The position numbers were made by a program, and so were the translations under genes. Of a DNA stretch of 64,000 bases, positions 1-64,000 are shown piece after piece. The stretch is from contig OZ223209.1 of NCBI GenBank assembly GCA_965140415.1, positions 608,001 to 672,000 on the forward strand. Direction: 5' to 3'. How positions within the stretch are numbered: the first letter of the stretch is position 1; each line of letters begins with the position of its first letter. This stretch comes from Myxococcota bacterium (GTDB lineage: Bacteria > Myxococcota_A > SURF-8). The notes under the pieces were generated by a model that did no database searches, was not told where the DNA came from, and saw only the letters and a program-made list of their open reading frames with translations.

Positions 1-2
1 GT

Positions 3-413
3 TCGTTGCGCGAAGTGCAAGGCCCGGAAATCGGTCTGCGCAATTTCGTGATCACACCCGACAGCGAAGAGGTCTACACCATCGAAACCGACTGGGACGA
101 CTTCGACTGGGATAGCTACGATTGGGATAATTACACCACTGAAGATGACTTCTACGACGAAACCGGCTTCGAACCGACCCGGCTTTATCGCATCGATATC
201 GACGAAGCCGTCAGCGAACGGGTGAATCTGGATTGCAGCCGCCTACAAGGCGCATTGGGCCGCTGCATGCCCGACCGCATCAACATCACGCCTTCGGGCG
301 AAACGCTGGTGCTGGGATATAGCAGTTTAGGCGATTTCCTGCTGTACGATGTCGCCACGCAGAGCATTACGGATGTGATCGGACTGAGCGCCAGTCGCGA
401 CCAGATCGAGTGA
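3..413 (+). CDS. C-terminal fragment of a probable beta-propeller protein (5' end outside window)
   Basis: Frame is open from the window edge to TGA at 411-413. Blade-like segments FVITPDSEEVY and INITPSGETLVL; short DWDDF/DWDSY/DWDNY repeat. Confidence 0.6.
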   Translation, partial: SLREVQGPEIGLRNFVITPDSEEVYTIETDWDDFDWDSYDWDNYTTEDDFYDETGFEPTRLYRIDIDEAVSERVNLDCSRLQGALGRCMPDRINITPSGETLVLGYSSLGDFLLYDVATQSITDVIGLSASRDQIE

Positions 414-512
414 GTCGACGCACCGGCGACGCCCCTCTCCCGGCTCCCCGCCAACCCCCTCCGGGATAGCGTCCGGTGTTTTTTCCTGGCCTTCCTTTAT
501 TGGGAAGGTTTC

Positions 513-551
513 GGTCCCCCTTCCATTATTGAAGGGGGACCGCTCCTTTTT
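513..551 (+). terminator. Probable intrinsic terminator
   Basis: Perfect 11-bp stem GGTCCCCCTTC/GAAGGGGGACC (513-541) followed shortly by a T-run; two smaller hairpins precede it. Confidence 0.55.
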
Positions 552-946
552 ACGGTTATAGCCTCTTTTACTCAATTCTATTCATCTCATCTAGTAATCA
601 TGATGTGCCATGGTCTCACGGAATGGAAATTCCGGGAGGCCGTGTGTAACTTATTGAAGACACACAGCCTTCCACGATCTTCGATCGCGTAAGACTATGG
701 CACATATTCTTCAAGTTAGTGGCTGAAAATGACTAATACTACTTAATCTCTCGGTTCCAGCGCCTTACATTGTCATGCTTGCTTTACAGTTCGACCCCAT
801 CTGCGGTCAGAGTGGCAGTCGAGACGAATTGTTTAATTTTCTTGACGTTTTTGCATTTGCGGTCTTGATTACTTGACGATTTCTCCTGTGCCGCCTTCGG
901 GCTCTTTCATGCAAGAACAGAAGCTCCGCTTATTTTTGTTACGCAA

Positions 947-959
947 TATCAATCACTTG
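947..959 (+). promoter_or_regulatory. IHF binding site
   Basis: TATCAATCACTTG matches WATCAANNNNTTR exactly, about 40 bp upstream of a sigma54-like promoter. Confidence 0.55.
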
Positions 960-997
960 CCAAACAGAACCAAAACATGCTAGCTTGCCATGTCAGA

Positions 998-1013
998 TGG
1001 TATGGAACTTGCT
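998..1013 (+). promoter_or_regulatory. sigma54 (-24/-12) promoter
   Basis: TGGTAT-GGAAC-TTGCT (GG-N10-GC), about 55 nt before ATG 1069. Confidence 0.55.
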
Positions 1014-1068
1014 TATTCTGTTATCCGTATGGGAACGGTGGGTTTCGAATCGATTGGTGAGAGTCAAG

Positions 1069-3162
1069 ATGAACGCTGTAGAAACCATCTTAAAAAACAG
1101 GCTGCACACGCAATGGGTCGTGCTGTGGCTGATTGCCGCCCTGCTGTTGCTGTTCTCTGGTTGCGGCACGAGCAGTGATTCGGAAAATTCCAGCATGGAC
1201 GACGGCGGCGATTACGATTATTACGAAGAATACGGCAACGACCAAGCTACCGTTGGTGATGGCGATTCGGATTCTCCAGGTATCAGTGACCCGGAAGGAC
1301 CGCTCTCCCCAGCCGACAATGATAAGGGCACGGCCTATGCGCCCATGCTCTCCGACCCGGCTCAACTGACCGAGGTTTTCGGTGAAGAACTGCAAAGCAG
1401 CAACATCGATTACGGACAAAGCCTGCCGGGAAGCTTCGAAGAGCAAGTCCCCTTTGTGCCTTACACCTTCGATGCGCTGGCCGGAGCGCGGGTTACCATC
1501 AGTCTGCAAGTTGCCACTGGCGAGGCGGACCCGGTGTTGTACCTTTACGGCCCCAAATCCAATAACGGGCTCTGGGGAGACGCCTTGGCCGTCAACGACG
1601 ACTACGACGACAGTATCAACGCCCTGATCTTCGATTTCCCCATCTCGCGTAGCGGAAGTTATCTGATTCTGGCGACCCGCTTGGCGTTAACCGATGAAGC
1701 CGCCTTCGAACTTTCACTGGGTTGTCGCAATCTCTGCCAGGAACCTGTCTGCCCCGATTTGACCTGCCAGGGCTATTGCAACGCCGGGCTGCTCTCCGAC
1801 AGCAACGGCTGTACCAGTTGCCAGTGCAGCGGTTCCACATCCAGTTGGAACGGCGGCAATTTGGAAGATCCCTGTTCCTCCGATGACGATTGCAACGACG
1901 AGTTGATCTGTCTGGAAGGTTTCTGTGCGGACGTGGAAGCCCCCTACAACCCCTGCGAATGTCCCGGAATTTACGATCCGGTTTGCGGCCAGGATGGCAT
2001 TACCTACGCCAATGCCTGCGAGGCGGAATGTTACGGCAACACCACTTACAGTGCGGGCGAATGCGAAATCGACGGCGGCTGCACGTTCGATTCCGACTGC
2101 CCGGTCGATGAATTCTGTGTCGATGGTTTTTGCACCGCGCCCGCCGTCGGTTGCGGCTGCGAAGACGAAGAGCCTTTCCCGGTTTGCGGCGAGGACGGAA
2201 TCAGTTATCCTAGCGCCTGTGAAGCCGCCTGCGTCGACGTGGAAATCTGGTACGAAGGCGATTGCGACTGCCGCCCGGTCTGTGCCACGGACGGTCAAGG
2301 CTGGCAGAATTCCTGTACGCTGATGGCCATCAACTCGCAGAACTGCGAAGGCTGTCAGACCGTTTGCCGCAATGGCGGCACGGACAGCGAAGGCTGGTAT
2401 TCCAACTGCGATAACAGCCTGTTGGAACTGGCCGACTGCACCAGCGGCTGTGGTTGCCCCGAAGTGTGGCAGCCGGTCTGCGGCGAAGATGGCGTAACCT
2501 ATGAGAATCTGTGCCAGGCCCAATGCGCCGGAGCCTCGATGCTGTACAGCGGCGAATGCGATTTCTCGCGCGTTGGCTGCCAGAGCGATGACGACTGTCC
2601 CAGTGGATATCTGTGCGATCTTTCCGCTACGGATTGCGTTTCCGACCCGACAGGCTGCGGAGGAATCTGCATTTTGCCCAACGAAGCGTTTGCCTGTATC
2701 AGCGATCTGGATTGTCCCGAAGGACAGGTCTGCGAGTTCTGGTACGGTTCCGCCCAGGGAATCTGTAGCGAAGCCACCGACAGCCAGAGTTGCCAGATCA
2801 CCGGTTGTCACGGCGAACTGTGCCTGTCTTATCCTACGGGTTCTTCCTGTAACACCTACCAGCCGGAATTTGCCTGTCTGGCTTTTACCAGCTGTGAAGC
2901 CGTCAACGGTAGCTGTGGCTGGCAGGCCCTCGGCCCGGAATACGACCAGTGCATGACCGAGATTGCAAACGCCATGACCTGCACGGTCGACCGCGACTGC
3001 ATGGACACGCAATTCTGCCTTCGCGGCGTCTGCACGACCAGCGAATGCGTCTGCCCGACCGAAAGTGCGCCGATCTGCGGTAACGATGGCAACAGCTACG
3101 ACAATGCCTGCTTGGCAATTTGCGCCGGAGTCCAGGTCTTGCACGAAGATGCCTGCCCTTAA
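1069..3162 (+). CDS. Cys-rich lipoprotein with a PPC-like domain, four Kazal-type repeats, an antistasin-like motif and an eight-Cys-cluster module
   Basis: Lipobox LFSG-C; four PxCGxDGxxYxxxCxAxC units; CPDLTC..C..G...DSNGCTSCQC; CQITGCHGELC...CGW. Start moved to ATG 1069, downstream of the sigma54-like promoter. Confidence 0.85.
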   Translation: MNAVETILKNRLHTQWVVLWLIAALLLLFSGCGTSSDSENSSMDDGGDYDYYEEYGNDQATVGDGDSDSPGISDPEGPLSPADNDKGTAYAPMLSDPAQLTEVFGEELQSSNIDYGQSLPGSFEEQVPFVPYTFDALAGARVTISLQVATGEADPVLYLYGPKSNNGLWGDALAVNDDYDDSINALIFDFPISRSGSYLILATRLALTDEAAFELSLGCRNLCQEPVCPDLTCQGYCNAGLLSDSNGCTSCQCSGSTSSWNGGNLEDPCSSDDDCNDELICLEGFCADVEAPYNPCECPGIYDPVCGQDGITYANACEAECYGNTTYSAGECEIDGGCTFDSDCPVDEFCVDGFCTAPAVGCGCEDEEPFPVCGEDGISYPSACEAACVDVEIWYEGDCDCRPVCATDGQGWQNSCTLMAINSQNCEGCQTVCRNGGTDSEGWYSNCDNSLLELADCTSGCGCPEVWQPVCGEDGVTYENLCQAQCAGASMLYSGECDFSRVGCQSDDDCPSGYLCDLSATDCVSDPTGCGGICILPNEAFACISDLDCPEGQVCEFWYGSAQGICSEATDSQSCQITGCHGELCLSYPTGSSCNTYQPEFACLAFTSCEAVNGSCGWQALGPEYDQCMTEIANAMTCTVDRDCMDTQFCLRGVCTTSECVCPTESAPICGNDGNSYDNACLAICAGVQVLHEDACP

Positions 3163-5402
3163 CGACGAGAGCGCAGCCACCAGCCCAAGGCCGTTACACC
3201 CAACAGCACACCAACATATTGCAGCGTTTTCTCACATCCGATCATGGGAATGAACACCACACCCACCAACAGGACCGCAACCGCTGCCGCTGCATGATCC
3301 AGGAATCTGGCGAAGCCCGCCCAGAAACCGACCTGCTTCGAAGCTTCGTTTGCCATCAGGCTGGCCGCCAGTTGAAAGCCCGCCCCGGCAATTGTGGCCG
3401 TGATTAACAGAACAGCAAACAGCGATGTCGTCGCCACCCACTCTGGCCAGTTGGCGGACAACAGTGGCAAAACCCACCACAGCAGCAGTATCATCCCCGC
3501 AGCCATCAGCGCCAGCCACCTGATCGAAGCCGCCGGATCAGTCGAGCGGGTGGCCCGGCTTTCACCCAGATGCGCCCCCAGCCCCAACCCGGCCATATAG
3601 GCTGCCACCAGTACGCCCAGCCGGTAGTGCAACTGGCCATACGCCATTTGATACACGTTCATCAGCACAACTTCGGTCAGTATACCTCCGGCTCCCAGCG
3701 CACCAATCCACAAACCGCAGAGCAGCCCGGCATCTGCGCGTCTTGCACCCCAAAGAGAAAGCAGCGACCACAGCAGCAGGGCACCAGCCAGTAGAAAATC
3801 AAGATGCGTCTGCAACCACCGCAGCACAGAGAGCAAACCCGGTTCGAAGCGAGCACCATAGAGCGCCATGCTGTATCCCGGAGCACTGGGCGACAGATCC
3901 GTATTGGCTGTAACCTCGCGTTGTCTGACGTTTTCCATCGCCTGATGAAGCATGTCCAGTCTGCTAGCAGAAAGCGCGTCATCGAGCCAGGCGGCATTCA
4001 TCTGTTTCGGTATGATTCCGGCCCGCCGTACATTCGATGCGATTGTCTCTGCATCGGTCGTCAGTTTACCGTCGCTGCAAATCAACCAGTAGCGTCGTAA
4101 AGGTAAAATGGAACAGGTTTCAAATTCCGATGTTGCCGCCATTTCAACACTCGCCAGCAGATCCGCCTCCGGCGCAGAAATGTAATTGGCCGGTTCACTC
4201 AGGCCGACGAGCAGAATTCCGGCGCGATGTTCCCGGCTTTCCCGGCATAATGCCGTATGAGCCAGCGAAAAGAATTCCCGCGTCATCAGGCGACTGGCCA
4301 GAATGCTCCCCGGTTCGCCACCGGGAACGATGAGCAGATCCTGCTCTTTCAGATTCTCGGAGATCAACACACGGCGGGGATCGTCTTCCATTACGATGAA
4401 ACGTCCTGCTGAGTTCTGTTCTTGGCCGCAGTAGCGTGCTTCCCATTCGACGAAGAGTGGATCGGGTTGCACGTATTGAACGGAGAGTTCCGGAAGTTGC
4501 AGTAATCCCTTCGCCGCCTGGGCGGAGCCTTGCAGAACAAGGGCGTGGCTCGAATTGGGATTCTGCCCGGCAGCCAGCACCGCCAATTCCTCCGCCGACT
4601 GCCACTCCCCGCACTGCACCGCCGGACGATGTCCCCGGTAGATCGTGACCTGTTCGCCGTCCTGCACTGCGCCCAGTGTGCCGAAGCGGTTTTCCGCGCG
4701 TGCGATCAAAGGCAGATTTCGCACGGGAGATCCGTAGCGGTCGGGCAATAGCAACGCCGCGACCAGTATTATTCCCGTGACCGATAGCAGGATGACCATT
4801 TGTCGGTGTGAGCGATTTTCCGGCAAGGCAAGCCACGCCAGAAGCGCACACGTCATGACCAGCGACACCCACACCGCATCAGAACCCGCTATATCCAATA
4901 ACCAGGTGGCAAGTACGATTCCACCCAGCGCCGATCCCAACGCTTCCCACAGGCTGACATGTCGCAGCGACTCGCCGAAACGCCGACGTTGCGCGGATAC
5001 GTATAGCGAAAACAATGCACCCAGCGACAAGGCCGCGCCCGACACCGCAATGAATGATGTGAGCGTCGCCAGTAATGGCGAGGCGGAGAATCCGGCAGGC
5101 AGTCCCAGCCAGTCCGGACCACCGCGCTCGGCCAATAGCCAACCGAATAGCGCACCCGCTGGCGTGGCTAAAGACAGGCCGAAAATCCAGCCATGCAGGT
5201 TTTTGACTTGCACGGCCAGTCGCCCGGCTAATAACGCCGCGCTGCCGGTCACCACCAGCCAGGCGCATAAACCGATCCCGATCAGCAGTTCATTGTCCCC
5301 GAAGCGAGATAGCAATGTCCGCAGTAACAGCACCTGCGCAGCCACGGATGCTGCGCCGAAGGCGGCAATGGAGTATGACGACCCTGGCGAACGGGACGGC
5401 AT
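3159..5402 (-). CDS. Fused multi-pass membrane / spermidine-synthase-like protein
   Basis: N- and C-terminal TM bundles around a degenerate aminopropyltransferase-like core (ENRFG, LMTREFF, NTDLSP); last gene of the AmmeMemoRadiSam operon. Confidence 0.8.
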   Translation of the reverse strand: MPSRSPGSSYSIAAFGAASVAAQVLLLRTLLSRFGDNELLIGIGLCAWLVVTGSAALLAGRLAVQVKNLHGWIFGLSLATPAGALFGWLLAERGGPDWLGLPAGFSASPLLATLTSFIAVSGAALSLGALFSLYVSAQRRRFGESLRHVSLWEALGSALGGIVLATWLLDIAGSDAVWVSLVMTCALLAWLALPENRSHRQMVILLSVTGIILVAALLLPDRYGSPVRNLPLIARAENRFGTLGAVQDGEQVTIYRGHRPAVQCGEWQSAEELAVLAAGQNPNSSHALVLQGSAQAAKGLLQLPELSVQYVQPDPLFVEWEARYCGQEQNSAGRFIVMEDDPRRVLISENLKEQDLLIVPGGEPGSILASRLMTREFFSLAHTALCRESREHRAGILLVGLSEPANYISAPEADLLASVEMAATSEFETCSILPLRRYWLICSDGKLTTDAETIASNVRRAGIIPKQMNAAWLDDALSASRLDMLHQAMENVRQREVTANTDLSPSAPGYSMALYGARFEPGLLSVLRWLQTHLDFLLAGALLLWSLLSLWGARRADAGLLCGLWIGALGAGGILTEVVLMNVYQMAYGQLHYRLGVLVAAYMAGLGLGAHLGESRATRSTDPAASIRWLALMAAGMILLLWWVLPLLSANWPEWVATTSLFAVLLITATIAGAGFQLAASLMANEASKQVGFWAGFARFLDHAAAAVAVLLVGVVFIPMIGCEKTLQYVGVLLGVTALGWWLRSRR

Positions 5403-5411
5403 CAGATGCGC

Positions 5412-7109
5412 TTACTTATTGGAATGGTCGGCGTCGCTGAAAATAATCCCCTGGAATTTGAAGATCGTCACGCCCTTGTCCTTCCAGGCGTCCATGGGCA
5501 ATCCGGCTTTCTGGGCGGTGTGCTGGAGGAATTGCTCCCGATCCCAGCACCATTCCACCGGAACTTGAGGTAGCAGCAGACCGCGATACGGACCTTTCTG
5601 CATCATCAAACCGTCGCGACCGATTTGAATCTTGTTGACATCTTCCACCGGTTGCAGGGGAGTCAGCACCGTGACCTCATAGGAAAGCCGTTCCAACTCG
5701 CTTTCATCCACCGGCGGAAAACGCGGGTCCTGACTGGCGGCGGCAATGGCCATATCGCGCACGCACTCCCAAAGCGGGACATGCGCCTCGGTGTGCCCGA
5801 TGCAGCCACGCAGGTTGTTGTCGATTTTCAGCGTAACAAAGGCGGCCCCTTTTTGCAGCAGCAACTCATCCTCGATCTCGAAAGCCGGTTTACTGCGCGT
5901 CACGACGTAGCTGCTCACCGAACGTCGGGCGATGGCCAGCAGGCGAGCCTGTTGTTCCGTACTAAGCGTGTACTCCATCGTATTTCCTTTCTCGCGAAGT
6001 TGCTGCACGGTCTTGGGGGAACGCTGAAACGCCAGCGCCGCATACCCGACCACGCTCTTTTTCTCTCCGAAAGTATCCCCGCTGTTACGCATATCCAGCA
6101 ACAACGGCACTTTCTTTCCCAGTTGCTGCTGAGCCAGGATCATCGACAATACCGGCATCGGTCCGCAGATCTCCACTTTCTTGTCTACGCTCGCTGCCAA
6201 TAGTCCGGGACCGTTCAGGTTTCGAATCAGATCGACAGCGTCTTTGTCCATGCGATTGGCGGTGCGATAGGGATGAAAATGGGATAGATCGGTGGTTGCG
6301 ATAACCAGGGTATCGCGATGAATCGCATAGCGCTGCGCCAATACATCCGCCAGCATCTCCGCCAGGCCGGGATTGCTTTGAATGCCGAACATCAAGGGCA
6401 CGATCTTCGCTTTCGGCAGCACCGTTTGAATGAACGGCAGTTGCACTTCCAGCGAGTGCTCCCCGCCAAAAAGCGAACGCTGCTCCCGAATGAAGGGATA
6501 GCCATCCAACAGTTTGCGCACTTCTTCCACATCGACCGGCAGATCGCCAAGCGGCGTGCGGAAAGCCGGAGCGGTCGTTGTACCGACGGCTTGCAGTTTA
6601 AAGTTTCCATCCGGCGTAAAGGGATCGTGCGTAAAAGCCACCACGACAACGCGGTGGATGTCGCGCCCCTGCAACTGCCGATAAGCGGATGCCGCCACCG
6701 GACCGGAAAACACGTATCCGGCGTGTGGTACGAGAATTCCCCAGAGTTCGCCGATGGTCTGCGGCTTGGCCTTTTCCAGTAAATCACTCACCATGCGGCG
6801 CAGTTCGGTCGCATCGCCAGGATAGAAACCGCCCGCCATACTGGGGAGTATCGGAGGTTCTGCCGGCGTATTCTCTTTTGCGTCATTCGGGGAAGCGGAA
6901 GTAGAAGAAACAGAGTTCGTTGGGGTTGGTTTTTTTGCTTCCGCTGTCGTAGCTGCCAAAGCGGTGTTTCTATTGGCAGTGACTTCCGATTTCTGCGGCG
7001 TAGCCGGAGCTTCGCAGGCAAAACAAAACACAAGCGCCAAGACGGCTAGCAGCGCCGCCCATTTATTAATGTCGATTCGATAGTTGCGTTGTACCCGAGT
7101 CATGCTCAT
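5412..7109 (-). CDS. amrB: AmmeMemoRadiSam protein B/A fusion (MEMO1 + AMMECR1 domains) with N-terminal lipoprotein signal
   Basis: MEMO motifs AGGFYP, PHAGYVFSG, EHSLEVQLPF, DLSHF, VVGY; AMMECR1 motifs FVTL..LRGCIG, DPRF, LLLPQV; lipobox CFA-C. Start is 7109 or 7103. Confidence 0.9.
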   Translation of the reverse strand: MSMTRVQRNYRIDINKWAALLAVLALVFCFACEAPATPQKSEVTANRNTALAATTAEAKKPTPTNSVSSTSASPNDAKENTPAEPPILPSMAGGFYPGDATELRRMVSDLLEKAKPQTIGELWGILVPHAGYVFSGPVAASAYRQLQGRDIHRVVVVAFTHDPFTPDGNFKLQAVGTTTAPAFRTPLGDLPVDVEEVRKLLDGYPFIREQRSLFGGEHSLEVQLPFIQTVLPKAKIVPLMFGIQSNPGLAEMLADVLAQRYAIHRDTLVIATTDLSHFHPYRTANRMDKDAVDLIRNLNGPGLLAASVDKKVEICGPMPVLSMILAQQQLGKKVPLLLDMRNSGDTFGEKKSVVGYAALAFQRSPKTVQQLREKGNTMEYTLSTEQQARLLAIARRSVSSYVVTRSKPAFEIEDELLLQKGAAFVTLKIDNNLRGCIGHTEAHVPLWECVRDMAIAAASQDPRFPPVDESELERLSYEVTVLTPLQPVEDVNKIQIGRDGLMMQKGPYRGLLLPQVPVEWCWDREQFLQHTAQKAGLPMDAWKDKGVTIFKFQGIIFSDADHSNK

Positions 7110-7131
7110 ACTCCCGTTGTCGCACCCTGTT

Positions 7132-7341
7132 TCATCGGGTCTTTTTGCTTTTACGCTTATAGTGCCTAGCAGGATGATCCGAAAGGCTTCCATACGCAAG
7201 CAGATCGCTCAACTCTTGGAGTGATTCGTCTTTACTCGTATGCCGCGTCTTATGCGAATTCAAACCCAGTGTGACCCCCGCAATTCCGGCTAATGCCGTC
7301 TTCAGAAATCCTCTACGATTGCTCGCCAAAAAGCCTTTCAT
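7132..7341 (-). CDS. Small Tat-signal protein with C-terminal GSLSDHPARHY motif
   Basis: NRRGFLK plus hydrophobic stretch; GGAG SD; fills the gap between amrS and amrB; motif shared with 8337-8558. Confidence 0.75.
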   Translation of the reverse strand: MKGFLASNRRGFLKTALAGIAGVTLGLNSHKTRHTSKDESLQELSDLLAYGSLSDHPARHYKRKSKKTR

Positions 7342-7345
7342 AAGT

Positions 7346-8313
7346 TCAACTCCAAACTCCCCGAACCGGAAATCCGCAATGTACGCAATTTCCCTTCTCC
7401 AGATGGTATTCTTTTATCCGGTAGCCGTCACGGACAACCACTACTGTACCACAAGCCGGGCAAAGCGTGTCCTGAAATTCCCTTTCACGCAAATTTCCGA
7501 CGTATACATGTTTCAAGCCGGCGTCTTTGCCACGTGCGCCGCTGCCAGTAACGTTTTTGTCGGTGTGGGCGGTAGATCGGTCAAGCGGTATTGAGGAAAG
7601 AAACGCGAAAAATGCAGCGGGGTTTCTTCGCCCAGCGTTTCCTTGATCCAGGCGCACATCTCGGCGATCATGCCCAAATCGTCATTGGCGGTTGGGACGA
7701 TCAGATTGGTGATCTCCACCAGCATCCCTTGCTTGACCATCGTTTCCAGAGCGTGCATGACCGGCTTCAGGCGGGCGTCGCAATATTCACGGTAAAAGCG
7801 GTCGTCGAAGGATTTCAAATCAACGTTGGCCCCATCGCAGATCGAGCACAGCTCCAGTAACGGTTCATGTTCGATATAACCTGCCGTAACCAGAACGTTT
7901 TTCAAACCGTTTTGTTTGGCCAGTTTGGCGGTGTCGTAGGCGTACTCGAAATAAATAACCGGATCGGTGTAGGTATAGGCAATGGACCGGCAGTGGTTGC
8001 GTTTTGCCGCCTGCACGATGGCCTGCGGGGGCATGTCGGTATTGTTCAGTTCTTCCGGGTCCGCCTGGGAAATACTCCAGTTCTGACAGAACGCGCAGTG
8101 CAGGTTGCAGCCGGCGGTAGCCAGCGAAAAGATCGGCGTGCCTGGAAGGAAGTGGTACATCGGTTTCTTTTCGACCGGATCGATATGCAACGAGCAGGGC
8201 TTGCCGTATACCAGCGTGCGCAGGTTGCCGCTCCGGTTTACACGCACCCGGCAGTTGCCGCGCTCGCCATCGACCAGCTTGCAGCGCTTGGGGCACAGGC
8301 GGCATTCCACCAT
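7346..8313 (-). pseudogene. amrS: AmmeMemoRadiSam radical SAM enzyme, interrupted by a 1-nt frameshift near 7526-7528
   Basis: CRLCPKRC, GNCRVR, DPVEKKP, GCNLHCAFCQNW, DLK, PLHFSRFFP. The frame stops at KTPA*, while the normal tail DAGLKHVYVGN...CPACG...CVHCG lies in another frame; adding one A to GCAAAGAC restores it. Could be an assembly error. Confidence 0.85.
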
Positions 8314-8336
8314 GGTCGCTTCTTGTTTCTCGCTGC

Positions 8337-8558
8337 TTATGGTGTGACCTCGTTTTCCAGCACCTCGTAATGCCGCGCCGGATAGTCGGAAAGGTTGCCG
8401 TCTTCGATCTGGCGGTCGATCAGTTCCGCATCGATTTGCCGCATCGCGGCGCGGGGCGCTTGTTCCGTGCGATCCTGATACGCCACCACCCACAGCAGCA
8501 TGACGCTCACGCACAGCACCAGTCCCAACAGGATGCGATCATGCCAGGCGCGTTTCAT
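8337..8558 (-). CDS. Small single-TM protein with C-terminal GNLSDYPARHY motif
   Basis: AGGAGG SD; ATGA overlap with the upstream stop; one TM helix; motif shared with 7132-7341. Confidence 0.75.
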   Translation of the reverse strand: MKRAWHDRILLGLVLCVSVMLLWVVAYQDRTEQAPRAAMRQIDAELIDRQIEDGNLSDYPARHYEVLENEVTP

Positions 8559-9799
8559 GACGCACCTCCTGAAGATTCGATGGACTCACGTTCCCTGTGG
8601 TGGTCTTTGCCGTGCTTTTCCTCAACCTGCGGATTGGATGTGTTTTTTATATTCGGGATCGGGATCATCGTATGCAGTTTCCCGCACAATTCCAAACAGG
8701 CTCCGCTGGGACAGAAGAAACGGCACCAGAAACGCCGAAATACAGTGGAGGCAATAAGCACCACTATGGCAAAAATCATCAAAGGAAGTGGTGTCACCCA
8801 GGTGAACAGCGAACCGAAGGGTTCGAAAGCCGCAGCCGGATTCCATAACCACACCGCCACCAGCATCACCACGGAAAACAGAATCAGCCAGCGCAGCAAA
8901 CGCAGACGAGTGATCCATACCCCGCTTGGATGCAGAGCTAGCGGTGTCAGTCGATACCCGATTTCCTGCAAGGCACCAAAGGGACACAGGCGTTCGCAGT
9001 AGACCTGTCGTCCTCCCAGCGCAAATGCGAGCGCCACCGCGAGTAGCACAAGCGGTTCAAGCTGTACACCGCCCGGTAAGCCGAGGTGCATCAGGCGGAT
9101 GAATTGCGGCATGGAAATCGAGACGTTCAGCCATAGTCCGAATACGGCGACGCTTAGTAACCATGCCGCCCTGCGCCAGGGTGTCGTGCGCCTGAATGCA
9201 GCGATAATACCGACTAGCAGCGCAAGTATAAACAACGACAGGTTAACCGGCTCGATCTGAAAACGAGCAGGTTCCGCAGGTAATGCAAAGGAAAACCCAT
9301 AGCGTGTATTGGCCGCATAGCGCGCCGCCGAAAGGATATCCACTTTAGCCGCCTCGCTGGTAATCGTCGCTCCGCTTATGGCGTCTAAATCCTCGAACGA
9401 ATCTTTCAACATGCGCCCCTTGAAGGCATTGAAAAAGCCGGAGCGGACGAGGCTGGCAAAGTAGGCCGGGGTTTCATCGTGATGCAGTGGCAACACGTTT
9501 CCGATACGGCCATCGGGTGTCACACTGACGAGCAACGACATTTCCCCGTTATAACCACGCACGACCGGAGGTACCCGGTTGCTGCTCAGCGCAACACCTT
9601 GCTCCTCATTGCCTGTCCAGCCGACCGTTAAATATGTGGTGGCGTCATCCACCTCGAAACGTTGGGCGGAGGGCAGAACCGTTTCAAAATGCTTGGTTGT
9701 GGGCTGTTGGTCATATTGTGACAGCAACTGACACGTATTGATAAAAACCAGCCCAACGACCGCAATTAGAAACAGTAATGTACCGAATTTGTTGGTCAA
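8555..9799 (-). CDS. FMN-binding + 4Fe-4S membrane electron-transfer protein (NosR/NapH-like)
   Basis: GYNG, HDETP, flavinylation motif DAISGATITS, YCERLCPFGALQE, FWCRFFCPSGA, several TM helices; AGGAG SD before TTG 9799. Confidence 0.85.
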   Translation of the reverse strand: MTNKFGTLLFLIAVVGLVFINTCQLLSQYDQQPTTKHFETVLPSAQRFEVDDATTYLTVGWTGNEEQGVALSSNRVPPVVRGYNGEMSLLVSVTPDGRIGNVLPLHHDETPAYFASLVRSGFFNAFKGRMLKDSFEDLDAISGATITSEAAKVDILSAARYAANTRYGFSFALPAEPARFQIEPVNLSLFILALLVGIIAAFRRTTPWRRAAWLLSVAVFGLWLNVSISMPQFIRLMHLGLPGGVQLEPLVLLAVALAFALGGRQVYCERLCPFGALQEIGYRLTPLALHPSGVWITRLRLLRWLILFSVVMLVAVWLWNPAAAFEPFGSLFTWVTPLPLMIFAIVVLIASTVFRRFWCRFFCPSGACLELCGKLHTMIPIPNIKNTSNPQVEEKHGKDHHRERESIESSGGAS

Positions 9800-9825
9800 T
9801 TTCGTATCTCCTGTTACGAATTCGT

Positions 9826-9853
9826 ATTGTAACCGGCTATAAATATCTGTCAA
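9826..9853 (-). promoter_or_regulatory. sigma70-type promoter of the AmmeMemoRadiSam operon
   Basis: TTGACA-16-TACAAT on the minus strand, back-to-back with a plus-strand TTGACA at 9869-9874. Confidence 0.55.
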
Positions 9854-10063
9854 GAACGAACAAAGGTGTTGACAAAACAGATTCAATCCTATACATAATC
9901 GCTTTATCGACTTTACATATCCGATTTGTTTTGCTATAAAGTAAGTGCAATCGTGATAATTGTTTCAGATTGGTTTTAAGCCTGCTCCGTGTGGCGCGGG
10001 CCACCTGTTCGGAAGGTGGCAAGCAGCAGGAAAAGAAGTGAAGTCAATCCGCAGAGCGGGGAC

Positions 10064-11389
10064 ATGCAGCAATCACTGTTTGAACAAATTCATGGGTTGG
10101 TACAACTCCGAGATCTATCGGGACGGGTGAATTACGTCTCTCCCGCCGTCGGTGATTTGCTGGGTTATCAATCGGATGAATACGCCCGACGCTTTATGGA
10201 GTTGGTTGACGGTTCTCAAGAAGTCAATTTTTATGCCCGCTCGCTTTGGAAGCAGATCCGGGAAGGAAGTTATAACGGCCCGGACGAGTTACCCGCGTAT
10301 CATTTGGAAATCCCGACCAAAACCGGCGACAACAAGATTTTTGCAGTTCGCGAGCGCTTTGTACGCGAGAACGGCGAGCGTAGCGGATTGCTGGCGATCG
10401 GCATGGATGTTACCAGCGATTTCCGCGAACGGAATGAACTGTTAGGCCAAAGCCGGGAATTGTCGGTTACCAAACATATTCAGGATTGCATCGCCAATAG
10501 CCAGGACGAGTCCGAGTTGATGAAAACCTCGCTGGAATGCATTCTCTCCCTATTTGACTATAAACGGGGAGCGGTTTACCAACTGAATCGCACGGCCAGC
10601 CAAGCCACACTCATCCATCGGCAGGGTTTTTCAAGTGGTGATGTTGAAGCGCCGAAGTCATTTGCTCCACCCAAATTGATGCTTACTTCCGTTGCCGATA
10701 AACGAGCCAAGGCGATTTTGTTCGCTCCCGGCGATACCTGGCTGGAGCCAGTAGGCAGTATTGGAGAAAACCTGACCGGCCTGTTGCTGTTCATTAATCA
10801 TGCTCCCAGCGTGTTACTGACTATGACCGGACAATCCGAGTTCAGCCGACAAACACAGCATTTACTGCAATGCGTGGGAACCTTGCTTGCACAGGCGTTG
10901 CAAAGCAGACAGCAGCGCTTCTCGCCCACAAATCCGGATATCACCGATAGCGTAACCGGCTTTTACAACAGTAACTTCGTCAACGACTTTCTCAATCGGG
11001 AAGAGAATCTCGTTTCTCGTCATAAGCGCAGCGCCAGTGTCGTAATGTTGAATGCAAATGAAATTGCTCGAAACTTCAAGAGAGATTCTGAAGCACCATG
11101 GCGCAGTTTTGGGCAGCAACTCACTCACAGCGTTCGTTCCACCGATCTGGTGGCTCATTACAATGAAGATGCCTTGATGATCTACCTGCCCGAAACCGGT
11201 CGGCGAGGATCGGAAATCGTTCTCGACCGCTTATCCAAGCAGGGAATATTTAAAGTCGCTACGAAAACACAGGATAAATTCCCGATTTGCTCCGCCTCAA
11301 CGGAAACCAGCGCCAAACGTCTGCGCACTTTGGTTCACGAAGCGGCCATCGCCATTGCAACACCCCGGCGCAAGCCCATCGAGATCTAA
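10064..11389 (+). CDS. PAS-GAF-degenerate GGDEF protein
   Basis: PAS (YVSPAVGDLLGY...DVT), GAF-like middle, DSVTGFYN, and RSTDLVAHYNEDAL in place of RxxDxxxRxGGDEF. Confidence 0.75.
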   Translation: MQQSLFEQIHGLVQLRDLSGRVNYVSPAVGDLLGYQSDEYARRFMELVDGSQEVNFYARSLWKQIREGSYNGPDELPAYHLEIPTKTGDNKIFAVRERFVRENGERSGLLAIGMDVTSDFRERNELLGQSRELSVTKHIQDCIANSQDESELMKTSLECILSLFDYKRGAVYQLNRTASQATLIHRQGFSSGDVEAPKSFAPPKLMLTSVADKRAKAILFAPGDTWLEPVGSIGENLTGLLLFINHAPSVLLTMTGQSEFSRQTQHLLQCVGTLLAQALQSRQQRFSPTNPDITDSVTGFYNSNFVNDFLNREENLVSRHKRSASVVMLNANEIARNFKRDSEAPWRSFGQQLTHSVRSTDLVAHYNEDALMIYLPETGRRGSEIVLDRLSKQGIFKVATKTQDKFPICSASTETSAKRLRTLVHEAAIAIATPRRKPIEI

Positions 11390-11469
11390 ACACAGATCAC
11401 CACACACGGCTTTCACCGCAAGAAATTGCGATCCTTCGATTATTGTGAACTTTCAGATGGATACGTGGA

Positions 11470-12630
11470 CTAATCTTGCAGTTGTCCCAGTTCCTTGAGT
11501 ACGGCCTCAAATCGTAGAATGACCGTGGAGGTCTGCTCTACCGTGCCCAGGTTCAATCGGAAACATCCGTTCAGTTGGGGGAAACTGCTGCGGTCACGAA
11601 CATATACGCCTTTATCGGCCAGAGCCTCTACGACTTCTTTGACGTTTTCCACTCGGACCATGACGTAGTTGGCGGGTGTCCAGAAGTATTCCAGGCCATG
11701 ACTTTCACACCAGCGACCCAGTAAGCGCTTGGAGCGGTCGACTTCGTCGATATAGCGCTCGTAGTAGTCCAGATCATCCAACGCGGCTCCGGCGGCGACC
11801 TGAGCGATTTGGTTCACACTCTTGGGATTGTACAGGCGGCTCAATTCCTTGATCGCGTTTGGCTGCGCAACCAGATAGCCAACTCGCAACCCGGCCAGAC
11901 CGAAGAGCTTGGAGAAGGTGCGTGTAATGAACACGTTTTCATGCTTGGCCACAAGATCGATCAAGCTGGCGCGGGCGAATTCGGCATAGGCTTCATCGAC
12001 TAAAATAATCGCTTGGGGAGCGGCCTGAATCAGCTTCTCAACATCCTGCTCGTCGTAAAGAACGCCGGTTGGATTGTTGGGATTGACCAGATAGATGATT
12101 TTGGTTTCCGGGGTCACGTGCGCGAGGATGTCCTCGATGTCCATCTTGAAGGCGTCTTCGAAAATCACCTTATCGATGATCGCTCCACGCGACTTGGCGA
12201 AAAGCAGGAAATGGGTGTAGGTCGGATAGGGAGATAACACCCGGTCGCCTGGATTCAAATAGGTTTTGCAGATCAAGTCCAGCGCGTCGTCCGAACCGTT
12301 GGAAACCAGAATATGGTCTGCCGGGTAGCCGACATAGCTCTGTAATTTCAGGCGCAGGTTATAGCTGAACAGTTCCGGATAGATGTTCAATCCCAGTTCG
12401 CCGTCGAGATATTGATGAATGGCCTTTTTCACGCCGGGCGCGGGCGGAATGGTACACTCGTTCCAGTCGAGTTTGAAATGCTCGATTTCAGGGCGTTCCA
12501 CGATGCGTGGCAAAGAGGAAACCGGTTCGTACGGTTGAATTCCCTTGACGACATCGGCAGCCTCGGGGCGAGCCTTCTCCAGGATATGAATCGTGCTGAT
12601 CTGTTCCTGCTTGACGCGAGCTGGTTTCAT
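11470..12630 (-). CDS. hisC: Histidinol-phosphate aminotransferase (class I/II PLP enzyme)
   Basis: KLDWNE, NGSDD, NPNNPTG, VDEAYAEF, RTFSKLFGLAGLRVGY. Confidence 0.85.
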   Translation of the reverse strand: MKPARVKQEQISTIHILEKARPEAADVVKGIQPYEPVSSLPRIVERPEIEHFKLDWNECTIPPAPGVKKAIHQYLDGELGLNIYPELFSYNLRLKLQSYVGYPADHILVSNGSDDALDLICKTYLNPGDRVLSPYPTYTHFLLFAKSRGAIIDKVIFEDAFKMDIEDILAHVTPETKIIYLVNPNNPTGVLYDEQDVEKLIQAAPQAIILVDEAYAEFARASLIDLVAKHENVFITRTFSKLFGLAGLRVGYLVAQPNAIKELSRLYNPKSVNQIAQVAAGAALDDLDYYERYIDEVDRSKRLLGRWCESHGLEYFWTPANYVMVRVENVKEVVEALADKGVYVRDRSSFPQLNGCFRLNLGTVEQTSTVILRFEAVLKELGQLQD

Positions 12631-12788
12631 GAAAAACCTCGATATAAAATAAGTCGTTACAAACGCTTCGGCGCTGATTTTGCAGAAAACTGTAACGATG
12701 ATTTTTAGGTTCGGTTTCGGCTATAAGAACGTGTGGCGAAGAAGCTGATATGTAATAATCCCGGCCAAGCTTCCTCCCATAGTCCCGA

Positions 12789-12817
12789 ATGATACGAAAA
12801 GAGTTGTAAAAAGTCAA
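12789..12817 (-). promoter_or_regulatory. sigma70-type promoter for hisC
   Basis: TTGACT-17-TATCAT on the minus strand. Confidence 0.5.
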
Positions 12818-12963
12818 TCAAAAACAGGCTAGGGAAGGGTGAAAAGGCGCTAAAGGATACATAAATAGTCTTGACATTTTATATAATTATGTTGATATTT
12901 GTTAAACTTTGTAGGGACCGAAGACAAAGATAAAACTAATCGGTTTAGTTTTGTTCAAGCGCT

Positions 12964-15048
12964 TCAGCGCATCCACCTCAACACCAGCACCTCACCGACC
13001 AGCAACAACAACAACAGCCACATCAGCAAACCGGCCTGCTCGATGCGCTGCTCCGGTAGTCCTCCGCCAGCATTGGCAAGTAGTGCCCGCTCGCCGAAGA
13101 TCGCCGGGCGCTCGGCTTTTGGCAATACACGCAGATCCGATTCCGCCGGATCGACATTGACGGCGACCGTCCAGTTGTTCTTGCGATTGCTCACTGTGTA
13201 AAAGCCCGGTTGTTCCAAAGGAGGCGAGCCGGAGAGCTTGGAATCACTTGCTGAGTCCAAAGATAGTTTCTTGCCCTGGGGAGTTTTTATTGTCAACTTG
13301 CCGTTATCTCCCTTGGGGCGATAGCGGTCGCCGGTTACGAGCACTCGCAGTTCTTCGTCTTGCTGGCGACTATCGGCAATATGATGCGAAAGTTCCTGCA
13401 TCAACGGCAGAAAACCGGGTTGGATCGGGATATCGTTCCAACTGCGGCTGATGCTGCTTGTAAAGACCAGGCTGCGCCCCTGATCCACGGTGATTTCCAC
13501 CAGTGCCGGAGAATGATCGGTATAGCGCAGCAGAATGCGCTTGTCCCGCGTGGCATCGGGATCGAAGGTCATGTATTCACTGACTTTCGCCTCGTACAGG
13601 CTTTTTGCCGTGTCGTCGTCGAAGATGCGGAAAACCGGCTGGCGGTAGTCGAAACGACTTAAATAAACGGCGTCGCTGCGTCCGCTGGTGCTTTCGCTGG
13701 CGACTTTGGAGCCGCGCAGGTTGCCCGGTAACAGCGAGGCAAGCCGCTGATTGTAATTGTCCACATCCACTTCGGGACCGAAAGTCAGCACTGCCACCTT
13801 GCCGCTACGCACATAGGCCAACAGTTTTTCAGCTTGTGTGTCGGTGAACCTTGCAACATTACACAAGAAAATGATGTCGTAGCGCGACAGGTCGTTTGAA
13901 GCGAGGGCCGAGGGCGACACCACTTCCGGTGTGATCTGGCTGCGATTCAATCCTCCCGGATTGAGCGCTTCCTTTAAATAAAAGACTTCATCCAGATGCC
14001 GCGTGGTGCTGGGACGCCCATTGACCAGCAGCACCGTCAAATCTCTGGAAACATTCACCAATCCGAAACGGCGATTATCCGCCAGCAGCAGATCATCGGC
14101 TAAACTGGCTTCCAGCCGTACCGTTCCGCTTTGCTCGAAACGCTGGATGAACTCCTTGGTAACGCTCTGGAAAGGAGCGATATCCACAAAGCCGTCGGCG
14201 CGGCCCTGCTCGTTGGCCAGTAACGACAGTCCCAGCCCGGAAACCGGCTGTTCGCCGTAATTGGCGACCGTTACGGAAATCTTCCAGTCACGCAGGCCTG
14301 TGAAGAACGAGCGTTCGCTCTGCAAGTCCGTAATCGCCACGTTGGCAATCGAGGTGGCCTGGCGCACGTCGAGCAGAATGGGCAGGCTTTCCTGCTTGCC
14401 GGAAATGGTGAAATCCGTTTCATAACCGACGCGGGTGACATCGCCGATCAGATAGACGGCGCTCTTTGCCAGAGCCGAGCCTTGCGCCAGTAGACGCGCC
14501 TGATCCAGCGAGCGGGAGAAGTCGGTTTTTCGATAGCTGGGCTGCAACTCGTCCAATTCACGCAGTAGCCGCCCACGGTCGAAGGTCAACTCCACCAAAG
14601 AATCTTCATCCATCGGCGGCGAGGGCAATAAAGCGAAGTTGTCGCTGTCTCTAAAGCCTTGAATCAACTGCTTTACCTGCTCCCGAGCCAGTTCGAAAAG
14701 AGGTTTTCCCTGGGTCTGTGCCTGCATGGACAAGCTGCGGTCTACAATGAGAATGCGGCTGGTGGGGGTGAGATCGCTTTCGGCGGCGATGTGCTGCTGT
14801 TGTGGAAGCGTGTACGGACGCGCCAAGGCCAGCGCCAGAAAAGCCAGCAACAAGGTACGCAGCAATAATAAAAGCAATTGCTTGAGCTTCAGGCTGCGAG
14901 CCAGTCGGCGGTTGGACAATTGCACGAAATACGTGGCGGAAAAGCGGATGATGCGCGCCCGGCGGCGGTTGATCAGGTGAATGATCACCGGCAGTGCGGC
15001 AGCTAATAATCCCCATAGCATCCACGGATTGACGAACCCGATGTTCAC
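12964..15048 (-). CDS. BatA/vWA domain protein (MoxR-associated)
   Basis: FVNPW..GLLAAALPVIIHL BatA N-terminus, DRSLSM MIDAS motif, ADN, NVDPAESDL, C-terminal TM. Confidence 0.9.
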   Translation of the reverse strand: MNIGFVNPWMLWGLLAAALPVIIHLINRRRARIIRFSATYFVQLSNRRLARSLKLKQLLLLLLRTLLLAFLALALARPYTLPQQQHIAAESDLTPTSRILIVDRSLSMQAQTQGKPLFELAREQVKQLIQGFRDSDNFALLPSPPMDEDSLVELTFDRGRLLRELDELQPSYRKTDFSRSLDQARLLAQGSALAKSAVYLIGDVTRVGYETDFTISGKQESLPILLDVRQATSIANVAITDLQSERSFFTGLRDWKISVTVANYGEQPVSGLGLSLLANEQGRADGFVDIAPFQSVTKEFIQRFEQSGTVRLEASLADDLLLADNRRFGLVNVSRDLTVLLVNGRPSTTRHLDEVFYLKEALNPGGLNRSQITPEVVSPSALASNDLSRYDIIFLCNVARFTDTQAEKLLAYVRSGKVAVLTFGPEVDVDNYNQRLASLLPGNLRGSKVASESTSGRSDAVYLSRFDYRQPVFRIFDDDTAKSLYEAKVSEYMTFDPDATRDKRILLRYTDHSPALVEITVDQGRSLVFTSSISRSWNDIPIQPGFLPLMQELSHHIADSRQQDEELRVLVTGDRYRPKGDNGKLTIKTPQGKKLSLDSASDSKLSGSPPLEQPGFYTVSNRKNNWTVAVNVDPAESDLRVLPKAERPAIFGERALLANAGGGLPEQRIEQAGLLMWLLLLLLVGEVLVLRWMR

Positions 15049-15938
15049 GGCGCGCCCTCCCGCTTCTTCAAATAGGCCAATAGTGGCTGTTCGTGTGGTT
15101 GATTGCTGATTGCCTGCTGATAGCCGATGCCCGCCTGTAAACAGCCTTCTCGCAGCTTATCCAGAAATGAGCCGAACACCTTGCGGTATTCCTGCCGGAT
15201 GGCGTCCGGATCGGCCAGCAGCATCGCGTCGCTCTCCAGATCCTCGAACTGCGTCAGGTGATCGAAAGGCAGGTTCAATTCGTGGTCGTGCAGTACCTGA
15301 AAGAGCACCACGTCGTTCTTTCGCGCTCTAAGTCGCGCCAAAACGCGCTGAACGTCCCCTTCGGGGTCGAAGAAATCGGAAATCACGACCACCAGGTTGC
15401 GTCCGTGCAAAGTCTCGGCGGTGCGACCGATGGCTGCCGCCAGATCGGTCGTGCCTTGTGGCTGCATGCGCACCAGCGCTTCAAGCAATTCCTGATAGTG
15501 GCTGCTGGTGCCGCGCGGCGGAATGAAGGTGTTGACACTGCTGTTAAAAACCGTCAGTCCCGGTGCATCCTGCTGACGCAGCAGCAGATAGGCGAATGCC
15601 GCCGCCAATACTCGTGCATACTCCAACTTGTTTTCACTGCCTTCGCCATAGCCCATCGAGGCGGAATTATCCACCAGCAGGTAGCAGCGCAGGTTGGTTT
15701 CGTCCTCGAATTTCTTCACGTAGTAGCGATCCATCCGGGCATAGGCTTTCCAGTCGATATGCCGGATGTCGTCGCCGGGAGAGTATTCCTTGTGTTCGGC
15801 GAATTCGATGGAACTGCCGTGATGCGGGCTTTTGTGCAGACCGGTCAACACGCCTTCCACCACCGTGCGGGCGCGGATCTTCAAGTTCCCGATGCGGCTG
15901 AGCAGTTCGGGAGACAGCATGGGAGTATCGCTCGCCAT
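15045..15938 (-). CDS. DUF58 protein
   Basis: GLHKS..GSSIEFAEHKEYSPGDDIRHIDWK, DNSASM, ISDF. Confidence 0.92.
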   Translation of the reverse strand: MASDTPMLSPELLSRIGNLKIRARTVVEGVLTGLHKSPHHGSSIEFAEHKEYSPGDDIRHIDWKAYARMDRYYVKKFEDETNLRCYLLVDNSASMGYGEGSENKLEYARVLAAAFAYLLLRQQDAPGLTVFNSSVNTFIPPRGTSSHYQELLEALVRMQPQGTTDLAAAIGRTAETLHGRNLVVVISDFFDPEGDVQRVLARLRARKNDVVLFQVLHDHELNLPFDHLTQFEDLESDAMLLADPDAIRQEYRKVFGSFLDKLREGCLQAGIGYQQAISNQPHEQPLLAYLKKREGAP

Positions 15939-16978
15939 CAGACCGGATCGGAAGGAATGGTGTCCAGCAATTGCCGAATCACGCTCGGAGTCTCAACGCC
16001 TTCGGCTTCGGCGTGGAAGTTCTTGATTACGCGATGTTGCAAAACCGGCACCGCCAGCGCCTGCACGTCTTCTCTCGATGCGTGGAAACGTCCGTTCAGG
16101 ATGGCGCGTGCTTTTGCACCCAGTATCAGATATTGCGAGGCGCGTGGTCCCGCTCCCCACTGCACCCATTTCTTGATGAACTCGGGCGCGCTGGGATCGT
16201 CGGGCCTTGTGGCACGCACCAGCTTGACGGCGTAGTCGATGACGTTTTCCGCCACCGGTACGCGTAGCACCAGCGATTGCAACGCCCGAATCTGACCGGG
16301 CGTCAGAATCTTGGCCAGTTCAGGCACATAGGTGCCGGTCGTGCTGGAGACGATGCGGCGCTCTTCGTCTTCGGAAGGATAATCCACGCCGATCATGAAC
16401 ATGAAGCGGTCCAATTGTGCTTCGGGCAGCGGGTAGGTACCCTCCTGCTCGATGGGATTCTGGGTGGCAAACACCAGAAAAGGCGGATCCAGCGGATAGG
16501 TTTTTCCCGCCGCCGTGACTTTGCGTTCCTGCATGGCCTGCAAAAGCGCCGCCTGGGTTTTGGGCGGCGTGCGGTTGATTTCGTCGGCCAGCAGAATATT
16601 GCAGAAAATCGGACCCTTGATAAAGTGGAACACGCGCTTGCCGGAGGTGCGATCTTCCTGCAAGACATCGGTGCCGGTAATATCGGATGGCATCAGATCC
16701 GGTGTAAACTGAATGCGGTTGAATTCCAGATTCAGTACATTGGCTAAGGTGCTGATCAGCAGGGTTTTCGCCAGGCCGGGTACGCCGACAAACAGGCCAT
16801 GTCCGCGAGAAAACAGCGCAATCAGCAACTGGTCGATGACCTCATCCTGCCCGATGATGACCTTGGCCACTTCGCGTTTAAGCGCTTTGTGGGCGCGGGC
16901 CACCTGTTCGACGCGCTTGACGTCGTCCGCCGTGCTCTGCTCGTCCTGAGTTGCGATTTCCAATTCAGCTTCAGCCAT
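15938..16978 (-). CDS. moxR: MoxR family AAA+ ATPase
   Basis: GVPGLAKT, RIQFTPDLMPSD, LADEINRTPPKTQ, ATQNPIEQEGTYPLPEAQLDRF. Confidence 0.95.
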   Translation of the reverse strand: MAEAELEIATQDEQSTADDVKRVEQVARAHKALKREVAKVIIGQDEVIDQLLIALFSRGHGLFVGVPGLAKTLLISTLANVLNLEFNRIQFTPDLMPSDITGTDVLQEDRTSGKRVFHFIKGPIFCNILLADEINRTPPKTQAALLQAMQERKVTAAGKTYPLDPPFLVFATQNPIEQEGTYPLPEAQLDRFMFMIGVDYPSEDEERRIVSSTTGTYVPELAKILTPGQIRALQSLVLRVPVAENVIDYAVKLVRATRPDDPSAPEFIKKWVQWGAGPRASQYLILGAKARAILNGRFHASREDVQALAVPVLQHRVIKNFHAEAEGVETPSVIRQLLDTIPSDPV

Positions 16979-17108
16979 GTCCGCCTCGATTTCCCGTTAC
17001 ATCCAAATAAGTGAACAGAATATCAGAAGCCGGCGACCTTGCCAATAAAAAGCAAGGGGTGAAATTTGTATTGGGTGCATCACAGGAAATTGCGTCGATA
17101 CCCCAAGG

Positions 17109-17165
17109 ATCGTGCGGGATTGTATCCCGCGCGTAACGCTTCGGATCAGAATGAAATCCTGATCC
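17109..17165. repeat. REP-like double-hairpin repeat
   Basis: 51/57 nt identical to 31442-31498; two adjacent palindromes. Confidence 0.75.
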
Positions 17166-17227
17166 TTCCTATTAAACCTAAAAACGGCCTCCACCATAAT
17201 GGTTGTTCAGACGTTCAAAGAAATGTC

Positions 17228-17254
17228 TTGACATTGACCGACCGGTCGGTCAAT
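17228..17254 (+). promoter_or_regulatory. -35 box and perfect 22-bp palindromic operator (likely TetR autoregulation)
   Basis: TTGACA at 17228-17233 overlaps ATTGACCGACCGGTCGGTCAAT at 17233-17254. Confidence 0.8.
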
Positions 17255-17292
17255 CTGTGGGCAGACTCAATCGACGTATCAGGAGGTAAACC

Positions 17293-17913
17293 ATGGCACC
17301 GATTCTTGTGGACAAGAAAGAAAAGAAAAACAAGATTGCGTTCGACAGTCTCCAGGTTTTCATGGAGACGGGCTTTGTCTCTGTGTCCATGCAGGAAGTC
17401 GCTCGGCGCATTGGTATCGGCAAGGGGACGATCTATGAATACTTCCGTTCGAAAGAAGAGCTGATCACCGCCGCGCTGGTTACGTGGATGGAATTGACCA
17501 GCGGCGGCCCGGAACAATTTGAAACCGAGCTTGATATAGACGATCCGATTGAGCGGCTGACCACCTATATCAACATGACCATGCGGCTCTACCAGGATGA
17601 CGAGCGCAACCTCAAGCTAATGGTGGCCATGATTCAACTTTGGGCGACTTCACCGGAGTTTTTCACCAAGAACGAAATCATCCGGCGCCTGTTCGAAGGG
17701 ATGCGCTATTATATGGTCGAGGCTCTGGTCGACGGCGCACGGCGGGGGCAATTCCGACCGGAAGTCGAGCAGCAGGCGGAAAAAATCGCCATCAATCTCG
17801 TGGCCTATCTGGACGGTTTGATGTTGCACGCCTATTTGAATCCGGGTTACATCGACCCAGAAACCCAGATTAATTTGTACTTGAAACCGTTTCTGGATTC
17901 GATAAAGGCGTAG
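17293..17913 (+). CDS. TetR/AcrR family transcriptional regulator
   Basis: VARRIGIGKGTIYEYFRSKEEL HTH; AGGAGG SD. Confidence 0.93.
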   Translation: MAPILVDKKEKKNKIAFDSLQVFMETGFVSVSMQEVARRIGIGKGTIYEYFRSKEELITAALVTWMELTSGGPEQFETELDIDDPIERLTTYINMTMRLYQDDERNLKLMVAMIQLWATSPEFFTKNEIIRRLFEGMRYYMVEALVDGARRGQFRPEVEQQAEKIAINLVAYLDGLMLHAYLNPGYIDPETQINLYLKPFLDSIKA

Positions 17914-17956
17914 AACCAATGTCGGGTAAGGTCTTGAAATTACGATGGATCAGGAT

Positions 17957-18021
17957 GTAGGATGGGGCAATTGCTTTGCCCATCAACATGAAAAGATGGG
18001 CATGACAGATGCCCATCCTAC
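17957..18021. repeat. GTAG-type REP doublet (REPIN-like) between convergent genes
   Basis: GTAGGATGGG..GCCCATC followed by GATGGGC..GCCCATCCTAC. Confidence 0.7.
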
Positions 18022-18044
18022 TGCTATGGTCTTTCGATCCTCTT

Positions 18045-18572
18045 CTAATCCCCTTCGAAGTCCACCAGCTTGAAGACCGGATAACCGGCCTGTTCCAGGC
18101 GTTTGGAGCCGCCGATGTCGGGCAGGTCGATCACGAAGCCGGCTTCCACTACCTTCGCATCCAGCTTTTCGCACAGGTGAATCGCTGCCAGCGCCGTGCC
18201 GCCGGTGGCCAGCAAGTCGTCGATCACCACCACCTTGTCGCCCGAATCGAGCGAATTGGTGTGGATTTCGATTTTGTCGGTGCCATATTCCAACTCGTAT
18301 TCTTCGCTGGTGGTCTCGGCAGGTAGTTTTCCTGGTTTACGCACTAAAACCAAGGGTTTAGACAATTCACGGGCGATCAGTGCGCCGAAGAGGAAGCCAC
18401 GCGACTCGATGGCCACCACTTTGTCGAAGCTCACTTCGCGATAATGCGCCATCAGCAGGTCAATCGCCTGGCTGAACCCTTCCGGATTTTCCAACAGGGT
18501 CGTAATATCACGGAATTGGATGCCCGGTTTGGGCCAATCGGGAACGGTTCGGATGTAGGATTTCAGATCCAT
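18045..18572 (-). CDS. apt: Adenine phosphoribosyltransferase
   Basis: PDWPKPGIQFRDIT, ESRGF, RKPGKLP, LEYG, VIDDLLATGGT. Confidence 0.96.
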   Translation of the reverse strand: MDLKSYIRTVPDWPKPGIQFRDITTLLENPEGFSQAIDLLMAHYREVSFDKVVAIESRGFLFGALIARELSKPLVLVRKPGKLPAETTSEEYELEYGTDKIEIHTNSLDSGDKVVVIDDLLATGGTALAAIHLCEKLDAKVVEAGFVIDLPDIGGSKRLEQAGYPVFKLVDFEGD

Positions 18573-18622
18573 GTTTGCTCTCCTGGAAAACGGTTGAACG
18601 GCTTTCTATAAGGGTAGTACCT

Positions 18623-19189
18623 TTAAACAATCAATTTCTGTAGCTTTTTAAAACTGGGGGTTCCGGCGCGCTCCAGCCACTGGAAGAATACCGCTTCGCT
18701 GGAAGTGACACAGGCTCCGGCGCCGTGCATGAGTTTCAGGCCCATTTCATGATTAAAGGGGTTGCGCGTGGCGCAGGCATCGGCCACTACGTGAACGTCA
18801 TACCCCAGTTCCAATAACCCCAAAGCCGTTTGGTAAACGCAGATATGCGTTTCCATGCCGGTCAACACGATCTGACGGCGACCGGCGGCAGCGATGGCCG
18901 ACTCGATTTCGGGAACTTCGGTCGCTGCGAAAACGACCTTGTCCAGCGTGGGCAGGTTCTGACAATGCTCGGCAATCACGGGAATCGTCGGACCGATACC
19001 TTTGGGGTATTGCTCCGTAACGATAGCCGGGATTTCAAGTTCCTTGGCCGCCTGCAATAAAATCGGAACGTTCGCCAGTAAATTGGACTGTCCCGCCTCG
19101 CTCATGGTGGCGAACAGTTTGTCTTGAATGTCGATTACCAGTAGTAGCGTGTCTTCGTGCGAAAGAAACTGCGCGTGTCGGTGCTCCAT
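18623..19189 (-). CDS. Isochorismatase-family hydrolase (YcaC-like)
   Basis: VIDIQDKL, TEQYPKGIGPT, GMETHICVYQT; AGGAG SD before ATG 19189. Confidence 0.9.
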   Translation of the reverse strand: MEHRHAQFLSHEDTLLLVIDIQDKLFATMSEAGQSNLLANVPILLQAAKELEIPAIVTEQYPKGIGPTIPVIAEHCQNLPTLDKVVFAATEVPEIESAIAAAGRRQIVLTGMETHICVYQTALGLLELGYDVHVVADACATRNPFNHEMGLKLMHGAGACVTSSEAVFFQWLERAGTPSFKKLQKLIV

Positions 19190-19592
19190 CTTGCTCTCCT
19201 GAATCGTTACTTGTGGCGAAGTTGTATCACGGAGAAAGTGAATCGTCAATTCAAGGTTTGCGCCTAATGGCCGATAACGTAGAAGGAGTGGCTTGGATTC
19301 GCCGGCGGGGAATGGAAACCTGTGTTTTCGTTCAATCTGCGAACGCGGGGAATAATTTTACTCCGGGCAGCCCCTAAAATACACGGATAGAGAGTAGGGA
19401 TGATCGGTACGGGAGTGGTGATTCGGATGCAACAATCGTTCAAAACTGGATGAAAGTGCAAGCAATTCAATTGTTTGAATCGGGTTTTCAACCGGTTTGA
19501 TGTTTGAAAAGACAGTGTTAGCAATACTGAATATACTTGAAAAAGCAATGAGTTAGAGTCGGACCGATTGTCCGAATGGAATTAGAAAGTCG

Positions 19593-19621
19593 TTGACAGT
19601 TTACAGATGGGGCTTTAGGAT
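19593..19621 (+). promoter_or_regulatory. sigma70-type promoter upstream of the PqqD gene
   Basis: TTGACA-17-TAGGAT. Confidence 0.6.
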
Positions 19622-19663
19622 ATGGCAGTAGAGGAACTGAATGAGAATTGGAAATCAAGAGGG

Positions 19664-19954
19664 ATGAAATACCCCTATCGAAACGTGCGAGTGGCAACGC
19701 GAACGATCGAGGGAGAGGCGGTGGCCGTTTCCCCGGATGATTCTACCCTGCACAGCTTCAACCGCGTTGGCACGCTGATCTGGGAGATGGCAGATGGGCA
19801 AACAAGCATTGAGGCTATCGTTGATGGGGTGGTTTCCCGTTTTGAGGTAAACCGCGAGCAGGCGCTTGCGGATGTAGAAGCGTTTTGTGGCGAACTGGTC
19901 GAGAAAGAGATTCTCTTTTTAGCCGATGAGCCGCTTGAGGGTCGGGTAAGGTAG
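19664..19954 (+). CDS. Stand-alone PqqD-family RiPP recognition element (RRE)
   Basis: RTIEGEAV...FNRVGTLIWEMADG..SIEAIV....FEV...A.ADV..F...L...IL is the typical PqqD pattern; 96 aa. Confidence 0.88.
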   Translation: MKYPYRNVRVATRTIEGEAVAVSPDDSTLHSFNRVGTLIWEMADGQTSIEAIVDGVVSRFEVNREQALADVEAFCGELVEKEILFLADEPLEGRVR

Positions 19955-20090
19955 AATAGTAGAGAACAGCGCGGGGCGTGGGAAGTCGTTGAAAGGCGAG
20001 GTGTAGAGCCGCCTTCGCGTTTTATTTTTGGTTTGGAAGATTTGGAAGAAATCGTTTCTTACCGGGCAATGGTTTGAAAAGGAGATCGTG

Positions 20091-23000
20091 ATGAAACAAC
20101 TTTCTTGGGTTCTACTTCTGGTTGTCGTATTCGGCTTCTGGGCGGTCGGTTGTGAAAGCAACGATACGCAGGATAACGACTATGACTTCGTCGGTGATGA
20201 TGACACCGAAGGCACCGACGGCGATGGGGAAACCGACGGTGACACCGATGGTGATGTCGACGGCGATACCGACGGTGATGTCGATGGTGACACCGATGGC
20301 GATGTCGATGGCGACACTGACGGTGATGTCGATGGTGACACCGACGGTGATGTCGACGGCGATACCGATGGCGACGTGGATGGCGATGGTGATCCGGATG
20401 TCGATGGCGACGTTGACGGTGATGTCGTCGAGCCGACGCTGGCGTTTGTGGTCGGCGGTGATCCCTGGGAAGTGACTTACGACGATGATGTCTCGGATGA
20501 TGCGGGTATGCAGCTCGACATCAACCTGACCAGCACGGATGTTGCAGAAGACACCGTGGTGCAACTCACTGTCAATAGCGGCGATCCCATCGACGGTACC
20601 GTGGATGCGGATGGTAACGTGAGTTTTGCAGCCGTGACCCTGGTAGCGGGTGCGAATACGCTTTCGGCGGTGGCCGATCCCGATGGCGAAGCCCTGCCGA
20701 CCGCCGAAGCGACGGTAACGTTGACCGGTTCGCGCATCGCGTTCGTCGAAGGTGGCGATCCCTGGGAAGTCAGCTACGATGACGATACCTCCGGTGATGC
20801 CGGTATGCAGGTCAATATTTCGCTGACCACCGACAACGTAGCCGAAAATACCGATGTGGTTCTGACCGTCGGTGAAGGCGACCCGCTTGGTCCGGTGATG
20901 GTGGATGCCGACGGCAATGTGCTGTTTGAAAACGTAACCCTGCTACCGGGCGATAACGCCCTGGCGGCAACTGTCGATCCGACCGGCGCGGCTTCTCCGA
21001 CTGCGGCGGCGACCATTACCCTGACCGGTTCGCGTCTGGCTTTTGTTGCCGGAAGCACTTGGACGGTTTCCTATGTAGATGATACTTCCGAAGCGGCGGG
21101 CTTGCAGATAGATGTCGAACTGCTGGCCGAAAACGTAGCGGAAAATACTTCGGTTGCTCTGGATGTAGATGGAACCGCTTTCGGTCCGGCGACTGTCGGT
21201 GCGGATGGCGCGATTCTCTTTGAAGATGTCACGGTGCTGCCGGGCGACAACGTCCTGCTTGCCACCGTCGATCCCGATGGTGCAGCCTCTCCAACGGCGA
21301 CTGCTACGGTCAGCGTTACCGGTTGCCGCCTGGCCTTTGCCGAGCCGCTCGATGAAGCTTCCTTTGCCGATGGCGGAAGCTGCTCGGTTGGCGATTGTGG
21401 CGACGATCTCGACTGTGTCGCGCCCAACCTGCAACGCAATGTCATCGTACAGGCCGAAAACGTAGCCGACGACGAGACGATCTCCCTCGTTGTGGCGGGA
21501 GCGGCTCCGATTACGGCGACCGTGCAGAGCGGACAGGCTCAGTTCGATATGGTGGGTCTGCCTCACGGCACCGAGGTTTCTTTAATGGCCGAAGCCGACA
21601 GCGCGACGCGCTCGACCTGTCAGGCCGAAATCGCTGTCGATGTGGATATTACCTGTGGATGTCATTTGGAACTTACGCCGGTTCCGGCGGATCTGAATCG
21701 CGCAGACGCCCTGGCGCTGGACAGCAATCTGGATGACGGCTTGCAGGTCACCTACGTGGCCACCAGCGACAACTGCGCTGATGGTTCTGCGGTTTCCTTT
21801 ACCTTTGATAGTGGCACGCCGGTGGATCTGGTTCTGACCAACGGCGAAGCCTCTGCCGAATTCACGCTCAGTGAAGACGTGCATACGTTGGAAGTCGGTA
21901 TCGACGACGGCGCGGGCCGTATTGGCCTTGCCGGACCTTATTCCTTCAGCGTCGATCTGACTCTGCCGGAATTCGGAACGATTACACCGGATGATGGAAC
22001 GGTTTACACGCGCGTGGAAGACAAGAATCAGGATCTGGGCGATGGCATCCAGTTCGATGTGAGCGGCCAGATTACCGGCGTTGAAGATCTCGATCCGCCG
22101 CTGGAGTTGACTTTGGCCATCAATGGTGAGGATTTCGCCAACACCGAGGTTTCAGGTGGCGCGTTCACCTTTACGGATGTCACCTTGACCGATCCCAATG
22201 TCCGCGCTCCGGCACCGGAAAACTTTACCCTGGAATTGCGCGCCACGGACGCACTGGGCAATCCTGCCAGCACCAGCTTCGGCGTTGTGGCCTATTTCGA
22301 TGAACCGAGCCTGACGATTCTGACCATCGGCGGCTATGCAGCCGATACGGCGGATCTGAAACTGAACATCTCCGACGATGCCAGCACCGGAACGGATCTG
22401 TTGCAGACCACGGTTGTCGTGCAAAGCCAACTGGTGCCGCTCACCTCCATGGAAGGACTGCGCATCAACGGTGGAGCAGGTGTTGCCGCTAATAGCGTAG
22501 TGGGCGACGATATCGAAGCCACCCTGACCTGGAACGTCGAACTGGATTACGGCGATTATACCTTCGAGGCGGCTTCCACGATTTTAAGTGGCTTGACCTC
22601 GGATATGGCCCAAGCCTGGGCGGATTGGGAAATTCCGACTCTTACCTTTAACAGCCCCACCGACGAAGAGTACAGCAGCCAGAACGTCATGGACGTGGAA
22701 ATCTACTCCGATGCTGAAATTGGTCAGGTTGTCACCTTGAACGTCAACGGTTCTCCCTGGTCGGGCGGCACTGTGGCGCTGAACGATTCGAATATCGCCC
22801 TGTTCCAGGATGTGGATATCAGCGAAAATGCGACGCGCACGACGGCGGATTACACGTTATCTGCCGATGTCGATGACTTTGCGGGCAACAGTGCTCTCAC
22901 TACGGGTGTAACGGTACACTTCGATTCCGATGCACCGACCGTTGCCGTGACCGTGCCGAACCCGCCAATCAATTACAACACCAATGTCACGGTAAACGCA

Positions 23001-26000
23001 GCTATCGCGGGCGAACCGAATGGCAGCCAGGCCACTTTCCGTCTGTACGAAGCGGCCAGCTACGTCGCGAATCCTGCGGACCCCTGCCCAGTGGCAGGCG
23101 CATTGCAAACCGATGTCGTCGCTCTGGCAAGTGGTAGTGCGACTCAGGCTTACGGTACCGCACAGAACCCGCTGTCCGATAACACCTATGCCGTCTGCGT
23201 TCGCTACACCGATATGGCGGGCAATCTTGGATGGGACGATAATACCTTCGAAGTGGACACCGGTTGCTTTACCTTCTCCATCGCCACCGACGATGGCAAG
23301 ACCGTGTACAACATCGCCGATGCTTTCGAAGGCAATACGGCTAACGGCGTACACACCACCATCAACGTAACCGCCAGCGGTTCGCGTCCGATTCTGGATG
23401 GACAGCAGGTTGTGTTGCGCGTCGATGGTTCTCTGGCGGGCTTCGCCACGATGAGCGGTGACCCGGCGGAAGCCAGCTTCCCGGTTACTCTGACCGAGGG
23501 AACGACTGAAATTCAAGTTTACTACGAGCCGCCGGTTGGCAGCAACTGCTACGGCACTCCCAATCCGCTGGCTTTGAAGGTGGACTTTACCTCTCCGGCT
23601 CTGACACTGAGCGCACCGTTTGCCTACGATCCTGCGGTGGCTCCGGCTCCGGCTACCTACAATTACAATGCCGCTTCCGTCGATGCGGTGGCAGGCGGCG
23701 ATTTCCAGACTCCCTTCACCATTCACTCGGATAACGCCGAAGAGGGCCAGACGGTTGCGTTGACCGTCTCCAACGGTCTGGGTCGGGTGGACAACTATTC
23801 GCAGGCGCTGGATGCCTCCGGCGATGCGGTGTTCCCGGAAGTCACCCTGTTCTACGAGGGTGGTGCGGCGACCAACGAAAGCGCCGTGCTGACGCTGAGT
23901 GCCACCGTTTCCGATGCGGCGGGTAATCCCAGCACGGCCCTGGAATTTACCACCCAGGTGGATCGCTCCGTGCCGAGCTTTACCAGCATTACCGCCGGTC
24001 CTTCAAGCAAGGCTCCGGGTTCTACTCTGAATTCCAGCGACGACGACAACCAGGCGATCGCAGGATTCCAGTTGAGAATCCGCGCCAATGTTGAAGGCGG
24101 TACTGTTGGCCAGAATGTGACGGCCTCCTACCGCGTGGTCGGCGATACGACGTATACGACCATCGGTGATTTCGCCGTCCAGGGTACGCCGGGAAATCGT
24201 TATTTCACGATGAGCGGCACCTTCAACGAAGGCGAGTACGAATTCCGCTTCGTCCACACCGATTCGTTCGGCAACACCGGCGAATTGTCTCCCCCGGCTT
24301 ATTACAAGCTGGACTTCGTGGCTGGTATCGTCCTTTCGGACACCAATGGCGACCGCCTGCCGACCGACGATGTCGCGGGACCGTTTGCCTACGAATGGAA
24401 CGTCAACTACGATCAGAACCCGGGTTCTGCCGGTTTCCAGGCTTATTTCGATGCCACCACAAACGGATTCGATCTCGGAGCCACGGTGTACATCTGTAGC
24501 AATGTCGGTCTGCATGCGGGTAACGGCGGACTGTCCACCTGTACCCACGATCCCGATGGTGTAGGCGGCGATACGTTCTACCGCGTTGCCAGTGCGACCG
24601 TCGTTCAGGGTCTGGGCGACACCGGTCTGGCGACTTTCTCCGTGAACCTGGTAGACGAAGCCGATCATATCGTCTTTACAGAAGGCTCCGACAACGTCGG
24701 CAACTTTGCGCATTCAACCCCGGTGACGATCACCATGGATTCCGTCGCTCCGACCGTTTCCTCGCTGGTCTTCCCGGACAACAGCACCGGCAACGATGAT
24801 ACCGTCAACAACGTGCTGCGCATGAACACGACGGAAGGAACGGTAGACGGTTCGAACCTGACCTTCGACGTCACCGTCAATGTCAGCGGTTCCGATGCGG
24901 ATTACGTCAACCTCTATCACAGCAACAGCAACACCTTCCTGGCCGGTCCGGTAGCCGTTTCCGGCGGTCAGGCGGTCTTCACCGATGTGGTGCGGCCGAA
25001 CGGCTTCGATGCACGCATCAAGGCCCAGGTCGTCGATCAGCTCGGCAACCTCTCCAGCTTGACCGCTACGGCGGCCTTGCAGAAGATCCGCGTGGACTTG
25101 ATCGGTCCGGCGGCCAGCTTCGAAGGCGGTCCCGGCCAGATTCAACTGGTTGTGGGCGCATGCGGCGGCAACGACGGACAGAGCCGCTGTCTTGCCTCTG
25201 TACAGATCAACGTGGATGTCAATGCCAACGAAGCCTTCAGCTTGGAAGGCGGCACCGTGACCTTAAGTGGCCCCGATAGCAAGGTTTCCGTCCAGCAGAC
25301 GATTCCGAGCTACAGCTCTACTCCGGTCCCGGTTGAATTCACGGACTTCCCGATTCCGCAGGGCACACAGACCCTGTCGGTTACGGTTAGCGATCTGGCG
25401 GCCAACTCGGTCACCGAAACCAATGAATTCTATGTTGACTCGGTGGTTCCGACTCTGGCGATTGCCACTCCTTCGGCAGATGGCAGCTATGCCGATGCCG
25501 ACAACGACGACACCACCTGCGGCGACGGCGGCGGCTTGAGCGACTTGCTGCTGCGGCGTTGCGACTGGCAGGTGTCCGCCACCGGCATCGACGGCCAGAC
25601 GGAAATCGAGCTGCAATGGCGCCAGCAAGGCGACACCAGCTTCCAGACTTTCCCGAGCGCAAGCAGCCAGACCATCAGTTCCAACAATACTGCGGTCGGC
25701 TTCAACCCGTTGGACTTCCCGCGCGGCACGATTGAAGTGCGGGCCTTCGCCACTGAAACCGCTTCGGGTAACACCGCAACAAGCGCCCTGCGCACGATGG
25801 CGGTGGCGTTCAATCCGGGTGACGTGTTGCAGGTGGAAAAAGTTTCCGTTGGCGATGGCGTGCCCGATACCGGCGATGAAATGGCCAGCGGTACGACCTT
25901 TAAAGCCGGTGAAGATCAGAACGGTGGCGCGCCCTTCGGCGTGAACATCCAACTGGTCACCAACGGTTTCGACGGCCTGACTCCGACCCTCACGGTCAAT

Positions 26001-28661
26001 GGCTCGGCGGTTTCCACCACGCTCTCGCCCACCAGTGGCGTGATTACCAGCGGCAAGGTGGTGTACAACAATGTCAGCCTGAATGAAGCTCCGGCCACCA
26101 ACGTCATCGCAGCTACCGTCAACGACGGTCTGGGCGGAACGGCGAGTGTGAGCCTGACCAACATCGTGGCCGATAGTTCGGCCCCGGTTATCACCTTTAC
26201 GCGACCCACACCGGGTAGCACGACCTATTACAACATCACGCACGATAACGGTGCGGAGCATAACGGTCAGATGGATCTGAAGACCGCCTACGACATTCAG
26301 ATCGAGTCGGACGACACCACGGTTGCCGGACGCACGGCTACCTTGACTGCGACCGACGGTACGAGCGCGGTGGCCTTGTTCGGTACCGCGACCGCGACCT
26401 TCCCGAGTTCCTGCACCACGACCTGCTCATTGACATTCAGCAGTGTTATTCTGCCTACCACCAACAGCCTGCCCAACGGCTGGCTCGAACTGGGTGTAAC
26501 GGTCAGTGATGCCGCTGGCAATGATGCCAGCGTCGCACAGGTGCCGCGTATCGTGGCCGACGACGACAAACCGGCGGATGCCACGGCATTGGAAGTCTGT
26601 CTGGGTAGCAACACCACCACCGCTGGTGGAGACGATGCCTACCGCAAGGACAGTGCTAACTGTGTTGAAAGCTATGCCTGCGATAACGACGACGATCGCT
26701 GCGACCGTCATGCCGGTAATGCGACGATGGTTTGGACCGCTCCTGCCGCCGACGGCTTTGCCGGAACCGGTACGGTAACGGCATACACGGTGGAATACGA
26801 AACCTTCACCGACGAGGCCGATCCTTGCAGCCAGTGGGGAACCGGTGATACTCATGCGGCGGTAACGGTAACGGTAGATGCCATCGTCGCTCCGACCGAG
26901 AAGCAGGGCGCCGTGGTGGCAAGCCTGCCGATCAATACCAACACTAGCACCTGCTTCCGCGTGCAGGCCCAGGATGCGGCTGGCAACACCAGCGACTGGG
27001 TATACAGCGGACGTGAAACCGCCTACGCCAAGACGCAGATCGCCACCGATCTGGGTGGTTCGGATCGCAGCGCCAGCGGCTTCGGCTTCTTCGCCGAATG
27101 GGGCGATTTCAACGGTGACGGCTGCTACGATGTCGCCACCAACGACGCCTACTTCGTAACCGGTGGCGGCGCTGCGGGTGCGGTGTGGGTCATTTACGGC
27201 GACGACGGTGATAGCTGTACGCCGCTGGCCGACTGGGCCGTCTATGGTCGCTATAAGCCGAGTTGGGGCCTGGGCGACACGCTGGGCTACTCCTTCGCGG
27301 TAGGCGACTTGAACGGCGATGACATCGACGATCTCGCCATCGGTGCGGAATCCTACAACTTCTACGATGGCCGGGCGTACATCTACTTCGGTAGCACTTC
27401 CGGTCTGTCCACCACCGCTTCCAGCTACATCGAAGAGTGTGGCGAAGCAGGTCTAAGCTGTCCTGCCAACACGCATTGCGATTTGTGCGGCTGTGTACCG
27501 GATGCCGGAGTCGCCAATTGTGGTAACGGCAGCGCCGATTCCGGCGAGGAATGCGGTGAGCCGGGCTTGAGCTGCGGTGGCGGCCAGGTCTGCTCCGACG
27601 CCTGTATCTGTATCCCCGACTATCGCAACTGCGGCGATACCGAAGTGGACGCTTATGAACCGACGATCGAACCGGATGTCACCATTTCCGCGGGTCTGTG
27701 GACCGGCGGTGCGGTTGGCACCCACCTGGAAATCCTGAATTGGAACGGTGCGGAATCCGGCCAGGTTTACGCGGATCTGTTCATTTCCACGCAGTGGTAC
27801 TCCGCAGCCGACGGCCCGATCTACGGCTTCCTGGGTCGTGGCGTATGGGGTAATTGGTACGACGCCGGTACGGATGAAGACCTGACGGTTCTGCGTCAGG
27901 CGGGTTCCACCGGGTTCTATGGTTCCGGTGAAGGCAACGCCCCGAACTTCGGATGGTTCATGAGTCATGCCGATGTCAACAACGACGGCTACGACGAGTT
28001 GATCATCTCCGATATCGACCACCAGGAAAGCGATGGCGCAGGTGGTACGCGCACGCTGGATCGTGCCTGGTTGCTGTGGGGTAACTCGGCAACTTCCGGT
28101 GTGTTGCAACCGGTGGCAGATGCGGATTGGGCCAACCCCGAGCCGCGTCAATCCGATCCTTATTTCTTCGAGATTCCGGCTACCGACGCCAACGAAGCCG
28201 GTAACTTCGGCTTCTATGTGGCGGGTGTGTTAGACACCAACAACGACGGTCTCGACGAAGTGCTGGTTCGCAAGAACACGCAGAACAAGCTGCTCTATTA
28301 CAAGTCCAGCACGGCCAGCCCCAATGTGGTGACCGAGCAGAGCTGGTCCTTTATCCACGACAGCGATACCTATTTCGGCTTGGAGCCGGGTACCGCCATG
28401 GATATGAACCACGACGGATACAACGATGTCGTGGTTGGCGGCACCGGCCTGGTGCGCCTGTTCTGGGGTCAGACTCCCTACGGGATTGTGGATAACACCG
28501 AAAATCCCGGCGATCCGGAGAACGACTACATCGATCTGGCCAACCTGCCTGCCAGCCCCAGTGTCTTGCAGGCGATGGGTGGTGGCGACTTCAACAGCGA
28601 TGGTTACTATGACCTGGTGGTCATCAACCGTACCAGTGGAAATATTTTCCTGATCTGGTAA
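20091..28661 (+). CDS. Giant (2856 aa) surface lipoprotein: DGD linker, tandem Ig-like domains, C-terminal FG-GAP/VCBS propeller
   Basis: AAGGAG SD; lipobox AVG-C; repeated DxxGN strands; GDFNGDG, GDLNGDDIDDLAIGA, ADVNNDGYDE, DMNHDGYND, GDFNSDGYYD. Confidence 0.9.
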   Translation: MKQLSWVLLLVVVFGFWAVGCESNDTQDNDYDFVGDDDTEGTDGDGETDGDTDGDVDGDTDGDVDGDTDGDVDGDTDGDVDGDTDGDVDGDTDGDVDGDGDPDVDGDVDGDVVEPTLAFVVGGDPWEVTYDDDVSDDAGMQLDINLTSTDVAEDTVVQLTVNSGDPIDGTVDADGNVSFAAVTLVAGANTLSAVADPDGEALPTAEATVTLTGSRIAFVEGGDPWEVSYDDDTSGDAGMQVNISLTTDNVAENTDVVLTVGEGDPLGPVMVDADGNVLFENVTLLPGDNALAATVDPTGAASPTAAATITLTGSRLAFVAGSTWTVSYVDDTSEAAGLQIDVELLAENVAENTSVALDVDGTAFGPATVGADGAILFEDVTVLPGDNVLLATVDPDGAASPTATATVSVTGCRLAFAEPLDEASFADGGSCSVGDCGDDLDCVAPNLQRNVIVQAENVADDETISLVVAGAAPITATVQSGQAQFDMVGLPHGTEVSLMAEADSATRSTCQAEIAVDVDITCGCHLELTPVPADLNRADALALDSNLDDGLQVTYVATSDNCADGSAVSFTFDSGTPVDLVLTNGEASAEFTLSEDVHTLEVGIDDGAGRIGLAGPYSFSVDLTLPEFGTITPDDGTVYTRVEDKNQDLGDGIQFDVSGQITGVEDLDPPLELTLAINGEDFANTEVSGGAFTFTDVTLTDPNVRAPAPENFTLELRATDALGNPASTSFGVVAYFDEPSLTILTIGGYAADTADLKLNISDDASTGTDLLQTTVVVQSQLVPLTSMEGLRINGGAGVAANSVVGDDIEATLTWNVELDYGDYTFEAASTILSGLTSDMAQAWADWEIPTLTFNSPTDEEYSSQNVMDVEIYSDAEIGQVVTLNVNGSPWSGGTVALNDSNIALFQDVDISENATRTTADYTLSADVDDFAGNSALTTGVTVHFDSDAPTVAVTVPNPPINYNTNVTVNAAIAGEPNGSQATFRLYEAASYVANPADPCPVAGALQTDVVALASGSATQAYGTAQNPLSDNTYAVCVRYTDMAGNLGWDDNTFEVDTGCFTFSIATDDGKTVYNIADAFEGNTANGVHTTINVTASGSRPILDGQQVVLRVDGSLAGFATMSGDPAEASFPVTLTEGTTEIQVYYEPPVGSNCYGTPNPLALKVDFTSPALTLSAPFAYDPAVAPAPATYNYNAASVDAVAGGDFQTPFTIHSDNAEEGQTVALTVSNGLGRVDNYSQALDASGDAVFPEVTLFYEGGAATNESAVLTLSATVSDAAGNPSTALEFTTQVDRSVPSFTSITAGPSSKAPGSTLNSSDDDNQAIAGFQLRIRANVEGGTVGQNVTASYRVVGDTTYTTIGDFAVQGTPGNRYFTMSGTFNEGEYEFRFVHTDSFGNTGELSPPAYYKLDFVAGIVLSDTNGDRLPTDDVAGPFAYEWNVNYDQNPGSAGFQAYFDATTNGFDLGATVYICSNVGLHAGNGGLSTCTHDPDGVGGDTFYRVASATVVQGLGDTGLATFSVNLVDEADHIVFTEGSDNVGNFAHSTPVTITMDSVAPTVSSLVFPDNSTGNDDTVNNVLRMNTTEGTVDGSNLTFDVTVNVSGSDADYVNLYHSNSNTFLAGPVAVSGGQAVFTDVVRPNGFDARIKAQVVDQLGNLSSLTATAALQKIRVDLIGPAASFEGGPGQIQLVVGACGGNDGQSRCLASVQINVDVNANEAFSLEGGTVTLSGPDSKVSVQQTIPSYSSTPVPVEFTDFPIPQGTQTLSVTVSDLAANSVTETNEFYVDSVVPTLAIATPSADGSYADADNDDTTCGDGGGLSDLLLRRCDWQVSATGIDGQTEIELQWRQQGDTSFQTFPSASSQTISSNNTAVGFNPLDFPRGTIEVRAFATETASGNTATSALRTMAVAFNPGDVLQVEKVSVGDGVPDTGDEMASGTTFKAGEDQNGGAPFGVNIQLVTNGFDGLTPTLTVNGSAVSTTLSPTSGVITSGKVVYNNVSLNEAPATNVIAATVNDGLGGTASVSLTNIVADSSAPVITFTRPTPGSTTYYNITHDNGAEHNGQMDLKTAYDIQIESDDTTVAGRTATLTATDGTSAVALFGTATATFPSSCTTTCSLTFSSVILPTTNSLPNGWLELGVTVSDAAGNDASVAQVPRIVADDDKPADATALEVCLGSNTTTAGGDDAYRKDSANCVESYACDNDDDRCDRHAGNATMVWTAPAADGFAGTGTVTAYTVEYETFTDEADPCSQWGTGDTHAAVTVTVDAIVAPTEKQGAVVASLPINTNTSTCFRVQAQDAAGNTSDWVYSGRETAYAKTQIATDLGGSDRSASGFGFFAEWGDFNGDGCYDVATNDAYFVTGGGAAGAVWVIYGDDGDSCTPLADWAVYGRYKPSWGLGDTLGYSFAVGDLNGDDIDDLAIGAESYNFYDGRAYIYFGSTSGLSTTASSYIEECGEAGLSCPANTHCDLCGCVPDAGVANCGNGSADSGEECGEPGLSCGGGQVCSDACICIPDYRNCGDTEVDAYEPTIEPDVTISAGLWTGGAVGTHLEILNWNGAESGQVYADLFISTQWYSAADGPIYGFLGRGVWGNWYDAGTDEDLTVLRQAGSTGFYGSGEGNAPNFGWFMSHADVNNDGYDELIISDIDHQESDGAGGTRTLDRAWLLWGNSATSGVLQPVADADWANPEPRQSDPYFFEIPATDANEAGNFGFYVAGVLDTNNDGLDEVLVRKNTQNKLLYYKSSTASPNVVTEQSWSFIHDSDTYFGLEPGTAMDMNHDGYNDVVVGGTGLVRLFWGQTPYGIVDNTENPGDPENDYIDLANLPASPSVLQAMGGGDFNSDGYYDLVVINRTSGNIFLIW
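20235..20378 (+). repeat. Six coding 24-nt units (DGDTDGDV)
   Basis: Peptide units are identical while their codons vary synonymously. Confidence 0.9.
20439..21329 (+). repeat. Three tandem ~99-aa domain repeats
   Basis: Units start at 20439, 20736 and 21036, each following (L/I)AFV..W.V.Y.DD.S..AG.Q...VDADG.V.F..VT...G.N.L.A..DP.G...PTA. Confidence 0.85.
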
Positions 28662-28674
28662 TCGGATGCTTGTC

Positions 28675-28715
28675 AAAGTCGGGAGTCCTTTTTTACAGGG
28701 CTCCCGACTTTTTTT
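28675..28715 (+). terminator. Intrinsic terminator after the giant gene
   Basis: AAAGTCGGGAG...CTCCCGACTTT stem followed by a T-run. Confidence 0.85.
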
Positions 28716-28722
28716 GATTTCC

Positions 28723-28751
28723 TTGACAGTAGCGAACAACAAATTTAACAT
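28723..28751 (+). promoter_or_regulatory. sigma70-type promoter for the peptide gene
   Basis: TTGACA-17-TAACAT. Confidence 0.65.
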
Positions 28752-28808
28752 AACGTGGTTCGGAGCATATCGCGAAAGCAACAAGCGGTTTCCAAAGGAA
28801 GAGGTTCC

Positions 28809-28964
28809 ATGGCAGATTCAAAAAAACATGCTGAGCAACAGGATGAGGCCAAACGGCCCTACCAAAAGCCGGAAGTGAAAAGCGCTAAAATATTCGAGAG
28901 GTTAGCTCTTGGGTGTGGGCTGGCTACCGTTCCTCCTTGCCGTCCTCCGGCGAAATCCGGCTGA
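28809..28964 (+). CDS. Putative RiPP precursor peptide (51 aa)
   Basis: AAGGAAGAGG SD; MADSKKHAEQQDEAKRPYQKPEVKSAKIFERLALGCGLATVPPCRPPAKSG contains an RRE-type YxxPxV leader motif and a two-Cys C-terminal region. Confidence 0.75.
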   Translation: MADSKKHAEQQDEAKRPYQKPEVKSAKIFERLALGCGLATVPPCRPPAKSG

Positions 28965-28997
28965 TACCGCAGCATTTTGGGGAACACGTTCTAACAG

Positions 28998-29846
28998 ATG
29001 GTTGTTTTTTCCATAGCTGGCCTTGGTTTTTCCCTACAGGCGGATGAAGAGCTCTACGCCCCGGTGATTGGGAAGTACCTTTCTGCGTTCACATCTTCAG
29101 CCTCAACGGAAACAGAGACAGAAGCAAAGGTAGACTGGCGCATCGAATTGGATGCGAATGTCGAGGCTCGTTTCGGTCCCGGCGGACACGCCGAAGCCAT
29201 CTATATTTCTACGGAAACGGGATATCATATACAGGTCGATGGGGGCATGAGCGCCGAGATCAGCAACGAGGGACGGCGCGTGGATATGCGCGTGTCGGAG
29301 TCCTACGTTCGCGGCGGAGCCAAGTACGCCTGGATCCCCTTGTCGTCGTTGTTGCGCGTCTATCTTTCTTTCGAACTGCCACGGTTGGGAGGGCTGGTGT
29401 TGCACGGTTCCTCATTGGCCGATGGCCACTCGGGTCGTTTGTTTCTTGGCGAAAGTGGCGCAGGGAAATCGACCGTCTGCGATTTGTCCCAGGATCATCT
29501 GATTTTCTGCGATGAAATTTCCATCGTGCGGCAAACGAACGACGGTTGGCACCTTTACCCGACCCCCTTCTTTTCCCGCGAGGAACGCCAGAATCGCCAG
29601 TTGCAGCCTCTTCCACTAGCCGGTGTATATCTGCTGAACCAGGCGCAAGACGATCGCCTGCAAGCCTTGCCGATTGCGGAAGCCTTACCCGGACTGTTAG
29701 CTTGTACGCTCAGTTTCGGCGAGGAACGCGAGCATCATGACCGTGTGTTGGATCAGGCAGTCGCCCTGCTTACGAACGTTCCTGCCCGGCGCATGCATTT
29801 TACCCGCAGCCCGGCCTTCTGGGATCGGATTCATCAAGACAGCTAG
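28998..29846 (+). CDS. HPr-kinase-related P-loop ATPase/kinase (type found with PqqD/RiPP loci)
   Basis: LHGSS...LFLGESGAGKST...FCDEISIVR...YPTPF...FW. Confidence 0.8.
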   Translation: MVVFSIAGLGFSLQADEELYAPVIGKYLSAFTSSASTETETEAKVDWRIELDANVEARFGPGGHAEAIYISTETGYHIQVDGGMSAEISNEGRRVDMRVSESYVRGGAKYAWIPLSSLLRVYLSFELPRLGGLVLHGSSLADGHSGRLFLGESGAGKSTVCDLSQDHLIFCDEISIVRQTNDGWHLYPTPFFSREERQNRQLQPLPLAGVYLLNQAQDDRLQALPIAEALPGLLACTLSFGEEREHHDRVLDQAVALLTNVPARRMHFTRSPAFWDRIHQDS

Positions 29847-29890
29847 TAAGTTAAGTGGTTGGAATTGCATTCTAATCCGGCATCAGGATA

Positions 29891-29941
29891 GTGCGGGATT
29901 GCATCCCTATTGTTGGAGCATGGGCTCCTGTCCTGCTCCAA
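29891..29941. repeat. REP-like repeat, left flank
   Basis: 29911-29941 is the exact reverse complement of 31552-31582; 29891-29907 resembles the first hairpin of 17109-17165. Confidence 0.8.
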
Positions 29942-29945
29942 TATT

Positions 29946-31415
29946 TCAGCGTTTCTTACGTGCTTGACATTCCGAGAAGCGGCTCTTTAGTTCCGGGTGT
30001 TTGCACAAATCGATGCCGTACAGAGCATTTCCATGACCGGATTCCCGATTTCTTCCATCTCGCCAAACGACCAGTGGTCCCCACATGCGGGCCAGCACCT
30101 GATCTCCGAATGAGTTGCTTAGGTTCCACTCTTCTCCTGTTGGAAGATAACGGAGATAAACATCACCCAATCCCTGCTTCAAGCAGCAAGTATCTTGGCT
30201 GTCATCTCCAACTCCACCTTCATTGCAAGTCGTAAATAGTAGCCAGTCTTCCCAAACGTCATCCACAAAATAGTCGATATAACCTTCGTTCAATTTAAAT
30301 GGCGTTACTTCCGATGTATCCAAATCGTATTTATAGATGGAAACTCCACAAAAACTCCCGGGATCAGGTGAATTATTTAAATCGGAGATATAAAAATCTT
30401 TCTCCCATTGAGCCATCGTTCCAACAGGATAGTTGAAGCTAGCTAAAACAGTCTCCGTACCATCAGAAATTGCAAAACGTATCAGTTCCTTTAGACCATT
30501 TACCCACACAATATATTTTTCAGAGACAGTAAACAATGAAACCCCACTGGCACTTTGATCAATTTGAATTTCTTTGCCGGCACCGTCCAATGAGTATAGA
30601 TGCCCAGTATAATCATCTTCGGGCCTTTTTTGCGCAATCCAAAAAATTTTATCTCCATAGATATCCTGATTAAATTTAGCCGTTCGACTATCTGAAATCA
30701 AAGTGCGTTCAATGTGATTCAGCGAACTCTTCCAAAGTGTTCCCCAATACTGTGTTAATTCGGGAGTTTGCTCTTCAGTCTCTTTCCATACAAAAATATT
30801 GTCTCTAAGACCTCCGTAAATTGACACTGCACTTGAGCCATTTAATTGAACAGATTTCTTTAAAGAGTAACTGTATAAAAACAACCCTGTTGATGTTGAT
30901 AAATTCGCCAGGTCAAAGAGAATCCAATCTTCTCATATTCCAAGAACGTGAAGAGAACGAAGATTCTTTTCTCCAATCCGAAACTCACCGTTTTCATTTG
31001 TATAGACGAAGGGAAGACCCGCCAGACAAGGGTAATTCTCAGATCCATCACAAGGTTTTAAATGAGCCATGGCTTCGGGAAGCTCATTAGCTTCATGTCG
31101 ATCAGAGTCTAAATCAGTATCTCCGTCGATACTGACTTCCACACAACTGGTCTTATCCTGCTGGATATATCCCTGGGGGCAGTCGCAAATGGCGTAGCCG
31201 TTAACTTTCTTGCAGGTTCCGGGTGAGCAATCGATGCCTTGGCAAACAGAAGGAAGTTCATCCGTCTCTTTGTCAAGTTGATCCTGATCGGAAGCTTCAA
31301 GGTCACCGTCTGAGTTTGGTGTATCCAAATCTGTCGGATCGGCGGGATCGGAAGAGCAGGAGGCGAGAAAGACAACAACGAATCCGAGTGCCCAAACCCA
31401 GGATTTGACTGACAT
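29946..31415 (-). pseudogene. AT-rich lipoprotein (EGF-like + beta-propeller) with one in-frame TGA at 30933-30935
   Basis: ORFs 30933-31427 and 29946-30884 are in the same frame. LGI*EDWILF aligns with the internal repeat DVWEDWLLF. Lipobox LAS-C; EGF-like CSPGTC...CDCPQGY. Confidence 0.75.
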
Positions 31416-31441
31416 ATTTCGCTCCAAATTACCTCCCCAGC

Positions 31442-31621
31442 ATCGTGCGGGATTGTATCCTGCACGTAACGTTTCGGATCAGGATTCAATCCTGATCCAT
31501 CATAAGGATCATGAAGGTTGGGGTTCCCGTCCCGACCAAGATAACAAACAGTTGGAGCAGGACAGGAGCCCATGCTCCAACAGAAGAGACGCTGCTCCAA
31601 CAAATAGGCCCATACTCCAAC
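31442..31621. repeat. Mosaic of REP-like palindromes, right flank
   Basis: Contains copies of the 17109, 29911 and 61392-61494 elements plus two partial (T/A)CTCCAAC-ending units. Confidence 0.8.
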
Positions 31622-31873
31622 GGAGACCGCCAAACCCCAATATGATCGGCTCTGAAGGATATCAACCTCGCCATTGTAAACGAAGCAATGGAATTTACGC
31701 AAAAGTCAAATAAAGGTTTTTCTTGCATTTCACGCCAAACTCCTGGAAATTAATTCACACTTTGGTCGGTCTTGCGTCGTAAAATCCTTGACAGTTGGGG
31801 ATTAATCCTCTATTAGGATACGTTCATGTTTGGGGGGTGGTGGTGGCGTATGCCAATTTGTGAGGATTTGTGA

Positions 31874-33232
31874 ATGTTTGATCAACTATCGGACAGACTA
31901 GCCGATACCTTCAAGTCGCTTCGCGGGCAAGGCAAGCTGACGGAGAAGAATATCGAGGACGCAGTCCGAGAAGTGCGCATGTCCTTTTTGGAAGCGGACG
32001 TCAACTTCAAGGTTGTCAAGCAGTTCATTACCGAGGTCAAAGAAGCCGCGATGGGCGAGGCGGTGCTCAAGTCCCTCTCCCCCGGCCAGCAGTTCATCAA
32101 AGTGGTGCACGAACACCTGGTACATCTGCTCGGTGAAGGCGCGGAGCCGCTTGACCTGAACCAGAAGCCCCCGATCATCATCATGCTGGTCGGTCTGCAA
32201 GGTTCCGGTAAAACCACCACAATCGGTAAGCTCGCGAAATATTTGAAAGAACAGCACCGGCGGCCTTTGCTGGTTCCCGCCGATGTTTATCGCCCTGCTG
32301 CGATCGATCAGCTTACCCGGCTGTCCGAACAGGTCGGCGTGGCAGTATATCCGTCTACGGTCAACGAGCATCCGGTAGTCTTGGGCGCCAAGGCCAAAAT
32401 CATGGCCGAAACCAAGGGCTACGATGTGGTGCTGCTCGATACCGCCGGTCGTTTGCAGATCGACGAAAAGATGATGGGCGAACTGGAACAGATGAAGCGC
32501 GCCCTCTCGCCGCAGGAAATTCTGTTCGTTGCCGACGCCATGACCGGCCAGGAAGCCGTCAACGTGGCTGTGAAATTCGATGAAGTGCTGGATATCACCG
32601 GTGTCGTGCTGACCAAAATGGATGGTGACGCCCGTGGCGGTGCGGCGCTTTCCATTAAGGCGGTAACCGGCAAGCCCTTGAAATTCGTCGGTATCGGTGA
32701 AAAGCTGGATGGCCTGGAGATCTTCCATCCGGATCGTATCGCCAGCAGTATCCTGGGTATGGGCGACGTGCTCAGCCTGGTGGAAAAAGCCCAGAAGGTG
32801 GTGGACAAGAAAGAGGCCGAGCAGATGCAGCAGAAGCTGCGCAAGGCCCAGTTCACGCTGGAGGATTTCCTTAAGCAGATGCAGATGATGAAGAAGATGG
32901 GCTCGCTTTCCAGTGTGATCGGCATGTTGCCCGGCATGAAGAGCGTCGCTCGCGCTTTGGACGAGGGCAAAGAGGGCGCGATGGCCGAGAAGGAGCTGAA
33001 GCACATCGAGGCGATCATTCAATCGATGACGGCCAAAGAGCGACGCAATCACGCATTGCTCAACGGTTCTCGCAGGCGGCGCATTGCGGCGGGTAGCGGA
33101 ACCAGCGTGCAGGAAGTCAATCGTCTGGTGAAGCAGTTCACACAGATGAAAAAGATGATGAAAAAGATGAATAAGATGGGCCCCAAAGCGCTGATGCGCG
33201 AATTGGGGGCGCTTGGCAAGAATATACAGTAG
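31874..33232 (+). CDS. ffh: Signal recognition particle protein
   Basis: GLQGSGKTT, DTAGR, TKMDGDARGG, Met-rich M domain. Confidence 0.98.
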   Translation: MFDQLSDRLADTFKSLRGQGKLTEKNIEDAVREVRMSFLEADVNFKVVKQFITEVKEAAMGEAVLKSLSPGQQFIKVVHEHLVHLLGEGAEPLDLNQKPPIIIMLVGLQGSGKTTTIGKLAKYLKEQHRRPLLVPADVYRPAAIDQLTRLSEQVGVAVYPSTVNEHPVVLGAKAKIMAETKGYDVVLLDTAGRLQIDEKMMGELEQMKRALSPQEILFVADAMTGQEAVNVAVKFDEVLDITGVVLTKMDGDARGGAALSIKAVTGKPLKFVGIGEKLDGLEIFHPDRIASSILGMGDVLSLVEKAQKVVDKKEAEQMQQKLRKAQFTLEDFLKQMQMMKKMGSLSSVIGMLPGMKSVARALDEGKEGAMAEKELKHIEAIIQSMTAKERRNHALLNGSRRRRIAAGSGTSVQEVNRLVKQFTQMKKMMKKMNKMGPKALMRELGALGKNIQ

Positions 33233-33274
33233 CTTCGATTTCGGAACTATTTCCGATAGGAATGAAAATTACTG

Positions 33275-33303
33275 TTGCAAACAGAGTTATGGTTTGATAC
33301 TCT
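33275..33303 (+). promoter_or_regulatory. sigma70-type promoter for rpsP
   Basis: TTGCAA-17-TACTCT with TGn extension. Confidence 0.5.
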
Positions 33304-33327
33304 GTTGACATTCAAGGAGGATTTGAA

Positions 33328-33573
33328 ATGGCGGTAAAGCTTCGGTTGACGCGGATGGGTGCGAAGAAACGCCCGTTTTACCGGGTAGTGGCGGCGGATT
33401 CCCGCTTCCCGAGAGATGGTCGGTTCCTCGAACTGCTGGGAACCTACGACCCCCGCAACGACGCCAATATGGTAAACTTGAAGATGGATCGGGTCAATTA
33501 CTGGCTGGAGCAGGGCGCGGAAATCTCCGACACTGTTAAAAGCCTGGTGAAGAAAGTGAATATCGCCGGCTAG
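33328..33573 (+). CDS. rpsP: 30S ribosomal protein S16
   Basis: MAVKLRLTRMGAKKRPFYRVV..DSR.PRDG. Confidence 0.98.
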   Translation: MAVKLRLTRMGAKKRPFYRVVAADSRFPRDGRFLELLGTYDPRNDANMVNLKMDRVNYWLEQGAEISDTVKSLVKKVNIAG

Positions 33574-33677
33574 GCGATTGCTCGATATGAACAATGTGTG
33601 TGGGTGGGTAGCTATGTCGTAGTACGGTGTAGTTCTCGTTTGCAGTTGTGCTTCACCTTTTACATCAGAGGGTTTCC

Positions 33678-33911
33678 ATGCTAAAAGATCTTATTGAGTT
33701 CATTGCGAAGGCGCTTGTAGACGATCCTGATTCTGTTGACGTTTCGGAAGTCGAAGGCGAACAAACTTCCGTGATCGAACTAAAGGTTGCCAAGGACGAC
33801 CTCGGAAAAGTGATCGGCAAACAAGGGCGTACGGCTCGGGCGATGCGTACCATTCTCAGTGCGGCTTCCACCAAAATCCGGAAGCGTTCCGTACTGGAAA
33901 TCATCGAATAA
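33678..33911 (+). CDS. khpA: KH-domain RNA-binding protein
   Basis: [13 protein letters not shown]; conserved position after rpsP. Confidence 0.93.
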
Positions 33912-34021
33912 TTCCGAGCTGAAACACGGGCTGCGGTGTGGATACGAATACCGCGAGGAGCAGGGCAAGACGCGATAGTGCGGCTTGTCCTTTTTTGTCT
34001 TTTACTCTGTAGTAAAATGCA

Positions 34022-34540
34022 ATGAAATACATCGAAATCGGAAGAATCATGGGGGCGCACGGCGTGCGTGGGGACGTTCGCGTTATGACCTACAACCCGG
34101 AAAGCCCGCTGCTGGTTCAAGGCGGCAGCCTCTATCTTGAAACAGACGAAGGATATCAAGAGGTTATACTCACCTTCGTACGCACCGCCTCGCGTGGCTG
34201 GGTGGCGCATTTAAGCGGAATCGAGGATCGTGAGCAGGCCAAGGCGCTGTATCAGGAGTCACTGTATGCCTCCCGTGAACAGCTTGGACCGTTGGGTCAA
34301 GGCGAGACGTACATCTTCGATTTGATCGGGTTGACGGTCAAGGATGCGGAAAGCGGAACGGCATACGGTCAGATTCGCGACGTGTTGCAGACCGGTGCGC
34401 ATGACTGTTACGAAGTCTACGACGGAAAACGGGAATTGCTCGTTCCCGTAACGGAAGAAGTCGTGCGCAAGGTCGATCTGCAAAAGGGTGAAGTGCTGGT
34501 CATCTTGCCCGAGGGATTGCTGGATATCTATGAAAATTGA
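34022..34540 (+). CDS. rimM: Ribosome maturation factor RimM
   Basis: IGRI.GAHGVRG, DLIGL, TGAHD, PEGLL. Confidence 0.95.
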   Translation: MKYIEIGRIMGAHGVRGDVRVMTYNPESPLLVQGGSLYLETDEGYQEVILTFVRTASRGWVAHLSGIEDREQAKALYQESLYASREQLGPLGQGETYIFDLIGLTVKDAESGTAYGQIRDVLQTGAHDCYEVYDGKRELLVPVTEEVVRKVDLQKGEVLVILPEGLLDIYEN

Positions 34541-35264
34541 GATACTGACCATTCTGCCGGGAGTGCTGCATTCCTATTTGCAGGAAGGCATGATCGGGCG
34601 TGCCGTGCGCGACAAGCGGCTGACGATCAACCTGGTGAATGTTCGAAATTACGCCGAAGACCGGCATCAAACGACCGATGATACTCCTTATGGCGGTGGT
34701 CCCGGTCAGTTGATGAAAGCGGAGCCTTTGGCCAATGCGGTCAAGTCTCTGCGGCCCATGAAAAGCAGTCGCACGATCTTTTTAACGCCGCAGGGAAAGC
34801 CGTTTGCGGCGACGGATGCGAAAAGGCTGGCTAAGTACAAGCGGTTGGTTCTGGTCTGTGGGCGTTATGAAGGCGTGGATCAGCGTTTTCGAGATCGCTA
34901 CGTAGACGAAGAGCTGTCGATTGGCGATTATGTATTGACAGGCGGTGAATTGCCGGCTTTAGTGGTATTGGATGCGGTGGCGCGCTTCGTTCCCGGTGTG
35001 CTGGGAAATCAGGATTCGGCGGAGGCGGACAGCTTTTCCAATGGATTACTGGAGCATCCGCAGTATACCAAGCCGCGCGTGTTCGAAGGCCTGGAAGTTC
35101 CCGCCGTGTTGCTGTCGGGCAATCATTCCAAGATCGAAGCCTGGCGGCAGCAGCAGTCCGAACAGCGGACCAGGCAGGTACGACCGGATCTATTGAAAGG
35201 TGAAATCGAGGCGGAAAATCTCCCTGTGCCGGAGAGAAAAACAGGAAAGCAAAAAAAAGGTTGA
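34530..35264 (+). CDS. trmD: tRNA (guanine37-N1)-methyltransferase
   Basis: DDTPYGGGPG, CGRYEGVDQR, SIGDYVLTGGE, VLLSGNH. Confidence 0.97.
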   Translation: MKIEILTILPGVLHSYLQEGMIGRAVRDKRLTINLVNVRNYAEDRHQTTDDTPYGGGPGQLMKAEPLANAVKSLRPMKSSRTIFLTPQGKPFAATDAKRLAKYKRLVLVCGRYEGVDQRFRDRYVDEELSIGDYVLTGGELPALVVLDAVARFVPGVLGNQDSAEADSFSNGLLEHPQYTKPRVFEGLEVPAVLLSGNHSKIEAWRQQQSEQRTRQVRPDLLKGEIEAENLPVPERKTGKQKKG

Positions 35265-35363
35265 TTTTTAATCTGAGTTTCCTGTATAGTTCCGCGTCCG
35301 ATTGGATGACTACTCGCTTTTGTGAAAAAGCAGGTAATAGACGATTTAGGAAAGGGTACTCCG

Positions 35364-35720
35364 ATGAAGGCGCATGAAGTGATTCGAGAGTTCGAGCAGA
35401 ATCAGATCCGTATGGACATCCCGGATTTCCGGGTCGGTGATCGCATTCGCGTATACATTAAGGTTCGCGAAGGAGACAAAGAACGTCTACAGCCCTTCGA
35501 GGGCGACGTGATCCGCAGAACCGGTGGAGCCGCGAGAGCGACGTTTACCGTTCGCAAAGTGTCCTATGGAATCGGCGTTGAGCGCATCTTCCCGGTCAAC
35601 TCGCCGTTGATCGCCAAGATGGACATCATCACGCGCGGTAAAGTGCGTCGCAGCCGTCTGTACTACCTGCGCGAACTGCGCGGCAAAGCGGCTCGCATCA
35701 AGGAGAAGCGTTTCCGCTAA
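35364..35720 (+). CDS. rplS: 50S ribosomal protein L19
   Basis: [34 protein letters not shown]. Confidence 0.98.
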
Positions 35721-35726
35721 GCCTCC

Positions 35727-36401
35727 ATGCCCGATCGCGTCTCCCAGTTATCGTTCGGTTTTACCGATGAGTTACAAAACCTGGGAGACGTCGAACGCTG
35801 GGCGGCGACTCGAACTATCCCCTACATTACAGGTGTAGACGAAGCTGGCCGTGGGCCACTGGCGGGACCGGTGGTTGCTGCGGCCGTTTGTTTTGCGCCG
35901 GATATCCGCATCGAACGACTGGACGATTCAAAGCGTTTAAGCGCCACCCTGCGCGAGGCGCTCTTTCCCGAAATCCGCAAACAGGCGTTGGGCTGGGGCG
36001 TGGCCTACGGCTCTCCCGCCTTGATTCACGAAAAGAACATCCTGCAAGCAACACGCATCTGTATGCGTCGGGCATTCAGATTGGCGCAGACTCGCGGTGC
36101 TGGCGATGGCCTGGTGGTGATAGACGGCAACCAGCGCATCGACATCGAGCAACAGCAGTGGGCGCTTGTGGGTGGCGATCGTTTAAGCGTGGCGGTGGCG
36201 GCGGCGTCGGTATTGGCCAAGGTGTTGCGGGATCGCTGGATGACGGTAGCCGCCAAGCGCTGGCCCCAGTACGGCTTCGAGCGTCATAAAGGCTACGGCA
36301 CCAAAGCGCATCTGCTGGCCATCGCTGAACACGGCCCCTGTCCGATTCACCGCCTCGACTTCCGTGGCGTGCGCGAGCACGTGAAGAATAGCAACGAGTA
36401 G
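35727..36401 (+). CDS. rnhB: Ribonuclease HII
   Basis: GVDEAGRGPLAGPV, DSK, DG, AASVLAKV.RD, HKGYGT. Confidence 0.97.
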   Translation: MPDRVSQLSFGFTDELQNLGDVERWAATRTIPYITGVDEAGRGPLAGPVVAAAVCFAPDIRIERLDDSKRLSATLREALFPEIRKQALGWGVAYGSPALIHEKNILQATRICMRRAFRLAQTRGAGDGLVVIDGNQRIDIEQQQWALVGGDRLSVAVAAASVLAKVLRDRWMTVAAKRWPQYGFERHKGYGTKAHLLAIAEHGPCPIHRLDFRGVREHVKNSNE

Positions 36402-36476
36402 ACATATAGGAACTTCGATTGTTGGAGGGAAATCTGTTCGAACTGGCTACAATACCGTTTCGCACAATTCTCTCAT

Positions 36477-38057
36477 TTACCATGTTACATGAGAAATCAT
36501 TGAATTGATGGGTTTAGTAATCAACCACGCTTGTCGTTCACCTCGCCATACTTTGCTCAGAAGAAACGCATCGTAGGAGTTAGCATAATTTTGAAAATCA
36601 AACATGGAGAATGGATCCCATTGGTCGATGATAATACTACTTGTCTTTTCCATGTAGTTACGGGAAGGTTCTATCAAATTGATCGCAACTATAAATGCAT
36701 GATTAGTTGCTATCATTCCCACATAATAAGGATTATAGGTGGCAACCATCAGCGGCCAGCCGCCCATGCCGGTGCTCGCCATAACTCTGTCCCCCCAATA
36801 GCTGTCAGGGAGAGGTAACTCATCATAAAAAGATACTGACTCATCGTTTAAAGGGTTAAACCTTAGCAGATCATTTTGGATTCGATAATCTGCTGATTCT
36901 GTTACTATAGAAGAATGCCTTGCGATCCACAGGCCGTTTTCATCGACACCAACCAGACGGGAAACATCGTCTCCGAAATCGACACTGAAATCATGGGCTG
37001 AAGAGCAGTCTGTGGAATTGGGGGTCAACGCATAGAGCCGGTTGCCTCCCATCAGGTAATAGGTTTCTCCAAACCAGTAACCGACTTCGTTGAGTTGTGC
37101 TCGCATACCCTCGCAGGCCGGGACACGGTTCCATGCCTGGGTGTCGGTGAAATAGAAGTAGGTCGAATCATACTTACGGTGATCCTGCAAAGCGACATTT
37201 AAGGTGACTACAGCATCTTGTACTTTCAGGCTGTACGGATGTTTCACTTCTTCGGCGTTCTCAGAATCGACGGTTGTTTCGTTCGGCACGAGTTCCGCAG
37301 GTAGATCGAAAAAACTCCATTCACCTTGATACAGGCGTCCGAGCCGGGTTGCCGTCGCGATCCAGATTTCCACCTGGTCTTCCAGCAGTCTGCCATCCAG
37401 CGTGAAAACGTACTCATTCACCCGTTCGTCACAGCGCAGTTCGTTGCCGGCTTCATCGTATTCCCAGAAATGATTGCCTGCAAACCAGGCTTTACCTGCA
37501 TCATTTGACCAGACATCCGCAACGCGAAACCCCCTACCATCCTCACAGCGAACAATGGTGGTATCTTCAAAAGGAAAAGTATCCATGCTCAGGTTCAGGG
37601 TCTCAATATCCGGTTCCTGTTCCATCTCGGAGGCACTATCCGATTCGGTTTCCACATCCGGTTCGATTTCGATATTGTCCACACCGTCCGGGTCGGCGTC
37701 GAATTCCAAGATGTCTCCATCCGTTTCCGGTGTTTCGTTATCGAGATCACGATCGCCATCCGCATCGGAATCGCCATTTGCATCTGTATCACCATCTGAA
37801 TCCAGATCGGTATCCCGGTCTCCATCCACCGGTGTTTCATCCATATCGGCGGGGGGAGGATCGCTGTCGGGAAGATCGGCTTCCAAATCGCCGTCGGAAG
37901 GATTCTCACGATCAACGAGTTCCGTATCCTGGTCGGCGGGCGGCAGATCGCCATCCGCCGAGGAACCGTCGTCCGAGCAGGCAGGCAACAGCAGCAGGCA
38001 GGCAAGCAGACCCAGTAGAAACATGACGAATCGTTTGTTAAAGAAAAGAGAGGACAT
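36477..38057 (-). CDS. Hypothetical lipoprotein with Asp-rich DGD linker and probable beta-propeller C-terminus
   Basis: AGGAGG SD, lipobox LPA-C, long acidic linker, beta-rich aromatic C-terminal region. Confidence 0.8.
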   Translation of the reverse strand: MSSLFFNKRFVMFLLGLLACLLLLPACSDDGSSADGDLPPADQDTELVDRENPSDGDLEADLPDSDPPPADMDETPVDGDRDTDLDSDGDTDANGDSDADGDRDLDNETPETDGDILEFDADPDGVDNIEIEPDVETESDSASEMEQEPDIETLNLSMDTFPFEDTTIVRCEDGRGFRVADVWSNDAGKAWFAGNHFWEYDEAGNELRCDERVNEYVFTLDGRLLEDQVEIWIATATRLGRLYQGEWSFFDLPAELVPNETTVDSENAEEVKHPYSLKVQDAVVTLNVALQDHRKYDSTYFYFTDTQAWNRVPACEGMRAQLNEVGYWFGETYYLMGGNRLYALTPNSTDCSSAHDFSVDFGDDVSRLVGVDENGLWIARHSSIVTESADYRIQNDLLRFNPLNDESVSFYDELPLPDSYWGDRVMASTGMGGWPLMVATYNPYYVGMIATNHAFIVAINLIEPSRNYMEKTSSIIIDQWDPFSMFDFQNYANSYDAFLLSKVWRGERQAWLITKPINSMISHVTW

Positions 38058-38260
38058 GGGAGCCTCCTGATAGTCGATTGGAACGGACGCTTGAAGTCTA
38101 TTTGTATGGTAACTGCATGCTTATCATGAATGCAAGAGAAATCAAGAATATACAAAGGTCGCGCATTGCCTCTTAATTGAGTATGTACTCTGATCGGGAA
38201 TCCGCCGACTCACAAAGACTACCGTTAGAAATCAGTACAACACAGCTACATTCATAAACG

Positions 38261-38291
38261 AAAAACGCCCGATCCCTTGCGGGACCGGGCG
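38261..38291 (-). terminator. Intrinsic terminator after 38314-44004
   Basis: CGCCCG.TCCC/GGGA.CGGGCG stem followed by T5 on the minus strand. Confidence 0.7.
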
Positions 38292-38313
38292 AGGCTCACG
38301 GGCGAGAGCTGGG

Positions 38314-41300
38314 CTATTCCAGGCCCTCGAATTCACCGTCGGTGGCGATCGTGGCCACCAGGCGGCTGGTAGCGGGGGACAGAACCACGACCTCATCATC
38401 ATCGGTATTGGCGATCACGAAGTTGCCTGCGGAGTCGAAAGCGAAACCGCGTGGGCCGTTGAGTCGTTTGCTGCCGAACAGAATCTCGCGCGAGGCGGGG
38501 CCGCCGTAGACGAGCATCTGTTTGGTTTCATCGCCGTGGCGAATGATGTTCGAGCTGGTGGCATGGGCCAATACGGCGGCGGGAACTTTGCTGATGTAAC
38601 CGCTCTTGGCCGGTACCTGTCTGTCACTGTAGCTGCCCACGAACGGCCACTTGTTGCTGGTGCCCTTCTGATGCAGGATGTAAAGGTTACCGGTGGCATT
38701 GAATTTCATCGCGCTGACGTTGCGGAAGCTGTTGCCGTCGGAAAGCTGCTCGGGCGATTGCAATTCGCCATCGATCATGCGCTGGCGGTACAGGCGGTTT
38801 TTACGGATGTAGTACAGGTTGCCCTGCGCATCGATAGCCGGAGCAGTCAGCGAGCTGTTGAACTGGGCGATCAATTCGCCGTTCTGGCCCTGCTCGTCGG
38901 AGACGGCACCGTTGGTTTCCAGCGCGAAGCGGACGACCTGCTTGGCGTTGCTGCGGGTGACGTAGATCCAACCACCATTGTTATCCACGACGTTGCCGCT
39001 GGTGCGGTCGATACCGCGCTGGGTGTTGTCACCCATGAAGAAGCGCTGGGTCGAACCGGCGTCGCCGTTGCGGAAGTCGGGAGATTGGCTCTGGCCAAGC
39101 TGATTGGTGCGGCTGTTGCGCACGATTTTCCAGATGCCGTCGTCGGAGCTGCTGCCGGTGTCGGTGACGTACAGGTAACCCTGCGGCGACAGACTGACCT
39201 TATTGGGGCGGAAGTCTTCGTATTGCGTGTTGGCGCTGGTGTCGTCGGCCAACTGGACCTGGCCTGTGCGTCGGTGCAGATCGTTGATGGACAGCACCGC
39301 ACCGGTTTTGCTCTGGTCGCTGCTCAGAATCGTAGAGCCGTCCTTGGAACCGGCGACATAGATACTGCCGTCGTTGTCTACTACGACATCCCAGGGGCGC
39401 GACAGGCCGGCGTAGGTCACTTCCAGATTCTCGCCATCGGGGTCGCAGGCTTCGCCGTGGCCGTCCAAGTCCGGGTCGGCCTGATCGGAGTTGGCGGCCA
39501 GCGGGCAGTTATCGTCTTCATCGAGCACGTCGTCGTTGTCATCATCATCATCCACACAGTCGGCCACGCCGTCCTGGTCGGTGTCATCGAAGCCCTCATC
39601 CACTTCGCCGTCGCCGGTGTTGTCCACGCCGTCGCAGACTTCCGTGACCATCGTCGGTTCGACCCAGTCCATCACGCAGCGGAAACCGATGTTGTCCGAT
39701 TTCAGCAGCGCCGGGCGCTTTTCGCGCTGGAAGATGCGCAGCTGGCGAGCGTCGGAGAGGAAGGAGCCACCGCGAGTGACCTTGTTGGAACAGTTGGCCA
39801 GACACGCCGTGTCGCCGTGGCAACCCATGCGGCATTCTTCTTCGCCGTCCACGTAAGGATGGCTGACGGCGCTGTCCTCATCGGGGGCGTCGGGGTAGGT
39901 ATGGTAGTTGTCGGCCACCCATTCTTCCACGTTACCAGCCATGTCGAAGATGCAGCGGGTGCCGTTGCAGGTGGAGCCGTCTTCGTAGCCGGGATTCTTG
40001 CCGTTGAACTGACCGACCTTCATGGTGGTGTTCTGGCCCATATCCATGCCGTTGGCGGCGGTTTCTTCGTAGGTGTCGCCCCAGGGGTAACGGCCTTCGC
40101 CACGCGGCTTGGCGGCCACTTCCCACTCGGCTTCCGTCGGCAGGCGCAGACCCTGGCTGATGCAGTATTTCTTGGCGTCGCTCCAGTCTACGTAGGTGAC
40201 GGGATGCGTATCGCGACCGGCTCTCCAGTAATCGGCTTCCTGAGTAGGCTGATGCTCGCAGCCGGTGGCGCAGTAGTTGTTGTCATTGCAGTAGTGCATG
40301 TTCGGACAGTCCGTGTCAATTTCGCAATGCTGAGGCGTCTGGTTGTACTTGGTGACGCATTCACGGTACTGCCGGTTGGTGGTTTCGTATTGCATGATCA
40401 GGATCGGACCGACTTCCACATAATGCTGCTTTTCATCGGTGTAGCACTGTTTGCCGTCGGGGCAGCCCATCTGGTAGACGGCGCGCGCTTCGAAGGAGTA
40501 ACCCGGCGGGATGGTCGGCTCGGGCGCATCGGCATCGGCGATGACGAAGTGGAAGTGCGTCGGTTCGCTCCACAGACCGGCGTTGTTCTGGCCGCGCACA
40601 TGGAAGTAGTACTCGCCCGGTTGCATGTCGGTGTAATCCATTTCGGACACGGTGCTGTCGATCTGCTCGTTAGGCATCGTAGCAGGTTCCGTATCGACCG
40701 TGTAGGAGTAGCCCGCGATACCGGACAGGTCGCTCATGGTCCACACGAAGCGCGGATCGTTGTTCTGGTATTCCATGTCCTGCGACACGTGGGTCGGGGA
40801 ACTCACCACCGGGGCTTCGGGGGCGCTGGCGTCGATCTTGACCATGTAGTGAGCGGTTTCGCCCCAGTTACCCGAATCATCGACGGTGCGCACGTGGAAG
40901 TACCAGATGCCGTCGGCGACGTCTTCGTACACGGCGGAACCTTCTTTACTCGTCACGTGCTCGGAAGGATCGGGGCAGGCGGGCAGATCGGGATCTTCGC
41001 TGCCGATCACGTCGCGACCGGCCTGTAAGGTGAAGCTGTAGAGTCCTTCCACCAGCATACCCGATTTGATCTTGTGCTGAATCGAACCCAGGTGTTGCGG
41101 GCCCGGCTCGATCTGGATGTTGAACATCAACACCGCCGGTTCATCCTGCGCTTCCAACGCTGCCAGCATGGAGCTGTCGATGTCGTTGGTGACGGTGACG
41201 TCATCCAGCTTCAACCAGAAGCTACCATGATTGCCCTGCGCGAAGATGTACTCGTTGGCGGTTTTCAGGCTGCCTTCAGCCACGGTCTGGTAACTGCAAT

Positions 41301-44004
41301 CGTCTTGCAGCAGTTGCAGCGCGAAGCCGCTGGTGACGGTGGTTTCGACGAAGGCGAAGCGGTTGCCAGTGTAGCTGGCGGGATTCAGTTCAACCGAATT
41401 GAGCAGCACACGGCTTTTGGGCAGGAAGCAGGCGAAGTCGATGCCGCTGTAGGCGTGCAGCGCGTCGGATTCGGGTGCAACGCCGCTGAGCATCTGGTCG
41501 CCCTGGAAGGTGACGGTTTCGCTGAAGCCGTCGGAGTTCTCGTCCGTGATGCGGAAGGCACCGCTGGCGGTAGCCGTCACATCCGATTCCAGGTCCATAT
41601 CACAGGCGCAGGTGGTTTCTTCCTGAGTGTAATCGAACTCCAGTCCTTCCACGTCGGGCAGTTCGATGTCCGGAGTGATGGTTTCCACGACCACGCCGTC
41701 GGTCGGACGAATCTTGGCGATGGGCGGATAGTCGTTGCTGGTATTATCGATACCTGCGTACAGGAAGCCGTCCGGATGCCATCCCAACGATTCCACATCG
41801 GTGTTGTAAGGCAATTCGGCGATATCTTCGATTGTTTCACCGTCGATGTCGATGCGTACCAGTTTGGAGTAGCTGCCGGAGTTGTCCAGGCCGTACAGGG
41901 TGCCGCTGGGACCGAAGGCACAACCTTCGATGTTACCGGTGACGTTCATCACGCGGGTCAGTTGTGCCGTTTCCGTATCGATCGTGTACAGGCGGTTGGT
42001 GGCGGTGGAGATCGCATACAGCAGGCCGTCGGGTGAAGTCGCCAGGCAGTCCAGATCCTGAACGGTGGAACCGTTGTCCTTAAGCCGACCCACTTCTTCG
42101 GCTCGGATGTTGATGCCGCTCTTGTTGGTCGGATCGATGCGGTACAGGCGGTTGGCGATGGTGGAATGACCGGTGTTGTTGATGCCGTAGAACTGGCCGT
42201 TCAGGATCGCCAGCGATTCCAGGTCTTCCAGGGTGCGGTTATTCGGGCTGCGCACGCGACCCAGTTCGGTCACCTGCGGTTCGTCGTCGTAGAGATCCAT
42301 GTAGAACATGGTGCCGTCGCCGTCGTTCACGCCATAGGCGCGGTAGTTGTAAGCGCCCGCACCGTGACCGGAGCAACTGCATACCGGGGCGCTGGTGGCA
42401 CCGGCGGCGGGATTGGAAGGCAGCAGGAAGCGGTCTTTCGGAATGATTTCTTCGCTGCCACCCGGAGGCGTCCACCACACTTGCAGTGCGATCAGCACAC
42501 GCGGTCCTTGGAAGTACTCCACCACGAAATCATGCAGACCCGCTTCCAGGTAAACACTGCCAGTTTTTACTACCGGAGCATGTACGCCGTCGTTGTCGAT
42601 AACCTTGTTGCCGTCGATCCACAAAATCGAGCCATCGTCCGAATTCATTTTAAAGCGATATGTACCACTTCTGGGCACGTCCAGACCCGCCGTGAAGCGA
42701 ATGGTGAACCATTCCAGCAGGGTGTCGTCCACACCGGGGAAACCTTCCTCGAAACGGTGTGTAGGAACGTTCAACTGGCAGGCGGTGATGGTCGATTGCG
42801 GCTCGCCCATGGTGTCAAAATCGGGCATACGGCAACCCCAGTCGTAGCAGCCCAGATCGTAGACTTTGCCCAACAGACCCTTGCCGATTTCAAACTCACC
42901 GTCCGGGCAGAAGGCGGTGTCGCCAACGACTTCCAGCGAGCGCTCACAGGTTGCTTCTCCTTTGGGATTGAAGATTTTCACTTCATAAGAACCCAGCGTC
43001 ATAGGCGCTTCCAGTACGATCTGCGTGGGCTGCACGCTGATAATGCTGGCCGGTTCATCATTCAGAGTCACCGTGATGGTCGAGGTCCATTGACCGAAGT
43101 TCGTGCCGTACACAGTGGCCATGCCACCCTGCAATACCACCGTCGGTTCGACTGTCGCGCAGGTCGGAGCGTCGGCGTAGGTACTGGGTTGACATTCGGC
43201 GGCGGCTTCATCTTCCACCGTGTGATCGGCGACTTCGTCGGGCACCGTGGAAGGAACTTGATCGAAGGAGAAGGAGAATCCATCTACGCCGATGTCATCG
43301 GTAGCAGTCCAATGGAATTCGGCGGTATTTTCGGGGGACCAGGCATCGCTGTCGGGATGTGAGGGGGAATCCACGACGGGAGTCGATGGGGGCGTGCTGT
43401 CCAGTTCTTCGGTGCGATAACTGCGAATGTGGATGACCGGATGCAGAATGTAGCCTTCACCCGGCGCGTAATGCACGGAAGAAGACGCATCCCAGTCGAG
43501 CAGCATGGTAGAGACGGTTTCGTCGTCTGCCTCGAAGTGGAACTTGATTTTCACGCCGCTGCTGGAGCCGCTGGGCACGAACAGGTCGTAGGTGTCACCC
43601 TCGACCACGATCGAGCTGTCCGTCACCAGCAGGCGCAGTTCGCTGTAGGAGCCCGCCGGGATGGAGGTAATGCCCAGGGTGCTGGCCACACCATAGCGCA
43701 ATCCCAATAAATCCAGTGTTTGCGTCTGGTTAGAGATCGTGATCCAGCCGCGCTCATCGTGATGTGCAGCAACTTCGCTGATCGTTAGCCAGACGTTATC
43801 GACATTATCCACCGGTTTGTCGGTCAACTGCACCCGCAAACGGGGCGAGATGTCCGTCAGATCCGGATCATTATAAATGTCTTCGTCCAGCGGTGCACTG
43901 GGGTCGGAGTCACCGGCCTGTTGCCCGCAACCGACAACCAGCAGCACTACAGCGATCAGCAACCACAGCGCCTTGCTCGTTTTGTTTCGTGTTATGTTGC
44001 TCAT
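38314..44004 (-). CDS. Multidomain lipoprotein (1896 aa): DUF4382-like, FN3/Ig-like, IPT/TIG, PA14, beta-propeller, FGE-sulfatase-like, TSP3, NHL-like propeller
   Basis: Lipobox VVG-C; LTDKP..VPSG.SSGVK; YGTNFG; SDDGS.LWIDG..IDNDG.H; HPVTYV.W, RLPTEAEWE, DMAGNV.EW, RGGS, GFRC; DNCP..AN.DQ.D; NGPRG.AFD..GN. Confidence 0.88.
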   Translation of the reverse strand: MSNITRNKTSKALWLLIAVVLLVVGCGQQAGDSDPSAPLDEDIYNDPDLTDISPRLRVQLTDKPVDNVDNVWLTISEVAAHHDERGWITISNQTQTLDLLGLRYGVASTLGITSIPAGSYSELRLLVTDSSIVVEGDTYDLFVPSGSSSGVKIKFHFEADDETVSTMLLDWDASSSVHYAPGEGYILHPVIHIRSYRTEELDSTPPSTPVVDSPSHPDSDAWSPENTAEFHWTATDDIGVDGFSFSFDQVPSTVPDEVADHTVEDEAAAECQPSTYADAPTCATVEPTVVLQGGMATVYGTNFGQWTSTITVTLNDEPASIISVQPTQIVLEAPMTLGSYEVKIFNPKGEATCERSLEVVGDTAFCPDGEFEIGKGLLGKVYDLGCYDWGCRMPDFDTMGEPQSTITACQLNVPTHRFEEGFPGVDDTLLEWFTIRFTAGLDVPRSGTYRFKMNSDDGSILWIDGNKVIDNDGVHAPVVKTGSVYLEAGLHDFVVEYFQGPRVLIALQVWWTPPGGSEEIIPKDRFLLPSNPAAGATSAPVCSCSGHGAGAYNYRAYGVNDGDGTMFYMDLYDDEPQVTELGRVRSPNNRTLEDLESLAILNGQFYGINNTGHSTIANRLYRIDPTNKSGINIRAEEVGRLKDNGSTVQDLDCLATSPDGLLYAISTATNRLYTIDTETAQLTRVMNVTGNIEGCAFGPSGTLYGLDNSGSYSKLVRIDIDGETIEDIAELPYNTDVESLGWHPDGFLYAGIDNTSNDYPPIAKIRPTDGVVVETITPDIELPDVEGLEFDYTQEETTCACDMDLESDVTATASGAFRITDENSDGFSETVTFQGDQMLSGVAPESDALHAYSGIDFACFLPKSRVLLNSVELNPASYTGNRFAFVETTVTSGFALQLLQDDCSYQTVAEGSLKTANEYIFAQGNHGSFWLKLDDVTVTNDIDSSMLAALEAQDEPAVLMFNIQIEPGPQHLGSIQHKIKSGMLVEGLYSFTLQAGRDVIGSEDPDLPACPDPSEHVTSKEGSAVYEDVADGIWYFHVRTVDDSGNWGETAHYMVKIDASAPEAPVVSSPTHVSQDMEYQNNDPRFVWTMSDLSGIAGYSYTVDTEPATMPNEQIDSTVSEMDYTDMQPGEYYFHVRGQNNAGLWSEPTHFHFVIADADAPEPTIPPGYSFEARAVYQMGCPDGKQCYTDEKQHYVEVGPILIMQYETTNRQYRECVTKYNQTPQHCEIDTDCPNMHYCNDNNYCATGCEHQPTQEADYWRAGRDTHPVTYVDWSDAKKYCISQGLRLPTEAEWEVAAKPRGEGRYPWGDTYEETAANGMDMGQNTTMKVGQFNGKNPGYEDGSTCNGTRCIFDMAGNVEEWVADNYHTYPDAPDEDSAVSHPYVDGEEECRMGCHGDTACLANCSNKVTRGGSFLSDARQLRIFQREKRPALLKSDNIGFRCVMDWVEPTMVTEVCDGVDNTGDGEVDEGFDDTDQDGVADCVDDDDDNDDVLDEDDNCPLAANSDQADPDLDGHGEACDPDGENLEVTYAGLSRPWDVVVDNDGSIYVAGSKDGSTILSSDQSKTGAVLSINDLHRRTGQVQLADDTSANTQYEDFRPNKVSLSPQGYLYVTDTGSSSDDGIWKIVRNSRTNQLGQSQSPDFRNGDAGSTQRFFMGDNTQRGIDRTSGNVVDNNGGWIYVTRSNAKQVVRFALETNGAVSDEQGQNGELIAQFNSSLTAPAIDAQGNLYYIRKNRLYRQRMIDGELQSPEQLSDGNSFRNVSAMKFNATGNLYILHQKGTSNKWPFVGSYSDRQVPAKSGYISKVPAAVLAHATSSNIIRHGDETKQMLVYGGPASREILFGSKRLNGPRGFAFDSAGNFVIANTDDDEVVVLSPATSRLVATIATDGEFEGLE

Positions 44005-44073
44005 TCCCTCGCTCCCTTGTTTGCGCCATGGTCCCCATTTTGCCATGGCAGTTTCAACACGCCTATTAGTAGG

Positions 44074-44090
44074 AGCAAATTCAGTGCCAA
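44074..44090 (-). promoter_or_regulatory. sigma54 (-24/-12) promoter
   Basis: TTGGCACTGAATTTGCT matches TGGCAC-N5-TTGC. Confidence 0.85.
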
Positions 44091-44181
44091 ATCGGCCCAT
44101 TTTTTGAATTAATTTTTCCACAGTCATTCCAACATGTTTCGACTTTGCAATGAATACAAATTTCGCAGTCAATTTTTCTCA

Positions 44182-44223
44182 GTGTTAACAAGCTGACATT
44201 CTGTGTTAAGAATGTTAACACTC
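44182..44223. promoter_or_regulatory. Upstream activator sites (tandem)
   Basis: Palindrome GTGTTAA-N5-TTAACAC at 44203-44221, plus a second GTGTTAA-led site 21 bp away at 44182. Confidence 0.7.
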
Positions 44224-44346
44224 ATGGTCTTCCAGTGAGTATAGAGAATACGTAAGAAAAACATACAATTCCCCGATGCCGCAGGGCGGTTCAAGGAAAT
44301 TGTTTGGTGCGCCAAACTGGCCGCGGAAAGGCTGAGTCGTTGGGCG

Positions 44347-45648
44347 TTAATTGTTTTCTTCCGGTTTTTCCAAGTTGTAGTTTTTAATTTTCTTATAAAG
44401 CGTAACTCGCGATATCCCTAGAACTTCACTAGCTTTTTTTATGTTCCAATCCGTGATCTTCAGAACGCGCCGAATATGCTGACGTTCTACATCCTGTAGA
44501 TTATAGCTCTTCAATTCCGTTTGTGTCACGCGTTTACGGTAACTTCTCAGCATTTGGTCTACGTCCTGGGTCAATATCGTCGTGTCCTTGGCCATAAATG
44601 CCAGGCGTGTGATGACGTTTTCCAGTTCGCGAACATTGCCGGGCCAATCGTAACCTTGCAGTTTGGCAAGCGCCCCATCCTCGAATTGACGCGACCAGGG
44701 GTCTCCGTAGTTTTCCTTCGAATGGCGTTGCAGAATGTCGATGGCAAGCACCGGAATATCGTCCGGGCGTTCGCGCAGCGAAGGCAGATGAATCGGAAAC
44801 ACGTTGATCCGATAAAACAGATCTTCCCGGAATTCCCCGGTTTTTACCATTTCTTCCAAGGGGCGATGCGTGGCGGCGATCATGCGCACATCCACTTTGA
44901 TACTTGCCGCGCCGCCCAGCCGCTCGAAGGTTTTGTTTTGCAGCACGCGCAACAGTTTGACCTGGTTGGCGATGCTCAATTCTCCCAACTCATCCAAAAA
45001 CAGCGTTCCGCTGTCCGCCAGTTCAAAGCGACCCAGCTTGCGTCCGCTGGCACCGGTAAACGCCCCTTTCTCGTGGCCGAACATCTCCGTTTCAAACAGC
45101 GTGTCAGGCAACGTCGCGCAGTTTACGGCGAAGAAGGGATTGAGCGCCCGTGGGGAAAGTTCGTGGATGGCGCTGGCTACCAGTTCCTTTCCGGTGCCGG
45201 TTTCGCCGTGAATCAGCACGGTGGCGTCTGAACGAGCGATAGTGTGGATCATTTCGAAGACGAGCTTCATTTTCTCGTCTACGCCGATCATTTTGGACAG
45301 GTATTTTTCCTGCACCGCCGAACGTTTTTCTACCAGGCTTTTATTGTCGCTTAGAATCGAGCTGACGTTTTCCAGCAGGCCGTTGTCACCGGCATTGCGC
45401 AGACGATAAGCGCGGCCACCGGGAATCGGGACTTCCTCCACGATTTCCTCGGAAATCATCGGGGCCAAACAGGCCATGACATCGCGCACCAGTACCCCGG
45501 ATTGTTTGGATAAGCCCCCGATATCGTATACCCTTGTAGGATCTTTGGCGAAAATCGAAAGTAAATGAAGGCGTAAAGGCGAACGCATCTGATGGTACAA
45601 GGGACTCGACTTGCCCAGTTTCAGATCCCAATCGACCGTATTTACCAT
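44347..45648 (-). CDS. sigma54-dependent Fis-family activator with a non-REC, wHTH-like N-terminus
   Basis: GETGTGKE, GAFTGA, FLDE, FREDLFYR, WPGNVREL, LGISRVTLYKK. Confidence 0.93.
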   Translation of the reverse strand: MVNTVDWDLKLGKSSPLYHQMRSPLRLHLLSIFAKDPTRVYDIGGLSKQSGVLVRDVMACLAPMISEEIVEEVPIPGGRAYRLRNAGDNGLLENVSSILSDNKSLVEKRSAVQEKYLSKMIGVDEKMKLVFEMIHTIARSDATVLIHGETGTGKELVASAIHELSPRALNPFFAVNCATLPDTLFETEMFGHEKGAFTGASGRKLGRFELADSGTLFLDELGELSIANQVKLLRVLQNKTFERLGGAASIKVDVRMIAATHRPLEEMVKTGEFREDLFYRINVFPIHLPSLRERPDDIPVLAIDILQRHSKENYGDPWSRQFEDGALAKLQGYDWPGNVRELENVITRLAFMAKDTTILTQDVDQMLRSYRKRVTQTELKSYNLQDVERQHIRRVLKITDWNIKKASEVLGISRVTLYKKIKNYNLEKPEENN

Positions 45649-45700
45649 TCATCGACTCCTTTCGCGTTCTCGTGACAAGCTCTCTCACTGTTGTTGAAAG

Positions 45701-45740
45701 CTGTGTTAAGAATATTAACACTCCTTTTCTGCGGCGTCAA
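45701..45740 (-). promoter_or_regulatory. Activator gene promoter overlapped by a second copy of the 23-bp site
   Basis: TTGACG-17-TAATAT on the minus strand; 45701-45723 matches 44201-44223 at 22/23 nt. Confidence 0.75.
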
Positions 45741-45834
45741 GAGATTTGCTTTTGGTAGTTATTTCAGGTGTTTCTGGAAAATTGCAGAATGCTGTTGGTA
45801 AAGTTTAATATGGGTGCCACTGTCTTCGAGCAAC

Positions 45835-45921
45835 GGGTGGTATGGGCGAAGCGAAGAGAAACGGAGCTTGCCCATGTGATTCTCGAACACGGGCAAGCCT
45901 GCGGCTTTGCCCGTGCCACCC
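45835..45921. repeat. REPIN-like inverted doublet
   Basis: GGGTGGTATGGGC..GCCCATG followed by CACGGGC..GCCCGTGCCACCC. Confidence 0.6.
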
Positions 45922-46219
45922 CGAGTTCAGATAAGTTTGCAATCTTTTGCGATGTACTCCCCGATATAATCTGGTATTTAAAAAGGGTTGCAAGCATCAT
46001 TTAATATGAAGTAGTATGAGTGACGATTCATCAAGCCATAACGGCTTACTTGGAAATGGGATTTCGCACCGGGTAACGTGAACGCCAAAAGACGAATGTG
46101 GAGGAGTATCGATTCTCCAAAGCGGCGGTCTGAAATGGGGATGTTCACTGTTGTAAAATGACCGGTCCCGTTCGTTCTCTTGCATGATGACGCAACGGGT
46201 TTTCGCAAGGAGTAGTGCT

Positions 46220-49045
46220 ATGACACGCGGTATCTTGGTGGTGTGTTTGGGATGGCTGATGTTGCTTTCAGCCTGTTCGAGTGGTGACGATCCGGCGGCA
46301 GTAGCCTGTTTAACGGACAGTGATTGTCCGCTTGGGCAGGTCTGTGACGGCGGTTTTTGCGGTGAGCCTGCGGATGACCGCATTGCCTGCACGATCTCGG
46401 AAGAATGTCCGGCGGGATATTTCTGCCTGAGCGGCTATTGCGTAGAGCAGAGCGGCACAGACGGCGATTCGTTTGTGGGTGAATGTCGCGAAGACTACGA
46501 CTGCGACAGCGGCTATCATTGCGAGGATAATTTCTGTATCCCCGATAACCTTGTGGACGGCGACCATTCCGATGGCGACACGCCGGATGGCGATCAGCCT
46601 GATGGGGACCAGCCGACCGATGGCGACACGCCGATCGACGGCGATACGCCGATCGACGGAGATACGCCGATTGACGGTGATACGCCGGTGGACGGTGACA
46701 AGCCGGTGGATGGTGATCTGCCCGATGGTGACGGCCCCGACTGCACCAGCAGTGCCCAGTGTAACGACGGATTGTATTGTAATGGCACCGAAACCTGCGT
46801 GTTAGGCGTTTGCGAACCTGGCGAAGCGCCCTGCGACGATGAGATTTCCTGTACCGACGATGTCTGCAACGAGGAAAACAACAGTTGCGCTCATACCATC
46901 AACCACACCACCTGCAACGACGGCGATCCCTGCAACGGCGTGGAATACTGCGACAACGTGCTTGGCTGTCAAAGCGGTTCGCCGTTAAACTGCGATGATC
47001 GTATCGCCTGCACCGACGACAGTTGCGTACCTAATGAAGGCTGCTCCAATGTCGCCAATAACGGCAATTGCGACGATGGTGACCCTTGCAACGGCGAGGA
47101 AGTCTGCGACGTGATTCTGGGTTGTCAACCCGGCACAGCGCTAACTTGCGACGATTCCATCGGTTGCACCACGGATCGTTGTCTGACCGGCCAAGGCTGC
47201 GAAAGTACGCCGGATAACAGCTTGTGTACGGGAGAAGATGTCTGCGAGCCGGACCGCGTTTCCGCCGATCCGCTGACCGGTTGCGCTCCGCCGCGCAATT
47301 GCACGACCGATGCGGATTGTCAGGACAACACGCTGTGCAACGGCGCGGAAACCTGCAACGACGATCAGATCTGCGAACCGGGCACGGCGGTTAATTGCAA
47401 CGATGAAATCGACTGCACCGAAGATACTTGCGATCCCGGCACGGGACAATGCAGCAACACGCCGAGAAACAGCCTGTGCACCAATGGCAACGCCTGCGAC
47501 GGTGAGGAAATCTGTTCCGCAATCGAAGGCTGTCTGCCGGGTACGACGCTTAACTGCGACGACAACATCACCTGCACCCAGGATAGCTGCAACAGCGACA
47601 CCGGTTGCGTACATCAGCCGGTCAACGGCCTATGCAACGACAACGTTCGTTGTACGTTAGACACCTGCGATGCGGCCACAGGTTGTGTCAATACACCGGA
47701 CAATACTTTCTGCGACGACTTCGTTCCCTGTACCGTCAATACCTGTGATGCTACGCAAGGCTGCGTGTTTATACCCAATGACGGCGCCTGTAACGACGAT
47801 TTCGAATGCACCACCGATACCTGTTCGGAGCAATATGACTGCACCTACGTGCCCGACAACAGCGCCTGCGACGATGGTATCGATTGCACCGACGATCTGT
47901 GCGAGATCGGCGTCGGCTGCCGTAACAACGCCGAAGATTCCAACTGTCCCAGCGGTCAGATCTGCGATGCGGAGTTGGGCTGTGTCGATCCGCCTCCTTG
48001 CGTAATCGACAGCGACTGCAACGATAACGACGCCTGTAACGGTGTGGAAACCTGCGTAAGCAATGAATGTGTGGACGGTACGCCGCTTAACTGCGATGAC
48101 GGCATTGCCTGTACCGTCGATTCCTGCGACCCGGCCAATGGTTGCGTCAACCGGGCGGATCATTCCGTCTGTAACGACAACAATGCCTGCACCGTGGATC
48201 TGTGCGACACCGAAGAGCAGTTCGCCTGCGTACATTTGCCGTTTAAAGACGATGACAACGACAATCACAGCGATGTGTTCTGTGGTGGCGACGACTGCGA
48301 TGACAGCGACCCGAACGTCTATCCGGGTCACGAGGAAATTTGCGACGACGGCGTAGACAATAACTGCGACGGTAACACCGACCAGGAAGAAGCCATTTGC
48401 GCGCCCTGCTCGGGAAGCTGCCCCACCGGTTATGAATGCTGTGGCGGTCAGTGCGTGGACGTGCGCTACAACAATACCCATTGCGGTGCCTGCGATACAC
48501 CCTGTTCTACCGCCTGTTTCAACGGCGAATGTCTGCCCGCCGGAAAATGTGCCAACGCGCTGAATAACTTGATTACGGACAACTACCGCGACAATGGACG
48601 CACCACCTGTGGCCAGGGTAACAGTTTCAATCCCAACAGTTGCAGCGTAAACGCCAGCGGTGAGGATCGTGTATACGCCATCAAGCCGCGAGCGGGCAAC
48701 CTGATGGAAGTAGTCATGTATCCGGATAATTCGGAAGACTACGATGTCTTGTATTTCCTTTCCGACTGCCGTGACATGAACTCCTGCATCGATTACGACA
48801 GCAGCGGCAACTGGTCGAACTTGGAGTATTCCGATTCCAACACCGGAGAGATCTTCTTCGCGGTGGTCGATTACACCCAAAGCGATTGCGGACGTTACGA
48901 TTTCGAAGTCAACTACGACTACACTCCCAGCGATTGTCGCCAGGGCGGCCTGTTGCCCTTCGGCGGTCCCGCTTCTACGGTAACGGGTGTGCTGGTCTGG
49001 CTTGGCATTCTGCTATTACTCTATCGTCGTCGGCAACGGCAGTAA
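46220..49045 (+). CDS. Cys-rich surface protein with CxDxxxCTxDxC repeats, MopE-like and Stig1-like motifs and a C-terminal TM/Arg tail
   Basis: AAGGAG SD; lipobox LSA-C; repeated CxDxxxCTxDxC and CxDGxxCNGxExC; DCDDSDPNVYPGHEEICDDGVDNNCDG; LVWLGILLLLYRRRQRQ. Confidence 0.88.
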   Translation: MTRGILVVCLGWLMLLSACSSGDDPAAVACLTDSDCPLGQVCDGGFCGEPADDRIACTISEECPAGYFCLSGYCVEQSGTDGDSFVGECREDYDCDSGYHCEDNFCIPDNLVDGDHSDGDTPDGDQPDGDQPTDGDTPIDGDTPIDGDTPIDGDTPVDGDKPVDGDLPDGDGPDCTSSAQCNDGLYCNGTETCVLGVCEPGEAPCDDEISCTDDVCNEENNSCAHTINHTTCNDGDPCNGVEYCDNVLGCQSGSPLNCDDRIACTDDSCVPNEGCSNVANNGNCDDGDPCNGEEVCDVILGCQPGTALTCDDSIGCTTDRCLTGQGCESTPDNSLCTGEDVCEPDRVSADPLTGCAPPRNCTTDADCQDNTLCNGAETCNDDQICEPGTAVNCNDEIDCTEDTCDPGTGQCSNTPRNSLCTNGNACDGEEICSAIEGCLPGTTLNCDDNITCTQDSCNSDTGCVHQPVNGLCNDNVRCTLDTCDAATGCVNTPDNTFCDDFVPCTVNTCDATQGCVFIPNDGACNDDFECTTDTCSEQYDCTYVPDNSACDDGIDCTDDLCEIGVGCRNNAEDSNCPSGQICDAELGCVDPPPCVIDSDCNDNDACNGVETCVSNECVDGTPLNCDDGIACTVDSCDPANGCVNRADHSVCNDNNACTVDLCDTEEQFACVHLPFKDDDNDNHSDVFCGGDDCDDSDPNVYPGHEEICDDGVDNNCDGNTDQEEAICAPCSGSCPTGYECCGGQCVDVRYNNTHCGACDTPCSTACFNGECLPAGKCANALNNLITDNYRDNGRTTCGQGNSFNPNSCSVNASGEDRVYAIKPRAGNLMEVVMYPDNSEDYDVLYFLSDCRDMNSCIDYDSSGNWSNLEYSDSNTGEIFFAVVDYTQSDCGRYDFEVNYDYTPSDCRQGGLLPFGGPASTVTGVLVWLGILLLLYRRRQRQ
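46556..46738 (+). repeat. Coding DGDxP(x) repeats (about 11 units)
   Basis: DGDHS DGDTP DGDQP DGDQPT (DGDTPI)x3 DGDTPV DGDKPV DGDLP DGDGP. Confidence 0.85.
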
Positions 49046-49048
49046 CGC

Positions 49049-50872
49049 ATGTCGATGAGATTCTCATGTCAAACAGGGTTGCAGGCCGTCATGCTTGCGG
49101 CCCTGTTTTTGTTTGGTCTGGCATCTTTTCCCGGTTGTGCGCCGAGTCGCCTTTTGCTGCCTCATGCCACTTCGGAATACGCCGCCGCGGTGCAGTTGAC
49201 ACGCATTGCCGCAGAAGACCGGCTTTGGGCGGATAGTTTGGCGCATATTCGAAGTGACAAACCGGATGCGGCATTGCCGACTCCCGCCGCAACGCTCGTG
49301 CGCGCCGCGCGGGATCTGGCGGCTTTGTCACTGGTTGCGGATGAAACCTACAGCCCGGAGGACTTTTTAGAACCGGTTCTGCTTCGCAACGGCATTGTGG
49401 AGCGCCCGGCGCGCGCGTACTGGTTTACCGGAACCGGCGGCGGCCTGGCCTACGATGGCTCCTCCCGCATCGCAGGGAAGATTCTGTTTTTAAAGCAACA
49501 GGGCTATACACGGATCGGGTTGGGTGTGCATGAGCGCGACGACGGCGAATGGGCGGCAGCGCTGGTGGCGACGCAACGCCCGGTGCGTTTGACTCTTCCC
49601 GTTGCCAGAATAATCCCGATCGGCGGAAATCTGCGCCTGATCGCGGAAACGGGAGATGAGATCGGCGTTTTGTGGATTACGCTGAAATCGCCCAACGGCC
49701 ATCTTTTCGAACAGTCGGTTCCCTATCTTGCCGGACAACTGGATTGGGGCGTTCGCCTGCATTGGCCGGGGAATTACGCCATTGAAATCCGTATGAAAAC
49801 GCCGGCGGGCGATATCAAGCGTGTCGCGCATTTGGTGGTGACTGTCGGTGAACGAGCCACGCAGATTCCGTTGTTTCCGCCGCCGCCGCAGGTATCCGGC
49901 AAGCAATATCCCAGCGCCGCGCTGGGGTACATCGACGAGTTGCGCACGAAAAGTGGTATGGATACGCTAACTTCGTTACCGCGAGCCGATGAACTGCTTG
50001 CACCCTGGTTGCAGATGGAAGCGCAGCATCTGCGCTTTAGCGACGACGGCATCGAGCGGCAATTGTTTGTTTCCGGTTCCGAAAGCGATCCGCCGCTGAG
50101 TTGCTTGTATCGCAGCTCCGTGACGAATAATCCAGGAGCGTTATTGGCGCGTGAATTCGGGCGACCCAGCGTGTTGAAAGCCATGATTCAACCGGCGTAT
50201 CAAGGTTATGCCGCGCTGTCACAGTTGCTGGAAGAGGGCGAGCGCATCGGGGAATTGCTTTGCGGTGTGGCGCAACCTTCTCAAATGCTGCTTACCCGTT
50301 TGCCTGCGCACGAGGATCGTCTGGCGTTTTTAAAAGAACTCGATGCCCGGTTAATGAAGCAGATGGGACTGGATTACGTGGCCGATCCACAGCAGCGCCT
50401 GATCGAGTGGACGCTGGCGCAGGCGGTGCTATCGATTGAAGAAGCCGAAGCAAGGAAAGAAAGAAATACCGCCAAAGACAGTGAGAAAACCCCAACGCTC
50501 CCGCATCGCGACCGCTATGAGCAACAACTGAACGAGACCTACGCTTCCTTGTGGTGGGTGTCCTGGCAGTTGCAGCAGCGTTTTGACAGGCAGGATCCGC
50601 GCCGGGCGGCTGTGTCGCTGTTATTGCTTAAACTGTTGTTGTTACAGGATCGCGAGGATGACTACCTGGCCGAGATGCGGCGCATGGAAGAGACTTCTCC
50701 CACCCAGGGCCCCTGGCGGGAAGCGCGATTGGCGGTGGCACAAGCCTGGATGGCTTCTCGACGCGGTGATATGAATCAACGAAAAGAGGCGCTGCTTCGC
50801 GCCATCGAATGCTACCAGCACCTCCAATTCTCCAGCTTTGCCCAGCAGCTTTGGTTGCAGGCGTCGGAATAA
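49049..50872 (+). CDS. Hypothetical lipoprotein, possibly with degenerate CAP/SCP-like segments
   Basis: Long ORF starting 3 nt after the upstream stop; possible lipobox FPG-C; YTRIGLGV and IDELR..SG...L motifs. Confidence 0.65.
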   Translation: MSMRFSCQTGLQAVMLAALFLFGLASFPGCAPSRLLLPHATSEYAAAVQLTRIAAEDRLWADSLAHIRSDKPDAALPTPAATLVRAARDLAALSLVADETYSPEDFLEPVLLRNGIVERPARAYWFTGTGGGLAYDGSSRIAGKILFLKQQGYTRIGLGVHERDDGEWAAALVATQRPVRLTLPVARIIPIGGNLRLIAETGDEIGVLWITLKSPNGHLFEQSVPYLAGQLDWGVRLHWPGNYAIEIRMKTPAGDIKRVAHLVVTVGERATQIPLFPPPPQVSGKQYPSAALGYIDELRTKSGMDTLTSLPRADELLAPWLQMEAQHLRFSDDGIERQLFVSGSESDPPLSCLYRSSVTNNPGALLAREFGRPSVLKAMIQPAYQGYAALSQLLEEGERIGELLCGVAQPSQMLLTRLPAHEDRLAFLKELDARLMKQMGLDYVADPQQRLIEWTLAQAVLSIEEAEARKERNTAKDSEKTPTLPHRDRYEQQLNETYASLWWVSWQLQQRFDRQDPRRAAVSLLLLKLLLLQDREDDYLAEMRRMEETSPTQGPWREARLAVAQAWMASRRGDMNQRKEALLRAIECYQHLQFSSFAQQLWLQASE

Positions 50873-51069
50873 GCTTCCCTTTCAACGCCACCGGTTCGGC
50901 CTTGAAAAAAGTCGGATAAATTTCGGAATAATTATGTGATAACACCTGTTTATGCTAATTGAGATCCGGCTGAAGTATAATCAATAGCGTTGACTTGAGT
51001 TCCCGACCTATGATATACACAGGGGTCAGTGCATTGAGCGGATTCATTGAAGCAACCGGGAGGTAGATC

Positions 51070-51807
51070 GTGACTCACGCCGTCGTGCAAGCCGCATCGG
51101 ATCTGGTGCAGGCTAGTGTTTCTCAGGAGTTGGATTTCTTCGCCCTGATTTTCAATACCGGGATCGTTGTGGCGACGGTTCTGGTGCTGCTGCTGTTTTT
51201 CTCGATCACATCCTGGGGCATCATTATTTACAAGTACCTGTTTCTGCGCAAGGCGCACCAGCAGTCCATCGAATTTCTGGACTTGTTCTGGAAAAGTCGC
51301 AGGCTCGATCATATTTACGAAACCAGCGAGGAACTGACGCATTCGCCCATCGCGCAGGTTTTCAGAACCGGTTACGTCGAGTTAAGCAAATCGCGCCGCA
51401 AAGATGAAAACAGCGAAACAGACAGCCGCGCCTTCGGTGAAATGCGCGATCTGGATTCACTGGAACGCTCGTTGCGCCGGGCGGCTACCAGTCAGGTCAC
51501 GGTGCTGGAAAGCCTGGTTTCGTTTCTGGCGACCACCGGTTCCACCGCTCCTTTCGTAGGGCTGTTTGGAACAGTATGGGGCATCATGGAGTCTTTCCAG
51601 GAAATCGGTCGCGCCGGAAACGCCACCTTGGCGACGGTCGCTCCCGGTATTTCGGAAGCCTTGATCGCTACCGCTACCGGTTTGGCCGCCGCAATTCCGG
51701 CAGTTGTCGGTTACAACTATTTCGTACAGAAAATCAAGGTGCTCGACGCAGAAATGGAGAATTTCTCCATCGATTTCCTGAACATCGTCAAGCGTCACTT
51801 CTTTTAG
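51070..51807 (+). CDS. tolQ: TolQ
   Basis: [40 protein letters not shown]. Confidence 0.95.
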
Positions 51808-51822
51808 CGGGCGGAAACGAAA

Positions 51823-52271
<449 letters not shown>

Positions 52272-52275
<4 letters not shown>

Positions 52276-53039
52276 GCGCCGCGACGATCAGTCAGGGGGA
52301 GCATAGCTATTTTCTCTCGGCGCAGAGAAATCGCTACGTGCCCTGGTTGCTGATTTCCTTCCTGCTGCACGTGCTGCTTTTCGGTCTGGCCTGGATGGAA
52401 ACGCGCCGCATGCAGGCGCCGAATCTGGTGCATCAAACGGCGATCATGGTTCAGCCGGTGCGCTGGGCGCCGGAAGAACGTCCCGAGCATTGGCTGCCGC
52501 GTGTGGAGGCGACGCCCGAACCGGCCAAGCCGGAGGCGGTCAAAGTCAGCCCCAATCCGGAGACTCCGAAAAAGAAGCCGGACCCGCCGAAAAAGGAACC
52601 GAAGAAAGAGCCGCCCAAAAAAGATCCCAAGCAGCGGAAAACGGCCATGAACAAGGCGCTGGAGAAAATCCGCAACAACTATAATAGTTGGGACGGCAGC
52701 CCCAACGGCGTTAAGGGCGCGCCGTCTGCGCGGGCGTTGCAGATTCTGGGATCGGTCTATGCGGGGCAGTTGCGGGAAGTCTTTAGTTCCCATTGGACGG
52801 TCCCCAAAGTGATCTCGGAAAGAGACCTGGAACACCTGACCTGTAAAATACTGGTAAAAATCGACAGAACAGGTACAATCAGCGGTCACAAGCTGGTGAC
52901 CTCTTCGGGCAATGCGCAGTTCGACAGTTCCGCCATGCGCGCGGTGAAATTGACACCGAAAGTTCCTTTGCCCGATGAGATGCTGCGAGACGTGGTGTTC
53001 AACGACGGTATTTTGATCAATTTCTCGAAGAAAGACTGA
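52272..53039 (+). CDS. tolA: TolA/TonB-family energy transducer
   Basis: SFLLH TM, Pro/Lys-rich linker, SSGNAQFD..A.RAV; located between tolR and tolB. Confidence 0.85.
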
Positions 53040-53042
53040 AAC

Positions 53043-54371
53043 ATGGGTAGACAACCCTTCATTTTTGCACTTGGAAGTATGTTGGTTTTTCTGCTGTTGC
53101 CCAAGCTTGCGTTGGCGCAACTGGTCATCGATGTCGATCCCTCTCAATTCCGTCAATATCCGATCGCGGTGACGGCGTTGAAGAATTTCGGAGAGACCGA
53201 AGACAGCCAGAACCTGGCGCAGGAAGCCCAGAAGATCATCATGAACGATCTGGCCATCGCCGGCTTGTTCGACGTGCTCAATCCCAAGGCTTTTCTGGAA
53301 GATCCCAAAACCGCCGGAATTACCGAGGCGACCATCAATTTTACACAGTGGTTGCAGGTCGGAGCGGAAGGCTTGATCAAAGGTGGCTTCTGGATTATGG
53401 ATAAGCGCATCAAGCTGGATCTGCGCCTGTTCGATGTCGCATTGGGACGTGAAACCCTGAAAAAGACGTATGAAGGCGATCTCGGTGCGCTACGCAACAT
53501 GCTGCACGCTTTCGATGATGAAATCGTTAAGTTTTTCACCAAGGAAGAAGGGGTCTTCTCTACAAAGATCGTGTCGGTGCGCCTGATCAACAAGCGTAAG
53601 CAGATCTATGTCATGGATTTCGACGGCGCAAATGGTCGGGTCTTGGTGGATAATGGTAGCATCAATCTGCTACCCGCTTTCTCCGCCGATGGCGCTCACG
53701 TCTATTTCACCTCGTACATGAACAACAATCCCGACCTGTTCCGCATCCCTTCGGGCGGTGGCAAAGCCACCACCATTTCCAGCTATCGCGGCTTGAATGT
53801 GGGCGCAAGTTTGAGTCCCGATGGGAAGAAGGTTGCGGTTACCTTATCTAAGGATGGAAACAGCGAAATCTACGTGATGGACGCTGAAGGCGGCAACCTG
53901 CGTCGACTGACCAATACCTGGGGTATCGATGCGTCGCCCACCTGGGCTCCCGACAGCCACCGGGTCGCCTTTGTTTCCGATCGTTCCGGTACGCCGCAGA
54001 TTTACTATCAGGAAGCCGCTGGGGCTACTGCCGTGCGCTTGACCTTCCAGGGAAACTATAACCAGTCGCCAGCCTGGTCGCCTAAAGGCGACAAAATCAC
54101 CTTCTGCGGTCGCGACGAACGACTGGTGTTCGATCTGTTTTTAGTCGATGTGGAAACGCGGGAAATCACGCGCTTGACACAGGATCAGGGTACGAACGAA
54201 GATCCCACCTGGTCGCCCAACGGCAGGCACATCGTGTTCACCTCCACCCGCAACGGAGGCAGCAGTATCTGGATCATGAACGCGGATGGTACCAACCAAC
54301 GTCAGATAAGCAGCGGCCAAGGCGTCTTTTCCACTCCCGACTGGTCTCCTCGCTTTAAGGAAAACAACTGA
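53043..54371 (+). CDS. tolB: TolB
   Basis: PD40 repeats (SPDG, PTWAPD, PAWSPKG, PTWSPNG). Confidence 0.95.
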   Translation: MGRQPFIFALGSMLVFLLLPKLALAQLVIDVDPSQFRQYPIAVTALKNFGETEDSQNLAQEAQKIIMNDLAIAGLFDVLNPKAFLEDPKTAGITEATINFTQWLQVGAEGLIKGGFWIMDKRIKLDLRLFDVALGRETLKKTYEGDLGALRNMLHAFDDEIVKFFTKEEGVFSTKIVSVRLINKRKQIYVMDFDGANGRVLVDNGSINLLPAFSADGAHVYFTSYMNNNPDLFRIPSGGGKATTISSYRGLNVGASLSPDGKKVAVTLSKDGNSEIYVMDAEGGNLRRLTNTWGIDASPTWAPDSHRVAFVSDRSGTPQIYYQEAAGATAVRLTFQGNYNQSPAWSPKGDKITFCGRDERLVFDLFLVDVETREITRLTQDQGTNEDPTWSPNGRHIVFTSTRNGGSSIWIMNADGTNQRQISSGQGVFSTPDWSPRFKENN

Positions 54372-55129
54372 TGAAGAATTCGTTATCCAAGCGAACGTCG
54401 AAACTGTTGCGCACGGTCATGATTCTGTGGGTCGCCGTGCTGTTGCTGGCGCTGGCGGGTTGCGTGGGCAAGCCACCCAAAGAGGAGCGCGAGCAGGCTG
54501 AGCAGGCTTTCCTTGCTGCCAAAGCGGCGGAGAAATGCGCCACGGTGCGGTACACTTCCGCAGAAAAAGCGTTGCAGAATGCGCGCCGGTTGACCACGGA
54601 AAAGAAATACGAAGAGGCTCGGCGCTATTTCAATGTGGCCAAGGAGCTGTCTGAAACCGCGTTGAAGGAAGCGAATGCCAATCGCGACTGCATGAATCCT
54701 CCCGATCCGAACGAAACGACCAAGCCGGTTGTGACCTCCGGTGGCGAGGATGATAACCTGACTCCCGAAGAACGCATGCTGCGCGATCCGGAGTATGACT
54801 TGAAATCCGTGCGTTTTCCCTTTAACAGCGAGGATATCACCGAGGAAGCCAAACAGATTCTGCAACAGAATGCGGCCTGGCTGAACAACTTCCCGGACAT
54901 CAATGTTCGTGTGGAAGGGCATTGCGACTCGCGAGGCAGCACCGAGTACAATCTGGCGCTGGGTGAGCGCAGAGCCTATGCCGTGCGCAAGTTCCTGATT
55001 ATGCTCGGCGTCAATCCCGATCAGCTTTCGGTGATGTCCTACGGAGAAGAAAGTCCGCTAGTCGACGAAGAAAATGAAATGGCATGGGAACAAAATCGTC
55101 GCGCCGAGTTTAAAAAAGTCGGTCGCTAA
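54371..55129 (+). CDS. pal: Peptidoglycan-associated lipoprotein with N-terminal DUF4398-like helical domain
   Basis: LAG-C; VEGHCDSRGSTEYNLALGERRA; SYGEE; NRRAEF. Confidence 0.9.
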   Translation: MKNSLSKRTSKLLRTVMILWVAVLLLALAGCVGKPPKEEREQAEQAFLAAKAAEKCATVRYTSAEKALQNARRLTTEKKYEEARRYFNVAKELSETALKEANANRDCMNPPDPNETTKPVVTSGGEDDNLTPEERMLRDPEYDLKSVRFPFNSEDITEEAKQILQQNAAWLNNFPDINVRVEGHCDSRGSTEYNLALGERRAYAVRKFLIMLGVNPDQLSVMSYGEESPLVDEENEMAWEQNRRAEFKKVGR

Positions 55130-55250
55130 GGCGGTTGCCATAATCCAAATTCTCCAATAGAATCAATATGGATTGCTTCGTACGGAAAGCTTTGGAATCG
55201 CTGTTTTCCAAACGTTTTTTTTCGTTCTGTGAGAATTTGGGAGAAAACTC

Positions 55251-55279
55251 TTGACAATAGGCGTGAATTAATCTAAACA
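55251..55279 (+). promoter_or_regulatory. sigma70-type promoter for rplM-rpsI
   Basis: TTGACA-17-TAAACA. Confidence 0.55.
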
Positions 55280-55317
55280 CTCAGTCCTTGCGTTGGACTG
55301 AACGACGGAGTTTTACG

Positions 55318-55749
55318 ATGTCAACATATACACCAAAGCCTGGAGAAGTAGAGCGGAAATGGTACCTCGCCGACCTTAACGGGGTTGTGCTTGGTCGTGC
55401 CGCCACTCAGATCGCTACCATCTTGCGCGGCAAGCACAAAGCGGAATTCGCCCCTCACGTGGATACCGGCGATTTCGTAGTCGTGGTCAATGCGGATAAA
55501 GTCGCCGTGACCGGAGCGAAGCTGACTGACAAGAAATACTACCACCACACCGGTTATCCGGGCGGTATCAAGAGCATCACCTTGGAAAAGCAGCTTGAGA
55601 AATCGCCTGAAGACGTAATCACGGCGGCGGTTAGAGGAATGCTTCCCAAGAACAAGCTTGGTCGCAAACTTATCAAGAAACTGAAGGTATACGCGGCGCC
55701 TGAGCATCCGCATGAGGCCCAACAACCTGAAGTTCTGGATTTAACTTAA
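55318..55749 (+). CDS. rplM: 50S ribosomal protein L13
   Basis: LGR.A..IA..LRGKHK..F.PHVDTGD, HTGYPGG, GMLPKN.LGR. Confidence 0.98.
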
Positions 55750-55761
55750 GAGGATAGAAGC

Positions 55762-56163
55762 ATGTGTGCATTGGGATGGAATTGGCATGCTATCGGGCGT
55801 CGTAAAACGGCGGTTGCCCGTGTATGGATGAAGCCCGGCAGTGGTAACATCTTGATCAATGGCCGCAATATCGACGAATACCTGCGTCGTCCGGTCGCCA
55901 AGATGATCGTGAACCAGCCGCTCGAACTGACTGCAACGCAGGGACAGTTCGATATCAACTGCGTATGCCGCGGTGGTGGTATCAGTGGACAGGCCGATGC
56001 GATCAAGCACGGTATCAGCCGCGCCTTGTTGGCGGTGGATAGCGAAAAATATCGCCCGCTGCTGAAGAAAGCCGGGTTCATTACCCGTGACGCGCGCCAG
56101 AAAGAGCGTAAGAAGTACGGTCTGCGCGGTGCCCGTCGTCGCTTCCAGTTCTCCAAGCGTTAA
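55762..56163 (+). CDS. rpsI: 30S ribosomal protein S9
   Basis: [33 protein letters not shown]. Confidence 0.98.
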
Positions 56164-56191
56164 TCGCTGCTTCGTTTCGTGTGTTTGTAAT

Positions 56192-56226
56192 GCGGCCTTC
56201 CCGTTGCGGGGAGGCCGTTTTTCTTT
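56192..56226 (+). terminator. Intrinsic terminator after rpsI
   Basis: GCGGCCTTCCC/GGGGAGGCCGT stem followed by a T-run. Confidence 0.85.
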
Positions 56227-56359
56227 GCCTGGAAGGCGCTGTTTGGGGAGAATCGGTCACAATTCAAGGCCAACTGTTGACTTTCCATGGCCTATGTGCT
56301 AATTTCCCCCGAAAGTTGTCTACTAGGTCGAAAAGATTCGAGAAATCAAGAGGTGGACC

Positions 56360-57286
56360 ATGAAGTTTGGCGTGCTTGGGATGAAGGTGGCGATCCTTCT
56401 TGCCGTGGTGTCTGTACTGATGATCGGCTGTGGGCCGTCGTCGTTCGAGCAGGGGCAGGAACTGTTTAACAAGGGATTGTACGAGCGAGCCATTCCGCTA
56501 TTGGAAAAAGCCAAAGAAGACGGCGAACAGTACATCAAAGCCGAGGAAATGATCCGTCAGGCTAAGGTCAAGATGGAAGAAGAAGCCGACGCCGATTGCG
56601 TGCGCCGGGCCGAGAACTACTTGAATGTACTGGGCGAAACCAAAACGGTAGGCACCTGGGACAAGATCGTGGAAGAGTTGAAGGCTTTCAAGTGCCGCAA
56701 GCTCAACGCGAAACCCTATGTCGACAAAGCCTATTACCGCTTCATCGCCTACCTGGCCGAATGGGATGCCTATCCGCAGGCCGTCGAAAAGTTCTGTCAG
56801 TTCACCGGTTGTGAGACGCAGCCCCCGCATATTCTGATTCGGGAAGAAGAACTCACGATTACCGATGACAAGGGCAAGGAAAAAGAAGAAGTCATTCAAC
56901 AGGAAATTCCCATCGCCGAGCATTCCACGGCGGTCAAGATGTTCCAGTGGCTGTCAAAAAAAGACCCGAAAAACGGACGCTGGTTCGATCGTTATGCGAA
57001 ATTCCTGTATGATAACGAGCGTTATCAGGATGCGTTGGATGCCTACAAGGCGATTTCCGAAATCGAGGAATTGGGATACGAAGTCAAATCGCGCGCCAAG
57101 CTGGCTGCCGAACACCTGATGAAGGGTGGAAGGCGTCCGCGTATGGAAGGCGAAAAGCTGCGCTTTTTCTGGATTGAAGACGTAAAGAAAAAGAGCAAAC
57201 TCAAAGCTCTGCGCAAGGATCTGGAAAAAGCTCGCAAGGAACGCGAGCAGGCCGAACAGAAGGAAAACGCCGGTAACGTGAAGTAA
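56360..57286 (+). CDS. TPR-like lipoprotein
   Basis: GAGG SD, lipobox MIG-C, helical repeats (GLYERAIPLLEKA, YQDALDAYK). Confidence 0.8.
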   Translation: MKFGVLGMKVAILLAVVSVLMIGCGPSSFEQGQELFNKGLYERAIPLLEKAKEDGEQYIKAEEMIRQAKVKMEEEADADCVRRAENYLNVLGETKTVGTWDKIVEELKAFKCRKLNAKPYVDKAYYRFIAYLAEWDAYPQAVEKFCQFTGCETQPPHILIREEELTITDDKGKEKEEVIQQEIPIAEHSTAVKMFQWLSKKDPKNGRWFDRYAKFLYDNERYQDALDAYKAISEIEELGYEVKSRAKLAAEHLMKGGRRPRMEGEKLRFFWIEDVKKKSKLKALRKDLEKARKEREQAEQKENAGNVK

Positions 57287-57309
57287 GTTTGTAAGGGTGA
57301 CTTATCTAC

Positions 57310-57333
57310 GGGCTCCTTTTGGAGCCCTTTTTT
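57310..57333 (+). terminator. Intrinsic terminator
   Basis: GGGCTCC-TTTT-GGAGCCC followed by T6. Confidence 0.8.
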
Positions 57334-57352
57334 ATTCAGGAAATCTGCGGAC

Positions 57353-59257
57353 ATGCGGCTTGAATCCACCCTGAATGTGGTCAAAGAGTTTCGAAACCGC
57401 TTTCCATGGTTAGCACTTGTCGTACTGATCGTTTTTACGCTGCTGATTCTGCGTTTGGCGCAACTCCAGCTTTTCAAAGGCGAGCACTATCATTCGCTAA
57501 GCGAGCATAATTTCGTGCAGGAGCGCGTGGTTATTCCACTGCGCGGCAACATCTACGATGCACAACACCGTCCCTTAGCGGAAAACATTCCTGCTTACAA
57601 TGTGTATGTCACACCGGCTTTCATCAAAGATCTGGATGATATCCTGATCAAGCTGGAAGGCTATTTGAACCTAAGCAGCGAGGAGAGCCTGCGCATTCGC
57701 CACTCTGCCGAAAAAAGCCGGGGATTGTTACGCTTTCGGGAAATTATGGTCGATAGCGACATTTCACGCGATCAACTCGCTGTTTTAGAAAGCCATAAAC
57801 TTGAATTAGCTGGAGTCGCCGTGCGGCCCGGTCCCCGCCGACATTATCCGCAAGGGGAACTGACTTCGCATGTAGTCGGATACGTCGGGCGCATTTCCGA
57901 CCGCGAAATCAAGCAGAATCCCGAGTATTTCCCGACAGATCAAATCGGCAAGAGCGGAATCGAACTGGCGCTTGAAAAACCGTTGCATGGCTCCTACGGT
58001 TTGCAACGTGTGGTGGTGGATGCTACAGGTCGTGTAAAGAGCAACAAACAGGCAAACCTGCTGCTAAAAGGGGATTCCGGTTCCGCATCGGAACAGGGAA
58101 AAAATGTAGTGCTGTCGCTGGATCTGGACTTGCAAAAGGTCGCGGCGGCGACCTTCAATGCCAAGGCCGGAGCCGTGGTGGCGATCGAGGTGAAAACCGG
58201 TTTCGTCAAAGTGTATTACTCCGCACCCGGCTTCGATCCCAACCAATTCGTCAGCGGGATTTCCCAACTCGAATGGGAACGGTACCGAAATTCCATCCTG
58301 GACCCGATGATGGATAAAGTAGCGCAGGCGTCCTATTATCCCGGATCGACATACAAGGTTATCCCTGCGCTTGCCGGTCTGCAACAGCCGGAGATCGACG
58401 AGCATTGGGGCGCTACCTGCAACGGTGTGAAGTTCCTTGGGAAACATGGATTCCATTGCTGGAAACGCGTCGGTCATGGCTGGGTCGATCTGCGCAAGGC
58501 CATCAAGGAATCCTGCGATGTCTATTTCTATAGCGTGGGTGAAACCATCGGTTTCGAACCGATTTATCAACTGGCCATGGATTTCGGTTTCGGAAAAAAA
58601 AGCGGGATCGGTATCAACAACGAAACCGACGGCGTCTTGCCGAGTGAGAAGTGGCATCGAAAAACGCACAAACGTCCCTGGTCCACCGGCGACACGTTTT
58701 CGCACGTCATCGGGCAAGGAGACTTGAAAGTCAATGCCTTGCAGTTATCCTTGGCATATGCAGCCATCGCCAACGGCGGCACGCTTTGGCAGCCGCAGGT
58801 GATTCGAGAAGTGCGTCAGCCTGATGGACAGTTACTGGAGGTTTCCCAGCCCAAGATAAAACGTAAACTGTCGCTGGTTCCCGAAGCGTTAAAAGCGGTG
58901 CAGGATGGCTTGGCGGCAGTTCCCAATGAAAAGGGGGGAACCGGGTATCTCTCGCGCTTGATCGTGCCGCAGTTTGCCGGAAAAACCGGTACCGCGCAGG
59001 TCGTTCGTTTGCAGAAAGACAAGCGTATGCAAGACGACTACCTGCTCAAAGACCATGCCTGGTTCGTTGGTTACGGTCCGGTGGAAGATCCCGAACTGGT
59101 CGTGGCGGTGATTGTGGAGCATGGCGAACATGGAAGCTGGGCCGCGCCTATCGTGCGTGAAGTGCTGGCGGCCTGGTATGAAAAAAAGACCGGTCAGCCG
59201 GCGGAACGTCCTCCCTATAGTTATTATTCGCCCATTACCCAGCCACCTGAGCCCTAG
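57353..59257 (+). CDS. mrdA: Penicillin-binding protein 2
   Basis: RGNIYD, GKSGIE, PGSTYK, SCDVYFY, IGQG, KTGTAQ, DHAWF. Confidence 0.95.
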   Translation: MRLESTLNVVKEFRNRFPWLALVVLIVFTLLILRLAQLQLFKGEHYHSLSEHNFVQERVVIPLRGNIYDAQHRPLAENIPAYNVYVTPAFIKDLDDILIKLEGYLNLSSEESLRIRHSAEKSRGLLRFREIMVDSDISRDQLAVLESHKLELAGVAVRPGPRRHYPQGELTSHVVGYVGRISDREIKQNPEYFPTDQIGKSGIELALEKPLHGSYGLQRVVVDATGRVKSNKQANLLLKGDSGSASEQGKNVVLSLDLDLQKVAAATFNAKAGAVVAIEVKTGFVKVYYSAPGFDPNQFVSGISQLEWERYRNSILDPMMDKVAQASYYPGSTYKVIPALAGLQQPEIDEHWGATCNGVKFLGKHGFHCWKRVGHGWVDLRKAIKESCDVYFYSVGETIGFEPIYQLAMDFGFGKKSGIGINNETDGVLPSEKWHRKTHKRPWSTGDTFSHVIGQGDLKVNALQLSLAYAAIANGGTLWQPQVIREVRQPDGQLLEVSQPKIKRKLSLVPEALKAVQDGLAAVPNEKGGTGYLSRLIVPQFAGKTGTAQVVRLQKDKRMQDDYLLKDHAWFVGYGPVEDPELVVAVIVEHGEHGSWAAPIVREVLAAWYEKKTGQPAERPPYSYYSPITQPPEP

Positions 59258-59387
59258 TGCAATATCTCACGGGTTACAGTCGAACGCAGTGGCGTTTTTC
59301 CTGTTTCTATGGCAGAATACGTCCGGTTAATTGGAATAATGCAGAAAACTCAGCCGTGTATAAGGGGGTTGTATGTTCTGGTGCACA

Positions 59388-61361
59388 ATGAAGTCTTACG
59401 CAATCAACGTTCTCGTCATCGGTTTGCTGCTTGTCGTGCAGGCTTGCTACCAGAACCCGGAACTGCCCAAAGCGTATGATTCCGCCAAAGCGGGTGATAC
59501 GAAGGCGGCGCACGAGCATTTCCAGCAAGCGATACTGCAAGGAAAAGGTGATGTTCTCCCGTTCAACGCCTACATCCGCTGGCAGATTGAAGCCCTGGCC
59601 CCTAGACTGGATGCTGCTCGGCAGGAATTCGATCAGGCGAGCGAAGCGACTTTCTTCGACGGGCTACAGACATCGATGCACGAACTGTTACAGGAACTGC
59701 GGGGCACGGAGGAGTTTCTACGCGAGCATTGCCAATGCGACCGCCAGGAAGATCTGAATTCCTTCAACTGGTTTCGTCAAAAGGCGCAGGAGCACCGCAA
59801 CCTCGCCCATTACCTGATCAATGAATCGAAACTTGCTGCAAAGAAATACCGTACCAAATCTAACCGGTTAACGATTTCCGGCGAGAATTACTATCGTTCC
59901 AATCAATTCGGACCGGCTTTCGACGCGCTGGATAAGGCTCTTCGCTATGACATTGGAAATCGTAAAGCGGCGGAACTGTTAGCCAATATCGAGCGATATC
60001 GAAAAGGTACCGAGTTGATCGAAGGAGTGCAACTCAAGCAGGCAGACGAGCACTTCATGGCAATGGTTGCCGATGGCGTACTGGTTCAGGCTGCAAAAGG
60101 GCAGCTTGACCTGATCAAACGTCGGCGTATCATGAGCCAGCATCACATTCATCAGGCGGAAATGTCGCTTGCTCGCAAGCAGTTTTCTGCCGCCCGGAAG
60201 TCGTTCTCGAATGCCAAGTCGCTGGATCGTGACCTGGAAGAATTGCTGTCCAAGCGCATTGTGACGGTGGCTTTACTGGAAGAAGCCTGGCTAAAGACCG
60301 ACCAAAACAACTATGAACAGGCTCTGGAACTCTTTCGACAGGCAGAAAAGGACTGGCCGGAAAATAAAACCATCCAAGCCTGGCGCAAGCGGAGCGAAGC
60401 GCAAGTCAATCATGATCAAGCCAAGCGCCTTGTCGCACAGGGCGAGACCTTGTTACTCGCCGGTCAGATCGAGGATGCCGAAAAGGCGTTTGCGGCAGTG
60501 TTGCAGATTCCAAAAGAAGGAAGGCGCGCCAAACGCGATATTCGCAAAGCACGCACGAAGGCTCGCAAACAGTTTGTAAAGCAGGCCCAAAAAGCCACTA
60601 AAGACGGAGACAAACTGACTGCCCGGAACAAGTATCGGCTTTGCTATGAAGCCTCCCAATACAAGCCCTGCATGTCCAAGCAAAAAGCCTTGGAAAAGAA
60701 ACTGATAGGTGGCTTGCTAAAGGATGGGAAGAAAGCGCTGGAAGCCAAGGAAAGCTTCTTGGCCTATGCCGCTTTCCAGGCGGTGCTTCAAATGAATGGC
60801 GAAAATGCCGATGCTCAAGCCGGTTTGCAACAGGCACAAGAAGCCTGTCAACCGGCCAGTTCGCTGGTTTTACACCTGGATTCGGAAATCGGTCATACGG
60901 TTGACCCGACCTGGCCAAGTTCGCTGGAAGAAGTTCTAAAAGCGAAAAACCTGCGTTTTCACTGGGCAAATCCGGAAGAGACAAGCACTACTCCTGGACG
61001 GCATGTGTTGATTACCGTGCTGGCTCCGGCGCCGCCTGCCAGAGAAACTCAAGCTGCTCAGGAAAAGTCCACTGAAGATGAAAAGGCTGAAAACGCTCAG
61101 GAAACTTCGGAGTCTGTTGAATCAGTTCCCGAAGCAAAAACAGCGGAAGGGTTCGAGTTGTATACCGTACTCGATTTTCGCACTGTTCCCGAAGGAGGGA
61201 TGGCTACGCTGTTGGAATCCTATGTGAATTCGGAAATCCTGGCTCACATCGATGCGCCGCAAGAAGGCGCATCCGCCAAGCAGGTCGTGCAACGCTATCT
61301 GCTTCACCTTACCCCCGCTTCCAAGGTGGATTGGCTGTCTGTGGCCTCATCCGGTCACTAG
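59388..61361 (+). CDS. TPR-like helical-repeat lipoprotein
   Basis: Lipobox VQA-C; multiple A...F..A/L helical repeats. Start is 59373 or 59388. Confidence 0.75.
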   Translation: MKSYAINVLVIGLLLVVQACYQNPELPKAYDSAKAGDTKAAHEHFQQAILQGKGDVLPFNAYIRWQIEALAPRLDAARQEFDQASEATFFDGLQTSMHELLQELRGTEEFLREHCQCDRQEDLNSFNWFRQKAQEHRNLAHYLINESKLAAKKYRTKSNRLTISGENYYRSNQFGPAFDALDKALRYDIGNRKAAELLANIERYRKGTELIEGVQLKQADEHFMAMVADGVLVQAAKGQLDLIKRRRIMSQHHIHQAEMSLARKQFSAARKSFSNAKSLDRDLEELLSKRIVTVALLEEAWLKTDQNNYEQALELFRQAEKDWPENKTIQAWRKRSEAQVNHDQAKRLVAQGETLLLAGQIEDAEKAFAAVLQIPKEGRRAKRDIRKARTKARKQFVKQAQKATKDGDKLTARNKYRLCYEASQYKPCMSKQKALEKKLIGGLLKDGKKALEAKESFLAYAAFQAVLQMNGENADAQAGLQQAQEACQPASSLVLHLDSEIGHTVDPTWPSSLEEVLKAKNLRFHWANPEETSTTPGRHVLITVLAPAPPARETQAAQEKSTEDEKAENAQETSESVESVPEAKTAEGFELYTVLDFRTVPEGGMATLLESYVNSEILAHIDAPQEGASAKQVVQRYLLHLTPASKVDWLSVASSGH

Positions 61362-61391
61362 CAAAGTGTTTGAAATAATTTGGGAAATTAG

Positions 61392-61537
61392 GATGGTTCA
61401 AGGCTCCCGTCTTGAACCATCAGTTTCCGGCTAGGGATTGTGTCCCGACCATGAAGACAAACGTGAGGAGCAGGGCAGGAGCCCATGCTCCAACGCGGGA
61501 AATCCTACTGGATTCCTCCGCATGCGCGGGGAATGAC
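61392..61537. repeat. Mosaic of REP-like palindromes
   Basis: 11-bp hairpin at 61392-61421; 61467-61494 matches 31554-31581 at 27/28 nt; a further palindrome at 61508-61537. Confidence 0.75.
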
Positions 61538-61763
61538 ATTCGCTTCGCAAAAATGAAATTAGGACCCTTCCAACCATACACATCTTATAAAATTACTTAT
61601 GACAATTCTGTGACATACCGAAACATGTATGCTACTCTAATAGAATACGAGCCGCAAAAATACGGCGGGCTCACGCTTTTTGGAATGAAGACCTGCACCA
61701 ATCGGTTCTAACATCTATGATGGGTATTCGATTTCGCCGAATGCAAACCAGGATAAGAAAGGG

Positions 61764-63830
61764 ATGGGCACCATGGCAAATGGTCAAAAACTTCTCGATA
61801 CTTTATCCAGTCGACTGGATCAGGAAGTGTTCCGCAACCTCAATTGGGAAGGCTCGCTGGAAGATTATTTCGACATCGTTCGCCAGCAGCCGGATATTGT
61901 GCGGACCGCATTCCAGCGTATGTACGACATGATCATCTCCTACGGCTTCACGGAATACGTCGATGCCAAGAAGAAGATCACGCACTATAACTTCTTCGAT
62001 GATCCCATTGGCAAGGGGCGCGACGCCGTTTTCGGCATCGACATTCCACTGATGAAGCTGGTCAACCTGTTCCGCTCTGCCGCGCAGCAATATGGAACCG
62101 AAAAGCGTGTCATTCTGCTGCATGGTCCGGTGGGTTCCGCCAAAAGCACCATCGTGCGACTGTTGAAGCGCGGCATGGAGGCTTACTCACGCCAGAACGA
62201 AGGCGCGCTATACTCCTATGCCTGGGATATTCCAAAGGATTTCGGACCGGATGGTCTGGTTCCCTGTCCGATGCACGAAGAACCGCTGCACCTGATCCCG
62301 GAAGAGTATCGCGAGGAATTGCTGGCGGATCTGCTGCCTTCCAGCGGCAGCGACAGCAAACCCTATCGCTACAATGTAGAGGGCGGGCTGTGTCCGGTTT
62401 GTCGTTATTACTTCCACAACCTGCGCAAACGTTACGATGGCGATTGGGCCAAGATGCTGACCAAGCACATCAAGGTGCGCCGCATTTCGTTAAGCGAAAA
62501 AGACCGTGTCGGCATCGGTACTTTCCAGCCCAAGGATGAAAAGAACCAGGATTCCACCGAGTTGACGGGTGATGTCAACTACCGCAAAATCGCGGAATAC
62601 GGTTCCGATTCCGATCCGCGCGCCTTTAACTTCGATGGTGAGTTCAATATCGCCAACCGGGGTGTGATCGAGTTCATCGAGGTGTTGAAGCTCGATGTGG
62701 CCTTCCTCTACGATCTGCTGGGAGCGTCGCAGGAGCATATGATCAAACCGAAGAAATTCGCCCAGACCGATATCGATGAAGTCATCATCGGTCATACCAA
62801 TGCGCCTGAATACAAGAAGTTGCAGAACAACGAGTACATGGAGGCGCTACGCGACAGAACCGTCAAGATCGACATTCCCTACATCACGCGCATGACGCAC
62901 GAAACGAACATCTACAAGAAAGACTACGAAAAGAAGAAGATTCCCATGCACATCGCGCCGCATACCTTCGAGGTTGCCTCGATGTGGGCGGTGCTGACGC
63001 GTTTGGAGGAACCGACGCAGGGCACCATTACGATGCTACAGAAAATGAAACTGTACGACGGTCGCTCCCTGCCCGATTTCACGGAAGACACCGTAGTGGA
63101 GCTTCGTAAAAGCGGCAGCAGCGAAGGCATGCAGGGCATCAGTCCGCGTTTCATTCAGGACAAAATCAGCAACACGCTGGTGCGTTTTGCCGACGAGGGC
63201 CACATCAGCCCCTTCATGGTCATGAACGAACTGGAAGCCGGATTGCGGCACCATTCGCTGATCACCAACGAAAAGGATCGGGACCGGTACCGGGAACTGC
63301 TTTCGGTGGTCAAGAAGGAATACGAAGAGATCATTAAAAACGAAGTGCAGCGCGCCATCAGCGCCGATGAAGACGCCATCCGCAAATTGTGTTCCAACTA
63401 TGTGGACAACATCAAGGCGTACACGCTGCGGGAGAAGATCAAGAATCCTTACACCGGTCACTTCGATGAGCCGGACGAGCGCCTGATGCGTTCGATCGAG
63501 GAGAAAATCAACATTCCCGAAACGCGTAAGGATGATTTCCGGCGGGAGATCATGAACTACATCGGCGCGTTGGCTTTGGATGGCAAGCAGTTCGATTATC
63601 GCAGCAACGAGCGGCTGGATCGCGCCTTGGAAATGAAACTGTTCGAAGATCAGAAAGACGCCATCAAGCTGACCAGTCTGGTCTCCAATGTGGTGGACAA
63701 AGAGGCGCAGGAAAAGATCGATATCGTGAAAAGCCGCTTGATCAAGAACTACGGGTACAACGAGCAGTCGGCCACCGACGTGCTCAATTACGTGGCGAGC
63801 ATCTTCGCTCGCGGCGACTCGAAGGGCTGA
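61764..63830 (+). CDS. prkA: PrkA/YeaG family AAA+ serine kinase
   Basis: [52 protein letters not shown]. Confidence 0.95.
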
Positions 63831-63871
63831 AAGCTGCGTCATAGATAGCGATAACCGGGAAGCGAGGAATC

Positions 63872-64000
63872 ATGGGCGTCCTGACTATTCGAGGAGATCA
63901 CGCTCGATTCAAGCAGATTGTGCGCGGTGCGATCAAGCGGGATCTGAAAAAATACGTCACCAAAGGCGAGATGATCGGTCGGCGCGGCAAGGATACCATT
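63872..64000 (+). CDS. yeaH: YeaH/YhbH (DUF444) family protein, N-terminal fragment
   Basis: GAGG SD; MGVLTIRGDHARFKQIVRGAIKRDLKKYVTKGEMIGRRGKD; directly follows prkA as expected. Confidence 0.8.
   Translation, partial: MGVLTIRGDHARFKQIVRGAIKRDLKKYVTKGEMIGRRGKDTI

Follow-up and report, generated by a model that had tools for sequence, protein, structure and literature searches.

A short AmmeMemoRadiSam radical SAM enzyme flanked by two mini-genes that probably encode its detached first segment

What do two tiny genes that carry the same short motif do on either side of a radical SAM gene whose product starts abruptly? The question is raised by a 64,000-nucleotide stretch of DNA from a Myxococcota bacterium (positions 608,001 to 672,000 of contig OZ223209.1; hereafter the window). 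The locus as a whole is, in our opinion, probably best explained as a six-gene minus-strand operon that encodes an AmmeMemoRadiSam system associated with the membrane and probably extracytoplasmic, in which the radical SAM enzyme AmrS is split. The analysis suggests, with fairly good confidence, that the two mini-genes encode detached first segments of AmrS and that the enzyme would be exported and docked on a membrane electron carrier. The features of the locus are as follows.

8555..9886, minus strand: NosR/NapH-like membrane protein, likely start near 9799; Pfam FMN_bind and Fer4_5
8337..8558, minus strand: 73-aa membrane mini-protein with one TM helix, a conserved helix and the motif; ends in GNLSDYPARHYEVLENEVTP before the stop
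8367..8399, minus strand: motif copy 1, GNLSDYPARHY, in the 73-aa mini-protein
7346..8313, minus strand: amrS, AmmeMemoRadiSam radical SAM enzyme of the short type; TIGR04337; ORFs 7513-8313 and 7346-7657
7537..7545, minus strand: approximate site of the amrS frameshift, within GTGGCAAAGACGCC (minus-strand reading)
7132..7341, minus strand: 69-aa Tat-signal mini-protein with SNRRGFLK, a hydrophobic region, a linker and the motif; ends in GSLSDHPARHYKRKSKKTR before the stop
7159..7191, minus strand: motif copy 2, GSLSDHPARHY, in the 69-aa Tat-signal mini-protein
5412..7109, minus strand: AmrB (Memo-like)-AmrA (AMMECR1-like) fusion, likely start ATG 7109; lipoprotein-type signal
3159..5402, minus strand: 747-aa polytopic membrane protein, PABS-like as a lead

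The mini-genes and the short amrS

As the initial annotation had it, the motif lies on a 73-aa membrane ORF and on a 69-aa Tat-signal ORF that flank amrS on the minus strand, and the two copies have 9 of 11 residues in common, eight of these nine being written with different codons (only the Leu codon CTT is the same; 23 of 33 bases are identical). A six-frame translation of the whole 5.98-Mb genome (11,951,510 residues) contains the pattern LSD.PARH[YFW] just twice, both times beside amrS, while 0.004 occurrences are expected from residue frequencies; a search of the genome for further members of the two mini-protein families gave none. The 69-aa protein reads SNRRGFLKTALAGIAGVTLGL, with a motif of the S/T-R-R-x-F-L-K type followed by a hydrophobic stretch. 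It scores over the cut-off of the NCBIfam Tat-signal family TIGR01409 (21 bits, cut-off 16.7) and just below that of the Pfam Tat-signal family PF10518 (21.8 bits, cut-off 22.7), and it is without the LAG C-terminus usual for its family (family alignment A5). The 73-aa protein has one hydrophobic helix, at roughly residues 4-22 by hydropathy, and the helix pattern R-x-ID...ID-x-QI that is conserved in its family alignment. Across phyla, the family alignments leave no residue of the motif invariant outside A-x-aromatic-aromatic.

The genes are closely spaced: the stop of the NosR-like gene overlaps the start of the 73-aa ORF (ATGA, 8555-8558), and the 69-aa ORF starts 4 bases past the amrS stop. 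The 73-aa ORF and amrS are in different frames with a 23-base spacer, and this spacing differs among relatives; the frames and the variable spacing rule out recoding or an in-frame fusion of the two.

AmrS does start abruptly, at ATG 8313 with MVECRLCP. Its match to TIGR04337 runs only from profile position 12 of 349, and the first 11 or so positions are therefore missing (in a six-frame search the match begins at profile position 7). It carries no signal of its own. Its Pfam content is limited to Radical_SAM and Fer4_12, the radical-SAM and N-terminal Cys motifs are present, and searches of Pfam and NCBIfam gave no SPASM/twitch or peptide-recognition domain and no maturase family over cut-off. 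A second AmrS encoded by the same genome has the motif in cis, as EARWYKK.

A point missed by the initial annotation is that amrS is interrupted by a one-base frameshift near 7537-7545, which leaves two overlapping ORFs. The ORF at 7513-8313 scores 324.5 bits against TIGR04337 (cut-off 220; profile 12-274) and aligns to residues 10-270 of the intact orthologue of a relative, G004; the ORF at 7346-7657 scores 57.5 bits (profile 239-333) and aligns to residues 273-329. Contigs from two sequencing runs are identical to the window at this site, an agreement that is not independent because both runs belong to one study, possibly the source of the assembly. As amrS is frameshifted in this genome, the AmmeMemoRadiSam system here may be inactive at present.

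The motif and the N-terminus of AmrS in relatives

Judged from the alignments, the motif corresponds to a strand that full-length AmrS enzymes have at their own N-terminus. The expectation that AmrS enzymes usually have an EA-x-aromatic-aromatic segment holds for most of 78 related genes, in which it follows a Tat-like or other signal. At least 33 of the 78 have a consensus Tat signal on their own N-terminus according to a sequence pattern, with more recognized by eye, and some have Sec-type signals or plain anchors in place of Tat signals. The full-length AmrS of genome G012, for example, carries the motif in cis (MKRRDFIK...PARFYKKLSRNRVQC), and its AlphaFold2 model (pLDDT 94.3, with the signal region at low confidence) places YKK (39-41) and VQC (47-49) in consecutive strands. 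Profile comparison by hhalign relates the Tat mini-proteins to the N-termini of 23 Tat-fused AmrS (96.9%, E 1.8e-10) and the membrane tails, of which the 73-aa protein is one, to the N-termini of TM-fused AmrS (94.1%, E 1.3e-7). Among close homologues of the window AmrS (at least 54% identity), 116 of 118 are without the motif before the first Cys, as the alignment of N-termini shows.

In eight of nine genomes of the same family or order the orthologue is intact, about 330 aa long, and starts at profile position 6-11. The membrane tail is present in all nine genomes of the order that have a short AmrS, and the Tat mini-ORF in eight of these nine (none was found in G001). Both within the order and in at least four further phyla the arrangement is conserved; the tree comes from a quick IQ-TREE run. 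Among 78 AmrS loci from many phyla 11 are clearly short, and a Tat-signal mini-ORF lies downstream in all 11, with a clear motif in nine and a divergent one in two. The count of 11 was made by inspection, as sorting the AmrS N-termini by pattern had misplaced several loci: L071 and L077 (canonical by pattern) and L101, L111, L127 and L133 (short by pattern) were reassigned, L098, L124, L125 and L131 were given no class, and no AmrS was located in L114 or L139. The 69-aa ORF at 7132-7341 is a conserved gene, with counterparts next to an intact amrS in related genomes and in further phyla.

The co-occurrence of motif and amrS proposed at the outset was borne out in 80 loci: free-standing matches to the Tat mini-protein profile occur only in short-AmrS loci (seven of them), the other matches being 17 N-termini of long AmrS and three unrelated Tat proteins, and at E<1e-3 the membrane-tail profile matches in only six loci, all with a short AmrS. 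The Tat profile was built from the larger alignment A5, the first small profiles, A1 and A2, being too weak on these 80 diverse loci. It retrieved 119 cluster representatives among 1.84 billion, of which 118 are 43-90 aa long; 99 of these 118 small clusters end in [L/R/M]AG, and the family is annotated just as 'hypothetical' or 'Tat signal domain-containing'. Word-indexed protein searches found only the query itself for the G004 Tat mini-protein, and five proteins for the membrane-tail alignment, at least three of them already rows of it; with so few matches, or matches to their own rows, these searches are no measure of family size.

In several relatives the membrane tail is part of a larger protein. 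In G003 and G005 it forms the C-terminus of the neighbouring NosR-like protein, in G023 and G230 it is joined to a PABS-like/NosR-like fusion, and in G121 it ends a NosR-like ORF whose 5' end is off the locus. The initial annotation had taken the 73-aa protein for an adaptor that tethers AmrS at the membrane. Its putative role as an AmrS adaptor stands; the idea of a free tether does not, the fusions pointing to the detached C-terminal tail of the NosR-like protein.

Structure prediction argues in the same direction. When the AmrS of G004 was co-folded with residues 28-72 of its own membrane mini-protein, ipSAE was 0.91 in all three runs, compared with 0.07 for the best of three controls; the partner has pLDDT of at least 75, the runs agree in at least 92% of contacts, and in calibration 58 of 80 solved complexes passed at this mark, as did 2 of 110 mismatched pairs. 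The predicted interface sets partner residues 38-51 and 54-67 (GNLSDVPARHFRIP), motif included, against AmrS residues 9-14, 19-28 and 37-46, and also touches AmrS core residues 94-101, 130-131 and 156-159. No AmrS was found in the PDB by sequence or by fold; without a solved AmrS structure, and with pyruvate formate-lyase activating enzyme as the nearest fold, the score is unlikely to reflect a known structure that the model reproduces. From its homology, we infer that the Tat mini-protein binds AmrS too. Homology, mutual exclusivity, fusions and the co-fold together support the initial proposal that the missing AmrS segment is supplied in trans by two adaptors.

Neighbouring proteins and a possible route of export

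The NosR-like protein matches Pfam FMN_bind (43.8 bits) and Fer4_5 (47.9 bits) and has an N-terminal anchor, an SGAT flavinylation-type motif, about six TM helices and two CX3CP motifs (CERLCP and CRFFCP). It thus resembles NosR, NapH and RnfG in its FMN_bind domain with SGAT-type motif, its polytopic helices and its paired CX3CP motifs. It stays far under the cut-offs of NosR (NF046105, 54.2 versus 1000 bits) and NapH (TIGR02163, 34.3 versus 213) and matches RnfG weakly, far below cut-off; unlike these proteins, it is without a C-terminal two-cluster ferredoxin domain, and the version found in relatives carries the putative AmrS-docking tail. Five TM helices separate the FMN domain from the K/R-rich, CX3CP-bearing C-terminus, after which come the tail helix and an acidic tail. 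By the positive-inside rule and the helix count, the membrane tail would lie on the outer side, the same as the FMN domain. The genome has two TatC genes and two ApbE genes; no ApbE gene is in the operon, both being elsewhere in the genome.

The AmrB-AmrA protein matches TIGR04336 (233 bits), TIGR04335 (185.5 bits) and Pfam Memo and AMMECR1, and starts with a lipoprotein-type signal (...LVFCFAC; lipobox-like ...GC, ...SC or ...AC in relatives). The 747-aa protein has no Pfam or NCBIfam match, even at E 10. Of its 30 nearest protein-atlas clusters 26 carry PF01564 (score 0.98), a lead, which we take no further than that, to membrane-bound spermidine-synthase-like (PABS-domain) proteins; it is fused to the NosR-like protein in G028, G023 and G230 (1202-1310 aa).

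These observations can be assembled into a mechanism. Full-length AmrS start with a targeting element (Tat signal or membrane helix), then have a short strand, E/P-A-x-aromatic-aromatic, which is predicted to pair with the next strand of the enzyme, V-x-C-x-L-C-P. The window AmrS begins just before this second strand, and the missing strand would be encoded twice, once per mini-protein. The 69-aa protein (Tat signal plus strand) would attach in the cytoplasm to AmrS that is already folded and loaded with its cluster, and the enzyme would pass the Tat translocase as its hitchhiker. The 73-aa protein (membrane helix, short helix and strand), as the putative detached tail of the NosR/NapH-like protein, would then dock AmrS beside its likely electron donor, the NosR-like flavin/iron-sulfur protein. 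Tat export, docking on the electron carrier, electron supply and adaptor hand-over are steps that we infer. Since both adaptors would use one site on AmrS, either a hand-over or two sub-populations must be assumed. A relay, in which the Tat-signal strand completes the AmrS fold and escorts the enzyme, the strand on the outward tail of the NosR-like protein takes over and connects the enzyme to electrons delivered across the membrane, and the PABS-like protein perhaps handles a SAM-type cofactor, is a possible but doubtful elaboration. Radical SAM chemistry outside the cytoplasm would need SAM and a reductant, for which the PABS-like and NosR-like proteins are candidate suppliers. The Sec-type signals or plain anchors of some related AmrS do not sit easily with the export of an iron-sulfur enzyme in its folded state.

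The operon has precedents for its parts. It brings together the AmrS, AmrB and AmrA families (TIGR04337, TIGR04336 and TIGR04335) as in canonical AmmeMemoRadiSam systems, but AmrS is here without its first 11 or so profile positions, which are found on the two mini-proteins instead, AmrB and AmrA form a single protein behind a lipoprotein signal, and NosR-like and PABS-like membrane proteins are added. Tat hitchhikers are described for the FAD glucose dehydrogenase, with a small signal-bearing gamma subunit (PMC6719666), and for hydrogenases, whose small subunits carry the signal (PMC10924467). As in the cases given there, a signal-less protein would exit bound to a small, adjacently encoded twin-arginine partner. 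In contrast with them, the escort is here a 43-90 aa protein that would be a signal and one strand split off from the N-terminus of the enzyme itself, where the known escorts are folded subunits in their own right; the strand is present a second time, on a membrane protein, and export is predicted from sequence. The nearest solved fold to the AmrS core is pyruvate formate-lyase activating enzyme (PDB 3cb8, 3c8f and 8fo0; Foldseek E 1.6e-15, TM 0.81 on target, 16% identity), and a sequence search of the PDB matched this enzyme alone (E 3.5e-7); it is without the Cys-rich N-terminal domain, the C-terminal zinc-ribbon-like part and the split.

Alternative explanations and significance

The initial annotation had offered another reading, in which the two mini-proteins are substrates of the radical SAM enzyme and share a recognition tag. 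The nearest solved fold, pyruvate formate-lyase activase, does act on a peptide loop, literature searches gave no functional paper that would assign a substrate to the AmmeMemoRadiSam system, and the predicted interface reaches the AmrS core residues given above. This reading is nevertheless disfavoured and, in our view, distinctly unlikely: most relatives have the motif as the N-terminal segment of AmrS itself, in the AlphaFold2 model it makes a hairpin together with the strand that follows, its free and fused forms are mutually exclusive, and beyond A-x-aromatic-aromatic it has no residue invariant across phyla. In addition, the tail of a large redox protein, which bears one of the copies, would be a strange place for a precursor, and AmrS gave no match to a SPASM or peptide-recognition domain.

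The mini-proteins might also bind AmrS by the motif while the enzyme stays cytoplasmic, with tethering or regulation at the inner face, or with the Tat mini-protein exported alone. Radical SAM enzymes require SAM, to our knowledge no radical SAM enzyme works outside the cytoplasm (none was found in literature searches), and some relatives have non-Tat anchors; against these points stand the predicted outer location of the membrane tail (positive-inside rule and helix count after the FMN domain), the consensus Tat signals on the N-terminus of many related AmrS, and the lipoprotein signal of the AmrB-AmrA partner, and we regard a cytoplasmic enzyme as unlikely. Finally, the frameshift in amrS and the atypical C-terminus of the window Tat mini-protein could be signs that the two small ORFs are non-functional rearrangement debris around a decaying gene. 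This is hardly credible, as it fails on conservation: the motif is kept at the protein level through synonymous changes, both ORFs are conserved beside intact amrS in relatives and other phyla, the Tat mini-proteins form a family of 118 clusters, and there is little room between the genes, which overlap at ATGA in one place and are 4 bases apart in another. The reading that we prefer remains that of detached first segments of an exported AmrS, and our literature searches found no paper describing a split AmrS with mini-adaptors.

Both Memo and AMMECR1 are related to human proteins, while their bacterial system has no established biochemical role. The gene-neighbourhood link of AmmeMemoRadiSam was noted together with a proposal of RNA base modification (PMC2034487), and an exported system would not fit the proposal made there. 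The locus suggests that one large branch of AmmeMemoRadiSam acts at the membrane or beyond it, and this speaks against an RNA-modification role for that branch. Two peptides with about 30 soluble residues each are predicted to complete the enzyme fold and, together with the RR pair and the candidate electron donor, provide testable handles. If the mechanism is true, radical SAM chemistry would take place outside the cytoplasm, and strand exchange would serve for targeting, then docking, of an enzyme. Tat research would gain a natural escort of minimal size, in which a detached strand provides the signal peptide in trans; in radical SAM enzymology, one would have to ask by what route an exported enzyme is supplied with SAM and electrons.

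The operon and its frameshifted amrS

Six closely packed genes on the minus strand form an apparent operon:

8555-9886, minus strand: NosR/NapH-like membrane protein with FMN_bind and Fer4_5 domains
8337-8558, minus strand: 73-aa protein (membrane mini-protein) with one hydrophobic helix and the C-terminal end ...GNLSDYPARHYEVLENEVTP
start ATG at 8313, minus strand: amrS
7132-7341, minus strand: 69-aa protein (Tat mini-protein) with SNRRGFLK, a hydrophobic stretch and the C-terminal end ...GSLSDHPARHYKRKSKKTR
about 7109 to 5412, minus strand: AmrB(Memo)-AmrA(AMMECR1) fusion gene with a lipoprotein-type signal
3159-5402, minus strand: polytopic protein of 747 aa

The start ATG of the 73-aa gene overlaps the stop of the preceding NosR/NapH-like gene (ATGA), and four bases separate the amrS stop from the 69-aa gene, whose product scores above the cut-off of the NCBIfam Tat-signal model (21 bits, cut-off 16.7) and slightly below that of the Pfam model (21.8 bits, cut-off 22.7). 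Lipobox-like N-termini (...GC, ...SC, ...AC) are clear in relatives of the AmrB-AmrA fusion. Pfam and NCBIfam searches placed the 747-aa protein in no family; 26 of its 30 nearest protein-atlas clusters are membrane spermidine-synthase-like (PABS; score 0.98), which gives a lead, and only a lead, to a membrane PABS-like protein. Such a protein, seen also at L057, L058 and L059, might handle a SAM-type cofactor for an exported AmrS. A PAS/GGDEF protein encoded divergently upstream of the operon (9989-11389, plus strand) could be a regulator. Also on the plus strand, a 725-aa ORF (985-3162) with an antistasin-like match contains several Kazal-type protease-inhibitor domains, an unusual content for a bacterium; it overlaps an ORF without a family on the opposite strand (1714-3180).

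AmrS, the AmmeMemoRadiSam radical SAM enzyme, scores 324.5 bits against TIGR04337 (cut-off 220), but the match begins only at position 12 of the 349 in the profile, and the initial annotation was thus right that it lacks its own N-terminal segment. That annotation did not mention a one-base frameshift near 7537-7545, which yields two overlapping ORFs: by alignment with the intact orthologue of a relative (G004), ORF 7513-8313 covers residues 10-270 and ORF 7346-7657 residues 273-329. Two sequencing runs of a single study gave contigs identical to the window over 7100-8700; the frameshift is therefore present in the DNA as sequenced in that study, although these runs may be the assembly's own source. 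The amrS orthologues in the same order are intact in all eight cases. A second AmrS in this genome is full-length, signal-less and unlinked (G000:C1:2574907-2575914, locus L001). Separate AmrB-like and AmrA-like genes are also scattered over the chromosome, other copies lying near 5.12 Mb and 1.71 Mb.

The shared motif and the N-terminus of AmrS

The 11-residue motifs of the 73-aa and 69-aa proteins agree at 9 positions, and codons differ at eight of the nine shared residues, as had been described for these two small proteins on either side of amrS; at the DNA level, 23 of 33 bases match. When the whole 5.98-Mb genome is translated in six frames (11,951,510 residues), LSD.PARH[YFW] is found twice, in these two proteins, with 0.004 occurrences expected by chance. 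Full-length AmrS proteins start with E/P-A-x-aromatic-aromatic about 11 residues ahead of the first Cys, and the expectation that AmrS usually carries such a segment in cis behind a signal held for most of the 78 AmrS located in our survey. The cis motif reads MKEARWYKKEEGGRVRC in the second, unlinked AmrS of this genome and MKRRDFIKGAAAIGLG...NMPARFYKKLSRNRVQCRLCP in that of a further relative (G012), whose AlphaFold2 model (mean pLDDT 94.3, with low confidence in the signal region) has YKK (39-41) and VQC (47-49) as consecutive strands. In profile-profile comparisons, Tat mini-proteins (n=15) align with the N-termini of Tat-fused AmrS (n=23; 96.9%, E 1.8e-10), RR motifs and strand motifs both matching up, and membrane tails (n=11) align with the N-termini of TM-fused AmrS (n=6; 94.1%, E 1.3e-7). 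Judged by sequence, the motif of the mini-proteins is AmrS's own N-terminus.

Distribution and origin of the split

Eight of the nine genomes of the same family or order compared with the window's encode an intact short AmrS (without the N-terminal segment) of about 330 aa starting ..VECRLCP, and G008 has a full-length AmrS only. The membrane-tail profile matches all nine genomes with a short AmrS, the window's included. A Tat mini-ORF is present in eight of these nine, immediately downstream of amrS in the window, G003, G004, G005 and G009, about 620 bases downstream in G006, unlinked in G007 and cut by a contig end in G002; none was found in G001. The motif is absent ahead of the first Cys in 116 of the 118 closest metagenomic homologues of G004 AmrS (identity at least 54%; 120 homologues listed, leaving out P0001, P0040, which is the window's truncated product, and P0107, of 306 aa).

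A survey of species-representative genomes from many phyla gave 80 loci, with AmrS located in 78. A rough pattern assigned 33 Tat-like signals, 11 Sec-type signals or anchors and 18 without signal; several of the last class show RR motifs by eye. Inspection shows eleven AmrS to be clearly short (L064, L066, L068, L071, L077, L078, L079, L085, L106, L117, L118), and they span Omnitrophota, Planctomycetota, Thermodesulfobacteriota, Nitrospirota and Magnetococcales. As to co-occurrence of the motif with amrS, a Tat-signal mini-ORF lies downstream in each of the 11, with a clear motif in nine and a divergent one in two (L068, L078). A membrane-tail copy was seen at seven of the 11, free-standing in L064, L066 (about 4 kb off, on the opposite strand), L079, L117 and L118, and fused in L068 and L078. 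Among 1.84 billion cluster representatives, the Tat mini-protein profile found 119 matches at E 0.001 or better, 118 of them 43-90 aa long and one a Tat-fused AmrS; the source names of the mini-proteins are only 'hypothetical protein' or 'twin-arginine translocation signal domain-containing protein'. The family consensus is LKEA[RK][FY]Y[RK]xxDHLAG, and 99 of the 118 end in [L/R/M]AG. The window's copy is without the LAG end: its C-terminus (7132-7170) reads ...HYKRKSKKTR instead of the usual ...DHLAG, with an A-rich 3' end.

A search of every ORF at the 80 loci with the Tat profile gave seven small free-standing matches, all of them in its training set and all at short-AmrS loci; elsewhere the profile matched the N-termini of 17 long AmrS and three unrelated Tat proteins. 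Membrane-tail profile matches (E<1e-3) occur at six of the 80 loci, every one of the short type. Across these loci, which are kin and not independent, the N-terminal segment is either part of AmrS itself or encoded separately, but never both. A quick maximum-likelihood tree of 97 AmrS cores (N-termini removed, midpoint rooting, labels assigned by us, L114 and L139 left out) groups 21 of 22 short AmrS with L131, of unresolved type (SH-aLRT 88, below the 95 mark), and sets the short AmrS of L077 apart, among TM-anchored AmrS. Because of this grouping, split AmrS looks to be mainly of one origin, spread across several phyla, perhaps with one further fission. At L077 (Nitrospiraceae), an in-frame KFYNKL stands between an immediately preceding stop codon and the start Met, spaced like the canonical motif; it may have been left behind by an independent fission event.

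Putative membrane attachment, predicted binding and proposed export

The helix-plus-motif segment forms the C-terminal end of the NosR-like protein in G003 and G005 (475-511 aa), and in G023 and G230 it ends a single protein of 1280-1310 aa that also contains PABS-like and NosR-like modules. In G028 the latter two modules make up one protein, and the tail has an ORF of its own that begins at the stop of this fusion (1202-1310 aa overall for the PABS-like/NosR-like fusions of these three genomes). The tail of G121 closes a NosR-like ORF that is cut off at its 5' end by the edge of the locus. By these fusions the putative membrane adaptor is tied to a NosR-like electron carrier.

The FMN domain is periplasmic in NosR and RnfG. 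By simple hydropathy analysis, the NosR-like protein is anchored at its N-terminus and continues with the FMN domain (SGAT), five more helices and a K/R-rich C-terminus with the second CX3CP; the mini-protein helix comes next, then an acidic tail (5 K+R, 11 D+E), and the fused G003 protein has 15 K+R in the loop ahead of the tail helix. With the FMN domain taken as periplasmic, this layout would place tail and motif on the outer side of the membrane.

Since the window's AmrS is broken, the G004 proteins were co-folded, AmrS (118-row alignment) with residues 28-72 of its membrane mini-protein (11-row alignment). The ipSAE was 0.91 in each of three runs and 0.07 in the best of three controls, with partner pLDDT of at least 75 and contact agreement between runs of at least 92%; 58 of 80 solved complexes reach the mark used, as do 2 of 110 mismatched pairs, a rough guide here as our own alignments were used. 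The confident interface involves residues 38-51 and 54-67 of the partner (GNLSDVPARHFRIP) and residues 9-14, 19-28, 37-46 and a few core residues of AmrS, the partner HF pairing with AmrS E11-L14, the site of the cis strand in the full-length model. Sequence and fold searches found no solved AmrS structure, the nearest being PFL activase. The model supports binding of the membrane mini-protein to AmrS via the motif, in line with the complementation in trans put forward by the initial annotation.

That the mini-ORFs are debris is excluded by the conservation of both proteins. This conservation also disfavours the idea that they are substrates or precursor peptides of AmrS, as do the identity of the motif with the AmrS N-terminus, the cis/trans exclusivity, the fusions to an electron carrier and an AmrS without maturase-type domains in Pfam and NCBIfam. 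Adaptors that only tether AmrS in the cytoplasm are disfavoured by the predicted topology and by the many Tat-fused AmrS relatives. A point that fits poorly with a folded iron-sulfur enzyme is that some full-length AmrS bear Sec-type signals, plain anchors or a lipobox (Sec-type signal or lipobox at L069, L082, L087, L094, L095, L099 and L109, several from Omnitrophota and one from Planctomycetales).

Our literature search found no paper on AmmeMemoRadiSam function, nor on exported or split AmrS, and the term 'radical SAM' is absent from the main text of a 2026 Tat review (PMC13673990). The AMMECR1/radical-SAM/dioxygenase gene neighbourhood is noted, and RNA base modification proposed, in PMC2034487. 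The small gamma subunit of FAD glucose dehydrogenase is described as a Tat hitchhiker protein (PMC6719666), and hitchhiker export is summarised in PMC10924467. The window's genome encodes TatC and ApbE twice each. We propose that the Tat mini-protein would export AmrS, and that the enzyme would be handed over to the membrane tail.
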